Positions 1 to 55,431 of a DNA stretch of 55,431 bases are shown piece by piece. The notes under the pieces were generated by a model. The model worked only from the letters and a program-made list of their open reading frames with translations, was not told the DNA's origin and searched no databases. A program made the position numbers and the translations under genes. The stretch comes from Spirochaetota bacterium (GTDB lineage Bacteria; Spirochaetota; Spirochaetia; Treponematales; UBA12059), in the NCBI GenBank assembly GCA_003247225.1, contig QKAK01000162.1, forward strand, positions 1-55,431, written 5' to 3'. Within the stretch, counting starts at the first letter, position 1, and each line of letters begins with the position of its first letter.

Positions 1-1071
1 ATCCAGACGGTGGTCGACGAGTTCCAGCCGGACCTGATCGCCAAGGCGATACGGCGGGAGGTCGAGCGCGACGGCCAGGTGTTCTTCCTCCATAACCGGG
101 TGCAGAGCCTCGACGACACTATGGCCTTCATCCAGCGGCTCGTTCCGGAGGTGATGGTCGAGAAGGCCCACGGGCAGATGGACGCGCGCGAGCTCGAGGA
201 CATCATGCACCGCTTCATCCACCGCGGCTTCCACGTGCTCGTCTCGACGACCATCATCGAGAACGGCATAGACATACCGAACGTCAACACGATCATCATC
301 GACCGGGCCGACATCTACGGCATCAGCCAGCTGTACCAGCTGCGCGGGCGGGTGGGGCGCTCGGACCGGCTCGCCTACGCGTACCTGTTCTACCCGGACG
401 GGCGCGCCCTGTCGGAGCTGGCGATGAAGCGCCTGCAGATCATCTCCGACTTCACCGACCTCGGCTCGGGCTTCAAGATAGCGATGAAGGACCTGGAGGT
501 GCGCGGCGCCGGTAACCTGCTCGGCCGCGAGCAGTCCGGCGATATCTACTCGGTCGGCTTCGACCTGTACCTGAAGCTGCTCGACGAGGCGGTCGCCCGC
601 CTGTCCGACGAGGGCTACAATCCGGAGGAGGAGCCGTACCTGGAGCTCGAGTACTCGGGCTACATACCGGACGACTATATCAGCCAGCAGGCGGTCAAGA
701 TGGAGATCTACAAGAAGATCGCGTCGATCATGTCGCAGGACGACCTCGAGGGGCTGTACCGCGAGCTGGAGGACCGCTTCGGGCCGGTGCCGGAGGACGC
801 CTCGAGCCTCCTGGCCCTCGCGGAGATACGCCTCCTGTGCAAGCGCCTGTCGATCGCCTCCCTCAAGGAGCGCAAGGGCTTCGTCACCGTCGAATTCTCC
901 AAGGTCTCGAAGATATCGGTCGACAGGCTGCTCAGGCTGATGAAGGAGAGCGGGCAGAAGATACGGCTCGACCCGCACCGGCCGAACGTGATGATGATAG
1001 CGACCGGACCGATAGGGCTCAAGGAGAAGAGCGAGTTCATACGCGAGAAGCTGGCCGCGCTGGCCGGCTAG
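1..1071 (+). CDS. mfd: Transcription-repair coupling factor, C-terminal part (5' end outside window)
   Basis: Helicase motifs GQVFFLHNRV, TTIIENGIDIPN and QLYQLRGRVGRS; TRG motif DLEVRGAGNLLG; C-terminal TRCF domain. The frame is open from position 1. Confidence 0.97.
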   Translation: MQTVVDEFQPDLIAKAIRREVERDGQVFFLHNRVQSLDDTMAFIQRLVPEVMVEKAHGQMDARELEDIMHRFIHRGFHVLVSTTIIENGIDIPNVNTIIIDRADIYGISQLYQLRGRVGRSDRLAYAYLFYPDGRALSELAMKRLQIISDFTDLGSGFKIAMKDLEVRGAGNLLGREQSGDIYSVGFDLYLKLLDEAVARLSDEGYNPEEEPYLELEYSGYIPDDYISQQAVKMEIYKKIASIMSQDDLEGLYRELEDRFGPVPEDASSLLALAEIRLLCKRLSIASLKERKGFVTVEFSKVSKISVDRLLRLMKESGQKIRLDPHRPNVMMIATGPIGLKEKSEFIREKLAALAG

Positions 1072-1102
1072 CGACGAGCGGCCGCGGGCGGGCCCGGCGG
1101 CC

Positions 1103-1915
1103 TCAGGCCGGCTGGTCCGGAGCGGCCGCCGGCTTGGCCGTGAAGCGCTCGGCGAAGCGGTACTGCTCGATGATCGATACGAGCTCGGAGGAGAACTGCA
1201 GCGCGACGCGTACCTTCTGGACGCCGTTCTGCAGCCTGGCGACCGAGGCCAAGGTCCCGGCCACCGTGAACTGGAAGCTCTGGAAGAACAGCTTGAGCTG
1301 GATGGGCTTGTCCTGCTCCAGGATCGGCCCGTTCATCGGCACGAGGAAGTCGGCGGAATCGCTGGCCAGCGCGAACAGCGCCACCTTGGCCTGGGCCCCG
1401 GCGTAGCCTATCGTGCAGTAGTTGTTGTAGCCCATCGTCTTGGCCGTATCGGGGTTGATCGATATCGGCTTGCCCTTGTAGTCGTCGTACTCTACCTTGA
1501 GGCGGTCGAGCAGCATGAAGTAGTCGATGAGCGTCTGTACGAGGTCGGGCGGGCAGGGCTTGAAGGCGACGTCGATCAGCCCGATCGACTCGCGGCCTTT
1601 CATCGGGCTGACCGAGCGCAGGAGGCAGCGGGCGAATATCTTCATAGGCGTCTGGGCGCCGCCCGGCTGGAACACGAGGGTCAGGCCCGCGAGCCCGTTG
1701 ACGTACTTCTGGAAGAACGCCAGCTCCTCGCGGGAGAACGACGCGACGAGGACGGCGCCGTTCATCGACAGGCGGTACGGCACGCAGATTATTCCGTAGG
1801 TGTCGAGCTTCACCACCGTCTGGCCCGGCTTGAGGCCCATCCGGGCCTGCGCGAACGGCGTAATCGCGGCGGTCTCGTTTTGGTATTGGGCTAACAGGTC
1901 CGTTTGATTATGCAT
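1103..1915 (-). CDS. PlzA-like PilZ-N/PilZ tandem-domain protein, c-di-GMP motifs degenerate
   Basis: Length and layout resemble spirochaete PlzA (CVPYRLSM ~ GVIYSISM; FKPCPPDLV ~ FLSPAPEEI; 'ISINPDTAKTMG' linker), but RxxxR and D/NxSxxG are absent. Confidence 0.6.
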   Translation of the reverse strand: MHNQTDLLAQYQNETAAITPFAQARMGLKPGQTVVKLDTYGIICVPYRLSMNGAVLVASFSREELAFFQKYVNGLAGLTLVFQPGGAQTPMKIFARCLLRSVSPMKGRESIGLIDVAFKPCPPDLVQTLIDYFMLLDRLKVEYDDYKGKPISINPDTAKTMGYNNYCTIGYAGAQAKVALFALASDSADFLVPMNGPILEQDKPIQLKLFFQSFQFTVAGTLASVARLQNGVQKVRVALQFSSELVSIIEQYRFAERFTAKPAAAPDQPA

Positions 1916-1924
1916 GGCGATTCC

Positions 1925-1952
1925 AGTGTAACCTCCAACGCCGAATCGTCAA
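1925..1952 (-). promoter_or_regulatory. Sigma-70-like promoter of the PilZ-like gene
   Basis: Minus strand TTGACG-N16-TACACT, 9 nt before the ATG at 1915. Confidence 0.5.
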
Positions 1953-2737
1953 GATCCGCGTCGTCGTCGTCCCGCCGCCCGATCGCGCGGCGGGGCTTCC
2001 CGTTTGCCGGCCGGCTCGCCCCGGCCGACGCCGGCCGCCGATAGGAGGAACACCGTCGGCGTCTTGCCGATGCGCTCGGGCCTCGCCCTCCAGTCGGCGG
2101 CCGTCATCCTGACGACGCGCTCCTCCGGCGTGGACAGGCCGACCGCGGCGCAGAACACGGTGTCGGGGGCCAGCACCGCGGCCGCGCTGGCCGCCACGGC
2201 GTCGTTGCGGTACGGCGTCTCGATGAAGGCCTGCGTCGAACCGTGCCGCCTCGAGTCGGCCTCTAGCCCGCGCAGGGCCGCCTCCCTGCCCGCCTGGTCG
2301 GGAGGCAGGTAGCCCGAGAACGCGAATCGCTGGCCGCCGAGGCCCGACGCCATGACCGCCATCAGGATAGAGCTCGGGCCGGGCAGGGGGACGACCCTGA
2401 TCCCCGCCGCGGCCGCCTCGGCCACCAGGGCCGCGCCCGGGTCGGCGACGCAGGGGCTGCCGGCCTCGGACAGTATGGCCGCGTCGCGGCCTGCCAGCAG
2501 CGGCGCCAGCAGGGCCCGTACGTCCTCCGGCCTCGTGTGCTCGTCGAGCACGCCGAAGCTCGACGCGTCGAGCGACTCCTGCGGCATGACTCGGCATAGG
2601 AAGCGCCTGGCGCTGCGCTCGTTCTCGACCACGAAGTCCCGGATACCGGCCACTATCCTCGGTATCCTCGGGGCCAGCTCGTCCATGGGGTCGCCGTCGC
2701 CTATCGGCACCGGCACCAGGTACAGCGCGCCGCTCAC
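1949..2737 (-). CDS. SAM-dependent methyltransferase, tetrapyrrole-methylase/RsmI-like family
   Basis: Motifs LYLVPVPIG, LSEAGSPCVADPG, PLPGPSS, FxGYLP and FIETPYRN. Confidence 0.88.
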   Translation of the reverse strand: MSGALYLVPVPIGDGDPMDELAPRIPRIVAGIRDFVVENERSARRFLCRVMPQESLDASSFGVLDEHTRPEDVRALLAPLLAGRDAAILSEAGSPCVADPGAALVAEAAAAGIRVVPLPGPSSILMAVMASGLGGQRFAFSGYLPPDQAGREAALRGLEADSRRHGSTQAFIETPYRNDAVAASAAAVLAPDTVFCAAVGLSTPEERVVRMTAADWRARPERIGKTPTVFLLSAAGVGRGEPAGKREAPPRDRAAGRRRRGS

Positions 2738-3570
2738 CTGCCGCCCTCCTGGACGCTGGCCAGGAACGACATGACGTAGGCGCCGAAGCGCTCCGCCAGC
2801 CGGGCGGGGAACCCCGCCTCTATCGCTCGTTCGCCGGCGGCCTCCCGGGCCTCCTCGACGTCTTTCACGGTCAACGGCAACCTCTTTCCGATCAGCGAAA
2901 GCTCCAGGGCCCGGTCCCGCGCCAGCGTCCTGCCCGACGCGATGAGCCTCAGCTCCGATATGGTCTCTTTCTCGAAACGGGCGGCCGCGGCGAAGGTCGA
3001 CGCGAAGGCGTCCCCTTTCGTCGGCTCGCCGAGCCTATGCAGCGCGAACGCGTCCCACGGGGCGGTGGGGACGCGTATCCTGGTCAGCAGGGTAGCGGCC
3101 GGGAACGCCGGCCGGCCATCCCCGCCGACGAGGGCGTGGATACCGCTCCAGCGGGAGCCGGAGGCGTCGCGGAGCTCCACGGTCGCGTCCATGCACGCCA
3201 GCGACGGGAAGCAGGTCATGAACGCGTCGCGCGAGGCGATGTTGCCGCCGAGCGTCGCCATGTTGCGGACCGTGGCCGTGCCGACGAGCCCGATCGCGTC
3301 GCGCAGCGGCTGGAGCGATAGGCTCCTCGGCAGGGCCTGTATCGTCGCCAGCCTGACGCAGGCGCCTAGCTCGAGGTAGCGATCCGAACGGCTGACGGCC
3401 CTCAGCTCGGGTATCCTGCCCAGGTCGAGCACCGAGACCGGGGCGTCGCCGGCCCCGCCGGACGTGAGGATCAGCGTCCCGCCGGCCCAGGGCAGCGCGT
3501 CGGGCCTGCGCTTCAATACGGCGACGGCCTCGGCCATCGTCTGCGGCGCGGATACCTCGTCAACGCGCAC
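2734..3570 (-). CDS. Xanthine dehydrogenase/CO dehydrogenase family FAD-binding (medium) subunit
   Basis: WAGGT and VRNMATLGGNI FAD-binding motifs; LELGACV. Confidence 0.85.
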   Translation of the reverse strand: MRVDEVSAPQTMAEAVAVLKRRPDALPWAGGTLILTSGGAGDAPVSVLDLGRIPELRAVSRSDRYLELGACVRLATIQALPRSLSLQPLRDAIGLVGTATVRNMATLGGNIASRDAFMTCFPSLACMDATVELRDASGSRWSGIHALVGGDGRPAFPAATLLTRIRVPTAPWDAFALHRLGEPTKGDAFASTFAAAARFEKETISELRLIASGRTLARDRALELSLIGKRLPLTVKDVEEAREAAGERAIEAGFPARLAERFGAYVMSFLASVQEGGR

Positions 3571-4045
3571 GGCCGTACTTCCCGCCGAGGCTAGACTCGA
3601 GCGCGGTCCTGACCGCCCCGAGGGCGCGGGACGGCGTCACGCAACGGCAGTACACCGACGACAGGACCTCCATGATCTCCTCCTCGGACGGCCGGCTCGC
3701 CGCGTCGATCAGCGAGCCGGCGGCCATGTACATCGCCGAGTCGCAGAAGCCGCAGAGCTCGGCGCCGGCCTCGCGGAACGAACGCTCGACGGTCGCGTAC
3801 GAGTCGGTGCTCTTGAAGCCCTCGTAGGTGACGACCTCGGTACCCCGCGCCTTGAATGCGGGTACCATGCACGAGTTGACCAGGAGCCCGTCGAGGAAGA
3901 CGACGCACTTGCCGCAGACGCCCTCGCGGCAATCGCTCATCAGGCTCGTCAGGCCGAAGCGTTCGCGCAGGAGGTCGGACAGCCGCTCGAGCGGATCGGC
4001 CTTCAGGCTCACGTCCTCCCCGTTCAGGATGAATTCAACTATCAC
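3560..4045 (-). CDS. Xanthine dehydrogenase family 2x[2Fe-2S] (small) subunit
   Basis: C-x4-C-x2-C-x11-C (CREGVCGKC...NSC) and CGFC...CRC clusters. Confidence 0.92.
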   Translation of the reverse strand: MIVEFILNGEDVSLKADPLERLSDLLRERFGLTSLMSDCREGVCGKCVVFLDGLLVNSCMVPAFKARGTEVVTYEGFKSTDSYATVERSFREAGAELCGFCDSAMYMAAGSLIDAASRPSEEEIMEVLSSVYCRCVTPSRALGAVRTALESSLGGKYGRAR

Positions 4046-6104
4046 GGTCGGCGCCCTCCGATCGGCGGCAGGTCGGCAGCGAGTTCCACGGCGAATCGAG
4101 CGCCTGGCTCAGCGCGTTGGCGAACGCGGCGGGCACGAGCGAGTAGGCCAGCTCCCCGATGCCCTTGGGGTCGGCGTCGTCGTCGACGAATTCTACCCGG
4201 ATAGGCGGCGCGTCCTTGGCCCGCCAGAGACCGTACCGCCTGAAGTCGCCCGGTTCCGCCGGCCCCGCGGACAGGTCGAGGCATTCGGCAACGCAGAGGC
4301 CGAGCGCCACGGCGGCGTCGCGCTCGAGGGCCTTGGCCGCGTCCTCCGGCGACAGCAGCCTGCCGGCCTTCGCCACGATCCAGATGCCGCGCACCGCGGG
4401 GCTCGAGTCGACCGGGTCGAGCTCGACCTCCACCACGGCCGCGCCCCAGGACGAGTCCTCGAGCGGCGATTCCGGGGCGGCCCTGGACGACCTGGCCCGC
4501 TGCGTCTTCTTGACGGTGATCGGCAGCGCCTCCCTGAAGCGCTTGGACGCGAGCCCCTCGCATGCCGACCCTATCAGGCGGGTCACGACGCCGATGCGCC
4601 TCGAGAACGCGTTCGGCCCCGAGTCCGGCGTCCCGTCGGTGCTCGGCGACGCGATCTCGACGGCGTCGGGCTGGAGCCCGAGCGCGGTCGCGGCGATGCG
4701 CTTCCAGATCCTCGTTACCGAGCCCGAGCCGGGCGCCACGCTCGAGCGTACGGTCAGCGTCGAATCCTTCGACAGGGTTACCTCGACCGAGGGCGACTGG
4801 GCGTCGCGGTAGGACAGCGTAGCGGCCGGCCTCTGGGGGCCGAAGGCCAGCCCTATGCCGTAGCCGGGCGGCGACGAGGGGTCCGGCCGCCGCTTCCGGA
4901 TCAGCTCGAACGACGAACGCTTACGGGGATAGTCGCTGATGGCCAGCAGCCTGCCGCAGACGGCCTCGAGCGGCGAGCCTTTCCTGAGCGGGACGCCGAA
5001 GGTCGTATCCCCGCGCCTCGCCGCGTTCATGGCGCGCCATTCGAACGGGTCCATGCCGGCGGCGTCGGCCAGGTCCTCCGCGAGGCGCTCGACGGCGAAG
5101 GCTACCGGCCCGGTACCCAGCCCGGTAAAGGCGCCCATGGGCGGCAGGTCGGTCGAGACGGCCAGGGCCGAGACGCGTAGGGCGGGGCAGGCGTAGGCGC
5201 CGGCGACGGCCTTGGCGGCCCGTTCGACCAGCGCCGCGCCGAACGGCGCGTAGGCGCCGGCGTTGATCATGACGCTCGCGTCCATCGCTACGAGCCTGCC
5301 CGAATCGTCGAGCCCCGCCCGGTACGAGACGAGGGTCGGCGCCCGCTTGGTCGTGTACATGAAGTCGTCGGCCCTCGATAGCACGAGGAGGGCGTTCTTG
5401 CCGCTCAGCCTCGCGGCGATCGCCGCGTGGCAGGCCAGCAGCGACGGGTACCACAGCTTGCCGTCCAGGTGGGAGCCGAGCTCCGTTGTCCTGACCACCA
5501 CCTCGTCCTTGCCGACCCCGAGGGCCTGGGCTACCGCGTCCCTGGTCTGGAATGGCCATTGGGTCGACGAGAAGACGATCAGCTTATCGTAGTCGAAGCC
5601 GGCGGCCGCGCCCTGGGGCTCCGGGTAGTAATGGTCCTGGGGGCCCATCCTGTATTCGCCGTCGACCACCCGGGCGGCCTTCGCCAGCGCCGCCTCGACG
5701 GAGCCGCCCTCGGCGGCGTACGAGGCGACGACCCTCGTCGACTCGCAGGTCTCGTACCCGAACGACGCGGGCTCCTCGTCCACCCGTACCGCGGTCATCG
5801 ATACGGCCTCGGCCACCCTGAGCCGGTCCGGCCCGACTATCAGCGCCACCGGCTCGCCGCGGTACGCGACGCGGCCCGAGGCGAGGACGGGCACCGACGC
5901 TCCGATGTTATCTATCCTCGCGGAACCGGGGATATCGTCCGCCGTGACGCTACGGTAGCCCCTCGGCAGGTGCGGCACGCTGATGGAGCGTATGGTTCCC
6001 CTCGAGGCCGGCGAGCGTACCGTGCCGACGTAGACCGCGTCGAGGAGCGGGAAGTCCGACAGGCGCCCCACGGTCGCGAGGCCGCTCGTCCGGGCCGCCT
6101 TCAT
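4035..6104 (-). CDS. Xanthine dehydrogenase family molybdopterin-binding (large) subunit, degenerate
   Basis: VRSP..RG, GEPVALIV, HYYPEP, STQ, GAY and KGIGE...PAAFANAL are present; several Moco motifs have diverged. Confidence 0.85.
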   Translation of the reverse strand: MKAARTSGLATVGRLSDFPLLDAVYVGTVRSPASRGTIRSISVPHLPRGYRSVTADDIPGSARIDNIGASVPVLASGRVAYRGEPVALIVGPDRLRVAEAVSMTAVRVDEEPASFGYETCESTRVVASYAAEGGSVEAALAKAARVVDGEYRMGPQDHYYPEPQGAAAGFDYDKLIVFSSTQWPFQTRDAVAQALGVGKDEVVVRTTELGSHLDGKLWYPSLLACHAAIAARLSGKNALLVLSRADDFMYTTKRAPTLVSYRAGLDDSGRLVAMDASVMINAGAYAPFGAALVERAAKAVAGAYACPALRVSALAVSTDLPPMGAFTGLGTGPVAFAVERLAEDLADAAGMDPFEWRAMNAARRGDTTFGVPLRKGSPLEAVCGRLLAISDYPRKRSSFELIRKRRPDPSSPPGYGIGLAFGPQRPAATLSYRDAQSPSVEVTLSKDSTLTVRSSVAPGSGSVTRIWKRIAATALGLQPDAVEIASPSTDGTPDSGPNAFSRRIGVVTRLIGSACEGLASKRFREALPITVKKTQRARSSRAAPESPLEDSSWGAAVVEVELDPVDSSPAVRGIWIVAKAGRLLSPEDAAKALERDAAVALGLCVAECLDLSAGPAEPGDFRRYGLWRAKDAPPIRVEFVDDDADPKGIGELAYSLVPAAFANALSQALDSPWNSLPTCRRSEGADRDS

Positions 6105-7270
6105 GCGCCCCGAGCCCCCGCGATGGCGAGCACGGAGTCCGCGACGCGCCGAGCCGCGTCGAGGCCCATGCCCTGCCAGATCGGCAGGCTGACGGTGCGC
6201 TCGAACGTGGCCATCGCGTTGGGCATATCCTCCGGCCCGAGGCCGTAGCGCTTGGCGTAGTAGGGCATGGTGTGGAGCGGGATGAAATGCACCGACGTGC
6301 CGACGCCGCGCTCGGAGAGCGCCTCGACGAGCTCGTCCCTGGGGACGCCGCCGCGTTCAGGCAGGGTCCGCAGGGAATACAGGTGCCACGCGTGGCCCTC
6401 GCCCCTCGGCGGCAACTCGAGCCCGCGGACGCCCGAGAAGGCCTCGTCGTACAGGGCCGCGATCGCCCTTCGCTCCTCGAGGAATCGCTCGGCCTTGGTC
6501 AGCTGGACCCGGCCGATAGCGGCGAGCAGGTCCGGCAGGTTGTACTTGAACCCGGCCTCGACGACCGAATAGCGCCATGACGCCTTCTTTGCGGTGTAGC
6601 GGTCCCAGGCCGCCCGGTCGAAGCCGTGCATGCGCATCTTCTCGACGCGGGCCGCGAGCCGCTCGTCGCGCGTGACGAGCATGCCGCCCTCGCCGGTGGT
6701 TATGGTCTTGGTCGCGTAGAACGAGTACACGCCCGCGTCGCCTATCGCGCCGGCGTAGCCGTCCGCGGTCTTCGACGGGAAGGCGTGGGCCGCGTCCTCG
6801 ACGAGGGCGCAGCCGTAGCGGTCGGCCAGGGCGCGGAGGGCGCGCAGGTCGCAGGGCAGGCCTCCCACGTGGACGGCGATGACCGCGCGGCAGTTCTTGG
6901 TCGTCGCGAGGAGCCTGCCGAGTGCGTCGGGATCTATGTTATACGATCCCGGCGCCACGTCGCAGAAGACTACCTCGGCGCCCAGGTGACGGACCACCGC
7001 CGCGCTCGAGGTGAAGGTGTAGGGGCTGGTGACGACGACGTCGCCGGGGCCGATGCCGAGCGCCTCGAGCGCCAGGTGCAGGCCGCTCGTCGCCGAGTTG
7101 ACGGCCAGGGCGCGGGGCGAGCCGACGAAGCCCGCGAATTCCTTCTCGAAGGCCAGGGCCTCTGCCCCGGTGGTAAGCCACCCGGAGCGCATCACGCGGA
7201 GGACGGCTTCCTCCTCCTCGGGGCCTATGGACGGCCGCGCGAACGGGATGAAGTCAGTATTCGGGTTCAT
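6101..7270 (-). CDS. DegT/DnrJ/EryC1/StrS family PLP-dependent sugar aminotransferase
   Basis: SGWLTTG, NSATSGLHLAL, EDAAHA, SFYATKTITTGEGG (catalytic Lys) and GFKYN. Confidence 0.95.
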   Translation of the reverse strand: MNPNTDFIPFARPSIGPEEEEAVLRVMRSGWLTTGAEALAFEKEFAGFVGSPRALAVNSATSGLHLALEALGIGPGDVVVTSPYTFTSSAAVVRHLGAEVVFCDVAPGSYNIDPDALGRLLATTKNCRAVIAVHVGGLPCDLRALRALADRYGCALVEDAAHAFPSKTADGYAGAIGDAGVYSFYATKTITTGEGGMLVTRDERLAARVEKMRMHGFDRAAWDRYTAKKASWRYSVVEAGFKYNLPDLLAAIGRVQLTKAERFLEERRAIAALYDEAFSGVRGLELPPRGEGHAWHLYSLRTLPERGGVPRDELVEALSERGVGTSVHFIPLHTMPYYAKRYGLGPEDMPNAMATFERTVSLPIWQGMGLDAARRVADSVLAIAGARGA

Positions 7271-8741
7271 CGGGATGCTCCTCTACCGTGGGGATGAAGG
7301 ACCTGAGCGCGGCCCGCAGCCGCCTGCGGTTGCGGTACGCGTCCGGCCGGCCGTCGCTCTTGAAGCATACCGGCTCGAGCGCGCGCATGGCCGCCTCGAG
7401 GTCGAAGCGGGGTCCGCGCCGCTCCAGGCGATTGATCTTCGGGAATTCGGTCGCCGCGAGGCTCTCGTCGGACGAGAAGAGCCGCTCCTCGAGCCGCTCG
7501 CCCGGCCGGAGCCCGATGTACTCGATCGCGATGTCGTCGTAGGGCCTGAGCCCGGAGAAGCGTATGACCTGCTCGGCCAGCTCGCGTATCAGGACGGGCT
7601 CGCCCATGTCCAGGAGGTACGACTCGCCGCCGGCGCCGACGCCGCCGGTCTTGAGCACGAGGGAGCAGGCCTCGGGTATGGTCATGAAGTAACGGCTGGC
7701 CGCCGGGTCGGTGACGGTCACCGGGCCTCCGCGCTCGACCTGGCCCTTGAACAGGGGCAGGATGGAGCCGCGCGAGCCGAGCACGTTGCCGAAGCGCACG
7801 ACCATGTAGTGCTCCCCGGCCCCGGCCCGCTCCTGCGCGTCGAGGGCTATGCGTTCCGACAGGAATTTGGACGCGCCGTAGACGCATAGCGGCTCGACCG
7901 CCTTGTCGGTGCTGATCAGGACGAAGCGCCTGACGCCGGCCGCGAGGCAGGCGTCGACGAGGTTCCTGGTGCCGAACGCGTTGTTCTCGATCGCGGCGAC
8001 CGTGTTGGCCTCCATCATCGGCACGTGCTTGTACGCAGCGGCGTGGAACACGACGTCGGCCTTGAGCCTGCGGCAGATGTCCGTCATGTAGTCGCGGTCC
8101 TTGAGCTCGCCTATGACGGGGACGATCGCGGTGGACACGCCGACGCCGCCCGACTGCAGGCCGCGCAGCTCGCGGTCTATCTGGTAGATCGAGTTCTCCC
8201 CGTGGCCGAACAGGTACAGCCGCTCGACCCCGGCCGACAGGAGCTGCCGCGCGAGCTCGGAGCCTATCGAGCCGCCGGCCCCGGTGACGATGACGCGCTT
8301 GCCCGCCAGCCACTCGATGCTCTTCTTGAGCCCGATCGCGACGGGGCTGCGCCCGAGCAGGTCCTGCGGGTCGATCTCGCGGGCCTGGACGAGGTGGGCG
8401 TCGCCCTCGACTATCTGCGCGACGTCCGGGAGTATGCGGATCCTGGCGAAGCCGGCGCGCTTGAGCGTGAAGTACAGCTCGCGCAGCAGCTCCCTCGGGG
8501 CGCTCGGCATCGCGATGACGGCCTCGTCGGCCGGTTCCCTGGCGAGCAGGCTGACCACGTCGCGTATCGGGCCGAGCACCGGCACGCCGTCTATCCGCTT
8601 GCCGAGCTTGCCCTCGTCGTCGTCGAGGAACGCGACGATGGTGCCGAGGACGGCCTTGGCCCGGATCTCGCGCGCTATCGCGCGCCCGGCGAAGCCGGCG
8701 CCGACGATGTATATCCTAGGATTGTCCGGGGTGCTCTCCAT
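7254..8741 (-). CDS. CapD/PglF-like nucleotide-sugar 4,6-dehydratase (no N-terminal membrane domain)
   Basis: GAGFAG CoA-binding-like domain, DLLGR, TGAGGSIGSEL, HAAAYKHVP, STDKAV, YGASK, RFGNVLGSRGS and GLRPGE. Confidence 0.93.
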   Translation of the reverse strand: MESTPDNPRIYIVGAGFAGRAIAREIRAKAVLGTIVAFLDDDEGKLGKRIDGVPVLGPIRDVVSLLAREPADEAVIAMPSAPRELLRELYFTLKRAGFARIRILPDVAQIVEGDAHLVQAREIDPQDLLGRSPVAIGLKKSIEWLAGKRVIVTGAGGSIGSELARQLLSAGVERLYLFGHGENSIYQIDRELRGLQSGGVGVSTAIVPVIGELKDRDYMTDICRRLKADVVFHAAAYKHVPMMEANTVAAIENNAFGTRNLVDACLAAGVRRFVLISTDKAVEPLCVYGASKFLSERIALDAQERAGAGEHYMVVRFGNVLGSRGSILPLFKGQVERGGPVTVTDPAASRYFMTIPEACSLVLKTGGVGAGGESYLLDMGEPVLIRELAEQVIRFSGLRPYDDIAIEYIGLRPGERLEERLFSSDESLAATEFPKINRLERRGPRFDLEAAMRALEPVCFKSDGRPDAYRNRRRLRAALRSFIPTVEEHPDEPEY

Positions 8742-9276
8742 CGCTGCTAACGCTCCCTTTCGCCGCCCGGTCGAGTATCTCGAAGCCCATATCGACGAGG
8801 AACGAGTTCTCGCACATGTCCAGGCGGATCTTCGCGCGACGCTTGCGCGTATCGACCCTGACGATCAGGCCTTCGAGCCCCTTGAGCGGGCCCTCGACGA
8901 CGACGATGCGATCGTCGGCGTCGAAACGTACCTTCGATATATCGGCAACTTTCCCGAACGACATGAAATGGGCGAGCAGCCTCCTGTCCTTCTCCTTGAC
9001 CGGCCGCGGCGCGACGTTGTTCGGGAGCGCGCGCACGAAGTTCCTCGAGCCGCGCAGTATCCAGCGCTGCTCGTCGCTCAGGCGGTCGGCCTCGACGGCG
9101 ATGAAGACGTAGCCGGGGAACAGGGGGCGTACCTCGCGGCGTATCTTGCCCGCCCGACGCACGTCGAGCGCCCGTTTCGGTACCATCGCCGCGGCGTCGA
9201 GGCGCGGATCGGACGATAGCGCGTCGGCGAAATCGTCCTCTTTGCCGGTCCATACCTGTACGGCGAAATACTCCAT
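8716..9276 (-). CDS. loaP: NusG-paralog antiterminator, LoaP/UpxY-like
   Basis: YFAVQVWTGKE, PLFPGYVF NGN domain and KOW motif VVEGPLKGLEGLIVRVDTRKRRAKI. Start set at ATG 9276 behind GGAGGGG. Confidence 0.85.
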   Translation of the reverse strand: MEYFAVQVWTGKEDDFADALSSDPRLDAAAMVPKRALDVRRAGKIRREVRPLFPGYVFIAVEADRLSDEQRWILRGSRNFVRALPNNVAPRPVKEKDRRLLAHFMSFGKVADISKVRFDADDRIVVVEGPLKGLEGLIVRVDTRKRRAKIRLDMCENSFLVDMGFEILDRAAKGSVSSDGEHPGQS

Positions 9277-9280
9277 TACC

Positions 9281-9335
9281 CCTCCGTGATCGCCGTTCCG
9301 CCCGCTGAACGAACCGCGTAAGGCTATCACGAAGG
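9281..9335 (-). promoter_or_regulatory. Long 5'-leader hairpin that includes the loaP Shine-Dalgarno
   Basis: mRNA CCUUCGUGAU...AUCACGGAGG (10 bp, one G-U pair) plus inner GCC/GGC and CGC/GCG stems. Confidence 0.5.
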
Positions 9336-9377
9336 ATCGAGGGCCGGCAAGGCTGAGAGCCGAACAGACGATACGCC

Positions 9378-9405
9378 TAAATCAAGCCGCCCGCCTGGCC
9401 GATAT
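9378..9405 (+). promoter_or_regulatory. Putative sigma-28 (FliA) promoter
   Basis: TAAA-N16-GCCGATAT, 15 nt upstream of the ATG at 9421. Confidence 0.6.
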
Positions 9406-9420
9406 ACCAAGAAGAAAAGG

Positions 9421-9948
9421 ATGCGAACGATGAGAAGACTCGCGATAGCTGCTTTCATAGCGCTGGCGGCGACCGTCCCGGGCCTGGTCGCTCAGACCGT
9501 CGAGGTCTCGATGATGGAGAAGGGCGCCCCCGCGGAGGGGGCCTCGTCGCGATCGTCCGAGCTCGTCATCGCCGGCATCCTCGACGGGCTGTTCGAGTCG
9601 GGCTTCATCGCGACGAACGCCAGGCCGACGAGCGGCGACGACGCGGCGTTCGAGGCGTTCTCGCCCGGGGACGACTCGGTCGAGGGTTTCGTCGACTTCG
9701 TCATCCTGGTGCTGGCCGACTACGCCGGCGAGGCAGCCGTACCGGCCTGCAGGTTCAGGGTGCTCGGCGTGCCCGGCGGCGACGAGCTCGGCCGCGGCGA
9801 GGTCCCCGCGGCGGCGCCGGCGTCCGCGGCGGCCGACGATATAGAGGAAGCGTGCATGGCCGTCGGATCGGCCATTTCAGCCGCCTGCGGCGGCGCGTTG
9901 CGGAGCGTCAGCGCTTCGCGGAGGGATGACGGATATGAAGAGGCATAG
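9421..9948 (+). CDS. Hypothetical exported protein
   Basis: Signal-peptide-like N-terminus (RRLAIAAFIALAA); coding-like composition; overlaps the start of the next gene. Confidence 0.7.
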   Translation: MRTMRRLAIAAFIALAATVPGLVAQTVEVSMMEKGAPAEGASSRSSELVIAGILDGLFESGFIATNARPTSGDDAAFEAFSPGDDSVEGFVDFVILVLADYAGEAAVPACRFRVLGVPGGDELGRGEVPAAAPASAAADDIEEACMAVGSAISAACGGALRSVSASRRDDGYEEA

Positions 9949-12298
9949 TATCGCGTTGACGCTCGGCCTGGCGGCTCTCGTCGCCCTCGCGTCGGCTTCG
10001 TCATGGGAAGGCAGCGCGATGATGGGCGCCTACGGCGATTTCCCGTCGTCCGGCTACTACGCCGCGTGCAACTCCTTCGCGCGCAATACCTCCGTCGACG
10101 TGGTCAACCTCGAGAACGGCCGCTCGGTCACGGTCATCGTGACGCGCGGCCTCGAGAGCTCCGGCGTCTTCATGATGCTGTCGGTCGAGGCCGCGGAGGC
10201 GATCGGGCTGCAGCGGGGCGGCGTGACGAGGGTCAGGGCCTCGGAGCCGCGCAGCGCGGTCGAGCTGGCCCCTTCCTCCGGGACGAGCGCCTCGATGGAC
10301 CCCGATATCAACCCGCGCCTCCTGGCGGCCGCCGAGCTCAAGCGGCTCGGCTACGAACTGGCCCCGGCGGCTCCGTCCGCCTCCATGCAGCCGGCTGTCT
10401 CCGCCGTCCGCGTCGAGCCCGCGGCCCCGGCCGGGACCGCCCCGAAGGTCGCCGAACCGGCCGCTCCGGCCTCCTCCGCGGCCTCGGTTCCGCCCGCCGT
10501 CGTCGCCGAGGCTAAGCCTAAGGACGCCGCGCCCGCCGTCGCCGCGCCTCCGCCGAAGGCCGCCGAGCCTTCGGCCATCAGTCGCGAGGCTCCGGCCGCC
10601 GCGCCCGCGCCGAGCCGCGCGGCCATAGCCGAGCCCAAGCCGGTCGGCAAGGAAACGCCAGAATCGCTCGCCTCGTCCAAGCCGAGGCCGGTCCGCACGA
10701 TAGTACTGCCTCAGTTACCCGAACCCGATAGCCCGTCGGCCAAGGCGCCGGCGCCGGCGGCCGCTCCTGAGCCTCCCGCCGTATCGGCTCCGGAGGCGGT
10801 GGCGATGTCGCTCCCCGTGCCCGACGAGACTCCCCTGCGCGTAGCGGTCGGCGCGACCCCTAAGCGCTATGAATCGCCCGCTTCCAGGCCTGACGTGGCC
10901 GTGCGCGGCCCGTCCGCCCCGGCGGTACGCGTGCCGGCCATAGCCCTGGCGGATCCGGTGACCGTCTCCGAGGCCAGGGCGGCGGCCTTCGCGCTGTCCG
11001 CGCCTAAGCTCTATAGGCCGACAGCCGGCGCCGACCTGCGCGATCCGGTCGTTCCCTCGTCCGAAGGCGCCAGCGCGCTGGCGCTGAGCTCGCCGTCTCG
11101 CGCGTCGTACGACGGATCGTACGCCATGTACGACCCCGCCGTCCCGGACGCCGAGCCGGCGGAGGCCTTCGCCCGCGCGGCGCCCGCGTACGGCGCCGGC
11201 CGGCTCGGTCTCGAGCTGGCCTGGCCCGAGCTCGAGGCCGACGAGATACCCGAGGTCATGCTGGCCGGCCTGAGCGCGCCGGCCTACGAGATACCGGCGA
11301 CCAGCCTGGCCGAGGGCGAGATCGTCCTGCCCGCGTCGGTCGGCCCGTCCGCCCTGGCGCTCGAGACGCCGGAGTTCGGCGCCGCCGAGACCTACGTCGC
11401 TATGGAAGACGCCGAGCTAGAGCCCGAGGAAACCCCGAGCGTGGATACGCCGAGCGGCCTGGGACCCTACGGCGAGGACCTCGCGGTCGAGCTGGCCGAG
11501 GCCGAGGGGAAGCCCGAGGAAGGCCCCGTCGTCGACGTGGCCGCGGGCATAGCTCCGTTCGGCGACGAGTCGGTGGAGCTGGCCGAGGCCGGAAGGCAGC
11601 CGGCGGTCGACGAGGCGGCCGGGCTCGATCCCTACGCCGAAGGCGCGGCGGTCGAGCTGGCCGAGGCGGGAAGCCAGCCGGCCATAGACGAGGCGGCCGG
11701 GCTCGATCCTTACGCCGAGAAGGCCGAGGTGGCGCTCAGCGAGGCCGAGGCAACGGCGGCCGGCGGCCCCGAGGCGGAGGCGATGGCCGCCGGTACGCCG
11801 GTCGACGGCGCCGCCGGCGTCGCGCTGGCCGACGCCTCGGAGCATAAGCCCGAGACCGCCCCCTACGTGGCCGAGCCGGCCGAGGGGAAGGCGCCGGCCG
11901 TAGCGCTCGACTCGCCCAAGGAGTATATCGTAGCGATCGAGCCGACCGGCCCGAAGCCGCCCGCCTCGACGGCTCCGGCCGCCGAGGCCAAGCCCGCCGA
12001 GGCCAAGGCGACGGTCGCTCCGGCGACTGCAGCCCCGGCCGCGACGGTCGTCTCGGGCGCGCTCGAGAAGGGCCGTTACTATATCCAGATAGGGGCGTTC
12101 GCGAGCGAGGCGGCCGCGAAGGACGCGGCGTCGCGCCTGAGCGTAGGCTACCTGGTGCTGATCCAGCAGGCGACGAGCCGCGGCAAGGATACCTGGAAGG
12201 TGTTCATCGGCCCGCTCTCCCGGGACGAGAGCGGCGTGGCGCTCGTGCGCGTGCGCTCGATGGGCTACCGCGACGCCTTCGTCAAGAGCGGCGGCTGA
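9935..12298 (+). CDS. RlpA-like (DPBB) plus C-terminal SPOR domain protein with long Pro/Ala/Glu-rich repeat linker
   Basis: Signal peptide; 'VDVVNLENGRSVTVIV...LSVEAAEAIG' RlpA-like domain; C-terminal 'YYIQIGAF...VFIGP...GYRDAFV' SPOR domain. ATG 9935 has better RBS spacing than 9926. Confidence 0.8.
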   Translation: MKRHSIALTLGLAALVALASASSWEGSAMMGAYGDFPSSGYYAACNSFARNTSVDVVNLENGRSVTVIVTRGLESSGVFMMLSVEAAEAIGLQRGGVTRVRASEPRSAVELAPSSGTSASMDPDINPRLLAAAELKRLGYELAPAAPSASMQPAVSAVRVEPAAPAGTAPKVAEPAAPASSAASVPPAVVAEAKPKDAAPAVAAPPPKAAEPSAISREAPAAAPAPSRAAIAEPKPVGKETPESLASSKPRPVRTIVLPQLPEPDSPSAKAPAPAAAPEPPAVSAPEAVAMSLPVPDETPLRVAVGATPKRYESPASRPDVAVRGPSAPAVRVPAIALADPVTVSEARAAAFALSAPKLYRPTAGADLRDPVVPSSEGASALALSSPSRASYDGSYAMYDPAVPDAEPAEAFARAAPAYGAGRLGLELAWPELEADEIPEVMLAGLSAPAYEIPATSLAEGEIVLPASVGPSALALETPEFGAAETYVAMEDAELEPEETPSVDTPSGLGPYGEDLAVELAEAEGKPEEGPVVDVAAGIAPFGDESVELAEAGRQPAVDEAAGLDPYAEGAAVELAEAGSQPAIDEAAGLDPYAEKAEVALSEAEATAAGGPEAEAMAAGTPVDGAAGVALADASEHKPETAPYVAEPAEGKAPAVALDSPKEYIVAIEPTGPKPPASTAPAAEAKPAEAKATVAPATAAPAATVVSGALEKGRYYIQIGAFASEAAAKDAASRLSVGYLVLIQQATSRGKDTWKVFIGPLSRDESGVALVRVRSMGYRDAFVKSGG
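11573..11728 (+). repeat. Tandem 78-bp (26-aa) intragenic duplication, with more degenerate copies either side
   Basis: VELAEAGRQPAVDEAAGLDPYAEGAA / VELAEAGSQPAIDEAAGLDPYAEKAE start at 11573 and 11651. Confidence 0.9.
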
Positions 12299-13487
12299 TA
12301 GGGGCGCCGGCCCTCGGCGGACGACGGCCCGCGTAGACCATGACGGCCTGCGCGGCCGCCCCGGCCGCGAGCGTCAGGGCCAGGCCGACGAACACCGGCG
12401 GCATCGATAGCGCCTGGTAGACGAAGCCGCCGCTGACCGATCCGCTTATCTGCCCGAAGGTCAGGACCGACTCGTGGACGCTCGCCCGCTTATCGCGGTC
12501 GGGCGCCCCGCTCACTCCGTAGAAGAGCGAGTTGTTGTATACCATGGCCTGTAGCAGCCCGACGACCGTGAAGCCGACAGCGAAGCCCGCCGCGTTCCTG
12601 GCGGCGGCCAGCAAGCCGACCGATACGGCCGCCGCGATCGACAGCGCGGGGATGGCCGCGCGCTTGAACTGCCAGAACGTCAGCCTGCCGAGCGCCAGGA
12701 AGCCGACCGTCGTGGCGGCGGCGCGTATCGTCAGCGCGAGGCCTATCGTCGACTCGTTCATGCCCAGCTCGTCGCTGGCGAACACCGGGAACACGTTGAT
12801 CACGACGCCCATCACCGCGTAGACGAGGAACACGCCGAGCCAGGCCGGGTAGCGGAGCGGCGTCGAGCGGTCGACCGCGGCTTCCGCGTCGGCTGCCTCG
12901 GGCTCTTCCCCCGCGTCGTAGCGGACGAACAGCCTCGAGACGGTGACGAAGGCGGCGTTGACGATGAACAGGGCCACGGCGACGACTATGGGCAGGAGCT
13001 TGCCGCGCTCCGACAGGAGGCCGGCCATATAGGAGCTTATGATGCCGCCTATGCTCCACGAGAAGCTGAACAGGCTGGTCGCCCGGTTGAGCTCGGCGCC
13101 CTCGTAGCCCTTCGATAGCCAGCCCATCACCGGAGGCCAGAAGAACGCGGTTAGGAGGCCGAAGCACGCGTACGAGGCGAAGGCCTGCCACAGGCCCGGG
13201 TAGGCCAGGAACGCCGACACCGCGGCCGCGCTGCCCAGGAGCATGACGGTCATGGCCGTCCTCGGCCTCAGCCTACCGGCCGGGACGCGCAGGACGATGC
13301 AGCCTATCAGGTAGGCCGTCGACCAGAGCGCGCCGAGCGACGCCACGAGGCCCGGGCCGGCGCCGAACAGGTCCTTGACGACGAATAGCATGCCGAGCGA
13401 CATGCAGCCGACGGCCAGGCTGTTGATGAACGCCGACGGGAGTATAACGGCCATCTTCCCGGAAATGAAACCAGAGCCTCTCGGCAT
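12282..13487 (-). CDS. MFS transporter
   Basis: About 12 hydrophobic segments in two halves with a central hydrophilic loop; 401 aa. Confidence 0.85.
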   Translation of the reverse strand: MPRGSGFISGKMAVILPSAFINSLAVGCMSLGMLFVVKDLFGAGPGLVASLGALWSTAYLIGCIVLRVPAGRLRPRTAMTVMLLGSAAAVSAFLAYPGLWQAFASYACFGLLTAFFWPPVMGWLSKGYEGAELNRATSLFSFSWSIGGIISSYMAGLLSERGKLLPIVVAVALFIVNAAFVTVSRLFVRYDAGEEPEAADAEAAVDRSTPLRYPAWLGVFLVYAVMGVVINVFPVFASDELGMNESTIGLALTIRAAATTVGFLALGRLTFWQFKRAAIPALSIAAAVSVGLLAAARNAAGFAVGFTVVGLLQAMVYNNSLFYGVSGAPDRDKRASVHESVLTFGQISGSVSGGFVYQALSMPPVFVGLALTLAAGAAAQAVMVYAGRRPPRAGAPISRRS

Positions 13488-13584
13488 GCGTCCCGCCTTC
13501 GGGCCCGCGACGGGGCCCGATCAAACCGTAGTTCGGCAGGGCCCCGCGGGTCAAGCGGGATCCTCCGGCCTATCGCCTTCGACA

Positions 13585-13613
13585 TTGACCGGAGGGGCCG
13601 GCGCGTCTACAAT
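13585..13613 (+). promoter_or_regulatory. Sigma-70 promoter of ligA
   Basis: TTGACC-N17-TACAAT. Confidence 0.65.
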
Positions 13614-13660
13614 GCCGCTTGCGCCGACGGCGCTGAGAACGACACGCGAGGCGGGCGGCC

Positions 13661-15592
13661 ATGGCATCCGATGAAGCACGGAAGGCGAGGATAGGGGAGC
13701 TCGAGCGGCTCGTCGTCCATCACCAGGACCTCTATTACAACGGCGGGCCCGAGCTCTCGGACGCCGAATTCGACGCGCTCTGGGACGAGCTGTCGGCCCT
13801 GGCGCCCGACAGCCCGGTACTGGCCAGGGTGGGCGCCGACGCGGCCGACGGCTTCCCCAAGGCCAGGCACGTGCTGCCGATGGGCAGCCAGGCCAAGGCG
13901 GCCGATCCCGAGGAATTCCTGGCCTGGTGCGCCAAGGTCTCGCTGCCTGAGTACGTCGTGGAGTACAAGCTCGACGGCGCCAGCCTCGAGCTGCAGTACG
14001 AGTCCGGACGGCTGGTCCGCGCCGTCACTCGCGGCGACGGCAGCGTCGGCGACGACGTCACCCCGAACGCGCGCCGCATGATCGGCGTGCCCGCGGCCCT
14101 GCCCGGCGCCTGGAGCGGCGCCGTCCGCGGCGAGGTCGTCATGTCCAAGGCCACCCACCGCGACCACTTCCCGGATAAGGCGAACTGCAGGAACGCCGCG
14201 AACGGCATCATGAAACGCAAGGACGGCGTCGGGGCCGAGCGGCTCGAGGTGGTCTGCTACGACGCGGCGCCGAGCGGCCTGTACGACGGCGAGTCGGGCG
14301 GGCTGTTCGCGCCGGCCCCCGAGCCGCCCTTCGACGACGAGCTCGACAAGATAGCCTGGCTGCGGGCCGCCGGCTTCGAGGTAGCCGAGCCCGAGGTCTT
14401 CGCCGAGCCGTACGAAGTGGTCGACTACCGCGCCCGCGTGATGGACGCCCGCGAGTCGCTGCCGTTCGACATCGACGGCCTCGTCGTCAAGGCCAGGAAG
14501 GTCGACGTCGACGACATGAGGCGCGCCCGGCCCGAGCGCCAGATAGCCTTCAAGTTCCCGCTCGAGGAGGCGACGACGACCCTCGTCGACGTAGAGTGGA
14601 GCGAGTCAGGCGCGAACTACACGCCGGTCGGCGTCATCGAGCCGGTCAGGCTCGCGGGCACGACCGTCAGGCGCGCCAGCCTGGCCAACCTGAGCGTGCT
14701 GCGCGGCATGGGCCTCAGGCTAGGCGCCAGGGTGGCCGTCGTCAAGCGCGGCGAGATCATCCCGAAGATCGAGGGCCTCGTCGAGGACCTCCCCGGCAGC
14801 CGCGAGATACCCGTGCCGGAGACCTGCTCGTGCGGCGCGGCGCTCGCCGACGACGGCACCAGGCTGTACTGCCCGAACGCCGCCTGCCCCAAGAAGCGGC
14901 TGCACCGGCTCGAGAAATGGCTGGCCACGCTCGACGTCATGGAATTCGGCTCGACCATACTGCGCCGGCTGTTCGATTCGGGCAGGGTGACGACGATCGC
15001 CGACCTGTACGGGCTCGAGGTAGGCGAGCTGGCCTCGTACGAGCGCATGGGCGAGGCGAGCGCCACCAAGATAGTCCAGAACCTGCGCGCCCGCGACAGG
15101 GTGACGCTCGCCGAGTTCGTGGCCGGCTTCGACATCGAGGGCCTCGGGCTCCTGTCGATGGAGAAGGCCCAGGCGGCCGGTTTCGATACCCTGGAGAAAC
15201 TGCGGGCCGCCACGCCCGAGGAGCTGTCCGGCATAGACGGCTTCGGCGACGTCATGGCCGAGGCTCTGGCGGCCGGTCTCGTCGAGCTGCGCGACGAGAT
15301 GGACGCCGCGCTGGCGACCGGCAGGATCGCCGTCAGCGCTCCGGCCGCGTCGGGCGGGGCGCTCGCCGGGCTGTCGTTCTGCTTCACCGGCGAGCTGACG
15401 TCGATGAAGCGCTCGAGGGCGCAGGCCGTCGTCAAGGCCCTCGGCGGATCGGTCAAGAGCTCGGTGGCCAAGGGCCTGTCGTACCTGGTGACCAACGACC
15501 CGTCGTCCGGCTCGGAGAAGAGCCGCAAGGCGGCGGCGCTCGGCGTCGAGGTGATAGACGAGCGGGCCTTCCTGGCGATGATAGGCTCGTAG
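13661..15592 (+). CDS. ligA: NAD-dependent DNA ligase
   Basis: YY..G...SDAEFD, active site EYKLDG, TRGDG, RGEV, IDGLVVK, Zn finger, HhH repeats and BRCT (FCFTGEL). Confidence 0.97.
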   Translation: MASDEARKARIGELERLVVHHQDLYYNGGPELSDAEFDALWDELSALAPDSPVLARVGADAADGFPKARHVLPMGSQAKAADPEEFLAWCAKVSLPEYVVEYKLDGASLELQYESGRLVRAVTRGDGSVGDDVTPNARRMIGVPAALPGAWSGAVRGEVVMSKATHRDHFPDKANCRNAANGIMKRKDGVGAERLEVVCYDAAPSGLYDGESGGLFAPAPEPPFDDELDKIAWLRAAGFEVAEPEVFAEPYEVVDYRARVMDARESLPFDIDGLVVKARKVDVDDMRRARPERQIAFKFPLEEATTTLVDVEWSESGANYTPVGVIEPVRLAGTTVRRASLANLSVLRGMGLRLGARVAVVKRGEIIPKIEGLVEDLPGSREIPVPETCSCGAALADDGTRLYCPNAACPKKRLHRLEKWLATLDVMEFGSTILRRLFDSGRVTTIADLYGLEVGELASYERMGEASATKIVQNLRARDRVTLAEFVAGFDIEGLGLLSMEKAQAAGFDTLEKLRAATPEELSGIDGFGDVMAEALAAGLVELRDEMDAALATGRIAVSAPAASGGALAGLSFCFTGELTSMKRSRAQAVVKALGGSVKSSVAKGLSYLVTNDPSSGSEKSRKAAALGVEVIDERAFLAMIGS

Positions 15593-15616
15593 GCCGAACC
15601 GGCGGGCTACCGCTCG

Positions 15617-15645
15617 TTGCGTTCGGCTCGAACCCGTCCTATAGT
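15617..15645 (+). promoter_or_regulatory. Sigma-70 promoter, leaderless-type, of the ErcA-like gene
   Basis: TTGCGT-N17-TATAGT, 6 nt before the ATG at 15652; no SD. Confidence 0.6.
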
Positions 15646-15651
15646 ACTAGT

Positions 15652-16812
15652 ATGAGCCAGCGGTACGCGATGAGGAAGTTCGTGGTCCCCGAGACCGTAT
15701 TCGGCGACGGCGCGGCCGACCTGGCCGGCCGCTACGCCAAGAACCTCGGCGCGACGCGGCCCTTGCTCGTCAGCGACCCCGGCCTCGTCGCCGCGGGTTG
15801 GACCGCCGCGGCCGAGGCCGCCTGCGAGGCCGAAGGGCTCGAGCCGGTCGCGTTCGCCGAGGTCAGCCCGAACCCGCGCTCGACCGAGGTCCGCCGCGGC
15901 GTCGAGGCCTTCAAGGACGGCGGCTGCGACGCGGTCGTCGTCGTAGGCGGCGGCAGCCCGATGGACGCCGCGAAGGGCATCGTCGCGTCGGTCGCCAACG
16001 GCGTCGACGTACTGGCCTTCGAGGGCGTCGACAAGGTCAGGCTCCCCGGGCCGCCGCTCGTCTGCGTCGCGTCGACCGCCGGCACCGGCTCGGAGGTGTC
16101 GCGCTTCGCTATCATCAACGACGTCGACCGCAACGTGAAGATCGCCATCGTCAGCCCAAAGATGGTCCCCGACGCGGCCCTCGTCGACCCGAGGCTGCTG
16201 ACGACCGTGCCGACCGAGCTGGCCGCGGCGACCGGCATGGACGCGCTGACCCACGCCTTCGAGGCCTACGCGTCGACCGCTTCGTCGGCCCTTACGGACC
16301 TCGACGCGCGCTACGCCGTCCGGCTGATCGCCTCCAACCTGGCCAGGCTGATAGCCGATCCCCTCGACGGCGAGGCCCGCGGCGCGATGGCCCTGGCCAG
16401 CATGCTGGCGGGGCGCGCGTTCTCGAACGCCGGCCTCGGGGTCGTGCACGCGATGGCCCACGCGCTCGGCGGCCTCCTGGACGCGCCCCACGGCCTATGC
16501 AACGCGCTGCTCCTCGACGCCGGCATCGAGGTCAACTTCGAGGCGGCGGGGGAGCGCTACGCCGACCTGGCGATAGACCTGGGCGCCTCGCCCGAGGACC
16601 TGGCTTCAGTCGGCGCCAGGGCCTGCGTGCTCGAGCGGGTGCGGTCGCTCCGGGCCGAGGTAGGCGTGCTTCCCGGCCTATCGGGCATCGGGGTATCGCG
16701 GTCCGACCTCGCCCGGCTGGCCGGCTTCGCCGCTAGGGACGCCTGCCTGGCCACCAATCCGGTGCCCTTATCGGCGGCCGAGATCGAGCGGATCTATGAG
16801 CGTGCGCTCTGA
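15652..16812 (+). CDS. Iron-containing alcohol dehydrogenase, ErcA-like
   Basis: MRKFVVPETVFG N-terminus, GGGSPMDAAK, TAGTGSEV, GMDALTHAFE, HAMAH..GG..DAPHG. The upstream part of the 14596 ORF is only a shadow of ligA. Confidence 0.9.
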   Translation: MSQRYAMRKFVVPETVFGDGAADLAGRYAKNLGATRPLLVSDPGLVAAGWTAAAEAACEAEGLEPVAFAEVSPNPRSTEVRRGVEAFKDGGCDAVVVVGGGSPMDAAKGIVASVANGVDVLAFEGVDKVRLPGPPLVCVASTAGTGSEVSRFAIINDVDRNVKIAIVSPKMVPDAALVDPRLLTTVPTELAAATGMDALTHAFEAYASTASSALTDLDARYAVRLIASNLARLIADPLDGEARGAMALASMLAGRAFSNAGLGVVHAMAHALGGLLDAPHGLCNALLLDAGIEVNFEAAGERYADLAIDLGASPEDLASVGARACVLERVRSLRAEVGVLPGLSGIGVSRSDLARLAGFAARDACLATNPVPLSAAEIERIYERAL

Positions 16813-18037
16813 CCACCCGCCCGGCGACTTCGGTGATACGTATAGTAAGCTCCTCGGCCTCGACGAGTCGTTCTCGGTCAAGAGCCATTACCCCGAATTC
16901 AAGGCGGCCGAGCGCGCCCTGCTCGAGATCAACGAGGACCTCGAGCGCATGGTCGACGAGCGTACGCGGGAACTCGCCCTGGCTAACGACGAGCTCGCCG
17001 CGAGGGGCCGCTCGCTCGAGGACGCGCTGAAGGAGCTGCGCAATGCTCAGGAGCGCCTCGTCCAGACGAGGTACCAGGCCTCGGTAGGGCGGGTGCTCGC
17101 GGCGATAGCCCATGAGCTCAATAGCCCGCTCGCGTCCACGCAGTCGGCCTCGGATCACCTTTCGTCGATACGCCTCGAGGCGGTGGACGCGATGTCCAGG
17201 TACCGATCGATGCCCGAAGCGCCTGCGAGGCTCGTCGACCGCCTGCTCAAGCGGCAGGACGAGCCGCATTACGAGGGCGCGGATCGCAGGAAGGCCCTGG
17301 CGGCGCGGCTCGCGGCGGCGGGATGCGCCGGAGCCGACGATCTAGCCGACGATCTGTGCGACCTGGGGTGGGCGGACCCGGACGACGGCGACCTCGCGCT
17401 GCTGGCCGATCCCGTGGGGGCGGAAGCGGTAGGGGTGGCGTGGGTACTCGGCTCGATGTTCGGCTCCTCGTCGCTCGTGGCGCTGGCGGCCAGGCGCTCG
17501 GCGGACGTCGTGCGCTCGCTGAACGCCTACCTGGACTTGGCGCTGCCCGACGAGTCGGCCCTCGTCGATTTCGATATAGCCGGAAGGCTGCTCGGCCGCT
17601 GCGCGGAGGCGGGGGGCGCGAGGGGCGACGTCCGCTACGAGCTCGAGGACGGCGCGCGCGCCTACGGCGACCCCGATAGGCTCGACCTCGTCTGGGAGAA
17701 CCTTATATCGAACGCCCTGTTCGCTGCCGGCAAGGGCGGCACCGTCACGGTGCGATCGCGCTCAGAAGGCGCGGCGACCGTCGTCGAGGTGGAGGACGAC
17801 GGCCCCGGCGTCGACCCGGCTATCCGCGACCGCCTGTTCGAGCCCTACGTGTCCACCAAGGCCCTCGAGGAGGCCAAGGGATTAGGCTTGGACATTTGCA
17901 AGAGAATCGTGGATACTCATAGGGGGACTATTACATTCGAGAGCGAGCCCGGCCGTACCGTCTTCAGGGTACGGCTACCGGGTCCGCCTGACGGAGCCGC
18001 AACCTATGAAGAGCGAGGCGATCCTGTGCGTCGATGA
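16796..18037 (+). CDS. Cytoplasmic sensor histidine kinase with ErcS/NahK-like N-terminal motif
   Basis: KLLGL...SVKSHYPEF motif, coiled coil (ERTRELA), H-box AHELNSPL, N-box NLISNA, DDGPGV, FEPYVSTK and GLGL. Confidence 0.9.
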   Translation: MSVRSDHPPGDFGDTYSKLLGLDESFSVKSHYPEFKAAERALLEINEDLERMVDERTRELALANDELAARGRSLEDALKELRNAQERLVQTRYQASVGRVLAAIAHELNSPLASTQSASDHLSSIRLEAVDAMSRYRSMPEAPARLVDRLLKRQDEPHYEGADRRKALAARLAAAGCAGADDLADDLCDLGWADPDDGDLALLADPVGAEAVGVAWVLGSMFGSSSLVALAARRSADVVRSLNAYLDLALPDESALVDFDIAGRLLGRCAEAGGARGDVRYELEDGARAYGDPDRLDLVWENLISNALFAAGKGGTVTVRSRSEGAATVVEVEDDGPGVDPAIRDRLFEPYVSTKALEEAKGLGLDICKRIVDTHRGTITFESEPGRTVFRVRLPGPPDGAATYEERGDPVRR

Positions 18038-18413
18038 CGAGGCCATCATCCTGATGGCGATGAAGCGCGAGCTGAAGGCGCATTTCAAGGACCGGTTCAG
18101 GTTCGAGACGGCCCTGGACGCCGCCGAGGGCCTCAAGATCATCGACGACCTATCGGAAGACGGCGTGTCGGTCATACTCGTCATATCCGACTGGCTCATG
18201 CCGGGCATGAAGGGCGACGAATTCCTTATGACGATACGCTCGCTGTATCCCGATATACGGACCATCATGGTCACCGGGCACGCCGACCCTCAGTCCATCG
18301 AGAGGACCGTCACCGAGGCCGGGGCCTTCAAGGTGCTCCAGAAGCCGTGGAACAGGAGCGAGCTTATCGAGGCGATATCCGCCTGCGTCGGCCCGGAGCG
18401 CACTTCGACTTAG
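18006..18413 (+). CDS. Single-domain response regulator receiver
   Basis: CVDDE, ISDWLMPGMKG, MVTG and KPW. Confidence 0.92.
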   Translation: MKSEAILCVDDEAIILMAMKRELKAHFKDRFRFETALDAAEGLKIIDDLSEDGVSVILVISDWLMPGMKGDEFLMTIRSLYPDIRTIMVTGHADPQSIERTVTEAGAFKVLQKPWNRSELIEAISACVGPERTST

Positions 18414-18428
18414 CCCCCGCTCGACTCG

Positions 18429-18457
18429 TTGAAACGAGTCGCCCTATTCGTTACACT
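18429..18457 (+). promoter_or_regulatory. Sigma-70 promoter of argS, overlapped by an inverted repeat
   Basis: TTGAAA-N17-TACACT; GACTCGTT-GA-AACGAGTC spans the -35 element. Confidence 0.55.
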
Positions 18458-18515
18458 GGCGTCCATACCATGGCGGACCGGCCCCGAGCCGGCTCTCGCC
18501 CAGCAGGAGCCAGCC

Positions 18516-20282
18516 GTGAGATCCGTACGAGAAGCGTGGAAGGCAGCAGTGGCGTCGGCCGTCGCCGATATGCTCGCAGAGAAGGGAGCCGATCCGTCTC
18601 TGTCCGAGGCCGTCGCCGCGGAGGCGCCGCCCGACGCCGCGATGGGCGACGTCGGCTTCCCTATGTTCCCGTTCGCCAAGGCCCTGCGCATGGGGCCGCC
18701 CCAGATCGCCGCCGCGCTCGCCGATCGCCTGGTCGCCGAGGCTTCCGCCGGCGCGGCGCCGGCCGGTACCGTCAAGGCGGTCGGGCCGTACCTCAACGTA
18801 TTCCTCGATCGGGCCTCGGTCGCTGCCCAGGCGCTCGGCTCGCGGTCGCTCGGCTCGTCGTACGGCCGCTCGTCGTCCCTGGCCGGCTCCAAGGTGATGA
18901 TAGAGTTCTCCAGCCCGAACACCAACAAGCCCCTGCACCTCGGCCACCTCCGGAACGACGTGCTCGGCGAGAGCTCGGCCCGCATCCTCAAGGCGAACGG
19001 CGCCGAGGTGATGAAGATCAACCTGGTCAACGACCGCGGCGTGCACATCTGCAAGTCGATGCTGTCGTACATGGCCTACGGCGGCGGCCGCGTCCCTGAG
19101 GACGAGGGCAAGAAGACCGACCACTTCGTGGGCGACTACTACGTCAGGTTCAACGACCTCAAGAAGGACGACCCCAAGGCCGAGGAGAAGGCCCAGGAGC
19201 TGCTGGTCAAGTGGGAGGCCGGCGATCCCGAGACCATAGCGCTCTGGAAGAAGATGAACGAATGGGCCGTCGGCGGCATACGGCGCACCTACGATAGGAC
19301 CGGCGTGTCCTTCGACAAGTACTATTACGAGAGCCAGATCTACCTGACCGGCAAGGACGAGGTGCAGAAGGGGCTGGCCTCCGGCGTCTTCTTCAAGGCC
19401 GACGACGGGTCGGTACGCGTAGACCTGTCCCCGATCGGGCTCGAGGAGAAGGTGCTGCTACGCAAGGACGGCACCTCGATCTACATGACCCAGGACCTGG
19501 GCCTGGCCATACACCGGCACCAGGACTGGCCCTTCGACCGCCTGGTCTACGTCGTCGCCAACGAGCAGCAGTACCATTTCAAGGTGCTGTTCTACATACT
19601 GAAGCGCCTCGGCTACGATTGGGCGGACAACCTGTTCCACCTGTCGTACGGCCTCGTCAACCTGCCCGAGGGCAGGATGAAGACCCGCGAGGGCACCGTC
19701 GTCGACGCCGACGCCCTGCTCGACTCGCTCCGGGAGCTCGCCCTCGAGGAGATCCAGGCCAAGGGCCGCGAGGACGCCGTGGGGGACCCGTTGGACACCG
19801 CCGAGAAGATAGCGCTCGGCGCCGTCCACTACTACCTGGCCCAGGCCACGCCGTCCAAGGACATGATCTTCAATCCCAAGGAGTCGCTGTCGTTCAACGG
19901 CAATACCGGCCCGTATATCCAGTACATGGGCGCCAGGATATCGAGCCTCCTGCGGAAGCGCGACCGGGGCGAGGGCAGCGCCTCGAAGGGCTCGGTGCGG
20001 CCGGAGCTGCTGTCGTCGCCGTCGGAATGGGAGCTCGTCAGGCTGGTCTCCTCCTACCCGGAGGCCGTCGAGCAGGCCGGCGCCGAGTACAACCCGGCGA
20101 TCGTCGCCGCCCACGTGTACGCGATCGCGAGCGCCTTCTCGAAGTTCTACCACGACGAGCCTATCCTGAGCTGCGAGGACCCCGACCAGGCGGCTACCCG
20201 CCTGGCCCTGTCGGAGGCGGTGCTCGTCGTGCTCAAGAACGGGCTCGAGCTGCTGTGCATCCCGTTCCTGGAGGCGATGTAG
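18516..20282 (+). CDS. argS: Arginine--tRNA ligase
   Basis: EFSSPNTNKPLHLGHLRN (HIGH motif), MKTREG and GNTGPYIQY; ends in 'EAM'. GTG start follows AGGAG. Confidence 0.97.
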   Translation: MRSVREAWKAAVASAVADMLAEKGADPSLSEAVAAEAPPDAAMGDVGFPMFPFAKALRMGPPQIAAALADRLVAEASAGAAPAGTVKAVGPYLNVFLDRASVAAQALGSRSLGSSYGRSSSLAGSKVMIEFSSPNTNKPLHLGHLRNDVLGESSARILKANGAEVMKINLVNDRGVHICKSMLSYMAYGGGRVPEDEGKKTDHFVGDYYVRFNDLKKDDPKAEEKAQELLVKWEAGDPETIALWKKMNEWAVGGIRRTYDRTGVSFDKYYYESQIYLTGKDEVQKGLASGVFFKADDGSVRVDLSPIGLEEKVLLRKDGTSIYMTQDLGLAIHRHQDWPFDRLVYVVANEQQYHFKVLFYILKRLGYDWADNLFHLSYGLVNLPEGRMKTREGTVVDADALLDSLRELALEEIQAKGREDAVGDPLDTAEKIALGAVHYYLAQATPSKDMIFNPKESLSFNGNTGPYIQYMGARISSLLRKRDRGEGSASKGSVRPELLSSPSEWELVRLVSSYPEAVEQAGAEYNPAIVAAHVYAIASAFSKFYHDEPILSCEDPDQAATRLALSEAVLVVLKNGLELLCIPFLEAM

Positions 20283-20299
20283 GGGAGTCCCCGCTTCGG

Positions 20300-20329
20300 T
20301 TGACACTGGCGGGAATTGCGTAGTATAAA
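20300..20329 (+). promoter_or_regulatory. Sigma-70 promoter of the rplU operon
   Basis: TTGACA-N18-TATAAA. Confidence 0.7.
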
Positions 20330-20458
20330 ATCGAGCCGGTACGCCGTTCCGAGGCGCCGGTTCTTGGCCGGGCTCGGCCATGATCATTGTACGCGTCGGC
20401 CGATACCGGATGGCAACGTCCCTCGGCCTCGGCATACGAAACATAAGAGGTTGACAGG

Positions 20459-20770
20459 ATGTACGCAATCGTAGAAGTGCAAGGCAAGCAGTACCGCGCC
20501 GAGAAGGGCGCCGTTCTCCGCGTGGACCGCATGGACGGCGAGGCCGGAACCCCGGTCGCCATCGATTCTGTCCTGCTCGTGTCCGGCGATACGATCAAGA
20601 TCGGCGCCCCCTACGTTCAGGGCGCCCAGGTCAAGGCGACGATCAAGGCCCAGGAGAAGGGCGACAAGGTCATCGTGTTCAAGTACAAGCCCAAGAAGGA
20701 CTACCGCCGCACCCAGGGCCATAGGCAGCGCTACACGCTGCTGACGGTCGATGAGATCGTCGGGGCCTGA
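20459..20770 (+). CDS. rplU: 50S ribosomal protein L21
   Basis: MYAIVE..GKQY, FKYKPKK.YRR.QGHRQ.YT. Confidence 0.98.
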   Translation: MYAIVEVQGKQYRAEKGAVLRVDRMDGEAGTPVAIDSVLLVSGDTIKIGAPYVQGAQVKATIKAQEKGDKVIVFKYKPKKDYRRTQGHRQRYTLLTVDEIVGA

Positions 20771-21101
20771 TCGGCTGACCGTTAGGCTGTCGTTCTGGCC
20801 GGACGGGGCGCTCAAGGGCGCCGAGGCCGAGGGACACGCCGGCGACCGCCGCGCGGGCGCCAACCTGGCCTGCGCCGCCGTGACCGTCCTCCTGAGGACG
20901 GCGTACGAGACGGCGGCGGGCTACGAGGGCGTCGCGGTCAGGGGCTCCGCCCCTGCGCCGGGCAGCCTGAGCTTCGAGATAGGGCGGTACCCGCCCGCGA
21001 TGGCCGATAGGCTCCGCGGCGTCGGGGACTTCCTGACCGTAGGATTGTCCAGCGTGGATCGCGAGTATCCGGGCTTGATAGATTTACTATTAGAGAGATG
21101 A
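20751..21101 (+). CDS. Ribosomal-processing cysteine protease Prp-like (start uncertain)
   Basis: Located between rplU and rpmA; GHAG...ACAAVT His/Cys dyad; C-terminal 'EYP'. Confidence 0.8.
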   Translation: MRSSGPDRLTVRLSFWPDGALKGAEAEGHAGDRRAGANLACAAVTVLLRTAYETAAGYEGVAVRGSAPAPGSLSFEIGRYPPAMADRLRGVGDFLTVGLSSVDREYPGLIDLLLER

Positions 21102-21113
21102 CGGAGGTACTAT

Positions 21114-21353
21114 ATGCCACATAAAGGTAACGGCCGCGATTCGAATCCGCAGCACCTGGGCGTCAAGGCGTACGGCAACGAGCTCGTACGCGCCGGCTCG
21201 ATCATCGTGCGCCAGCGCGGCTCCAAGATCCATCCCGGCGAGAACGTCGGCAAGGGCAAGGACGACACGCTGTTCGCCAAGGCCGACGGCAGGGTCGTGT
21301 TCTGCGAGCACCGCGGGCGCAAGTACGCCGGCATCGAGCCGATAGAGTCCTAA
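21114..21353 (+). CDS. rpmA: 50S ribosomal protein L27
   Basis: [31 protein letters not shown]; GGAGG RBS. Confidence 0.97.
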
Positions 21354-21411
21354 GGCCTCGCCGCGGCGACGCGGCCTGCATCGAGCGCGGCTCCGGAGAG
21401 CCGCGCCATAC

Positions 21412-21450
21412 GCCGTCGCGTCCGGCCACCGGCCGAGCGGCGGCTTTTCT
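21412..21450 (+). terminator. Possible intrinsic terminator between rpmA and obgE
   Basis: GCCGTCGC...GCGGCGGC stem with an inner hairpin, followed by TTTTCT. Confidence 0.4.
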
Positions 21451-21474
21451 ATCTCCGGAGGGGGCGGTAACGCG

Positions 21475-22506
21475 ATGGTACATTTCGCCGACGAGACGAA
21501 GATCACCGTATCTTCCGGCAACGGGGGCAACGGCTGCGTGGCGTTCAGGCGCGAGGCCCACGTGCCGCTCGGCGGGCCCGCCGGCGGCGACGGCGGCCGC
21601 GGCGGCGACGTCGTCTTCGAGGTGCGCCGCAACCTGCGGACCCTCGTGCATATCCGCTACGCCAAGCACTACCGGGCCCAGGCCGGCCAGGACGGCATGG
21701 GCCGCAACCGCCACGGCAAGGACGGCGAGGACGTCGTCATACCCGTGCCGCCCGGCACCGTCGTCAAGGACGCCGCGTCCGGCGAGACCCTGATGGACTT
21801 CGGCTCCTCGGGGGAGGGCCGCTGGGTCTTCCTGCGCGGCGGCAACGGCGGCTGGGGCAACGTGCACTTCAAGTCGAGCGTGAACCAGGCGCCGCGCACC
21901 GCGCTGCCCGGCAAGCCCGGCGAGAGCGTCGAGCTGCGCGTGGAGCTGCAGCTGATGGCCGACATAGGCTTCGTCGGCTTCCCGAACGCCGGCAAGTCGA
22001 GCCTGCTCGACCGCTGCACGAACGCGCGGCCCAAGATAGCGCCGTACCCGTTCACGACCAAGATACCGAACCTCGGCGTGCTGACCGTCGCCGAGCGCGA
22101 CATCATCCTGGCCGACATACCCGGCATCATCGAGGGCGCTCACGACGGCGCGGGCCTGGGCATACGCTTCCTCAAGCACATCTCGCGCACCGCGGCGCTG
22201 GCCTTCCTCGTCGACCTGTCCGACGACGGATTCACGGGCGCCTTCGAGGTGCTGCTCGCGGAGCTCGAGGGCTTCTCCGCGGAGCTGCTCGCCAAGCCGC
22301 GCATCGTGATCGGCACCAAGCTCGACCTGCCGGAGACGGCCGGCCGCCTCGACGAGCTGCGCGCGGCCTTGCCGGGCGAGCGCGTCGTCGGGCTCTCCGT
22401 CTTCTCGGGCGAGGGGCTCGACGAGGTCTCGCGGGCTTTCCTGTCGTTCGTGCTGGAGGCCGAGAAGGCCCAGTCCGGCGAGGGCCGGGCCGGCGCCGGG
22501 TCATGA
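21475..22506 (+). CDS. obgE: GTPase Obg/CgtA
   Basis: Gly-rich Obg fold (GGPAGGDGGRGG), GFPNAGKS, YPFTT, DIPG and TKLD. Confidence 0.97.
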   Translation: MVHFADETKITVSSGNGGNGCVAFRREAHVPLGGPAGGDGGRGGDVVFEVRRNLRTLVHIRYAKHYRAQAGQDGMGRNRHGKDGEDVVIPVPPGTVVKDAASGETLMDFGSSGEGRWVFLRGGNGGWGNVHFKSSVNQAPRTALPGKPGESVELRVELQLMADIGFVGFPNAGKSSLLDRCTNARPKIAPYPFTTKIPNLGVLTVAERDIILADIPGIIEGAHDGAGLGIRFLKHISRTAALAFLVDLSDDGFTGAFEVLLAELEGFSAELLAKPRIVIGTKLDLPETAGRLDELRAALPGERVVGLSVFSGEGLDEVSRAFLSFVLEAEKAQSGEGRAGAGS

Positions 22507-23075
22507 GGCTCCTGATCCTCGGCGGCACCTTCAACCCCATCCACGTCGGCCACCTGATGCTGGCCGAGGAGGCCGCGCGCGAATTCGGCTACGACAGAGT
22601 GGCGCTCGTGCCGTCGAGCGCGCCGCCGCACAAGACGCCGGACGGGGACCCCGGCCCGGCGGCGCGGCTGGAGATGACCCGGGCGGCCGTCGCCGGATAC
22701 GGCGCGTTCGTGGTGGAGGACTGCGAGATAGAGCGCGGCGGCACGTCGTATACGGTGGATACGCTCGAGCGCATCGTAGCGACCTACCCGCTGGAGGGGC
22801 GTCCCGGCCTGCTGATCGGCGACGACCTGGCCGCCGGGTTCGAGTCTTGGCGCGACCCCGACGGCATCTGCCGCCTGGCCGACCTGATCGTCGCCAGGCG
22901 GAGCGGCGGACCGGACGCCCTGGAGCGCCCCCATAGGCGCGCGTCCAACATGCTGCTCCCGATCTCGTCGACCGATATTCGGTCCAGGATAGGCTCCGGG
23001 CGGCCCTGGACCTGGCTGGTACCGGGGCCAGCCGTACGGTATATTCTGACGAACGGCTTATACGGTAGCGCCTAG
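22503..23075 (+). CDS. nadD: Nicotinate-nucleotide adenylyltransferase
   Basis: GGTFNPIHVGH, PPHK, SYTVDTL, IGDD and ISSTDIR. Confidence 0.95.
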   Translation: MRLLILGGTFNPIHVGHLMLAEEAAREFGYDRVALVPSSAPPHKTPDGDPGPAARLEMTRAAVAGYGAFVVEDCEIERGGTSYTVDTLERIVATYPLEGRPGLLIGDDLAAGFESWRDPDGICRLADLIVARRSGGPDALERPHRRASNMLLPISSTDIRSRIGSGRPWTWLVPGPAVRYILTNGLYGSA

Positions 23076-23111
23076 CGCCTCGGCGGGCGCTGGCTGAAAG
23101 AGCAAGGTGGC

Positions 23112-24287
23112 ATGGGTCGATCACGGATAGATATAAGCGTCATGTTCCTCGCGGGGATACTCCTCATCGCCGTCGTCGGCGTCCTGATCATGGTATCGGC
23201 GCTGCGCGTCGACCCGGTCGAGGAGGCGGTGGCGGAGGAGCGCATCATCAACGTCGCCATCATCGTCGAGCGGGCCGGAAAGCCGGCGTCGACCCAGCTC
23301 CTGATGTACTACCCGGGCAACGCGAGGGCGGCCATGCTAGACATCCCGTCGGAGACCGGCCTGATCATCTCGTCGCTCAACCGCGTCGACAGCATAGACG
23401 CGCTGTACGAGCCCGACGATCCGCGGCCCTTCCTCGACGAGGTGCAGCGCCTGACCGGCGCGACGATAGACTGGTACCTGATACTCGACGAGCGGTCCCT
23501 GTCGTCGCTCGTCGACCTGCTCGACGGCATATCGGTGTTCCTGCCCGATCGGATCTCCGACGTCGTCAACGAGGTGCCGGTATCGTTGCCGTCGGGCTTC
23601 GTCGTGCTCGACGGGCGTAAGACCCTCGCCTACGCCTCGTATTCCCAGGAAGACGCGATGGACTCGGAGCTGGTCGCCAAGCGGCAGTCGCTCAACCAGG
23701 CGGCGCTCAGGCGGCTCGGCGAGCGGGCCGACTACGCGATGCGGGACGACGTGTTCCCTGTCATCCGGTCGCTGTTCAGGACCAACCTGAAGCCCGAGTC
23801 GCTCAGGTACCTATTCGGGGAATTCGTCCGGCTCGAGGCCGATAGGATAGTGCTGCAGCGCCTGACCGGCGCCTATCGCTACGTCGAGGGCAAGCTGCTG
23901 CTGTTCCCGTACTGGGACGGCGAGCTCGTCAAGGACATCGTCAAGCAGTCGCTCAACGCGCTGCTCAACGCCGACGCCACCGCGATCGCCGACAAGGTCT
24001 TCACGCTGGAGATACTGAACGGCACCTCGACGAGGGGGCTCGCCCAGAAGACCGCGGATATCTTCCAGAGCTTCGGCTACGAGGTCGTGTCCGTCGGTAA
24101 CGCCGAGACGAGCGACGTCGAACGGACCAGCGTGATAGACCGCTACGGGGACCGCGTATCGGCCACGAGCGTGGCCAACGTAATCCGCTGCAAGATCGTT
24201 GAGGAGGAGGCGATTCCGAGCGCCAGTCCCGCCGACTTCGTCATCATACTCGGAAAGGACTTCAATGGGAGGAACTGTGGCGACTGA
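23112..24287 (+). CDS. LCP (LytR-CpsA-Psr) family protein with LytR C-terminal domain
   Basis: N-terminal TM segment; LVDLLDGI, LDG..LAY, RQ; LytR_C 'EILNGT...GLA...VGNA...VIILGKDF'. Confidence 0.88.
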   Translation: MGRSRIDISVMFLAGILLIAVVGVLIMVSALRVDPVEEAVAEERIINVAIIVERAGKPASTQLLMYYPGNARAAMLDIPSETGLIISSLNRVDSIDALYEPDDPRPFLDEVQRLTGATIDWYLILDERSLSSLVDLLDGISVFLPDRISDVVNEVPVSLPSGFVVLDGRKTLAYASYSQEDAMDSELVAKRQSLNQAALRRLGERADYAMRDDVFPVIRSLFRTNLKPESLRYLFGEFVRLEADRIVLQRLTGAYRYVEGKLLLFPYWDGELVKDIVKQSLNALLNADATAIADKVFTLEILNGTSTRGLAQKTADIFQSFGYEVVSVGNAETSDVERTSVIDRYGDRVSATSVANVIRCKIVEEEAIPSASPADFVIILGKDFNGRNCGD

Positions 24288-24660
24288 CGTACGAGAGGCG
24301 GCCTTCGGCTGCGCGGCCATGCTCGCCGAGCATAACGGGGGCGATACGGTCGTCCTGGACCTGAGCAAGCTGTCTACCTGGACCGACTTCTTCGTGGTGA
24401 CGAGCTCGACCAGCTCGACCCACCTGAGGGGCCTCGCGCGCCGCGTCGAGGAGTACCTCGGGCCCCTCGGCTACTCGCCGCTCAGGCGGCCGGGCCTGGC
24501 CGACGACGAGCAGTGGTGCCTGATCGATTTCGGCGACTTCGTCGTGCATATCATGGCCGCCGAGGCCAGGGAATTCTACGAGCTCGAGAAATTGTGGTTC
24601 GGGGCCGAGCTCACCGCGGTGAACGCCCCCGCCGCTCCCGCTCCCGCCCGGGAGGAGTAG
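24277..24660 (+). CDS. rsfS: Ribosome silencing factor (Iojap)
   Basis: VLDL....WTDFFVV, WCLIDFGDFVVHIM...REFYELEKLW. GTG start follows GGGAGG (ATG 24265 is an alternative). Confidence 0.95.
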   Translation: MATDVREAAFGCAAMLAEHNGGDTVVLDLSKLSTWTDFFVVTSSTSSTHLRGLARRVEEYLGPLGYSPLRRPGLADDEQWCLIDFGDFVVHIMAAEAREFYELEKLWFGAELTAVNAPAAPAPAREE

Positions 24661-24693
24661 AAAAAAGCCGCGCCTCCCGTCGGGAGGCGCGGC
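24661..24693 (-). terminator. Intrinsic terminator (minus-strand U-tract) between rsfS and the acidic-protein gene
   Basis: Plus strand AAAAAA-GCCGCGCCTCCC-GTC-GGGAGGCGCGGC; perfect 12-bp stem. Confidence 0.85.
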
Positions 24694-24713
24694 CGTTCAT
24701 CGAGTCGCCGAGG

Positions 24714-25031
24714 CTATTCGTCGAAATCGTTATAGTCGATATCGTCCTCGTAGTCGAAATCCCCTGATTCCCCGTCTTCTTCGTCGAAATCGTCGTCGAA
24801 GTCGTCATCCTCGTCGTCGTCGAAGTCGTCGTCCTCGTCGTCGTCGAAGTCTTCTTCTTCATCAGAAAAGTCGTCGAAGTCGTCTTCGTCCTCGAAGTCG
24901 TCCTCGTACTCATCTTCGTAGTCGTCGAAGCGGACGAAAGGAGCCTCGGGAAGCTGGACGTAATCGCCGACGCCCATGAGCGCTAGCTCCAACGCGTTTC
25001 CCGGCATCGCCGTATCCCGTATAGGATCCAT
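24714..25031 (-). CDS. Small, highly acidic Asp/Glu-rich protein (105 aa)
   Basis: GGGGAGG RBS before ATG 25031, upstream promoter and downstream terminator; the 70-aa tail is almost all D/E with periodic F/Y. Confidence 0.75.
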   Translation of the reverse strand: MDPIRDTAMPGNALELALMGVGDYVQLPEAPFVRFDDYEDEYEDDFEDEDDFDDFSDEEEDFDDDEDDDFDDDEDDDFDDDFDEEDGESGDFDYEDDIDYNDFDE

Positions 25032-25122
25032 TTCAATCCTCCCCATCAAGTATCGTCGTATGAGCCCCCTTAGGGCATCCCCGCTCCCGTACGGCAGTGA
25101 GCCGGACTAGTGGGTACGGAGA

Positions 25123-25152
25123 AATCTAAAAGAGACCGGAGCGGTCTGTCAA
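25123..25152 (-). promoter_or_regulatory. Sigma-70 promoter of the acidic-protein gene
   Basis: Minus strand TTGACA-N18-TAGATT. Confidence 0.6.
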
Positions 25153-25226
25153 CTATAATCGCAATGGATTACGGCGTTTTTATTCGGCGCTTGGCGCCGC
25201 CCGTCCCCGATCGCTATAGTATGCCC

Positions 25227-26132
25227 ATGACCAAGCCTAAGATAGTGACGGCGCCGGCTAAGATCAACCTCCATCTAGCGGTGGGAACGCCGAGGAGCGA
25301 CGGCTTCCACTCCATCGGCAGCATCTTCCAGGCCGTCTCCGTCTACGACCGCGTCAGCCTCGAGGCGATCGACGGAGGGGAGACGACCCTCGAGTGCGAT
25401 TGCGACTGCCCGGTCGAGAAGAATACCGCGTGGCGCGCCGCGACCGCGTTCCTCAGGGCGGCGGCGGGACGGGGCGTCCCCGAGGCCCTGGCTATCGCCG
25501 TCGAGAAGGGCATCCCCGCCGGGGCCGGGCTCGGCGGCGGCTCGAGCGACGCCGCGGCGACGCTGACGGGGCTCGACCGTATGTTCCCGGGCGCCGTAAG
25601 CCGGCTCGAGCTGCGCCGTATCGCCGAGGCCATCGGCTCCGACGTCCCGTTCTTCATGGACAGCGCCTGCGCCGCGGTATCGGGCAGGGGCGAACGGCTG
25701 GCGCCGATAGCGCCGAGGGTAGATTACGCCCTGGTGATCGTCGATCCGGGCTTTCCGATCTCGACGAAGGCCGCGTACGATTGCCTCGACCGCGCCAGGG
25801 CGGCGGGCAGGGTAGCGGCGGCCGCCGGCGACGAGGCCCTGGATACGGAGCTCGCGGCGATGGTCGACGCGTACGAACGCGCCCAGCCATCGGATTGGCC
25901 GTTCAGGAACGATTTTTTCGACGCGCTAGCGGACGAGTATCCGGCCCTCGAGGCCTGTAGGGCCGATATACTGGCCAGCGGCGCCGTTTTCGCCTCGATG
26001 AGCGGCTCTGGAAGCGCCGTCTACGGCGTTTTCGCGTCAGCGGACCATGCCGAACGGGCTAGGGCGGCCTTATCGGGTCGCTATCGGGTATACGCGGCCT
26101 TTCCGCTTGCGCGGCTTCACCAGTCGATATAG
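25227..26132 (+). CDS. ispE: 4-(cytidine 5'-diphospho)-2-C-methyl-D-erythritol kinase
   Basis: APAKINLHL, KGIPAGAGLGGGSSDAA, GSDVPFF and MSGSGS. Preceded by TTGGCG-N18-TATAGT-N6-ATG. Confidence 0.95.
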   Translation: MTKPKIVTAPAKINLHLAVGTPRSDGFHSIGSIFQAVSVYDRVSLEAIDGGETTLECDCDCPVEKNTAWRAATAFLRAAAGRGVPEALAIAVEKGIPAGAGLGGGSSDAAATLTGLDRMFPGAVSRLELRRIAEAIGSDVPFFMDSACAAVSGRGERLAPIAPRVDYALVIVDPGFPISTKAAYDCLDRARAAGRVAAAAGDEALDTELAAMVDAYERAQPSDWPFRNDFFDALADEYPALEACRADILASGAVFASMSGSGSAVYGVFASADHAERARAALSGRYRVYAAFPLARLHQSI

Positions 26133-26175
26133 AATTACGGGGAAGTAGCGCATAACGGTAAGGAGAGAGCGCCGC

Positions 26176-26454
26176 ATGGACATCACCGATATCCGCATCC
26201 GTAGGGTCTCCGGCGAAGGAAAGCTCAGGGCGTACGTTACGGTTACCTTCGACAACTGCTTCGTCATCCATAACGTCAAGCTCATAGACGGCCGCGCGGG
26301 TATATTCATGGCGATGCCGAGCCGTAAGACCAAGAGCGGCGAATTCAAGGACGTCGCGCATCCCATATGCCCGAGTTTCAGGACCATAATGGAGGAGAAG
26401 ATCCTTTCGATGTATACGTCCGGAGCCGGCGTCGAGGATGACGGACAGGACTGA
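26176..26454 (+). CDS. spoVG: SpoVG family nucleic-acid-binding protein
   Basis: MDITDIRIR...KLRAYVTVTFDNCFVIH...FMAMPSRK...FKDVAHPI. Confidence 0.96.
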   Translation: MDITDIRIRRVSGEGKLRAYVTVTFDNCFVIHNVKLIDGRAGIFMAMPSRKTKSGEFKDVAHPICPSFRTIMEEKILSMYTSGAGVEDDGQD

Positions 26455-26545
26455 CGAAGGTCGGAGCCGCGCCACCCCCGTGACACGATAACGCCTTTTA
26501 GGGTATAACTACTGGCCGTACGTCCCTTTCGTAGCGGCGTACTAC

Positions 26546-26617
26546 TGGGACGTCGACAAGAGGTAAGTCAGCGGGCTTTGGTTCCGCCATTCGCAGGTTC
26601 GAATCCTGCCGTCCCAA
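26546..26617 (+). tRNA. tRNA-Gln (anticodon TTG); CCA not encoded
   Basis: TGGGACG/CGTCCCA acceptor stem, GCGGG-CT-TTG-GT-TCCGC anticodon arm and GGTTCGAATCC T-arm. Confidence 0.96.
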
Positions 26618-26653
26618 CGCGACACATTACGATCAGTACGAGGAGAGACATCC

Positions 26654-27298
26654 ATGACCCAGCATGTCATTAACGCCGGAGCCCGCGAGGTCGGCACCAA
26701 GGGCGCCCTGAACGAGCTCCGACGAAACGGCGGTATCCCCGCGATCATCTATAACCGCCACGGCAAGACCAAGGCCCTTTCGCTGAACGCGAAGGAATTC
26801 CAGAAGTCGCTGGAAGGCGTATCCGAGAGCACGATCGTCAAGCTGAACGTCGGTTCCGAGTCGTTCGATTGCCTCGTCAAGGATCGCCAGATCGATTGGC
26901 TCCACGGTAAGATCCTGCACGTCGATTTCTTCGAGGTGGAGAAGGGCGTCGCTATGCGCGCCAAGGTGCCCGTGCACCTCGTCGGCACCCCTATCGGCGT
27001 CCGCAACGGCGGCGTCCTCGAGAACCCGGTCCACGAGATCGAGGTCGAGTGCCTGCCCAAGGATATGCCCGAGAAGTTCGAGCTCGATATCGCCGGCCTC
27101 GAGGCTAACCACTCGATCCACGTCCGCGATATCGTCCACGCCGACTCGGTCAAGCTGCTGAGCGCCGCCGACCAGGTCGTGGTGCTCGTCAAGTTCGCCA
27201 AGGCCGAGGCCGAGTCCGCCGCGGCCGCCGAGGCCGCTCCGGCCGCCGAGGCCGCCGCTCCGGCCGCCGCCGCTCCCGCGGCTCCCGCCGCGAAGTAA
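26654..27298 (+). CDS. rplY: 50S ribosomal protein L25/Ctc
   Basis: LRR.G.IPAIIY, ILHVDF, G.PIGVRNGG TL5/CTC domain; Ala/Pro-rich tail. Confidence 0.95.
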   Translation: MTQHVINAGAREVGTKGALNELRRNGGIPAIIYNRHGKTKALSLNAKEFQKSLEGVSESTIVKLNVGSESFDCLVKDRQIDWLHGKILHVDFFEVEKGVAMRAKVPVHLVGTPIGVRNGGVLENPVHEIEVECLPKDMPEKFELDIAGLEANHSIHVRDIVHADSVKLLSAADQVVVLVKFAKAEAESAAAAEAAPAAEAAAPAAAAPAAPAAK

Positions 27299-27319
27299 TA
27301 GGACCCGAACGCCTATCGC

Positions 27320-27352
27320 GGGGCCGTCGGTATCGGCGGCCCCTTTCATTTT
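27320..27352 (+). terminator. Intrinsic terminator after rplY
   Basis: GGGGCCGTCG-GTAT-CGGCGGCCCC followed by TTTCATTTT. Confidence 0.8.
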
Positions 27353-27384
27353 ATGAACGCAGCGACTCACGGAGGCAGTGCGTC

Positions 27385-28819
27385 ATGAACCGCGTCGGAC
27401 AGCAGGAATCGCGCGCGTCGACCGTGCAGGCGGCCGTGCGCGCGTTCCTCGCCCGCGAGCCGAAACGCCTCGGAGCCGTCCTCGTCGCGCTGTCGGGCGG
27501 GCCGGATTCCGTGGCGCTGCTCCATGCGACGGCTATCGTGGCCGGGGCCTCGGGCGTCTCCGTCACGGCCTGCTGGGTCGATCACGCGATACGACCCGAG
27601 GCCGAGCTGGCGGCGGAGCGCGCGTTCGTCGAGGGCCTTTGCGACGGGCTCGGCGCGCCGCTGATCGTCGAGCGCGTCCCGCGCGGCGCCGTCGAGGCGG
27701 CCGCGAAGGCGGAGGGCGGGATAGAGGCGGCCGCGAGGCGCTTCAGGTACGAGGCCCTCGAGCGCGCGAGGCTCGCCTCGTCGAGCGACGTCGTCCTGAC
27801 CGGCCATAACGCCGACGATCGCGTCGAGACGCTGCTGATGCGCTTCTGCTCCGGTTCCGGCGCCGCCGGCCTACGCGGCATCCCCGCCGAATCCGGCAGC
27901 ATAGCGCGCCCCCTCCTCGGCCTGGCCAAGGCCGATATACTCGCGTACCTCGACGCCGCGGGGCTGGATTACCGCGTCGATTCGACCAACGACTCCGACG
28001 ACTATCTCCGCAACCGGGTCAGGCACCGCCTCGTCCCGGTAGCGATGGACGTATTCCCGTCGCTGCGCGCGTCGCTCGCTACGGCGGCCGAGAAGGCGAG
28101 CCTCGACGAGGAGGCCCTCTCCGCTCTGGCCGACGCCTTGTTCGGCCTCGACGGCGACGGCGGACGGGCCGGCTGGCTCGACGCGGCCCGCTACGACGCC
28201 GCGCCGGAAGCCGTCAGGATCCGGGCCTTGTACGCGCTGGCCATGCCGCTGTTCGATGGCGCCGGCGCGACCAGGCTGCCGTGGCGGCTCGTCCGCGCGG
28301 CGGCGGCGTCCGGAAAGGACGACGGCGTGCTCGCCTCCGGCGCCGGCGTCCTATTCTCGCGGAGCGGCGGAAGGATCGAGGCCCGGCCCGCCCTCGGGTC
28401 GCACCGGTCGCGGCCGGTCGGACCCGCCCTGCTTGAAAACTCCGGCTTCAGCCTGATCGCCCCCGGTCCGGGATCGTTTCGAATAGGCAAAGCCGGCGAG
28501 TGTACGATATACTCGACCGGTCGCGCGCCGGGATTGCGCGCCGACGCCTTCGCGTGGCCTATCTGCGTCCGCTCAAGGCGGCCGGGCGACCGCCTGGCCG
28601 CGCGCGGAGGCGCCAAGAGGGTCGACGCGATCCTATCCGAGCTCGGCCTGGGCGGCGCCGCGCGCGACGCGGTGCCGGTCGTCGAGGACGCGTCGGGCAT
28701 CGTCGCCGTCCTCGCGTCGAGCGCCGGCCTGCGCGACGTCTACAGGCTGAACGACGCGCTGGCCGGAGACCCGGTCGGCGGCTACCTGGTACTGGAACTG
28801 AAAGGAGCCATGAACATCG

Positions 28820-28836
<17 letters not shown>
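27385..28836 (+). CDS. tilS: tRNA(Ile)-lysidine synthetase
   Basis: PP-loop ALSGGPDS, E..AR..RY, GHNADD..ET, RPLL, DSTN...Y.RN.VR; C-terminal R.RRPGD. Confidence 0.93.
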
Positions 28837-30688
<1,852 letters not shown>

Positions 30689-32673
30689 GCCGGGCCGCGG
30701 CGTGGCGGCGCTCGCGCTCGCCGCGTCGCTAGCTATCCTCCTTCCGCCGCCGGCCGTAGCCGACTCGACCGCCAGGGACGAGGCGATCTGCGCCTCGCTG
30801 ACCCGGGGCGCGGTCGCGGCCCTGGCGCTCGGCCGATCCGACCAGGCCCTGGCCATGCTCGACGAGGCCCTGAGCTACAGGCCGGCGGACCCGGACGCCT
30901 GCTACCTGTCGGCGCTCGCGCGCCTGTCGCGCGGCGACGGGGTAGGCCCGGCGGCCCGCCTGCTCGAGACCGCGCTGTCGGCCGGAGGCTTCAGGCTGTA
31001 CGGCGAGGCCGACGCGAGGCTCCTGTACGCGGGCGCGCTCGAGCGGACCGGGCGTCCGGCCGAGGCGCTGCGCTTCCTGGCCGGGCTGCCTCCGAGCGCC
31101 GAATCGCTGTTCATAGGGGCCAAGGCCGCCCTGGCCGTCGGCGACGAGGCCGGCGCCCGCGCGGCCGTGCTGTCGTCGCTGCGAAGGTATCCCGCCGACC
31201 CGCGTCCCCTCCTTTTCTGGCTGCGCTACGAGGAGCGGCCGTCCCTGGACGCCGAGGACGCCGCGGTCGTCGCCGCCGGCTTCGCGGCCCTAGAGCGGCT
31301 CAAGGCGGTCGACCCCTCGACCCTCGTCGCGCTGGCCCCGTACGCGTCGTCCGCGGACCAGGCTAGGCTGATGCTCAGGGAATACCGCGCCGCCGGGCGC
31401 CGCGACGCCGAATCGACGGCGCTCGCCCTGCGCTACGGGCTGATAGACGAACGGAGGGCGGCCTCGGAGCTGCTGTCCGGCGCCTTCGCTCCGACGCTAT
31501 CGTCCCTCGAGGCCGTCTATTCCCTGCTGCCGAGCGACGAGGCCAGGGCCGCGTTCGGGCTCGCGTTCGCCGGGTACGCCGGCGCCGCGTACCGCGACGA
31601 CGACCGCGACGGCTATCCCGAATCGGTCACCGAGTATAGGGCTGGGCTGCCTTCGTCGTGGATACTCGACGGCGACCAGGACGGCGAGCCCGAGCTGGCC
31701 GCTTCCTTCGACTCCGGCGCCCCGGCCAGGCTGTCCGCGCGCTCCGGATCGACGACCGTCGTCGTCGAGTACGCGCCGTGGCCCTACGCGGCGAGCGTCT
31801 CGTACGCCGACGCCGCGGGCTCGAGGGCCTATTCGTTCGGCCCCTCGACGATGCCCTTGCCGCTGCTGTCGCTGCGGCGCCTCGGCGGGCTTCCCGGCGC
31901 GCCGTACGCCGTATCGCGAAGCGGCTACGCGTTGCCGACCGAGACCGCCGCCAAGCGGGCGGCGTACGCGATGATCGATTCAGGCGCGGACGGTTCGTCC
32001 GTCACGCTGGAACTGAGCGACGGCCGGGCCGTCCGCTCGTGGTGGGTCGACGAGTGGCGGCGCGTCGGCATGACCGTCTATCGGAACGGCGTGCCCGACG
32101 ACGAGAGGATCGACGCCGACGCCGACGGGCGCTTCGAGACGCGCCGTGCCTGGGCCCGCGGCCCCGACGGCGTACCGGCGCCGGCCTACGCCGAGGCGGA
32201 CCTGGACGGCGACGGGCTCTACGAGTACCGCGAGACGCTCTCCGGCCCGTCCGTCAAGTCGTGGGACTACGACGGCGACGGCGCCATCGACCTGAGCCTC
32301 GAGAGCCTGCCGGACGGCCGCGCCCTGTATCGCGTATTCGCCCGCGACGGCGGCCTGATCGAGGCGACGCTCGAAGGCGGGCGGCTGTCGAGCGTGGTCG
32401 AGCGCGGCTCGCCGGTGCCCATAGTCGACGACTCGGGCGGGCTGGTGCGCTGGATAGGCGCCAAGCCGTTCGATTTCGGCGGCCGGGCCCCTCCCGTCGG
32501 GCGCGGCTCGCGGAACGGCGTCATGTACGCCGTGCACGATATCGGGGGCCTGCTGTACGCTCAGGTGCTGCGGGAATAAGCCGATTTCCTCGCCGATTCC
32601 GGCTTGCGGACCGGGCGCGCAGCCAATACACTGATAACGACGAACGCCAGTACTACTCGCGTGGAGGACGCCG

Positions 32674-33522
32674 TTGCCAATGCTCGGTGAGAGTCAAGCC
32701 GCCGCAGGTATCTCCGACAGGCAGTTCAAGCGCCTGTCCGCCTTCATAGAGAGGGAGCTCGGCATCAAGATGCCCGATACGAAGCGGGTGATGCTCGAGA
32801 GCCGCCTCCAGAAGCGGCTGCGGGCGGTGCGGATAGATAGCTACGACGAGTACATCGACCGCGTCTTCTCCGGGGACGACGCCGAGCTGATCCACATGAT
32901 CGACGTCGTCACCACCAACAAGACCGACTTCTTCAGGGAGCCCGACCATTTCGATATCCTGACCAAGCGCCTCCTGCCCAAGGCGCTGGAACGCTCGGCC
33001 GAACGCTGTACCATGTCGTTCTGGTCGGCGGGCTGCGCCACCGGCGAGGAGCCCTATACCCTCGCTATGGTGCTCGAGGAGTTCGCCGCCGCCCATAGGG
33101 GCTTCGACTATCGCATCATCGCCTCGGACATATCGACGAGGGCCCTCGACGCGGCCATGAACGCCGTCTACGACGCCGACCGGGTCGTGCCGGTGCCGCC
33201 GTCGTACAAGAAGAAATACCTGCTCAGGAGCCGCGACCCGGCTAAGAACGAGGTGCGCATCAAGCGCGAGCTGCGCGACAAGGTCAGCTTCCTGCGCATC
33301 AACTTCATGGACGACGGCTTCCCGTTCGACGGGCAGTTCGACGTGATCTTCTGCAGGAACGTGATCATCTACTTCGACCGGGCGACGCAGGAGCGGATAC
33401 TCGGGCGCATGTGCCGTTACCTGCGTACAGGCGGCAACCTGATCCTCGGCCACTCCGAGACGCTGACGAGCATGGACCTTCCGCTGCGCGGACTTGCGCC
33501 TACCGTCTACGAGCGCATATAG
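32674..33522 (+). CDS. cheR: Chemotaxis methyltransferase CheR
   Basis: TTNKTDFFRE, WSAGCATGEEPYTLAM, FDVIFCRNVIIYF and GHSETL. Upstream TTGCGG-N17-TACACT and GGAGGA. Confidence 0.96.
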   Translation: MPMLGESQAAAGISDRQFKRLSAFIERELGIKMPDTKRVMLESRLQKRLRAVRIDSYDEYIDRVFSGDDAELIHMIDVVTTNKTDFFREPDHFDILTKRLLPKALERSAERCTMSFWSAGCATGEEPYTLAMVLEEFAAAHRGFDYRIIASDISTRALDAAMNAVYDADRVVPVPPSYKKKYLLRSRDPAKNEVRIKRELRDKVSFLRINFMDDGFPFDGQFDVIFCRNVIIYFDRATQERILGRMCRYLRTGGNLILGHSETLTSMDLPLRGLAPTVYERI

Positions 33523-33541
33523 TTGATCCGAGGGGAGCCAG

Positions 33542-34612
33542 ATGGAACGCATCAAGGTCATGGTCGTGGACGACTCTGCCGTAGTCAGGCAAACGCTCAA
33601 GGAGCTCCTGGATTCGGATCCGGGCATAGAGGTGCTTTCCGTCGCCTCGGACCCGATATTCGCGCTCAAGAGGCTCGAGACGGAGCGCCCGGACGTCATC
33701 GTGTCGGACGTCGAGATGCCGAGGATGGACGGCCTGTCCTTCCTGCGCAAGATCATGGAGACCAGCCAGATACCGGTGGTCATCTGCTCGAGCAAGACCG
33801 AGGCCGGCTCGGATAACGCCATCAAGGCGATGGAATACGGCGCGGTCGACATCATCCAGAAACCGAAGCTCGGCACGAAGCAGTTCCTCGAGGAATCCAA
33901 GGTCGAGATCTGCGACGTCGTCAAGGCGGCCTACGCGTCGAGGCACCGCAGGCGCGCGCCGGTCGCCCCGATACGCGACGTCGCGCCGAAGCTGACCGCC
34001 GACGTGATGCTGCCGGCGCCGGGCGCGGGGCATATCATCGAGACGACCGAGAAGGTCGTGGTGGTAGGCGCGTCGACCGGGGGCACCGAGGCGCTCAGGG
34101 AATTCCTCGAGGTGCTGCCGGAGGACACGCCCGGCGTCGTCATCGTCCAGCACATGCCGGAGCATTTCACCGCGGCCTTCGCCAGGCGCCTGGACGGGCT
34201 GTGCCGCGTCAGCGTCAAGGAAGCCGCCGATAACGACACGGTGATCCGAGGAAGGGTGTTGATCGCTCCGGGAAACAAGCATACACTACTCAAGCGCTCC
34301 GGCGCCCGCTACTACGTGGAGGTCAAGGAAGGGCCGTTGGTGTGCAGGCATAGGCCGAGCGTCGACGTGCTGTTCAGGTCGGCCGCGAGGTACGCGGGCA
34401 ATAACGCGGTAGGCGTCATCATGACCGGCATGGGCGACGACGGCTCGCGGGGCATGAAGGAGATGCACGACGCCAAGGCCTGGACGATAGCCCAGGACGA
34501 GCGGTCGTGCGTAGTCTTCGGCATGCCGAACGAGGCCATCAAGCTCGGCGGGGTCGACGTCGTGCTGCCCCTCGGAAAGATCGCTCCCGAGGTGCTGAGG
34601 GCGGCGAAGTAG
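33542..34612 (+). CDS. cheB: Chemotaxis methylesterase CheB (REC plus esterase)
   Basis: [29 protein letters not shown] and TGMGDDG. Confidence 0.97.
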
Positions 34613-34685
34613 CGGGCGTTCCGACCGCATCGCTAGAACATTACATGATGGGCCGGCGCCGAGCCGCGCGGCCCGTGGAGGGACC

Positions 34686-35054
34686 ATGGCTAAGAGCATC
34701 TTGATCATCGACGATTCGGCCGCCATACGGCAGAGCATCTCCTATATCCTGCAGCAGGAAGGCTACGCCACGGTGGAGGCGGGCGACGGCGTCGAGGGGC
34801 TCCAGCGGCTCGACGAGGGCGTCCGCTTCGATTGCATCATCACCGACGTCAATATGCCGAACATGGACGGCATCACCTTCATCCGCAAGGCCAGGGAGAA
34901 CCCTAAATTCAAGTTCGTGCCGATACTCGTGCTTACCACCGAGTCCCAGGGCGGTAAGATGAACGAGGGCAAGGAAGCCGGCGCCACCGGCTGGATAGTC
35001 AAGCCGTTCAGCGCCGATAAGCTGCTGGCCGTGGTCAAGAAGGTCGCCGAATAA
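34686..35054 (+). CDS. cheY: CheY-like response regulator
   Basis: IIDDS, ITDVNMPNMDG, LTTES and GATGWIVKPF. Confidence 0.9.
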   Translation: MAKSILIIDDSAAIRQSISYILQQEGYATVEAGDGVEGLQRLDEGVRFDCIITDVNMPNMDGITFIRKARENPKFKFVPILVLTTESQGGKMNEGKEAGATGWIVKPFSADKLLAVVKKVAE

Positions 35055-35108
35055 TATGGCCTCGCCTGCGCCGCGCCCGCCGCGCGCGGGTAGCGCCGCG
35101 AGGCGCGG

Positions 35109-37037
35109 ATGAGCGAGACCGGCGACCGCAAGGCGCGCATAGTCATCTGCGAGGACGAGCGCATCGTCGCCCTCGACATACGCGCCTTCCTCCAGCGCAA
35201 CGGCTACGAGGTGCCGTCCCTGTTCGCGTCGGCCGAGGACCTGCTCGACGCGGTAGAAGGCCTGGAGCCCGACCTCGTCCTGATGGATATCCACCTGCAG
35301 GGGGCGATGGACGGCATCGAGGCGGCGGCCATCCTCCTCGAGCGCTGGGCCGTCCCCGTCATCCTCCTGACCGCCTACGCGGACGGCCCGACGATAGAGC
35401 GGGCCAAGCTGACCCATCCGTACGCCTATATCCTCAAGCCGTACGATGAGCGCGAGCTGCGTACGGCGATCTCTATAGGGCTGTACCGGGCCTCGATGGA
35501 GAAGCGCCTCAGGATGAGCGAGGAGCGCTATCGCGGGCTGTTCGCCCAGGGCCTGGCCGCGGCGATGCTGGCGGAGCAGGGCGGCCGCATACTCGAGACG
35601 AATAACGCGTTCGCGGCGCTGTCGCCGAACGCGGAGCGGGTCCAGGACTTCATCGCCGATCAGGGCGACGCCGATCGCCTGCTCGCGGCCATGCGGTCCG
35701 GAGATCGCTACGGGCCGACGGAACTGCGCATCGCCCGCGCGGACGGCGCGGACGCCTGGGTCCTGCTCAGCGCCGCGCCCATCCGGCTGTCGGACGGCAC
35801 GGGGGCGTACCAGTTCCAGGCGGTAGACGTCACCGAGCGCAAGTCGCTGGCCGACCAGCTGCTCCACGCCCAGAAGCTGTCGGCGCTCGGGCGATTCGCC
35901 GGCGGCGTGGCCCACGACTTCAATAACGTGCTCACCGCGGTCATGGGCTATTCGAGGCTGCTCCGCACCGACCTCGAGGAGGCCGGTCATGCGCTCGACG
36001 AGCTCGACGGCATCGACCAGGCCGCTAAGCGCGCCGCGGCCCTCGCCAGGCAGCTGCTGCTGTTCTCGAGGCGAGAGGATATGAAGCCGGCCGTGTTCAG
36101 CCTATCCGGATTGGCCCGCGAGGACGAGCGCATGCTCAGGCGCATCATCGGCGAGGGCGCCACGCTCGTCATCCGGGCGCTCGCCGACGACGACCTGGTG
36201 CGCGCCGACCGCGCCCGAGTCGAGCAGGCGGTCGTCAACCTGGTCGCTAACGCCAGGGACGCCACCGATAGGGGCGGGCGCATCTACCTGTCGACGGGAA
36301 CCGTCAGGTACGAGGAACCGGTCATGGGCGCGTTCGAGCAGGTGCCGGCCGGCGACTGGTCGTATATCGAGGTCGTCGACGAGGGGCCGGGCATCCCGCC
36401 CGGGCTGCGGGAGAAGGTGTTCCAGCCGTTCTTCACGACGAAGCCGGCGGATCGGGGTACCGGGCTCGGCCTGTCCACCGTCGCCGGCATCGTCCGCCAG
36501 GCCGAAGGTCGGGTGGAGCTGGTATCCGAGCCGGGCGCCGGCACGACGATGCGCCTCCTGTTCCCGACGGTTAGGGATAGCCAGTCGGGCGACGGCTCCG
36601 CCGACCACGACCGAGCCTACGCGCGCTCGAGGCGCGGATCGCGCCCCGCGGGGGCGTACCGGCCGAAGATCCTCCTCGTCGAGCACGACGACTCGGTCAG
36701 GGCCTTGCTCGAGGCGATGCTGGAACGGGCGGGCTACGCGGTGCATTCCGCCACCCATCCCGGCGAGGCACTGCTCCTCGCCGAGAATCAGACCGCCGGG
36801 CCGGACCTGCTCGTCGCCGACGACGAGATGCCGCTGATGAGCGGGCCGGAGCTGGCGGGCCGGCTGCGCGCCGGGGGCAGGGCCATGCCGGCCCTGTACC
36901 TCAGGGCCGCCGACGGGAGCCGCGAGGATAGTGCGGCCGCCGGCCCGGCCGCGGGCTTCGAGGCGTTCCTCGACAAGCCGTTCGACGAGGACGAGCTCAT
37001 GGACGCCGTCGAGGCCCTGCTGACCACCGCCTCCTAG
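35109..37037 (+). CDS. Hybrid sensor kinase, REC-PAS-HisKA-HATPase-REC
   Basis: N-terminal REC (CEDE, MDI, KPY), PAS (EERYRGLF...DVTERK), AHDFNN, NARDA, FFTTK...GTGLGL; C-terminal REC. Confidence 0.92.
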   Translation: MSETGDRKARIVICEDERIVALDIRAFLQRNGYEVPSLFASAEDLLDAVEGLEPDLVLMDIHLQGAMDGIEAAAILLERWAVPVILLTAYADGPTIERAKLTHPYAYILKPYDERELRTAISIGLYRASMEKRLRMSEERYRGLFAQGLAAAMLAEQGGRILETNNAFAALSPNAERVQDFIADQGDADRLLAAMRSGDRYGPTELRIARADGADAWVLLSAAPIRLSDGTGAYQFQAVDVTERKSLADQLLHAQKLSALGRFAGGVAHDFNNVLTAVMGYSRLLRTDLEEAGHALDELDGIDQAAKRAAALARQLLLFSRREDMKPAVFSLSGLAREDERMLRRIIGEGATLVIRALADDDLVRADRARVEQAVVNLVANARDATDRGGRIYLSTGTVRYEEPVMGAFEQVPAGDWSYIEVVDEGPGIPPGLREKVFQPFFTTKPADRGTGLGLSTVAGIVRQAEGRVELVSEPGAGTTMRLLFPTVRDSQSGDGSADHDRAYARSRRGSRPAGAYRPKILLVEHDDSVRALLEAMLERAGYAVHSATHPGEALLLAENQTAGPDLLVADDEMPLMSGPELAGRLRAGGRAMPALYLRAADGSREDSAAAGPAAGFEAFLDKPFDEDELMDAVEALLTTAS

Positions 37038-37744
37038 GACAGTATCGATTCGTACAGGCGCGCCTCGAAGGAGGCCGCGGCGCGGCTCGTGAAGCCGCGA
37101 TCCGCCTTGTCCAGCGTCAGGTCGAAGACGTCCCGGGCCTTGGCCGGCTTGTCTGACAGCGTGGCTACCCTCGAGCCCAGGTAGATCGCCTCGCGGACGT
37201 CGTGGGTCACGACGACGGCGCTCCGGCCGTCGCGCTCGCGCAGGTCGAGGAACAGGTCCATCACCGAGATGCGCGTCCGCAGGTCGAGCGACGAGAACGG
37301 TTCGTCGAGCAGCAGCACCTCCGACGGGTAGGCGAAGGCCCTGGCGAGCGCCACCCGTCGGCGCATGCCGCCGGACATCGCGCCGGGCTTGGAGCCCCTC
37401 GAGCCTTGGAGCCCTACCGACTCCAGCGCCTCCTCGGCGGCCGCCACGGCCCGCTCCCTGTCCATGAAGCGCCTGAGCACCAGCGCGACGTTATCCATGG
37501 CGCTCATCCAGGGCATCAGGCGGTCTTCCTGGAACACGTAGCTGGCCTTCCCGGGCCCGAATCCCCGTACTTCGCCGGAATAATCGGCGTCGAGCCCGGC
37601 GAGTATGTTGAGGAGGCTCGTCTTGCCGCAGCCGGACGGCCCGAGCACGACCGTGACCCGGCCGGCCGGGAACTCCAGGTCTAGTCCCCCGAGCACCCGC
37701 AGCTCGCCGAACGACTTCGCGAGGCCCCTTACTTCGTAGCCCAC
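37034..37744 (-). CDS. NitT/TauT-type ABC transporter ATP-binding protein
   Basis: GPSGCGKT, FQE.RL.PW, MSGGM, LLDEPF and VTHD. Confidence 0.93.
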   Translation of the reverse strand: MGYEVRGLAKSFGELRVLGGLDLEFPAGRVTVVLGPSGCGKTSLLNILAGLDADYSGEVRGFGPGKASYVFQEDRLMPWMSAMDNVALVLRRFMDRERAVAAAEEALESVGLQGSRGSKPGAMSGGMRRRVALARAFAYPSEVLLLDEPFSSLDLRTRISVMDLFLDLRERDGRSAVVVTHDVREAIYLGSRVATLSDKPAKARDVFDLTLDKADRGFTSRAAASFEARLYESILS

Positions 37745-38490
37745 GAGAGCCTCCTGGACAGCAGGTCGAACAGGGCGTCGCTCGCGGCGCAGAGCAGTAT
37801 CCCGACCGCGGCCCAGGCGAACACCTCCGCGGTCTCCAGCATGACGCGGGCGTTCTGCATGCCCGTGCCGACGGCGTAGGCCGGCTGGCTCAGGACCTCG
37901 CCGGCGACCACGACCTTCCAGGATAGGCCGATCGCGTTCCTGGCGGCGGACGCGAGATGCGGCGCGGCGGACGGGAGGCGTATCCGCGCGGCTACGTCGC
38001 GGGCGGGCACGCCGAAGCTCCTGGCCATGTCGAGCAGGCGCGGGTCGGCGGACCGGACGCCGGCGGCGACGTCGGCGGCGGCTACCGGGAACGCCATCAC
38101 GACCGCGGAGAAGACCGGTACGATCCCCGACGGGAACCAGATCATCGCCAGCAGGATGATGGCTAGGACGGGGGTGGCCCGGGTGACGGTCAGCACCGGG
38201 GCGAGCATGGCCCTGAAACGGTCCGATACCCCGGCCGCGAAGCCGAGCGAGACGCCGAGGGCCATCGATACGCCGAACGAGGCGAGGCCCCTGAGGGCCG
38301 TGGCCGACAGCGCCGCGACGAAGCCGTCGGCCGACGCGACGCGGGCGAGGGCCGACAGGACGCGCTCGGGCGCCGGCAGTATGATTTCGGCGCCTACGGC
38401 GATGGAGCCTAGCTTCCAGACCGCCGCGAGCACCGCGACGGCCAGGAAGGCGTCGGCCTTAGCGCGCGAGGTCCGCGTACCAGGCGTCAT
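37729..38490 (-). CDS. NitT/TauT-type ABC transporter permease
   Basis: LPAP, hydrophobic segments, EAA-like 'LLDMARSFG' and WKVVVAGE. Confidence 0.9.
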   Translation of the reverse strand: MTPGTRTSRAKADAFLAVAVLAAVWKLGSIAVGAEIILPAPERVLSALARVASADGFVAALSATALRGLASFGVSMALGVSLGFAAGVSDRFRAMLAPVLTVTRATPVLAIILLAMIWFPSGIVPVFSAVVMAFPVAAADVAAGVRSADPRLLDMARSFGVPARDVAARIRLPSAAPHLASAARNAIGLSWKVVVAGEVLSQPAYAVGTGMQNARVMLETAEVFAWAAVGILLCAASDALFDLLSRRLSWATK

Positions 38491-39466
38491 CCGGCAGCTT
38501 CCCCCCGACCGACGCGGGGACCGCGGCGATGAATACCGATAGGAGCGCCTCGACGGCGGACCTGGCCTCGGGCGCCGCGACGAAGGTGAACGCGCAGGCC
38601 GGGATGGCCGCGGCGGCGACGGGCGCCTTGAGCCCCATGCCGTGCTTCTCGACCAGGGCCCCCGCGGCGGCGGGGTCGGCGATCGTCGACCGTATCGACG
38701 ACTCGTAGGCGGCGGCGAGGGCGGCGACCGCCGCCGGGCGCTCGTCTATCAGCGAGGCGCGGACGACGAACACGGTCATCGGGTAGTCGTCCTGGCCGGT
38801 GGCGCGTCGCCATAGCTCGGTCAGGGAGAACGGCACGACCGCGTCCCGGTTGCCGGACAGCGCCAGCGTCGCGAAGGGCTCGGGCAGCACGGCGCTGTCG
38901 ATGCGGCCGGCTACCAGGCTGGCCGCCATCTCGGGGTACGGCATGTTGAACACCATCCGCAGGTCGCGCTCCGGGTCGAGGCCGACCTCGGGCAGCACGG
39001 TCCTCATCAGGAACTCGGGCGTGGCGCCCTGGCCGGCGACGTAGAGCTCTCGGCCGCGCAGGTCGGCGGGCGACGAAAGGCTAGGGTCGGTGGTGACGAG
39101 CTTGACCATCCCGTTGCCGACGACGGCGACGAGCCTGTAGCCGAGCCCGGCGTTATAGAGCTTCGCGGCCATGTTGACGGGCAGGACGGCGGCGTCGAGC
39201 TCTCCGGACAATAGCTTCGCGGCCATCGCGTCGGCCGACGGCACCGCCTCGAAGGCGGCGGTAGCGGCCTGGGGCAGGGCCGGGGGATCCTCGAACAGGC
39301 CTATCATGCCGATGCCCGACGGCCCCTTGAGCGCGCCGACCCTGACGACGAGCGGCTCGAGCGGGGCCGCCTGAGCGGCGTCACGGGATGGTTCCTTAGC
39401 GCCGAGGGCGAAGGCGGCGGAGGCTAACGATAAAGCCGCGAAGGCGGCGATACAGCGACGGTACAT
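38459..39466 (-). CDS. NitT/TauT-type ABC substrate-binding protein
   Basis: Signal peptide ending AFALGAKE; LKGPSG, G.GATP and LPEPF. ATG 39466 follows AAAGGA. Confidence 0.88.
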   Translation of the reverse strand: MYRRCIAAFAALSLASAAFALGAKEPSRDAAQAAPLEPLVVRVGALKGPSGIGMIGLFEDPPALPQAATAAFEAVPSADAMAAKLLSGELDAAVLPVNMAAKLYNAGLGYRLVAVVGNGMVKLVTTDPSLSSPADLRGRELYVAGQGATPEFLMRTVLPEVGLDPERDLRMVFNMPYPEMAASLVAGRIDSAVLPEPFATLALSGNRDAVVPFSLTELWRRATGQDDYPMTVFVVRASLIDERPAAVAALAAAYESSIRSTIADPAAAGALVEKHGMGLKAPVAAAAIPACAFTFVAAPEARSAVEALLSVFIAAVPASVGGKLPDDAWYADLAR

Positions 39467-39590
39467 AGGCTTCCTTTCGACGGCGCGGCCGTCGCGTACG
39501 ATGATACCGCCCCGCCGGCGCATGGGCAAGCCCGACCGCCCCGAGGCGATGGCGCTTTCAACGGGGTCGTTTTTAGCATATAGTAGAGGC

Positions 39591-40058
39591 ATGCGATGCG
39601 ATGCCTGCGGTTCGATCGACAGCGTATTCTTCATCAAGCCGGACGGTACGGGGGGCGAACTGCGCCTCTGCAGGCGCTGCGCGCTGGCTCGCGGCTACGC
39701 CGTCGGCGGCGACGGCGTACTGGGCGCCGCCGCGGAGCCGGAACCGGCCGACGGTCCTGAGCCCGCCTGCGGCGAATGCGGCTGGACCGCCGAACGGCTC
39801 AGGGCTACCGGCAAGCTCGGGTGTCCCGCCTGCGCGGCGACGTTCAGGAGCCTGGTCTCCGCCATGATGGCCCGGGCCGGCGCCCGCGGCTCGTACGACG
39901 GCAAGGTGCCCAGGGCCATGCCTTCGTCCCGCGACGCCGACGGATCCCGGGCGGCCATGGCGCTATCGCTCGAGCGGGCCGTCGCCGAGGAGGATTTCGA
40001 GACCGCCGCCTCCATCCGGGACCGGCTCCGCGCCGCCGCGGCCAAGGCCAGGCCGTGA
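39591..40058 (+). CDS. mcsA: McsA-like protein (four CxxC motifs plus UVR domain)
   Basis: CDAC, CRRC, CGEC and LGCPAC; EEDFETAASIRD. Preceded by TTTCAA-N17-TATAGT-N6-ATG. Confidence 0.85.
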   Translation: MRCDACGSIDSVFFIKPDGTGGELRLCRRCALARGYAVGGDGVLGAAAEPEPADGPEPACGECGWTAERLRATGKLGCPACAATFRSLVSAMMARAGARGSYDGKVPRAMPSSRDADGSRAAMALSLERAVAEEDFETAASIRDRLRAAAAKARP

Positions 40059-41096
40059 CGCTGCAAGGCCCCGCCTCGATGCCGCCTCGGCTCGGCGACC
40101 ATCCCGAGTACGACGTCGTGGTCCGATCCTACGTTCAGGCGGATCGCAACATGGTCGGAACCCGCTTCCCCCATGCCCTAGGCTCGGACGAAGCCCGCGA
40201 TTCGCGCGCTAGCCTCGGCGCTGCCGCGAGGGCCTGCGGCTACGATGTCGCGAGGGTCGGCGACCTGGACGCCCCGTGCCGCTCGAACCTCGCCGAACGG
40301 GAGCTGTACTCGAGGCCGTACCTGCTCGACGACGACAACCTGGCCGCCCTGAAGCGCGATAGCGCCGCATGGCTGGCGGTCAACGACGCGAATCACCTGT
40401 CGATGCGCGCGGCCCTGCCAGGCCTGGACCTGGAGGCCGCCTGGGACATCGTGTCGGCGGCCGACGACCAGCTGTCCGATTGCCTCGGCGACCGGCCCTG
40501 GGCCTTCGATGCGGGCTTCGGCTATATCATGTCCGAGGCGTCGCGCTGCGGTAGCGGCCTATCCGCGCGCGTCACCGTGCACGCGCCCGGCTTGGCGATA
40601 TCCGGGCTTGCCGAGACCGCCTTCAAGCGGGCGATGGAGGCGGGCTTCGTCGTCTCCGGCTCGTACTCGAGCCTGGCCGCCTCGGGCGGCTCGCTGTTCG
40701 ACCTGTCGCTGCCGTACGCGCGCCGCGATCCCGAGCGCGCCGCGCTCGGGCGCCTGTCGTCGGCGGCCAGGGCGATAGCCGAGTACGAGAGGCGCGCCAG
40801 GGCGGAGTTGCTCTCGGCCAGCCCGTGGGACATACTCGATACCATCGGGCGCGCCGCCGGCAAGGCGGCCGGGGCCAGGCTGCTGTCGCGAGACGAGGCG
40901 GCCGATATATGCTCCGGGCTCAGGCTCGGGCTGGCCTTAGGCGTCCTCGAGGGGCTGAGCCTCGAGGCGGCGACGGACCTGTGGCCGGCGCTGCGGGTCA
41001 AGCCCGCCCAGGCCGACGGCGAACCGGAGGCGGCGCGCAGGGCGACGAGCCTTAGGCTCGCGGTAGCGGGACTACGATTTTCGCAGGGGTACATCG

Positions 41097-41104
<8 letters not shown>
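40055..41104 (+). CDS. McsB-like ATP:guanido phosphotransferase, catalytic motifs degenerate
   Basis: Lies between mcsA and clpC; DRN...RFP, VN...HL, AFD..FGY, GSGL...V..H.PGL, E..AR and LRLG are present. Confidence 0.8.
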
Positions 41105-43619
<2,515 letters not shown>

Positions 43620-43635
43620 CCGCCGGTTTCGGGGG

Positions 43636-45039
43636 CTAGTCGCCGTCCCTGCCGATGAGGCGCCTGAGCTCCTTGAGCCGGCCCTCGTCGAGCTTGACGC
43701 GCAGGTTCTTCTCCTGGGTCGGGATGACCAGGCCCTTGGGACCGTTCTTGGCCCGCCTGAGGTACTTCGCCTGCGTGTAGTACAGGTCGCCGGCGCCGGA
43801 CGATCGGCCCTTCGAGTAGTACAGCGCCAGGGTCCCCGCGTCGAGCATGACCTCGAGCGGCACGCTTTTCCCCGCCCTGGCCTTGACGAACACGTACGAG
43901 CCCGAGTAGTCGCGCGCGTGGAACCACAGGTCGTTGCCGCGGACGTGGCGGCGCAGCAGCTCGTCGTTCTCTGCGGCCGAGCGGCCTACGAGGATAAGCC
44001 AGCCGTCGCGCTCGAGCGACAGCCCGGGGAAGCGCTTCGGCCCCTGCGACGGCGCGGTCCGGCGCTTGGCCAGGAACGCGCGGATAGCGTACGGGTTATC
44101 CGTCGCCTCGACGCGCCGGCGCTCGTCGTCGAGCGCCAAGACAGCCGCGCGCAGCTCGTCGAGCTCGGCGGCGGTCTCCAGGGCTCCCGAGCGCGCCTTC
44201 TTGGCCTTCTCGTAGAGGGCCTTGGCGTTATCGACGACGCTCTTCGACGGGTCGACGCGGATGACCACCTCGCCGCCGCGGAAGAAGTCGTCCGCCTTGA
44301 GCGACGGCCCCGATAGCGGCTGGCCCGAGTTGGCCATCAGGATATCGCCGAGCTCGCGGTAGCGGTCGGCGTCGGCGTACTCGGCGGCCGCCTTCTCCAG
44401 GGCCTCTACGCGCGACTCGAGCTGGGAGCGCCGCTGGCTGAAGTACTTGGCCGCGCGCTCGAGCAGCGCGGCGCGTGACAGCTCCGAGCCGTGCTCGGCG
44501 TAGTACGCGTCGACCCGCTCGTTGAAGGAGCCGTCGCCGGGCAGCTCGCGCACGGAGAATTCCTTGGCCGGAGCGGGGCCGACCAAGGGCTCGTAGCGGC
44601 CGCCCGCCAGCTCGCCGCGCGCCGGCTTCCTGGCCAGCGCGTCGACGATCGTGCCGTCGGGCCTGCAGAGTATGATGTTCGCGGCGCCGGACCACAGGCG
44701 CGCGTACAGCACGCGCCGCTCGTCGTCCTTGCCGGCGACCAGCCTGACGATGCGCTCGGAGCCGAGCTGCTCGACCGACTCTATCCTGAGCCCGCGCAGC
44801 TGGGCCCGCAGCAGCTCCATGAAGCGCTGGGGTTTCTCGGCCTTCGGCACCCTGACGCCCGTGGCGTGGACTCGGCAGGCGCCGTGGGCCACGCAGAACA
44901 GGAGCTCGGTCGCCGCGCCCGGTTTATAGCACGACAGGAGCAGCGTGTCGTAGGAAGGCTGGACCACCTTCTGGATCTGCGCCCCGACGAGGTCGAGCTC
45001 CGAAAGCACCGCGTCTATCTCACGCCAATTCAGCGACAT
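43636..45039 (-). CDS. NFACT/RqcH (FbpA-like) ribosome quality-control protein
   Basis: NFACT-N (ERIV...ANIIL), coiled coil 'NAKALYEKAKK' and NFACT-R (VGRSA.END.L...DLWFHARD..GSYV). Confidence 0.9.
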   Translation of the reverse strand: MSLNWREIDAVLSELDLVGAQIQKVVQPSYDTLLLSCYKPGAATELLFCVAHGACRVHATGVRVPKAEKPQRFMELLRAQLRGLRIESVEQLGSERIVRLVAGKDDERRVLYARLWSGAANIILCRPDGTIVDALARKPARGELAGGRYEPLVGPAPAKEFSVRELPGDGSFNERVDAYYAEHGSELSRAALLERAAKYFSQRRSQLESRVEALEKAAAEYADADRYRELGDILMANSGQPLSGPSLKADDFFRGGEVVIRVDPSKSVVDNAKALYEKAKKARSGALETAAELDELRAAVLALDDERRRVEATDNPYAIRAFLAKRRTAPSQGPKRFPGLSLERDGWLILVGRSAAENDELLRRHVRGNDLWFHARDYSGSYVFVKARAGKSVPLEVMLDAGTLALYYSKGRSSGAGDLYYTQAKYLRRAKNGPKGLVIPTQEKNLRVKLDEGRLKELRRLIGRDGD

Positions 45040-45090
45040 ATATGGACCTATTCATAGGATCGCGACAGCGATACAGGAAAGAAGCAGATG

Positions 45091-45230
45091 ATTTGAAAAA
45101 GCAGACCACGGAGGCACGGAGGAAGCGAAAGAGCGAATCCAAAGAGAACCGGCTTTTTCCTCAAACCTTCTCTGCTTTTTACTCGTAGTGTCGTTCCTAC
45201 TCCGTGGCTCCGTGACTCCGTGGTTCAAAT
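45091..45230. repeat. ~140-bp non-coding inverted-repeat (MITE/REP-like) element with CACGGAG-N octamer-period units
   Basis: Left arm ATTTGA..ACCACGGAG-G-CACGGAG (45091-45121); right arm CTCCGTG-G-CTCCGTG-A-CTCCGTGGT-TCAAAT (45200-45230); much lower GC than the flanks. Confidence 0.75.
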
Positions 45231-45256
45231 TCCCTCATCACTTTCTTGAGTGCCTG

Positions 45257-48037
<2,781 letters not shown>

Positions 48038-48044
48038 GCTGGTT

Positions 48045-48074
48045 AATCTATATCTTTTAACGATAAGCGGTCAA
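48045..48074 (-). promoter_or_regulatory. Sigma-70 promoter, leaderless-type, of secA
   Basis: Minus strand TTGACC-N18-TAGATT, 7 nt before the ATG at 48037; no SD. Confidence 0.6.
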
Positions 48075-48125
48075 GCAAGACCCGGGCGGCCGGGCTGGGC
48101 CGATTCTCGTTCCGGGGGGCGGGCC

Positions 48126-49346
48126 GTGGCAGGCAAGGGGCACAACGTACTGATCATAGCGGCGGCGCTGGCGGCGCTGCTCGCCTCGTGCTCCGACGCG
48201 CGCGACGTGACGGCGCTGCAGCGCGAGCAGCTGTTCACCCTCGGCTACGGCGTGCTCGAGGACCAGCTCAACCTGTTCAGCCTCGAGGGCAACGCGCCGC
48301 CCGCGAAGACCGCCCTGGCCATGCGCGACGGCATCTTCTTCGTCTCGAACGGCAACGCGGCCAAGGTCATGACCCTGTCGTCGTTCGGCGACCTCCTGGC
48401 GATGGTCTACAATCCCGAGCGCAACCCTCCGCCGCTTACCCTGCAGGCCGCCGAGGCCGGAACAGCGGCCCAGGGCCGGGTCGCCAGGGCCTATCCCTTC
48501 GGCTCGCCCGGCGAGATAGCGGTCGACTCGAAGCGCACCATCTTCGTCGAGGACCGCGTGCCCGACTCGCGCCGGTCGTACGACGAGGCGTCGATGGCCA
48601 GCCTCGAGTACGTCGTGCTGCGCTTCTCCCGCGACGGCGAGTACCTCGACTACCTGGGCCAGGAGGGCGTCGGCGGCACGCCGTTCCCGAGCATCGTCGG
48701 CCTCTACATCACCGCGTCCGACGATTGCGTCGTCGTATGCCTGACCGGCGCCGGCTGGACCGCCTTCTCCTTCGACCGTAACGGCATCCTGGAGTCGACG
48801 GTCGCGATACGCCGCGACGAGCTGCCGAGGCCTCCCGAGGAGGCGGACGGCATCGCGTCCCTCGACCGGATCGTGGCGGCGCCGGACGGATCGGGCCTGA
48901 TCATCAAGATCGACTATTATAGGGAGATAATCGACGAGGAGACCCATACCCAGGCCGGCATCGAGTTCTCGTCGTCGTGGGCCTGGGTCATGGACGGCTC
49001 GAACGGCGCCTACGTCGAGCGCTACGAGCTCCAGCCCTTCGAGTCCATGGTCAAGGAGGAGGGCGGCGGCCGCCCGGTCCCGAGGGCCTGGGAGCTGGTC
49101 GGCGCCGCGGCGGGGACGCTGTTCCTGGCGGCGACCGACGACGACGGATCCACCTACTACGGGCTGTTCGACAGGGCCTCGCGGACGATGCGGCGCTTCT
49201 CGCTGAAGATCGATCCCGACGAGCTCCTGTACGCGTCGTTCTCGCTGTCGCCCGAGGGCATACTCTCGGCCATACTCGGTTCCCGCTACGAGGCGCGCTT
49301 CGTCTGGTGGCGCTTCGACCGCCTGATAGGCGGGCTCGCGCCGTGA
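48126..49346 (+). CDS. Putative lipoprotein, beta-rich (possible beta-propeller)
   Basis: Lipobox LLAS-C after a hydrophobic stretch; NHL-like 'IAVDSKRTIFVED' and 'YLGQEG.GGTPF'. GTG start inferred. Confidence 0.75.
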   Translation: MAGKGHNVLIIAAALAALLASCSDARDVTALQREQLFTLGYGVLEDQLNLFSLEGNAPPAKTALAMRDGIFFVSNGNAAKVMTLSSFGDLLAMVYNPERNPPPLTLQAAEAGTAAQGRVARAYPFGSPGEIAVDSKRTIFVEDRVPDSRRSYDEASMASLEYVVLRFSRDGEYLDYLGQEGVGGTPFPSIVGLYITASDDCVVVCLTGAGWTAFSFDRNGILESTVAIRRDELPRPPEEADGIASLDRIVAAPDGSGLIIKIDYYREIIDEETHTQAGIEFSSSWAWVMDGSNGAYVERYELQPFESMVKEEGGGRPVPRAWELVGAAAGTLFLAATDDDGSTYYGLFDRASRTMRRFSLKIDPDELLYASFSLSPEGILSAILGSRYEARFVWWRFDRLIGGLAP

Positions 49347-50887
49347 GGCCGCTCGTCGGCTTCGCCTCGGCCCTGGCGCTCGACGCGTCGGCGAGGGAGC
49401 GCTACGGCCTAGCCGACGATCTCCTGATGGAGGCCGCCGCCGTCGGCATGGCCGCCGCGATCGAGGCCGACCCGGCCCTGAGGGCCGCGATGGCCTCGGG
49501 CTCGCCCGCGGCCGCGGCGGTCTGCGGCGGCGGCGGCAACGCCGGGGACGCGCTGGCCGTTCTCCGGCGCCTGGCTCTCTCAGGCAAGAAGGGCCTGGTA
49601 GCGATCGCGCCCGAACGCCTCGGCCCCGTCGCCGAGAGGCGGCTGGCCGAGGCCAGGCTCGCCGGCGTACGCGTCATCGGCGTCGACGACGACGAGGCCC
49701 GTCGGGCCGTCGCGGGCGCCGGCGTCGTGCTCGACGGGCTGTCGGGCGTCGGCTTCAAGGGGCCGGCCCGGGGAGCCCTCGCGCGGGCGGCCGCCCTGAT
49801 ATCGTCCGCATCCGGCGTCGTCGTCTCGGTCGACGTGCCTTCTGGCGTCGGCGCGCTCCAGTCGGCCGACGCCGACCCCGGCGAGCCGGTACGCGCCGCC
49901 GCCACGCTCTGCGTCGAGCCCCTGAAGGCCGAGCCGTACTACCCCGGCTTCCGGCCCTTCGCCGGCCGTATCCTGCCTATCGGCGGGGTGTTCGAGCGAT
50001 CGGCCGGCTCGTCGTCGACAATGGCCCTCCTGGGACCCGAGGACCTGCGCGACGCGCTGCCCCGGCTCGATCCCGACTGCCACAAGGGCGAGCGCGGCGC
50101 CGTCTGCGCCTTCGCCGGCTCGTACGGCGGCGTAGGGGCCGCCGCGCTCTGCTCTAGGGCCGCGGCCGCGGCCGGCGCCGGCAGCGTCACCCTGCTGGCG
50201 CGCGACGAGCTGGTGCCGATACTATCGTCGATGCTCGTCTCGCAGATGGTCCGGCCCGAGTCCGACCCGGGCGCCAGGCGCTTCACCGCGGCCCTGGCCG
50301 GGCCCGGCTGGGGCGTCGACGAGCGGAACGCCGGGCGGCTCGAGGAGCTGTGGGACGCGGCCCTGCCGCTGGCCCTGGACGCGGACGCGCTCCGGCTGCT
50401 CGCGGCTTCCGGCCTATCGCGGCGCTGCTCGCCGCTCCTCCTGACCCCGCATCCGGGCGAGTTCGCGCCGCTGGCGGCCCTGGCCTCGGGCCGCGACCCC
50501 GACGACCCGGCCGCCGTCGAGCTGGCCGCGCGCAGGGCCCGCTTCGACACGGCCGCCGTCGTCGCCGAGACGGCCGCTTATTACGGCGCCGTCGTCGCGC
50601 TCAAGGGAGCCGTAACCTGGATAGGCGACCCGGACGGCCGCCTGGCCGTCTGGGACGGCCGCGAGCCCGCCCTGGCGACCGCCGGCTCGGGGGACGTGCT
50701 AGCGGGGCTCGCGGCCGGTTTCCTGGCGCGCGGAGCCTCGGCCTGGGACGCGGCCCGAGCCGCCGTCATAGTCCACGGCCTCGCCGGCCGAGCCCTGGCG
50801 CGCCGCGGCTTCTTCGAGGCGGAAGCCCTCGTGCCCGAGGCCGCCAGGCTGTCGTACGGAAGGAGCTCCGATGGAGACGAAGGATAA
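49343..50887 (+). CDS. nnr: Bifunctional NAD(P)H-hydrate epimerase/dehydratase (YjeF)
   Basis: LMEAAA, GNAGD, DGLSGVG, VDVPSG; HKG.RG, GPG.G, DADAL, LTPHPGEF, LKG and ATAGSGDVLAG. Confidence 0.92.
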   Translation: MRPLVGFASALALDASARERYGLADDLLMEAAAVGMAAAIEADPALRAAMASGSPAAAAVCGGGGNAGDALAVLRRLALSGKKGLVAIAPERLGPVAERRLAEARLAGVRVIGVDDDEARRAVAGAGVVLDGLSGVGFKGPARGALARAAALISSASGVVVSVDVPSGVGALQSADADPGEPVRAAATLCVEPLKAEPYYPGFRPFAGRILPIGGVFERSAGSSSTMALLGPEDLRDALPRLDPDCHKGERGAVCAFAGSYGGVGAAALCSRAAAAAGAGSVTLLARDELVPILSSMLVSQMVRPESDPGARRFTAALAGPGWGVDERNAGRLEELWDAALPLALDADALRLLAASGLSRRCSPLLLTPHPGEFAPLAALASGRDPDDPAAVELAARRARFDTAAVVAETAAYYGAVVALKGAVTWIGDPDGRLAVWDGREPALATAGSGDVLAGLAAGFLARGASAWDAARAAVIVHGLAGRALARRGFFEAEALVPEAARLSYGRSSDGDEG

Positions 50888-51398
50888 GGACCAGGTCGTC
50901 TACTACTACGACCGCTCAAAGCGCATGGAGAAGGCCGGGCCCTACGCCCGTTTCATGGCCGATCACTACGGGGCCAAGCGCCCCGGCATACTGCGCTCGC
51001 TGACGGCGACCCGGCCGCTCAAGTCCCTGTTCTACGCGCTGATCTTCATGCTCGTGGCGGTGCTCGTCGTCGGCTACGTCCAGGGATCGAGGAATACCGG
51101 TACCGTGGCCGGCGCGCGGCTGGTCGCGACCGCGATGTGGTTCGACGGCCACGTCTACGTTACCGTCAAGCGGAAGCCGCCGTTCCTGGGCCGGGAGCCC
51201 GGGCCGCAGGATAGGCCGGCGATAGAGATAGCGGCCGGCGACGGCTCGGCTCACGCCGTCTCGGTATTGCAGGCGGCCGACGACGAGGCGCGGCTGCGTT
51301 TCGAGGCCTCCGACAAGCCCGACGCGGTGGCCGTGCTCGCCACGGCCGCTGTCGGAGACGGCGAGGCGAGGCTGGAGCTGCTGGTCAAGGTCGAGTGA
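50871..51398 (+). CDS. Hypothetical membrane-anchored protein
   Basis: YYYDRSKR N-terminal motif, single TM segment, GGAG RBS; overlaps the nnr stop. Confidence 0.7.
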   Translation: METKDKDQVVYYYDRSKRMEKAGPYARFMADHYGAKRPGILRSLTATRPLKSLFYALIFMLVAVLVVGYVQGSRNTGTVAGARLVATAMWFDGHVYVTVKRKPPFLGREPGPQDRPAIEIAAGDGSAHAVSVLQAADDEARLRFEASDKPDAVAVLATAAVGDGEARLELLVKVE

Positions 51399-51474
51399 CG
51401 AAGGCCCCGCGTCGCCTTGACCGCTCACGGGCTTTTCATTATGGTACCTTACGAGGCTGAAGGGGGAAGTCGGC

Positions 51475-51885
51475 ATGGTTCAGTTCTATCTCTTGAGCGT
51501 TCTGATGAATATCGTATCCGGGTACGCTCTGGTATCGACCGACGCCGAGCCGAGGGGTACCAAGATGGACGGTATCCGCGAATTCCTCCGCGACGGCACC
51601 ATCCGGCTCGTGCTCGGCATACTCTGCGCCGCGGTGGGCTTCTTCAAGCTGCTGACCGTCATGCGCGGCGACGTCCCGGTCGTCGGCGACCTCGTGCCGT
51701 CCTTGGCCGGCCTCGCCGCCGGGTTCTCGCTGCTGCTCGAATTCTATAAGGGCAACTCGAACGTGACGACCCCGGCCCTCGATAAGCTCGACGCCATCTT
51801 CGTATCGCAGCGCCGCGTCGTCGGTATCGTCGCCATCGTCAGCGGCTTCGTGCATTTCCTGTTCGGGAACGTGCTCTTCCTCTAG
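51475..51885 (+). CDS. Hypothetical integral membrane protein (about 4 TM)
   Basis: Four hydrophobic segments; upstream TTGACC-N17-TATGGT (51417-51445). Confidence 0.75.
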   Translation: MVQFYLLSVLMNIVSGYALVSTDAEPRGTKMDGIREFLRDGTIRLVLGILCAAVGFFKLLTVMRGDVPVVGDLVPSLAGLAAGFSLLLEFYKGNSNVTTPALDKLDAIFVSQRRVVGIVAIVSGFVHFLFGNVLFL

Positions 51886-52281
51886 ATGCGGTCGATAGCC
51901 GGCGTCTCGATCCGTAACGGCCGCGTATTCGTCGCCCGCAGGGCCCGCGGCGGCCCGATGGGCGGCACCTGGGAGTTCCCCGGCGGTAAGCTCGAGCCGG
52001 GCGAGAGCGACGCCGAGGCGATCGTCAGGGAGTTCGACGAGGAATTCGCGCTACGCGTCGCGCCCGGGCCGACGATAGGCGAGTCCGGCTTCGTCAACGG
52101 CGTCAAGCCGTACGAGCTGGCCGCCGTCATGGTCGAGTTCGACGGCGAGCCGCCGGCGCTCCGCGAGCACGACGAGTATCGCTGGGTAGGCGCCGAGGAG
52201 CTCGTAGCGCTCGAGCTGTCCGACTCCGACCGCTCGCTGCTCGCGTTCGTGCTGCCGCTACTGGTCGACCGGGTCGAATAG
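51886..52281 (+). CDS. NUDIX hydrolase, MutT/NudG-like
   Basis: WEFPGGKLEPGES...AIVREFDEE Nudix box. Confidence 0.9.
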   Translation: MRSIAGVSIRNGRVFVARRARGGPMGGTWEFPGGKLEPGESDAEAIVREFDEEFALRVAPGPTIGESGFVNGVKPYELAAVMVEFDGEPPALREHDEYRWVGAEELVALELSDSDRSLLAFVLPLLVDRVE

Positions 52282-52491
52282 GCCGAGCTCCGGCTTGCCG
52301 TCCGGCGGCGCCGGCTCGTTGAGCAGTATCTCCACCCGGGCCTCGATGCGGTCGAGGTCCTTCTCGAGCCCCTTGGACAGCTTGACGCCTTCCTCGAACG
52401 CGGCGACCGCGTCCTCGAGGGCCAGGTCCGGCTCGCGTATCTTCTCCGACAGCTCCTCGAGCCTTCTCAGCCGTTCCTCGAAACTCTTCAT
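52258..52491 (-). CDS. xseB: Exodeoxyribonuclease VII small subunit
   Basis: SFEERLRRLEE...LEDAVAAFEEGVKL; adjacent to xseA. Confidence 0.93.
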   Translation of the reverse strand: MKSFEERLRRLEELSEKIREPDLALEDAVAAFEEGVKLSKGLEKDLDRIEARVEILLNEPAPPDGKPELGLFDPVDQ

Positions 52492-53690
52492 GTACGTACC
52501 TCCACGATGGCGGCGTCAGCGCCGCCCGACGAGAACTGTATCGATACGCCGTCACCGGCCGCGAGCTCGGCGGCGCTCCTGACGGCCCGGGCCTCGCCCG
52601 GCTTCCTGACCACCGCGAAGCCGCGCGCCAGGATGGCCAGCGGGTCGGAGGCGCGCAGCACGGCGTCGGCCGACGATAGGCGGTGCCTCGCGGCGAGGCG
52701 GGCGTCGCGGGCGCCGCGTACCAGCGCCTCCTTGGCGTCGTCGAAGCGCTGGCGCGACGGCTGCAGCGCTCGCTCCAACCTCATCTCCAGCTGCTCAGAC
52801 GAGAACGAGTCGACGACGCCCCGGGCCCGCTCGAGCCTGGATCGTATGCCGAGGGCCAGCGAGTCCGCCGCGACCGTCACCCGGTCGGCGATGGCCTGGG
52901 CGCTCTCCGATACCAGCTCGGCGGCGGCGCTCGGCGTCGGGGCCCTGAGGGAGGCGGCGTAGTCGCTCAGCGCCCAGTCTATCTCGTGGCCCACGGCGCT
53001 GATCACCGGTATCCTCGAGGCCGCCACGGCGCGCACGACCGCCTCGTCGGAGAAGGCGAGCAGGTCCTCGAGGGAGCCGCCGCCGCGGCCGACGATGATC
53101 ACGTCGCCTAGGGCGAAGGCGTTGGCCGCCTCGATCTGCCTGACGATGGCCTCCGGCGCCTGTTCGCCCTGCACGGCCGCGGGCAGCACGGTGACGCGGA
53201 CGCCGGAGTTGCGGCGGCCGAGCACCGACAGGATGTCGCGGAGAGCGGCGCCGGTCGGCGAGGTGACCACGGCCACCCTGGTCGGGAAGGCCGGCAGCGG
53301 AGGCTTGCGGTCGGCGTCGAACAGGCCCTCGGCGGCCAGCTGCCGCTTCCGCCGCTCGAGCATCGCTAGGATGTCGCCCTCGCCGGCCTTCTGCATCGTA
53401 TCGACGACGAGCTGGTACTGGCCTCGCGCCGCGTAGACGCCGAGCGCGCCGCGCGCCCTGACCAGGGCCCCGTCCGACGGCCTGAAGTCGAGCCTGGACG
53501 CGCGGCCCTTGAACATCACCGCCTGCAGCGACGCGCCGGAGTCCTTCAGCGTGAAATAGACGTGGCCGGACGAGGCGGGCCGCCAGTTCGATATCTCGCC
53601 CTCGACCAGCACGCTCGGCAGCGAGCCCTCGAGGAGTTCCTTGACGATGCCGGTGAGCTCGCTCACGGTCAGCGCTCGGTCGTCGTTCAT
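52488..53690 (-). CDS. xseA: Exodeoxyribonuclease VII large subunit
   Basis: GEISN...SGHVYFTLKD, VTSPTGAA..D, RGGGSLEDL, GHE.D and PTPSAAAE. Confidence 0.97.
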   Translation of the reverse strand: MNDDRALTVSELTGIVKELLEGSLPSVLVEGEISNWRPASSGHVYFTLKDSGASLQAVMFKGRASRLDFRPSDGALVRARGALGVYAARGQYQLVVDTMQKAGEGDILAMLERRKRQLAAEGLFDADRKPPLPAFPTRVAVVTSPTGAALRDILSVLGRRNSGVRVTVLPAAVQGEQAPEAIVRQIEAANAFALGDVIIVGRGGGSLEDLLAFSDEAVVRAVAASRIPVISAVGHEIDWALSDYAASLRAPTPSAAAELVSESAQAIADRVTVAADSLALGIRSRLERARGVVDSFSSEQLEMRLERALQPSRQRFDDAKEALVRGARDARLAARHRLSSADAVLRASDPLAILARGFAVVRKPGEARAVRSAAELAAGDGVSIQFSSGGADAAIVEVRT

Positions 53691-53768
53691 GCCGACACTC
53701 TAGCCCGGCCCGGCTCGGCGGCGCAAGTCCAGTGGCAAAAGCGCCGATTATCCTGTATAACGGATGGC

Positions 53769-54584
53769 ATGAGACGATTTCCGTTCACGTTGGCCGTCCT
53801 GGTCCTGCTCAGCGTCGCAGTCTTCCTCATAGGCTGGCTGCCGTTGCGATCGGAACCGGGCAGCTACGCGGTGCTGGTCACCAAGACCGGCGGCGTGGAT
53901 CCGGAGGTGGTCGCGCCCGGGCGCTTCCGCTGGGCGGCCGAGGCCCTGCTGCCGACCAACCTGACCCTGCGCCGCTTCTCGCCGGCCGCGGCCGAGCGCC
54001 GGATCGAGGCGTCGGGCGAGCTGCCGTCGGCCGACGTCTACGGCGCCTTCATGGCCGGAGAGCCGGATTTCTCGTACTCGGTCGTCGCGAGCCTTTCGGC
54101 CGCGCCGAAGCCGGAGGCCCTGCCGGAGCTGTACGGGCGCTGGGGCGTCTCCGACGACGAGGGCCTGGCCGCCTGGCTCGACTCCGAGCTGGAGCTGGCC
54201 ACGGTCGACCTTCGCGCCGCGATCCAGGAGGCCATGCGCTCCGGATCCTCGTCTCCCCTCGGCGGCGTCGACGAGGGCGCGCTGGCGCTGGCGCTGTCGC
54301 AGTCGCATCCGCTGCTCGACGTGCGCGGCGTCCGCGTCGTCTCGTCGCGCATGCCCGACCCGCGGCTGTACGAGGAGGCCAGGCGGCTGTACTCGCGGTA
54401 CCTCGAGGCCTACCGGGCCGCCGTCGAGCCGGCCCTCGCCGAGTCGTCCGCCGACGCGGCGGCCGAGAACGTCAGGCTGGAGCGGCTCGAGCGCTACGGC
54501 GAGCTCCTCGAGCGCTTCCCGGCCCTGATCGACTACCTGGCCATCGAGGCCGGCATCGCGCCGCGGCCCGCGAGCGGTAAGTGA
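53769..54584 (+). CDS. Hypothetical membrane-anchored protein, possibly SPFH/band-7-like
   Basis: N-terminal TM segment, then 'PGSYAVLVTKTGG...PGRFRW' and a helical C-terminus. ATG preceded by TGGCAA-N17-TATAAC. Confidence 0.65.
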   Translation: MRRFPFTLAVLVLLSVAVFLIGWLPLRSEPGSYAVLVTKTGGVDPEVVAPGRFRWAAEALLPTNLTLRRFSPAAAERRIEASGELPSADVYGAFMAGEPDFSYSVVASLSAAPKPEALPELYGRWGVSDDEGLAAWLDSELELATVDLRAAIQEAMRSGSSSPLGGVDEGALALALSQSHPLLDVRGVRVVSSRMPDPRLYEEARRLYSRYLEAYRAAVEPALAESSADAAAENVRLERLERYGELLERFPALIDYLAIEAGIAPRPASGK

Positions 54585-54585
54585 C

Positions 54586-55071
54586 ATGGACTATTTCTTC
54601 AACTTCGACAAGATGGAATACCTGACCGAGAAGCGTCCCGACGGCTGCATACTCTGCCTCGTGCGCGACGGTTCTCCCGAGGTCAAGCGCCTGGTCGTCG
54701 CGGAGTCGGAGCGCTCGATGGCGACGCTCAACCTGTACCCGTACAACCCCGGGCACCTGATGGTCTTCCCGAAGCGCCACCTCAAGGACGTACGCGAGCT
54801 CGGCGACGCGGAGCGGGCCGACCTGGACGCCCTCGTCAGGCGCTGCCTCGACGCGCTCGACTCGACGCACGGTCCGGGCGGCTACAACATCGGCTGCAAC
54901 ATGGGGCTCGTAGCCGGCGCCAGCATCGAGCACCTGCACGTGCACATCATCCCGCGCTACCCGCGCGAGATAGGCATAGCCGAGCTGATGGCGGGCAAGC
55001 GGGTGCTGGTGCAGGATCCGGTAGAGACGCAAAGGCGGCTCGTCGAGGCGCTCGCGAGGCTGCCGGGCTGA
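54586..55071 (+). CDS. HIT family hydrolase (Ap4A phosphorylase-like)
   Basis: CILC, LNLYPYNPGHLMV.P.RH, GYNIG.N.G..AGASI and HLHVHIIPR. Confidence 0.93.
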   Translation: MDYFFNFDKMEYLTEKRPDGCILCLVRDGSPEVKRLVVAESERSMATLNLYPYNPGHLMVFPKRHLKDVRELGDAERADLDALVRRCLDALDSTHGPGGYNIGCNMGLVAGASIEHLHVHIIPRYPREIGIAELMAGKRVLVQDPVETQRRLVEALARLPG

Positions 55072-55431
55072 CTATAAGGGCAGTATGACGAAGAGCGGGC
55101 GCTGGCCCGGGTCTATCGTCACTACCGACGATACGGCCACGTTCGATACCCCGAACCGGCCCGCGTCCCAGGATAGCCCGTCGAGCGGCCACTTGAGCCC
55201 CGAGCTGCGCATCCCCGACGCGCCGCCGGACAGCGGGAACACCGACACGGTGGAGCCGACGGCCAGCTCGAAGGTCCGCCTCTCGTCGAGCCTGACCACG
55301 CGCTCCCCGGCGCATAGCCACTCGTCGGGGCCGCTCGGCCGCTCGAGCAGCGCGCGCAGCGCCAGGAGATGGTCGAGCCTGCCGCCGCCGCCGCCGGCCA
55401 TCGTTATGGGGCCGTAGCCGCGCTCGCGCAG
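55072..55431 (-). CDS. thiN: Thiamine diphosphokinase, C-terminal part (5' end outside window)
   Basis: GGRLDHLL, VSVFPL, GLKWPL and GVSN. Confidence 0.88.
   Translation of the reverse strand: MRERGYGPITMAGGGGGRLDHLLALRALLERPSGPDEWLCAGERVVRLDERRTFELAVGSTVSVFPLSGGASGMRSSGLKWPLDGLSWDAGRFGVSNVAVSSVVTIDPGQRPLFVILPL

Follow-up and report, generated by a model that had tools for sequence, protein, structure and literature searches.

A LoaP-headed spirochaete operon joining probable flagellin-sugar enzymes to a xanthine dehydrogenase-like complex without its molybdenum site

A stretch of 55,431 nucleotides from a Spirochaetota bacterium (contig QKAK01000162.1), referred to here as the window, carries a seven-gene operon in which two enzymes of nucleotide-sugar biosynthesis are followed by three subunits related to xanthine dehydrogenase (XDH), from which the motifs that contact the molybdenum cofactor (Moco) have been lost. 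The reading that we favor, with a confidence only somewhat above even, is that of a LoaP-headed operon of separable modules, in which a CapD-DegT pair would begin a flagellin glycan and the three XDH-like subunits (the trio) would constitute an autonomous, Moco-independent flavin/iron-sulfur complex.

Organization of the operon

Seven minus-strand genes occupy positions 1949-9276 and, by their ORF coordinates, each overlaps the next (26, 17, 4, 11, 11, and 4 nt from LoaP to MT). Family assignments were made with Pfam and NCBIfam profile searches; XL, XS, XM, and MT denote the XDH-like large subunit, the 2Fe-2S subunit, the FAD subunit, and an RsmI-like methylase, respectively. The features are as follows:

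8716..9276, minus strand: LoaP-type NusG paralogue (186 aa; NF033641), the operon's first gene
7254..8741, minus strand: CapD/PglF-type nucleotide-sugar 4,6-dehydratase (495 aa; soluble; Polysacc_synt_2)
6101..7270, minus strand: DegT/PseC-type PLP aminotransferase (389 aa; PF01041)
4035..6104, minus strand: XDH-family large subunit XL (689 aa; MoCoBD_1), with dismantled Moco site and clade-specific loop
3560..4045, minus strand: small subunit XS (161 aa; Fer2 + Fer2_2), with both 2Fe-2S Cys sets
2734..3570, minus strand: FAD-binding subunit XM (278 aa; FAD_binding_5)
1949..2737, minus strand: MT, an accessory TP_methylase paralogue resembling RsmI (262 aa)
1103..1915, minus strand: PilZN3-domain protein (PilZN3 6.8e-9), a conserved downstream neighbor
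9321..9329, minus strand: putative promoter element of the extended -10 type (TGnTAnnnT), lying ~45 nt before loaP begins

A scan of window ORFs for a glycosyltransferase, acetyltransferase, XdhC, or Moco gene was negative; it took in 12 proteins from the first 13.5 kb and, beyond 13 kb, 33 of 36 ORFs, the other three being short. In these respects, as in the antiterminator paralogue at the head and the degenerate XDH-like complex described below, the first-pass annotation of the window proved accurate. The PilZN3 gene, ahead of which a promoter scan placed a promoter-like site at 1952-1925, is probably a separate transcription unit; half of the 20 loci have it next to the operon, and the 1.14-Mb genome G049 has a PilZN3+PilZ gene ~5 kb off. 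Co-transcription of the genes is putative: contigs from RNA libraries bridge several of the operon junctions, but one of these contigs runs across the divergent intergenic region too.

LoaP and MT, the outer genes

LoaP passes the NCBIfam model NF033641 (141.4 bits against a cut-off of 125) and combines NusG NGN and KOW domains (Pfam/NCBIfam). Its start is taken as the ATG at 9276, which GGAGG precedes, and is probably not the GTG at 9330 of the ORF list. The element at 9321..9329 was not listed by a sigma-70 scan; by eye, the majority of 16 orthologous loci have an element resembling TGnTAnnnT upstream of loaP, at a distance of 10-55 nt. Excerpts of a review describe LoaP as a NusG paralogue that, in Bacillus, acts in antitermination of long operons for biosynthesis (Goodson et al., 2017, via PMC7858274), and place the family in Spirochaetes as well (PMC7858274). 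Like the Bacillus protein, the window protein satisfies the NCBI LoaP model and heads a biosynthetic operon; unlike the long operons antiterminated in Bacillus, however, the window operon yielded no intrinsic-terminator-like site within 1949-9276 in a terminator scan, and the 5′ UTR appears, by eye, too short for a leader element in several orthologous loci. LoaP is also dispensable for the locus, being missing from G049 and from G152, both of which keep the trio. The earlier designation of LoaP as operon head stands for the 16 loci, out of 20 diverse ones from the order, at which an orthologue leads the cluster, but fails for the 1.14-Mb genome.

At the other end, MT shares the TP_methylase fold of RsmI, the 16S rRNA C1402 2'-O-methyltransferase, which is its only NCBIfam family match (TIGR00096; 87.8 bits against a cut-off of 167.9). 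Full-scoring RsmI is encoded elsewhere in all five genomes tested and, in the window's genome, at G000:C160; unlike RsmI itself, MT is an accessory second RsmI-like paralogue. Because it was not found in two of five genomes tested, one of the T. denticola group and one T. pallidum-like, it is ruled out both as a general member of the system and as the source of the methoxy group of the T. denticola glycan.

An ancient but separable linkage

Recurrence throughout an entire bacterial class puts the arrangement far outside what chance would produce. XL-XS-XM is contiguous in all of 20 diverse loci of the order, with DegT directly upstream in 17, CapD present in 17, and MT after XM in 13; the order CapD-DegT-XL-XS-XM was also found in five of 10 loci from other orders of the same class, and the linkage is ancient. 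An order-wide count of 295/301 overstates the verified orthologues, since the profile also matches canonical XDHs at ~1e-140. The same five-gene order appears in G049, a closed genome of 1,139,633 bp, whose gene order matches the TPASS_0079/0081/0083/0086 annotations in an excerpt of PMC4403809; the operon is thus apparently kept even in the tiny genome of the syphilis agent, as the first-pass annotation had suggested in proposing a conserved linkage. According to gene coordinates, in most genomes throughout the class DegT and XL overlap or are no more than a few bases apart, and in family f5 the trio sits midway in longer glycan operons, between CapD-DegT and additional glycan genes (DHQS-like, UDP-glucose dehydrogenase or PEP mutase, ABC exporter, and GT2); both observations are easier to reconcile with a common pathway than with co-regulation alone. 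At locus L025, the trio lies among sugar genes despite having no CapD/DegT.

The trio is separable from CapD/DegT in both directions. LoaP-XL-XS-XM(-MT), without CapD/DegT, occurs in G039 and G434, and trio and LoaP are kept in two flagellin-less lineages devoid of CapD, DegT, NeuB, and CTP_transf_3. The flagellated genome G062, which keeps NeuB and CTP_transf_3, carries LoaP-CapD-DegT followed by convergent nrdD and has no trio.

CapD, DegT, and a probable flagellin sugar

The dehydratase matches Polysacc_synt_2 (3.7e-106, Pfam), with PseB as best equivalog (178.8 bits, cut-off 407.75), and the aminotransferase matches DegT_DnrJ_EryC1 (4e-116, Pfam) and, at 347.6 bits, the PseC model (cut-off 423.5). 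As in PseB/PseC and PglF/PglE, a Polysacc_synt_2 4,6-dehydratase is followed by a DegT aminotransferase, and PseB and PseC are the best-scoring equivalogs; the window pair nevertheless falls below both cut-offs, the remaining pathway genes are scattered around the genome, and the operon holds no acetyltransferase. The dehydratase has a PglF/CapD-type N-terminal domain but no transmembrane-like segment (no 19-residue hydropathy window reaches 1.6). Since CapD belongs to the PglF/CapD type and does not attain the cut-off for PseB, any stereochemistry assigned to its product is putative. CapD and DegT are each the sole strong representative of their family in the window's genome (G000) and in G049.

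Flagellin was found in 40 of 41 relatives and strong NeuB likewise in 40, G039 being the only genome without either. Genus g22 (five genomes) has no flagellin, one CapD orthologue, and one NeuB, genus g101 (two genomes) has neither flagellin nor NeuB, and CTP_transf_3 is present in 6/6 flagellated versus 0/4 flagellin-less genomes. CapD and DegT thus co-vary with flagellin, a NeuB-type synthase, and a CMP-sugar synthetase, with just two independent flagellin-less lineages behind the co-variation. As excerpted, the literature describes O-glycosylated flagellins in Treponema denticola (Kurniyati et al., 2017, summarized in PMC13439194), whose nonulosonic acid bears an unusual N-acyl group, 2-methoxy-4,5,6-trihydroxyhexanoyl (PMC13439194). 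The co-variation suggests that CapD and DegT most likely provide the first steps of this pseudaminic-type glycan. Excerpts of published accounts of T. denticola flagellin glycosylation, apart from Kurniyati et al. (2017) itself, do not assign the trio, LoaP, or the operon to the pathway.

Dismantling of the molybdenum site

XL matches MoCoBD_1 (4e-58) and, partially, MoCoBD_2; XS matches Fer2_2 and Fer2; XM matches FAD_binding_5 (4.7e-30). These domains, the division into separate genes for a large, a 2Fe-2S, and an FAD subunit, and the best PDB matches (solved XDHs, 7e-67) are shared with three-subunit XDH/molybdenum hydroxylases such as R. capsulatus XDH, the B. subtilis PucCDE type, and spirochaete purine-fermentation loci. 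Also common to most trio members are the eight Cys of XS (all present in the window translation and in 20/22 aligned orthologues) and the FAD motifs of XM (GGT and T(L/I)GGN). In a quick tree, the trio is one clade (n=28), sister to the canonical sequences (n=8; SH-aLRT 100 for the separation) and beside genuine purine-fermentation XDHs.

The Moco site itself has been lost. GG(G/A)FG(G/A)K is found in 8/8 canonical sequences versus 0/28 of the clade, in which the canonical loop GGGFGGKE is replaced by HLDGK(L/I)W(Y/F)PS; in window XL this clade-specific loop reads HLDGKLWYPS (residues 212-221), and its Leu217 takes the place of R. capsulatus XDH Glu232 in the alignment, a position that is Leu, Ile, or Val in 27/28 clade sequences. 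FRGFGxPQ, MGQG, GPT(V/A)AS, and GQxEGG are gone as well, and five Moco-contact motifs are absent in all 28 members. Window XL keeps the substrate-site Gln and Arg equivalents and Glu651, aligned with R. capsulatus Glu730; this catalytic-base position is Glu in 16 of the 28, Asp in seven, and Thr, Arg, or Asn in five, including the T. pallidum-like copy. NCBIfam equivalog scores for the trio are all far under their cut-offs (e.g., pucD, 181 bits against 783.65).

The trio is, moreover, independent of Moco biosynthesis genes, the co-occurrence raised in the first-pass annotation. XL is present in 41/41 relatives, while MoaC and MoeA_N are each confined to the same 26, the window's own genome having both genes; four of the 15 relatives without them are single-contig genomes, and Mob_synth_C was found in none of five genomes tested, G049 among them. 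Whereas canonical spirochaete XDH genes adjoin XdhC, xanthine permease, carbamate kinase, and amidohydrolase genes, the trio has no XdhC, permease, or purine-catabolic neighbors and is fused into an amino-sugar operon.

All three subunits are under purifying selection (omega in the closest pair: XL 0.155, XS 0.089, XM 0.105; DegT 0.104), a sign that they are still functional. Losses of 2Fe-2S ligands differ between lineages, with the T. pallidum-like XS lacking all four Cys of the N-terminal cluster. The fastest-evolving trio belongs to the flagellin-less g22 representative (end branch 2.44 versus a median of 0.89), which has in addition lost one Cys and clade motifs; this may reflect an easing of selection once the glycan pathway was gone, which would point to a functional link.

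Competing interpretations

The trio might serve the same glycan pathway as a tailoring enzyme, in which FAD/2Fe-2S electrons would reach the rebuilt site of XL and there drive either a modification of the UDP-amino-sugar or the construction of the N-acyl group. The close adjacency of DegT and XL, the surroundings of the trio in f5 and L025, and the accelerated g22 copy speak for this, as does the T. denticola acyl group: we know of no assignment for the biosynthesis of the 2-methoxy-4,5,6-trihydroxyhexanoyl moiety. We consider this possible but rather unlikely, given that the two flagellin-less lineages retain trio and LoaP without the sugar genes, that flagellated G062 dispenses with the trio, that the Cys lost from the T. 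pallidum-like XS break the usual FAD-to-active-site chain, and that MT was not found in a genome of the T. denticola group, from which the methoxy group is described. The earlier proposal of a glycan pathway accordingly survives for the flagellin sugar, the likely product of CapD and DegT, but the trio's role as redox partner in it is not supported as stated.

A pseudoenzyme retaining just the XDH fold, as a non-catalytic scaffold or redox/metabolite sensor, would explain the missing Moco motifs, the substituted catalytic base in five sequences, the differing losses of 2Fe-2S ligands, and the persistence of LoaP plus trio as minimal conserved unit in two reduced lineages; it appears unlikely, since selection is purifying throughout, the conserved Cys and FAD motifs suggest that the redox chain works in the majority of species, and G049 and G152 keep the trio without LoaP. 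By far the least credible is the view of the trio as a normal molybdenum hydroxylase (acting on purines, aldehydes, or N-heterocycles) with no more than a neighbor's relation to the sugar genes. The family HMM and PDB matches, MoaC and MoeA in the window's own genome, and the retained substrate-site residues speak for it; the uniform absence of Moco-contact motifs, the Moco-deficient relatives (the 1.14-Mb genome included), the low equivalog scores, and the lack of an adjacent XdhC speak against it.

Proposed model and significance

Under the favored reading of separable modules, the seven genes would be co-transcribed as one LoaP-headed, translationally coupled cytoplasmic operon. CapD and DegT would convert UDP-GlcNAc to UDP-4-amino-4,6-dideoxy-HexNAc, and two enzymes with genes elsewhere in the genome, a NeuB-type synthase and a CMP-sugar synthetase, would use this precursor to produce the pseudaminic-type nonulosonic acid that O-glycosylates FlaB flagellins in Treponema. 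XL-XS-XM, derived from a purine-fermentation XDH, has lost its Moco site and had that loop rebuilt, with FAD and two 2Fe-2S clusters for the most part retained; it may act, as an autonomous complex, on a substrate that is probably sugar- or envelope-related, or sense one, and would be co-expressed with the CapD-DegT module without being an obligatory step of it. The operon thus couples two probable flagellin-sugar starter enzymes with an XDH-like complex stripped of its molybdenum site.

Operon organization

The first-pass annotation described seven overlapping minus-strand genes, and the coordinates below bear out that packing: from loaP to the methyltransferase gene, consecutive genes overlap by 26, 17, 4, 11, 11, and 4 nt. 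Families were assigned with Pfam and NCBIfam.

Genes of the operon in the window (open reading frame calls)
8716-9276, minus strand: LoaP, NusG paralogue (ATG at 9276 behind GGAGG)
7254-8741, minus strand: CapD, dehydratase family
6101-7270, minus strand: DegT, aminotransferase family
4035-6104, minus strand: XL, xanthine dehydrogenase (XDH)-like large subunit
3560-4045, minus strand: XS, 2Fe-2S subunit
2734-3570, minus strand: XM, FAD subunit
1949-2737, minus strand: MT, RsmI-like TP_methylase

The terminator/promoter scan came up empty within the operon, with no terminator-like site in 1949-9276, and an Rfam scan of window positions 1-12000 returned a chance miRNA match only. Hydropathy windows revealed no transmembrane-like segment in LoaP, CapD, DegT, XL, or XM, and marginal ones in XS (one) and MT (three). 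The claimed absence of glycosyltransferase, acetyltransferase, XdhC, and molybdenum cofactor (Moco) genes likewise held, as none was found among the ORFs scanned in the window (33 of the 36 beyond 13 kb and 12 proteins of the first 13.5 kb); the remainder of the 55 kb is housekeeping (LigA, ArgS, L21, Obg, FtsH, CheR, CheB, ClpC, SecA). One plus-strand stretch (39776-43619) carries an McsB-like guanido kinase followed by a ClpC-type ATPase, an ordinary protein-quality-control pair. Behind MT, in the window (1103-1915, minus strand) and in 10 of 20 surveyed loci overall, lies a gene for a PilZN3-domain protein of the c-di-GMP receptor type, for which a promoter-like site at 1952-1925 suggests a transcript of its own.

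LoaP comprises NGN and KOW domains and scores 141.4 bits on the NCBI LoaP model (cut-off 125), with the NusG, UpxY, and RfaH models far below. By eye, most loci (window 9277-9440, minus strand; L013-L032) have an extended -10-like TGnTAnnnT 10-55 nt ahead of loaP, and a TATCGG motif is conserved nearer the divergent gene; given the -10-like element, the predicted loaP 5' UTR of several species would span only about 10-20 nt, a tight fit for the leader element reportedly required by LoaP. Two genes diverge from the operon (9421-12298, plus strand): one encodes a secreted protein of 175 aa that matches no Pfam family, the other an RlpA-like DPBB+SPOR protein, and the two are kept beside loaP in numerous loci of the class. 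RNA-library contigs (two libraries; X17, X18) match the operon at about 90-99% identity and span the LoaP/CapD, CapD/DegT, DegT/XL, XS/XM, and MT/PilZN3 junctions; because one of them also runs through the intergenic region between the divergent genes, and DNA may be present in libraries of this kind, these contigs are compatible with expression and are no proof of co-transcription.

Conservation of gene order

Linkage of these genes, suggested earlier from the single sequence, is conserved. A full-length XL match was present in 41 of 41 genomes (40 relatives plus the window's own), and approximately 20 kb around XL was fetched from 20 genomes in six families, wherein genes were located by tblastn. 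XL-XS-XM (hereafter the trio) was contiguous in all 20 loci, DegT lay directly upstream of XL in 17, CapD was in the locus in 17, LoaP in 16 (two more loci being cut by contig ends), and MT followed XM in 13. Exceptions comprised LoaP-XL-XS-XM-MT (L031, from genome G039), the trio alone (L025), and CapD-XL-XS-XM (L024). Across the order, the XL profile hit 295 of 301 genomes at E <= 1e-40. Genuine XDHs reach about 1e-140 with this profile, so the count is a ceiling for orthologues; calling orthologues from the profile E-value alone was rejected on the same ground. Among 10 loci examined outside the order and inside the class, CapD-DegT-XL-XS-XM occurred in five and LoaP-XL-XS-XM in one. A search with a three-sequence alignment returned six loci (five Treponema, one Treponemataceae), T. 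pallidum not being among them.

The first-pass annotation had also placed a capD-aminotransferase-XDH-like order in T. pallidum, and this proved right. In a closed, T. pallidum-like genome of 1,139,633 bp (G049), an ABC sugar transporter precedes CapD-DegT-XL-XS-XM, past which lie a convergent sigma-54 activator, a DUF4015 protein, and a PilZN3-PilZ protein. This run matches the order of TPASS_0079, TPASS_0081 ("xanthine dehydrogenase"), TPASS_0083 (glycosyl hydrolase), and TPASS_0086 (PilZ) in the T. pallidum annotations of PMC4403809, whose printed labels for the trio amount to "hypothetical / xanthine dehydrogenase". The PilZN3+PilZ gene (L043:17324-18268) is about 5 kb from the trio. No LoaP orthologue was found in G049, its sole match being NusG-like and sub-cut-off at 72 bits.

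Several lineages rearrange or extend the operon. In one T. denticola-group locus, an S41 peptidase gene (L030:6276-7583) separates CapD from DegT, and in the T. denticola-group genome G030 LoaP-CapD lies about 8 kb away from DegT-XL-XS-XM. In family f5, XM is followed by an HTH protein, a 3-dehydroquinate-synthase-like enzyme, and a protein of about 508 aa without a Pfam match; further along come UDP-glucose dehydrogenase or PEP mutase with a phosphonopyruvate-decarboxylase-like gene, then an ABC exporter and a GT2. The whole resembles an extended operon for a surface glycan or phosphonoglycan.

Operon extensions in family f5
L029:12487-18974
L032:1561-7406
L025:12435-18507

Loss of Moco-site motifs

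By fold and HMM match, XL belongs to the XDH/molybdo-hydroxylase family: Pfam gave MoCoBD_1 at 4e-58, a partial MoCoBD_2 (profile positions 24-131 of 283), and Ald_Xan_dh_C at 31.2 bits, just below the cut-off of 31.3, and a PDB profile search matched R. capsulatus XDH at 7e-67. Likewise, XS retains all eight 2Fe-2S cysteines in the window (and in 20 of 22 orthologues) and XM retains the FAD motifs (FAD_binding_5, 4.7e-30), as expected of XDH small and medium subunits; the T. pallidum-like XS lacks the four cysteines of the N-terminal cluster, and that of genus g22 lacks one of the second cluster. All trio subunits score far below every NCBIfam equivalog cut-off (e.g., pucD, 181 bits vs 783.65), and the ESM Atlas clusters retrieved were all from Spirochaetota and labelled "conserved hypothetical XDH family protein".

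The description of the complex as degenerate was upheld by an alignment of 28 operon-type XL sequences with eight canonical large subunits (Brachyspira-like, f20, and f34 XDHs and four paralogues from the window's genome). The glycine loop GGGFGGK is present in eight of eight canonical and zero of 28 operon-type sequences, which carry the signature HLDGK(L/I)W(Y/F)PS instead; in the HMMER alignment to R. capsulatus XDH, ELGSHLDGKL of the window stands opposite RMGGGFGGKE. FRGFGxPQ, MGQG, GPT(V/A)AS, and GQxEGG are similarly conserved in the canonical eight and replaced in the 28; all five motifs we take to be Moco contacts, from the bovine and R. capsulatus structures. R. capsulatus Glu232, whose column was pinned down through chain 2W55 (an E232Q variant), is matched by Leu217 of the window and by Leu, Ile, or Val in 27 of 28 clade sequences. 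The Arg310 equivalent (Arg254) is kept in the window, although not in every clade member, and the equivalent of Glu730, the catalytic base, is Glu651 in the window and Glu (16), Asp (7), or Thr/Arg/Asn (5) across the clade, the T. pallidum-like copy having Thr.

Genome content points to independence from Moco biosynthesis. MoaC and MoeA_N occur in the same 26 of 41 relatives. All 15 that lack both carry the trio; four of these are single-contig genomes (G026, G030, G036, G038), and another seven reach a completeness of 95% or more. Mob_synth_C, the C-terminal domain of MoaA, was found in none of the five genomes tested, including G049. XdhC adjoins canonical spirochaete XDH loci, whereas the ORFs scanned in the window included none. 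Besides the operon copy, the genome to which the window belongs encodes four canonical large subunits of the XDH family whose GGGFGGK-type loops are intact, and its MoaC and MoeA sit together on a contig apart from these (contigs C31, C54, C163, C221, C138).

The trio looks to be a single ancient offshoot of a purine-fermentation XDH. In a quick maximum-likelihood tree of 36 rows (midpoint-rooted for drawing only), the 28 operon-type sequences formed one group against the eight canonical ones (SH-aLRT 100), and canonical spirochaete XDHs neighbor XdhC, xanthine permease, carbamate kinase, carbamoyltransferase, amidohydrolase, and MobA-like genes, a purine-fermentation context. Judging by substitution rates, the trio is not decaying: dN/dS for the closest pair (window vs L002) was 0.155 for XL, 0.089 for XS, 0.105 for XM, and 0.104 for DegT, with medians over pairs of dS < 2 of 0.178, 0.138, 0.176, and 0.098, respectively.

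CapD, DegT, and the flagellin glycan

CapD and DegT match their Pfam families strongly and fall below equivalog level for PseB (178.8 bits vs 407.75) and PseC (347.6 vs 423.5), a pair defined by inverting 4,6-dehydratase chemistry that yields the L-altro sugar. Flagellin and a strong NeuB-type synthase are each present in 40 of 41 relatives and missing only in G039, in whose genus (g22) flagellin was found in zero of five genomes, a CapD orthologue in one, and NeuB in one; a second flagellin-less lineage, genus g101, has flagellin and NeuB in zero of two. The CMP-sugar synthetase family occurs in six of six flagellated and zero of four flagellin-less genomes. CapD and DegT, the nonulosonic-acid synthase, and the CMP-sugar synthetase are together in flagellated genomes and jointly absent from four of five g22 and two of two g101 genomes, and in both the window's genome and G049 the operon holds the only strong CapD and the only strong DegT. 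This co-variation across two independent losses leads us to infer that CapD and DegT would catalyze the first two predicted steps of flagellin nonulosonic acid synthesis.

Later steps offer further leads. The T. pallidum and T. denticola synthases have been tested for PseI or LegI function, according to the preprint 10.1101/2022.03.25.485807. The PseG model gave sub-cut-off matches only. At G049:C1:302366-303028 and G030:C1:861040-862491, the CMP-sugar synthetase domain forms part of an open frame, 862 aa long in G049 and 881 aa in G030; the G030 frame also gives a weak PseG-like match, suggesting a fused multi-step nonulosonic-acid enzyme. Behind a NeuB-type gene, 137-aa and 650-680-aa proteins without Pfam matches (L071:7886-11678 in G049; L072:5359-8876 in G030) are candidates for the flagellin glycosyltransferase.

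Function of the trio

The operon was earlier proposed to be a glycan-tailoring pathway in which the trio takes part, and this proposal was partly supported: CapD and DegT co-vary with flagellin and NeuB, and the trio is separable from them. Flagellin-less G039 and G434 keep LoaP-XL-XS-XM. In flagellated G062 (94% complete), LoaP-CapD-DegT runs up to a convergent nrdD, NeuB and the synthetase are present, and no XL match occurs anywhere in the genome; G084 and G523 are further genomes without the trio. MT is also separable. It scores 87.8 bits on the RsmI model (cut-off 167.9) and is not its genome's RsmI, which lies separately at G000:C160 (193.9 bits); a full-scoring RsmI is encoded elsewhere in each of five genomes tested, and no MT paralogue turned up in either the T. 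denticola-group or the T. pallidum-like genome. By these scores, MT is a second RsmI-like paralogue. Its role as the source of the glycan's methoxy group was rejected, since it was not found in the T. denticola-group genome. Each proposed partner of the trio is therefore dispensable in some lineage.

That the trio is a glycan-tailoring enzyme of the CapD/DegT pathway is a less likely alternative. Three observations count against full autonomy: DegT and XL overlap, or come close to it, throughout the class; the f5 trio is embedded in longer glycan operons; and the trio copy of g22, the genus with little CapD and no flagellin, is the fastest-evolving and has lost clade motifs. Retention of the trio in two flagellin-less lineages and its absence from a flagellated one weigh on the other side, and the trio is best read as a Moco-free, XDH-derived flavin/iron-sulfur complex, probably with an autonomous function. 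The operon as a whole is best read as LoaP-driven co-expression of this complex with the entry steps of a pseudaminic-type flagellin glycan.

A more far-reaching proposal, which we consider rather unlikely in its entirety, is that the trio would be the first xanthine-oxidase-family complex to function without Moco: a rebuilt pterin/dinucleotide pocket (the HLDGKLWYPS loop) would bind a nucleotide-sugar or related metabolite, and FAD and 2Fe-2S clusters would feed electrons to a new reaction needed by the Treponema/Spirochaeta class that has survived genome reduction in the agent of syphilis. A search of mostly open-access literature yielded no paper dealing with this operon or with an XDH relative that dispenses with Moco.

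Implications

These comparative results turn a vague idea of glycan tailoring into clear knock-out predictions in a tractable treponeme. The assignment of CapD and DegT, if true, would fill the first two steps toward the 450.2-Da FlaB glycan, with its 176-Da acyl group, a glycan essential for T. denticola flagellar assembly. An XDH-fold complex that is Moco-free and still under selection would, if true, widen the known scope of this enzyme family. Lastly, the trio is kept in what appears to be the 1.14-Mb T. pallidum genome, and it seems to be one of several conserved, unexplained gene sets of pathogenic treponemes.
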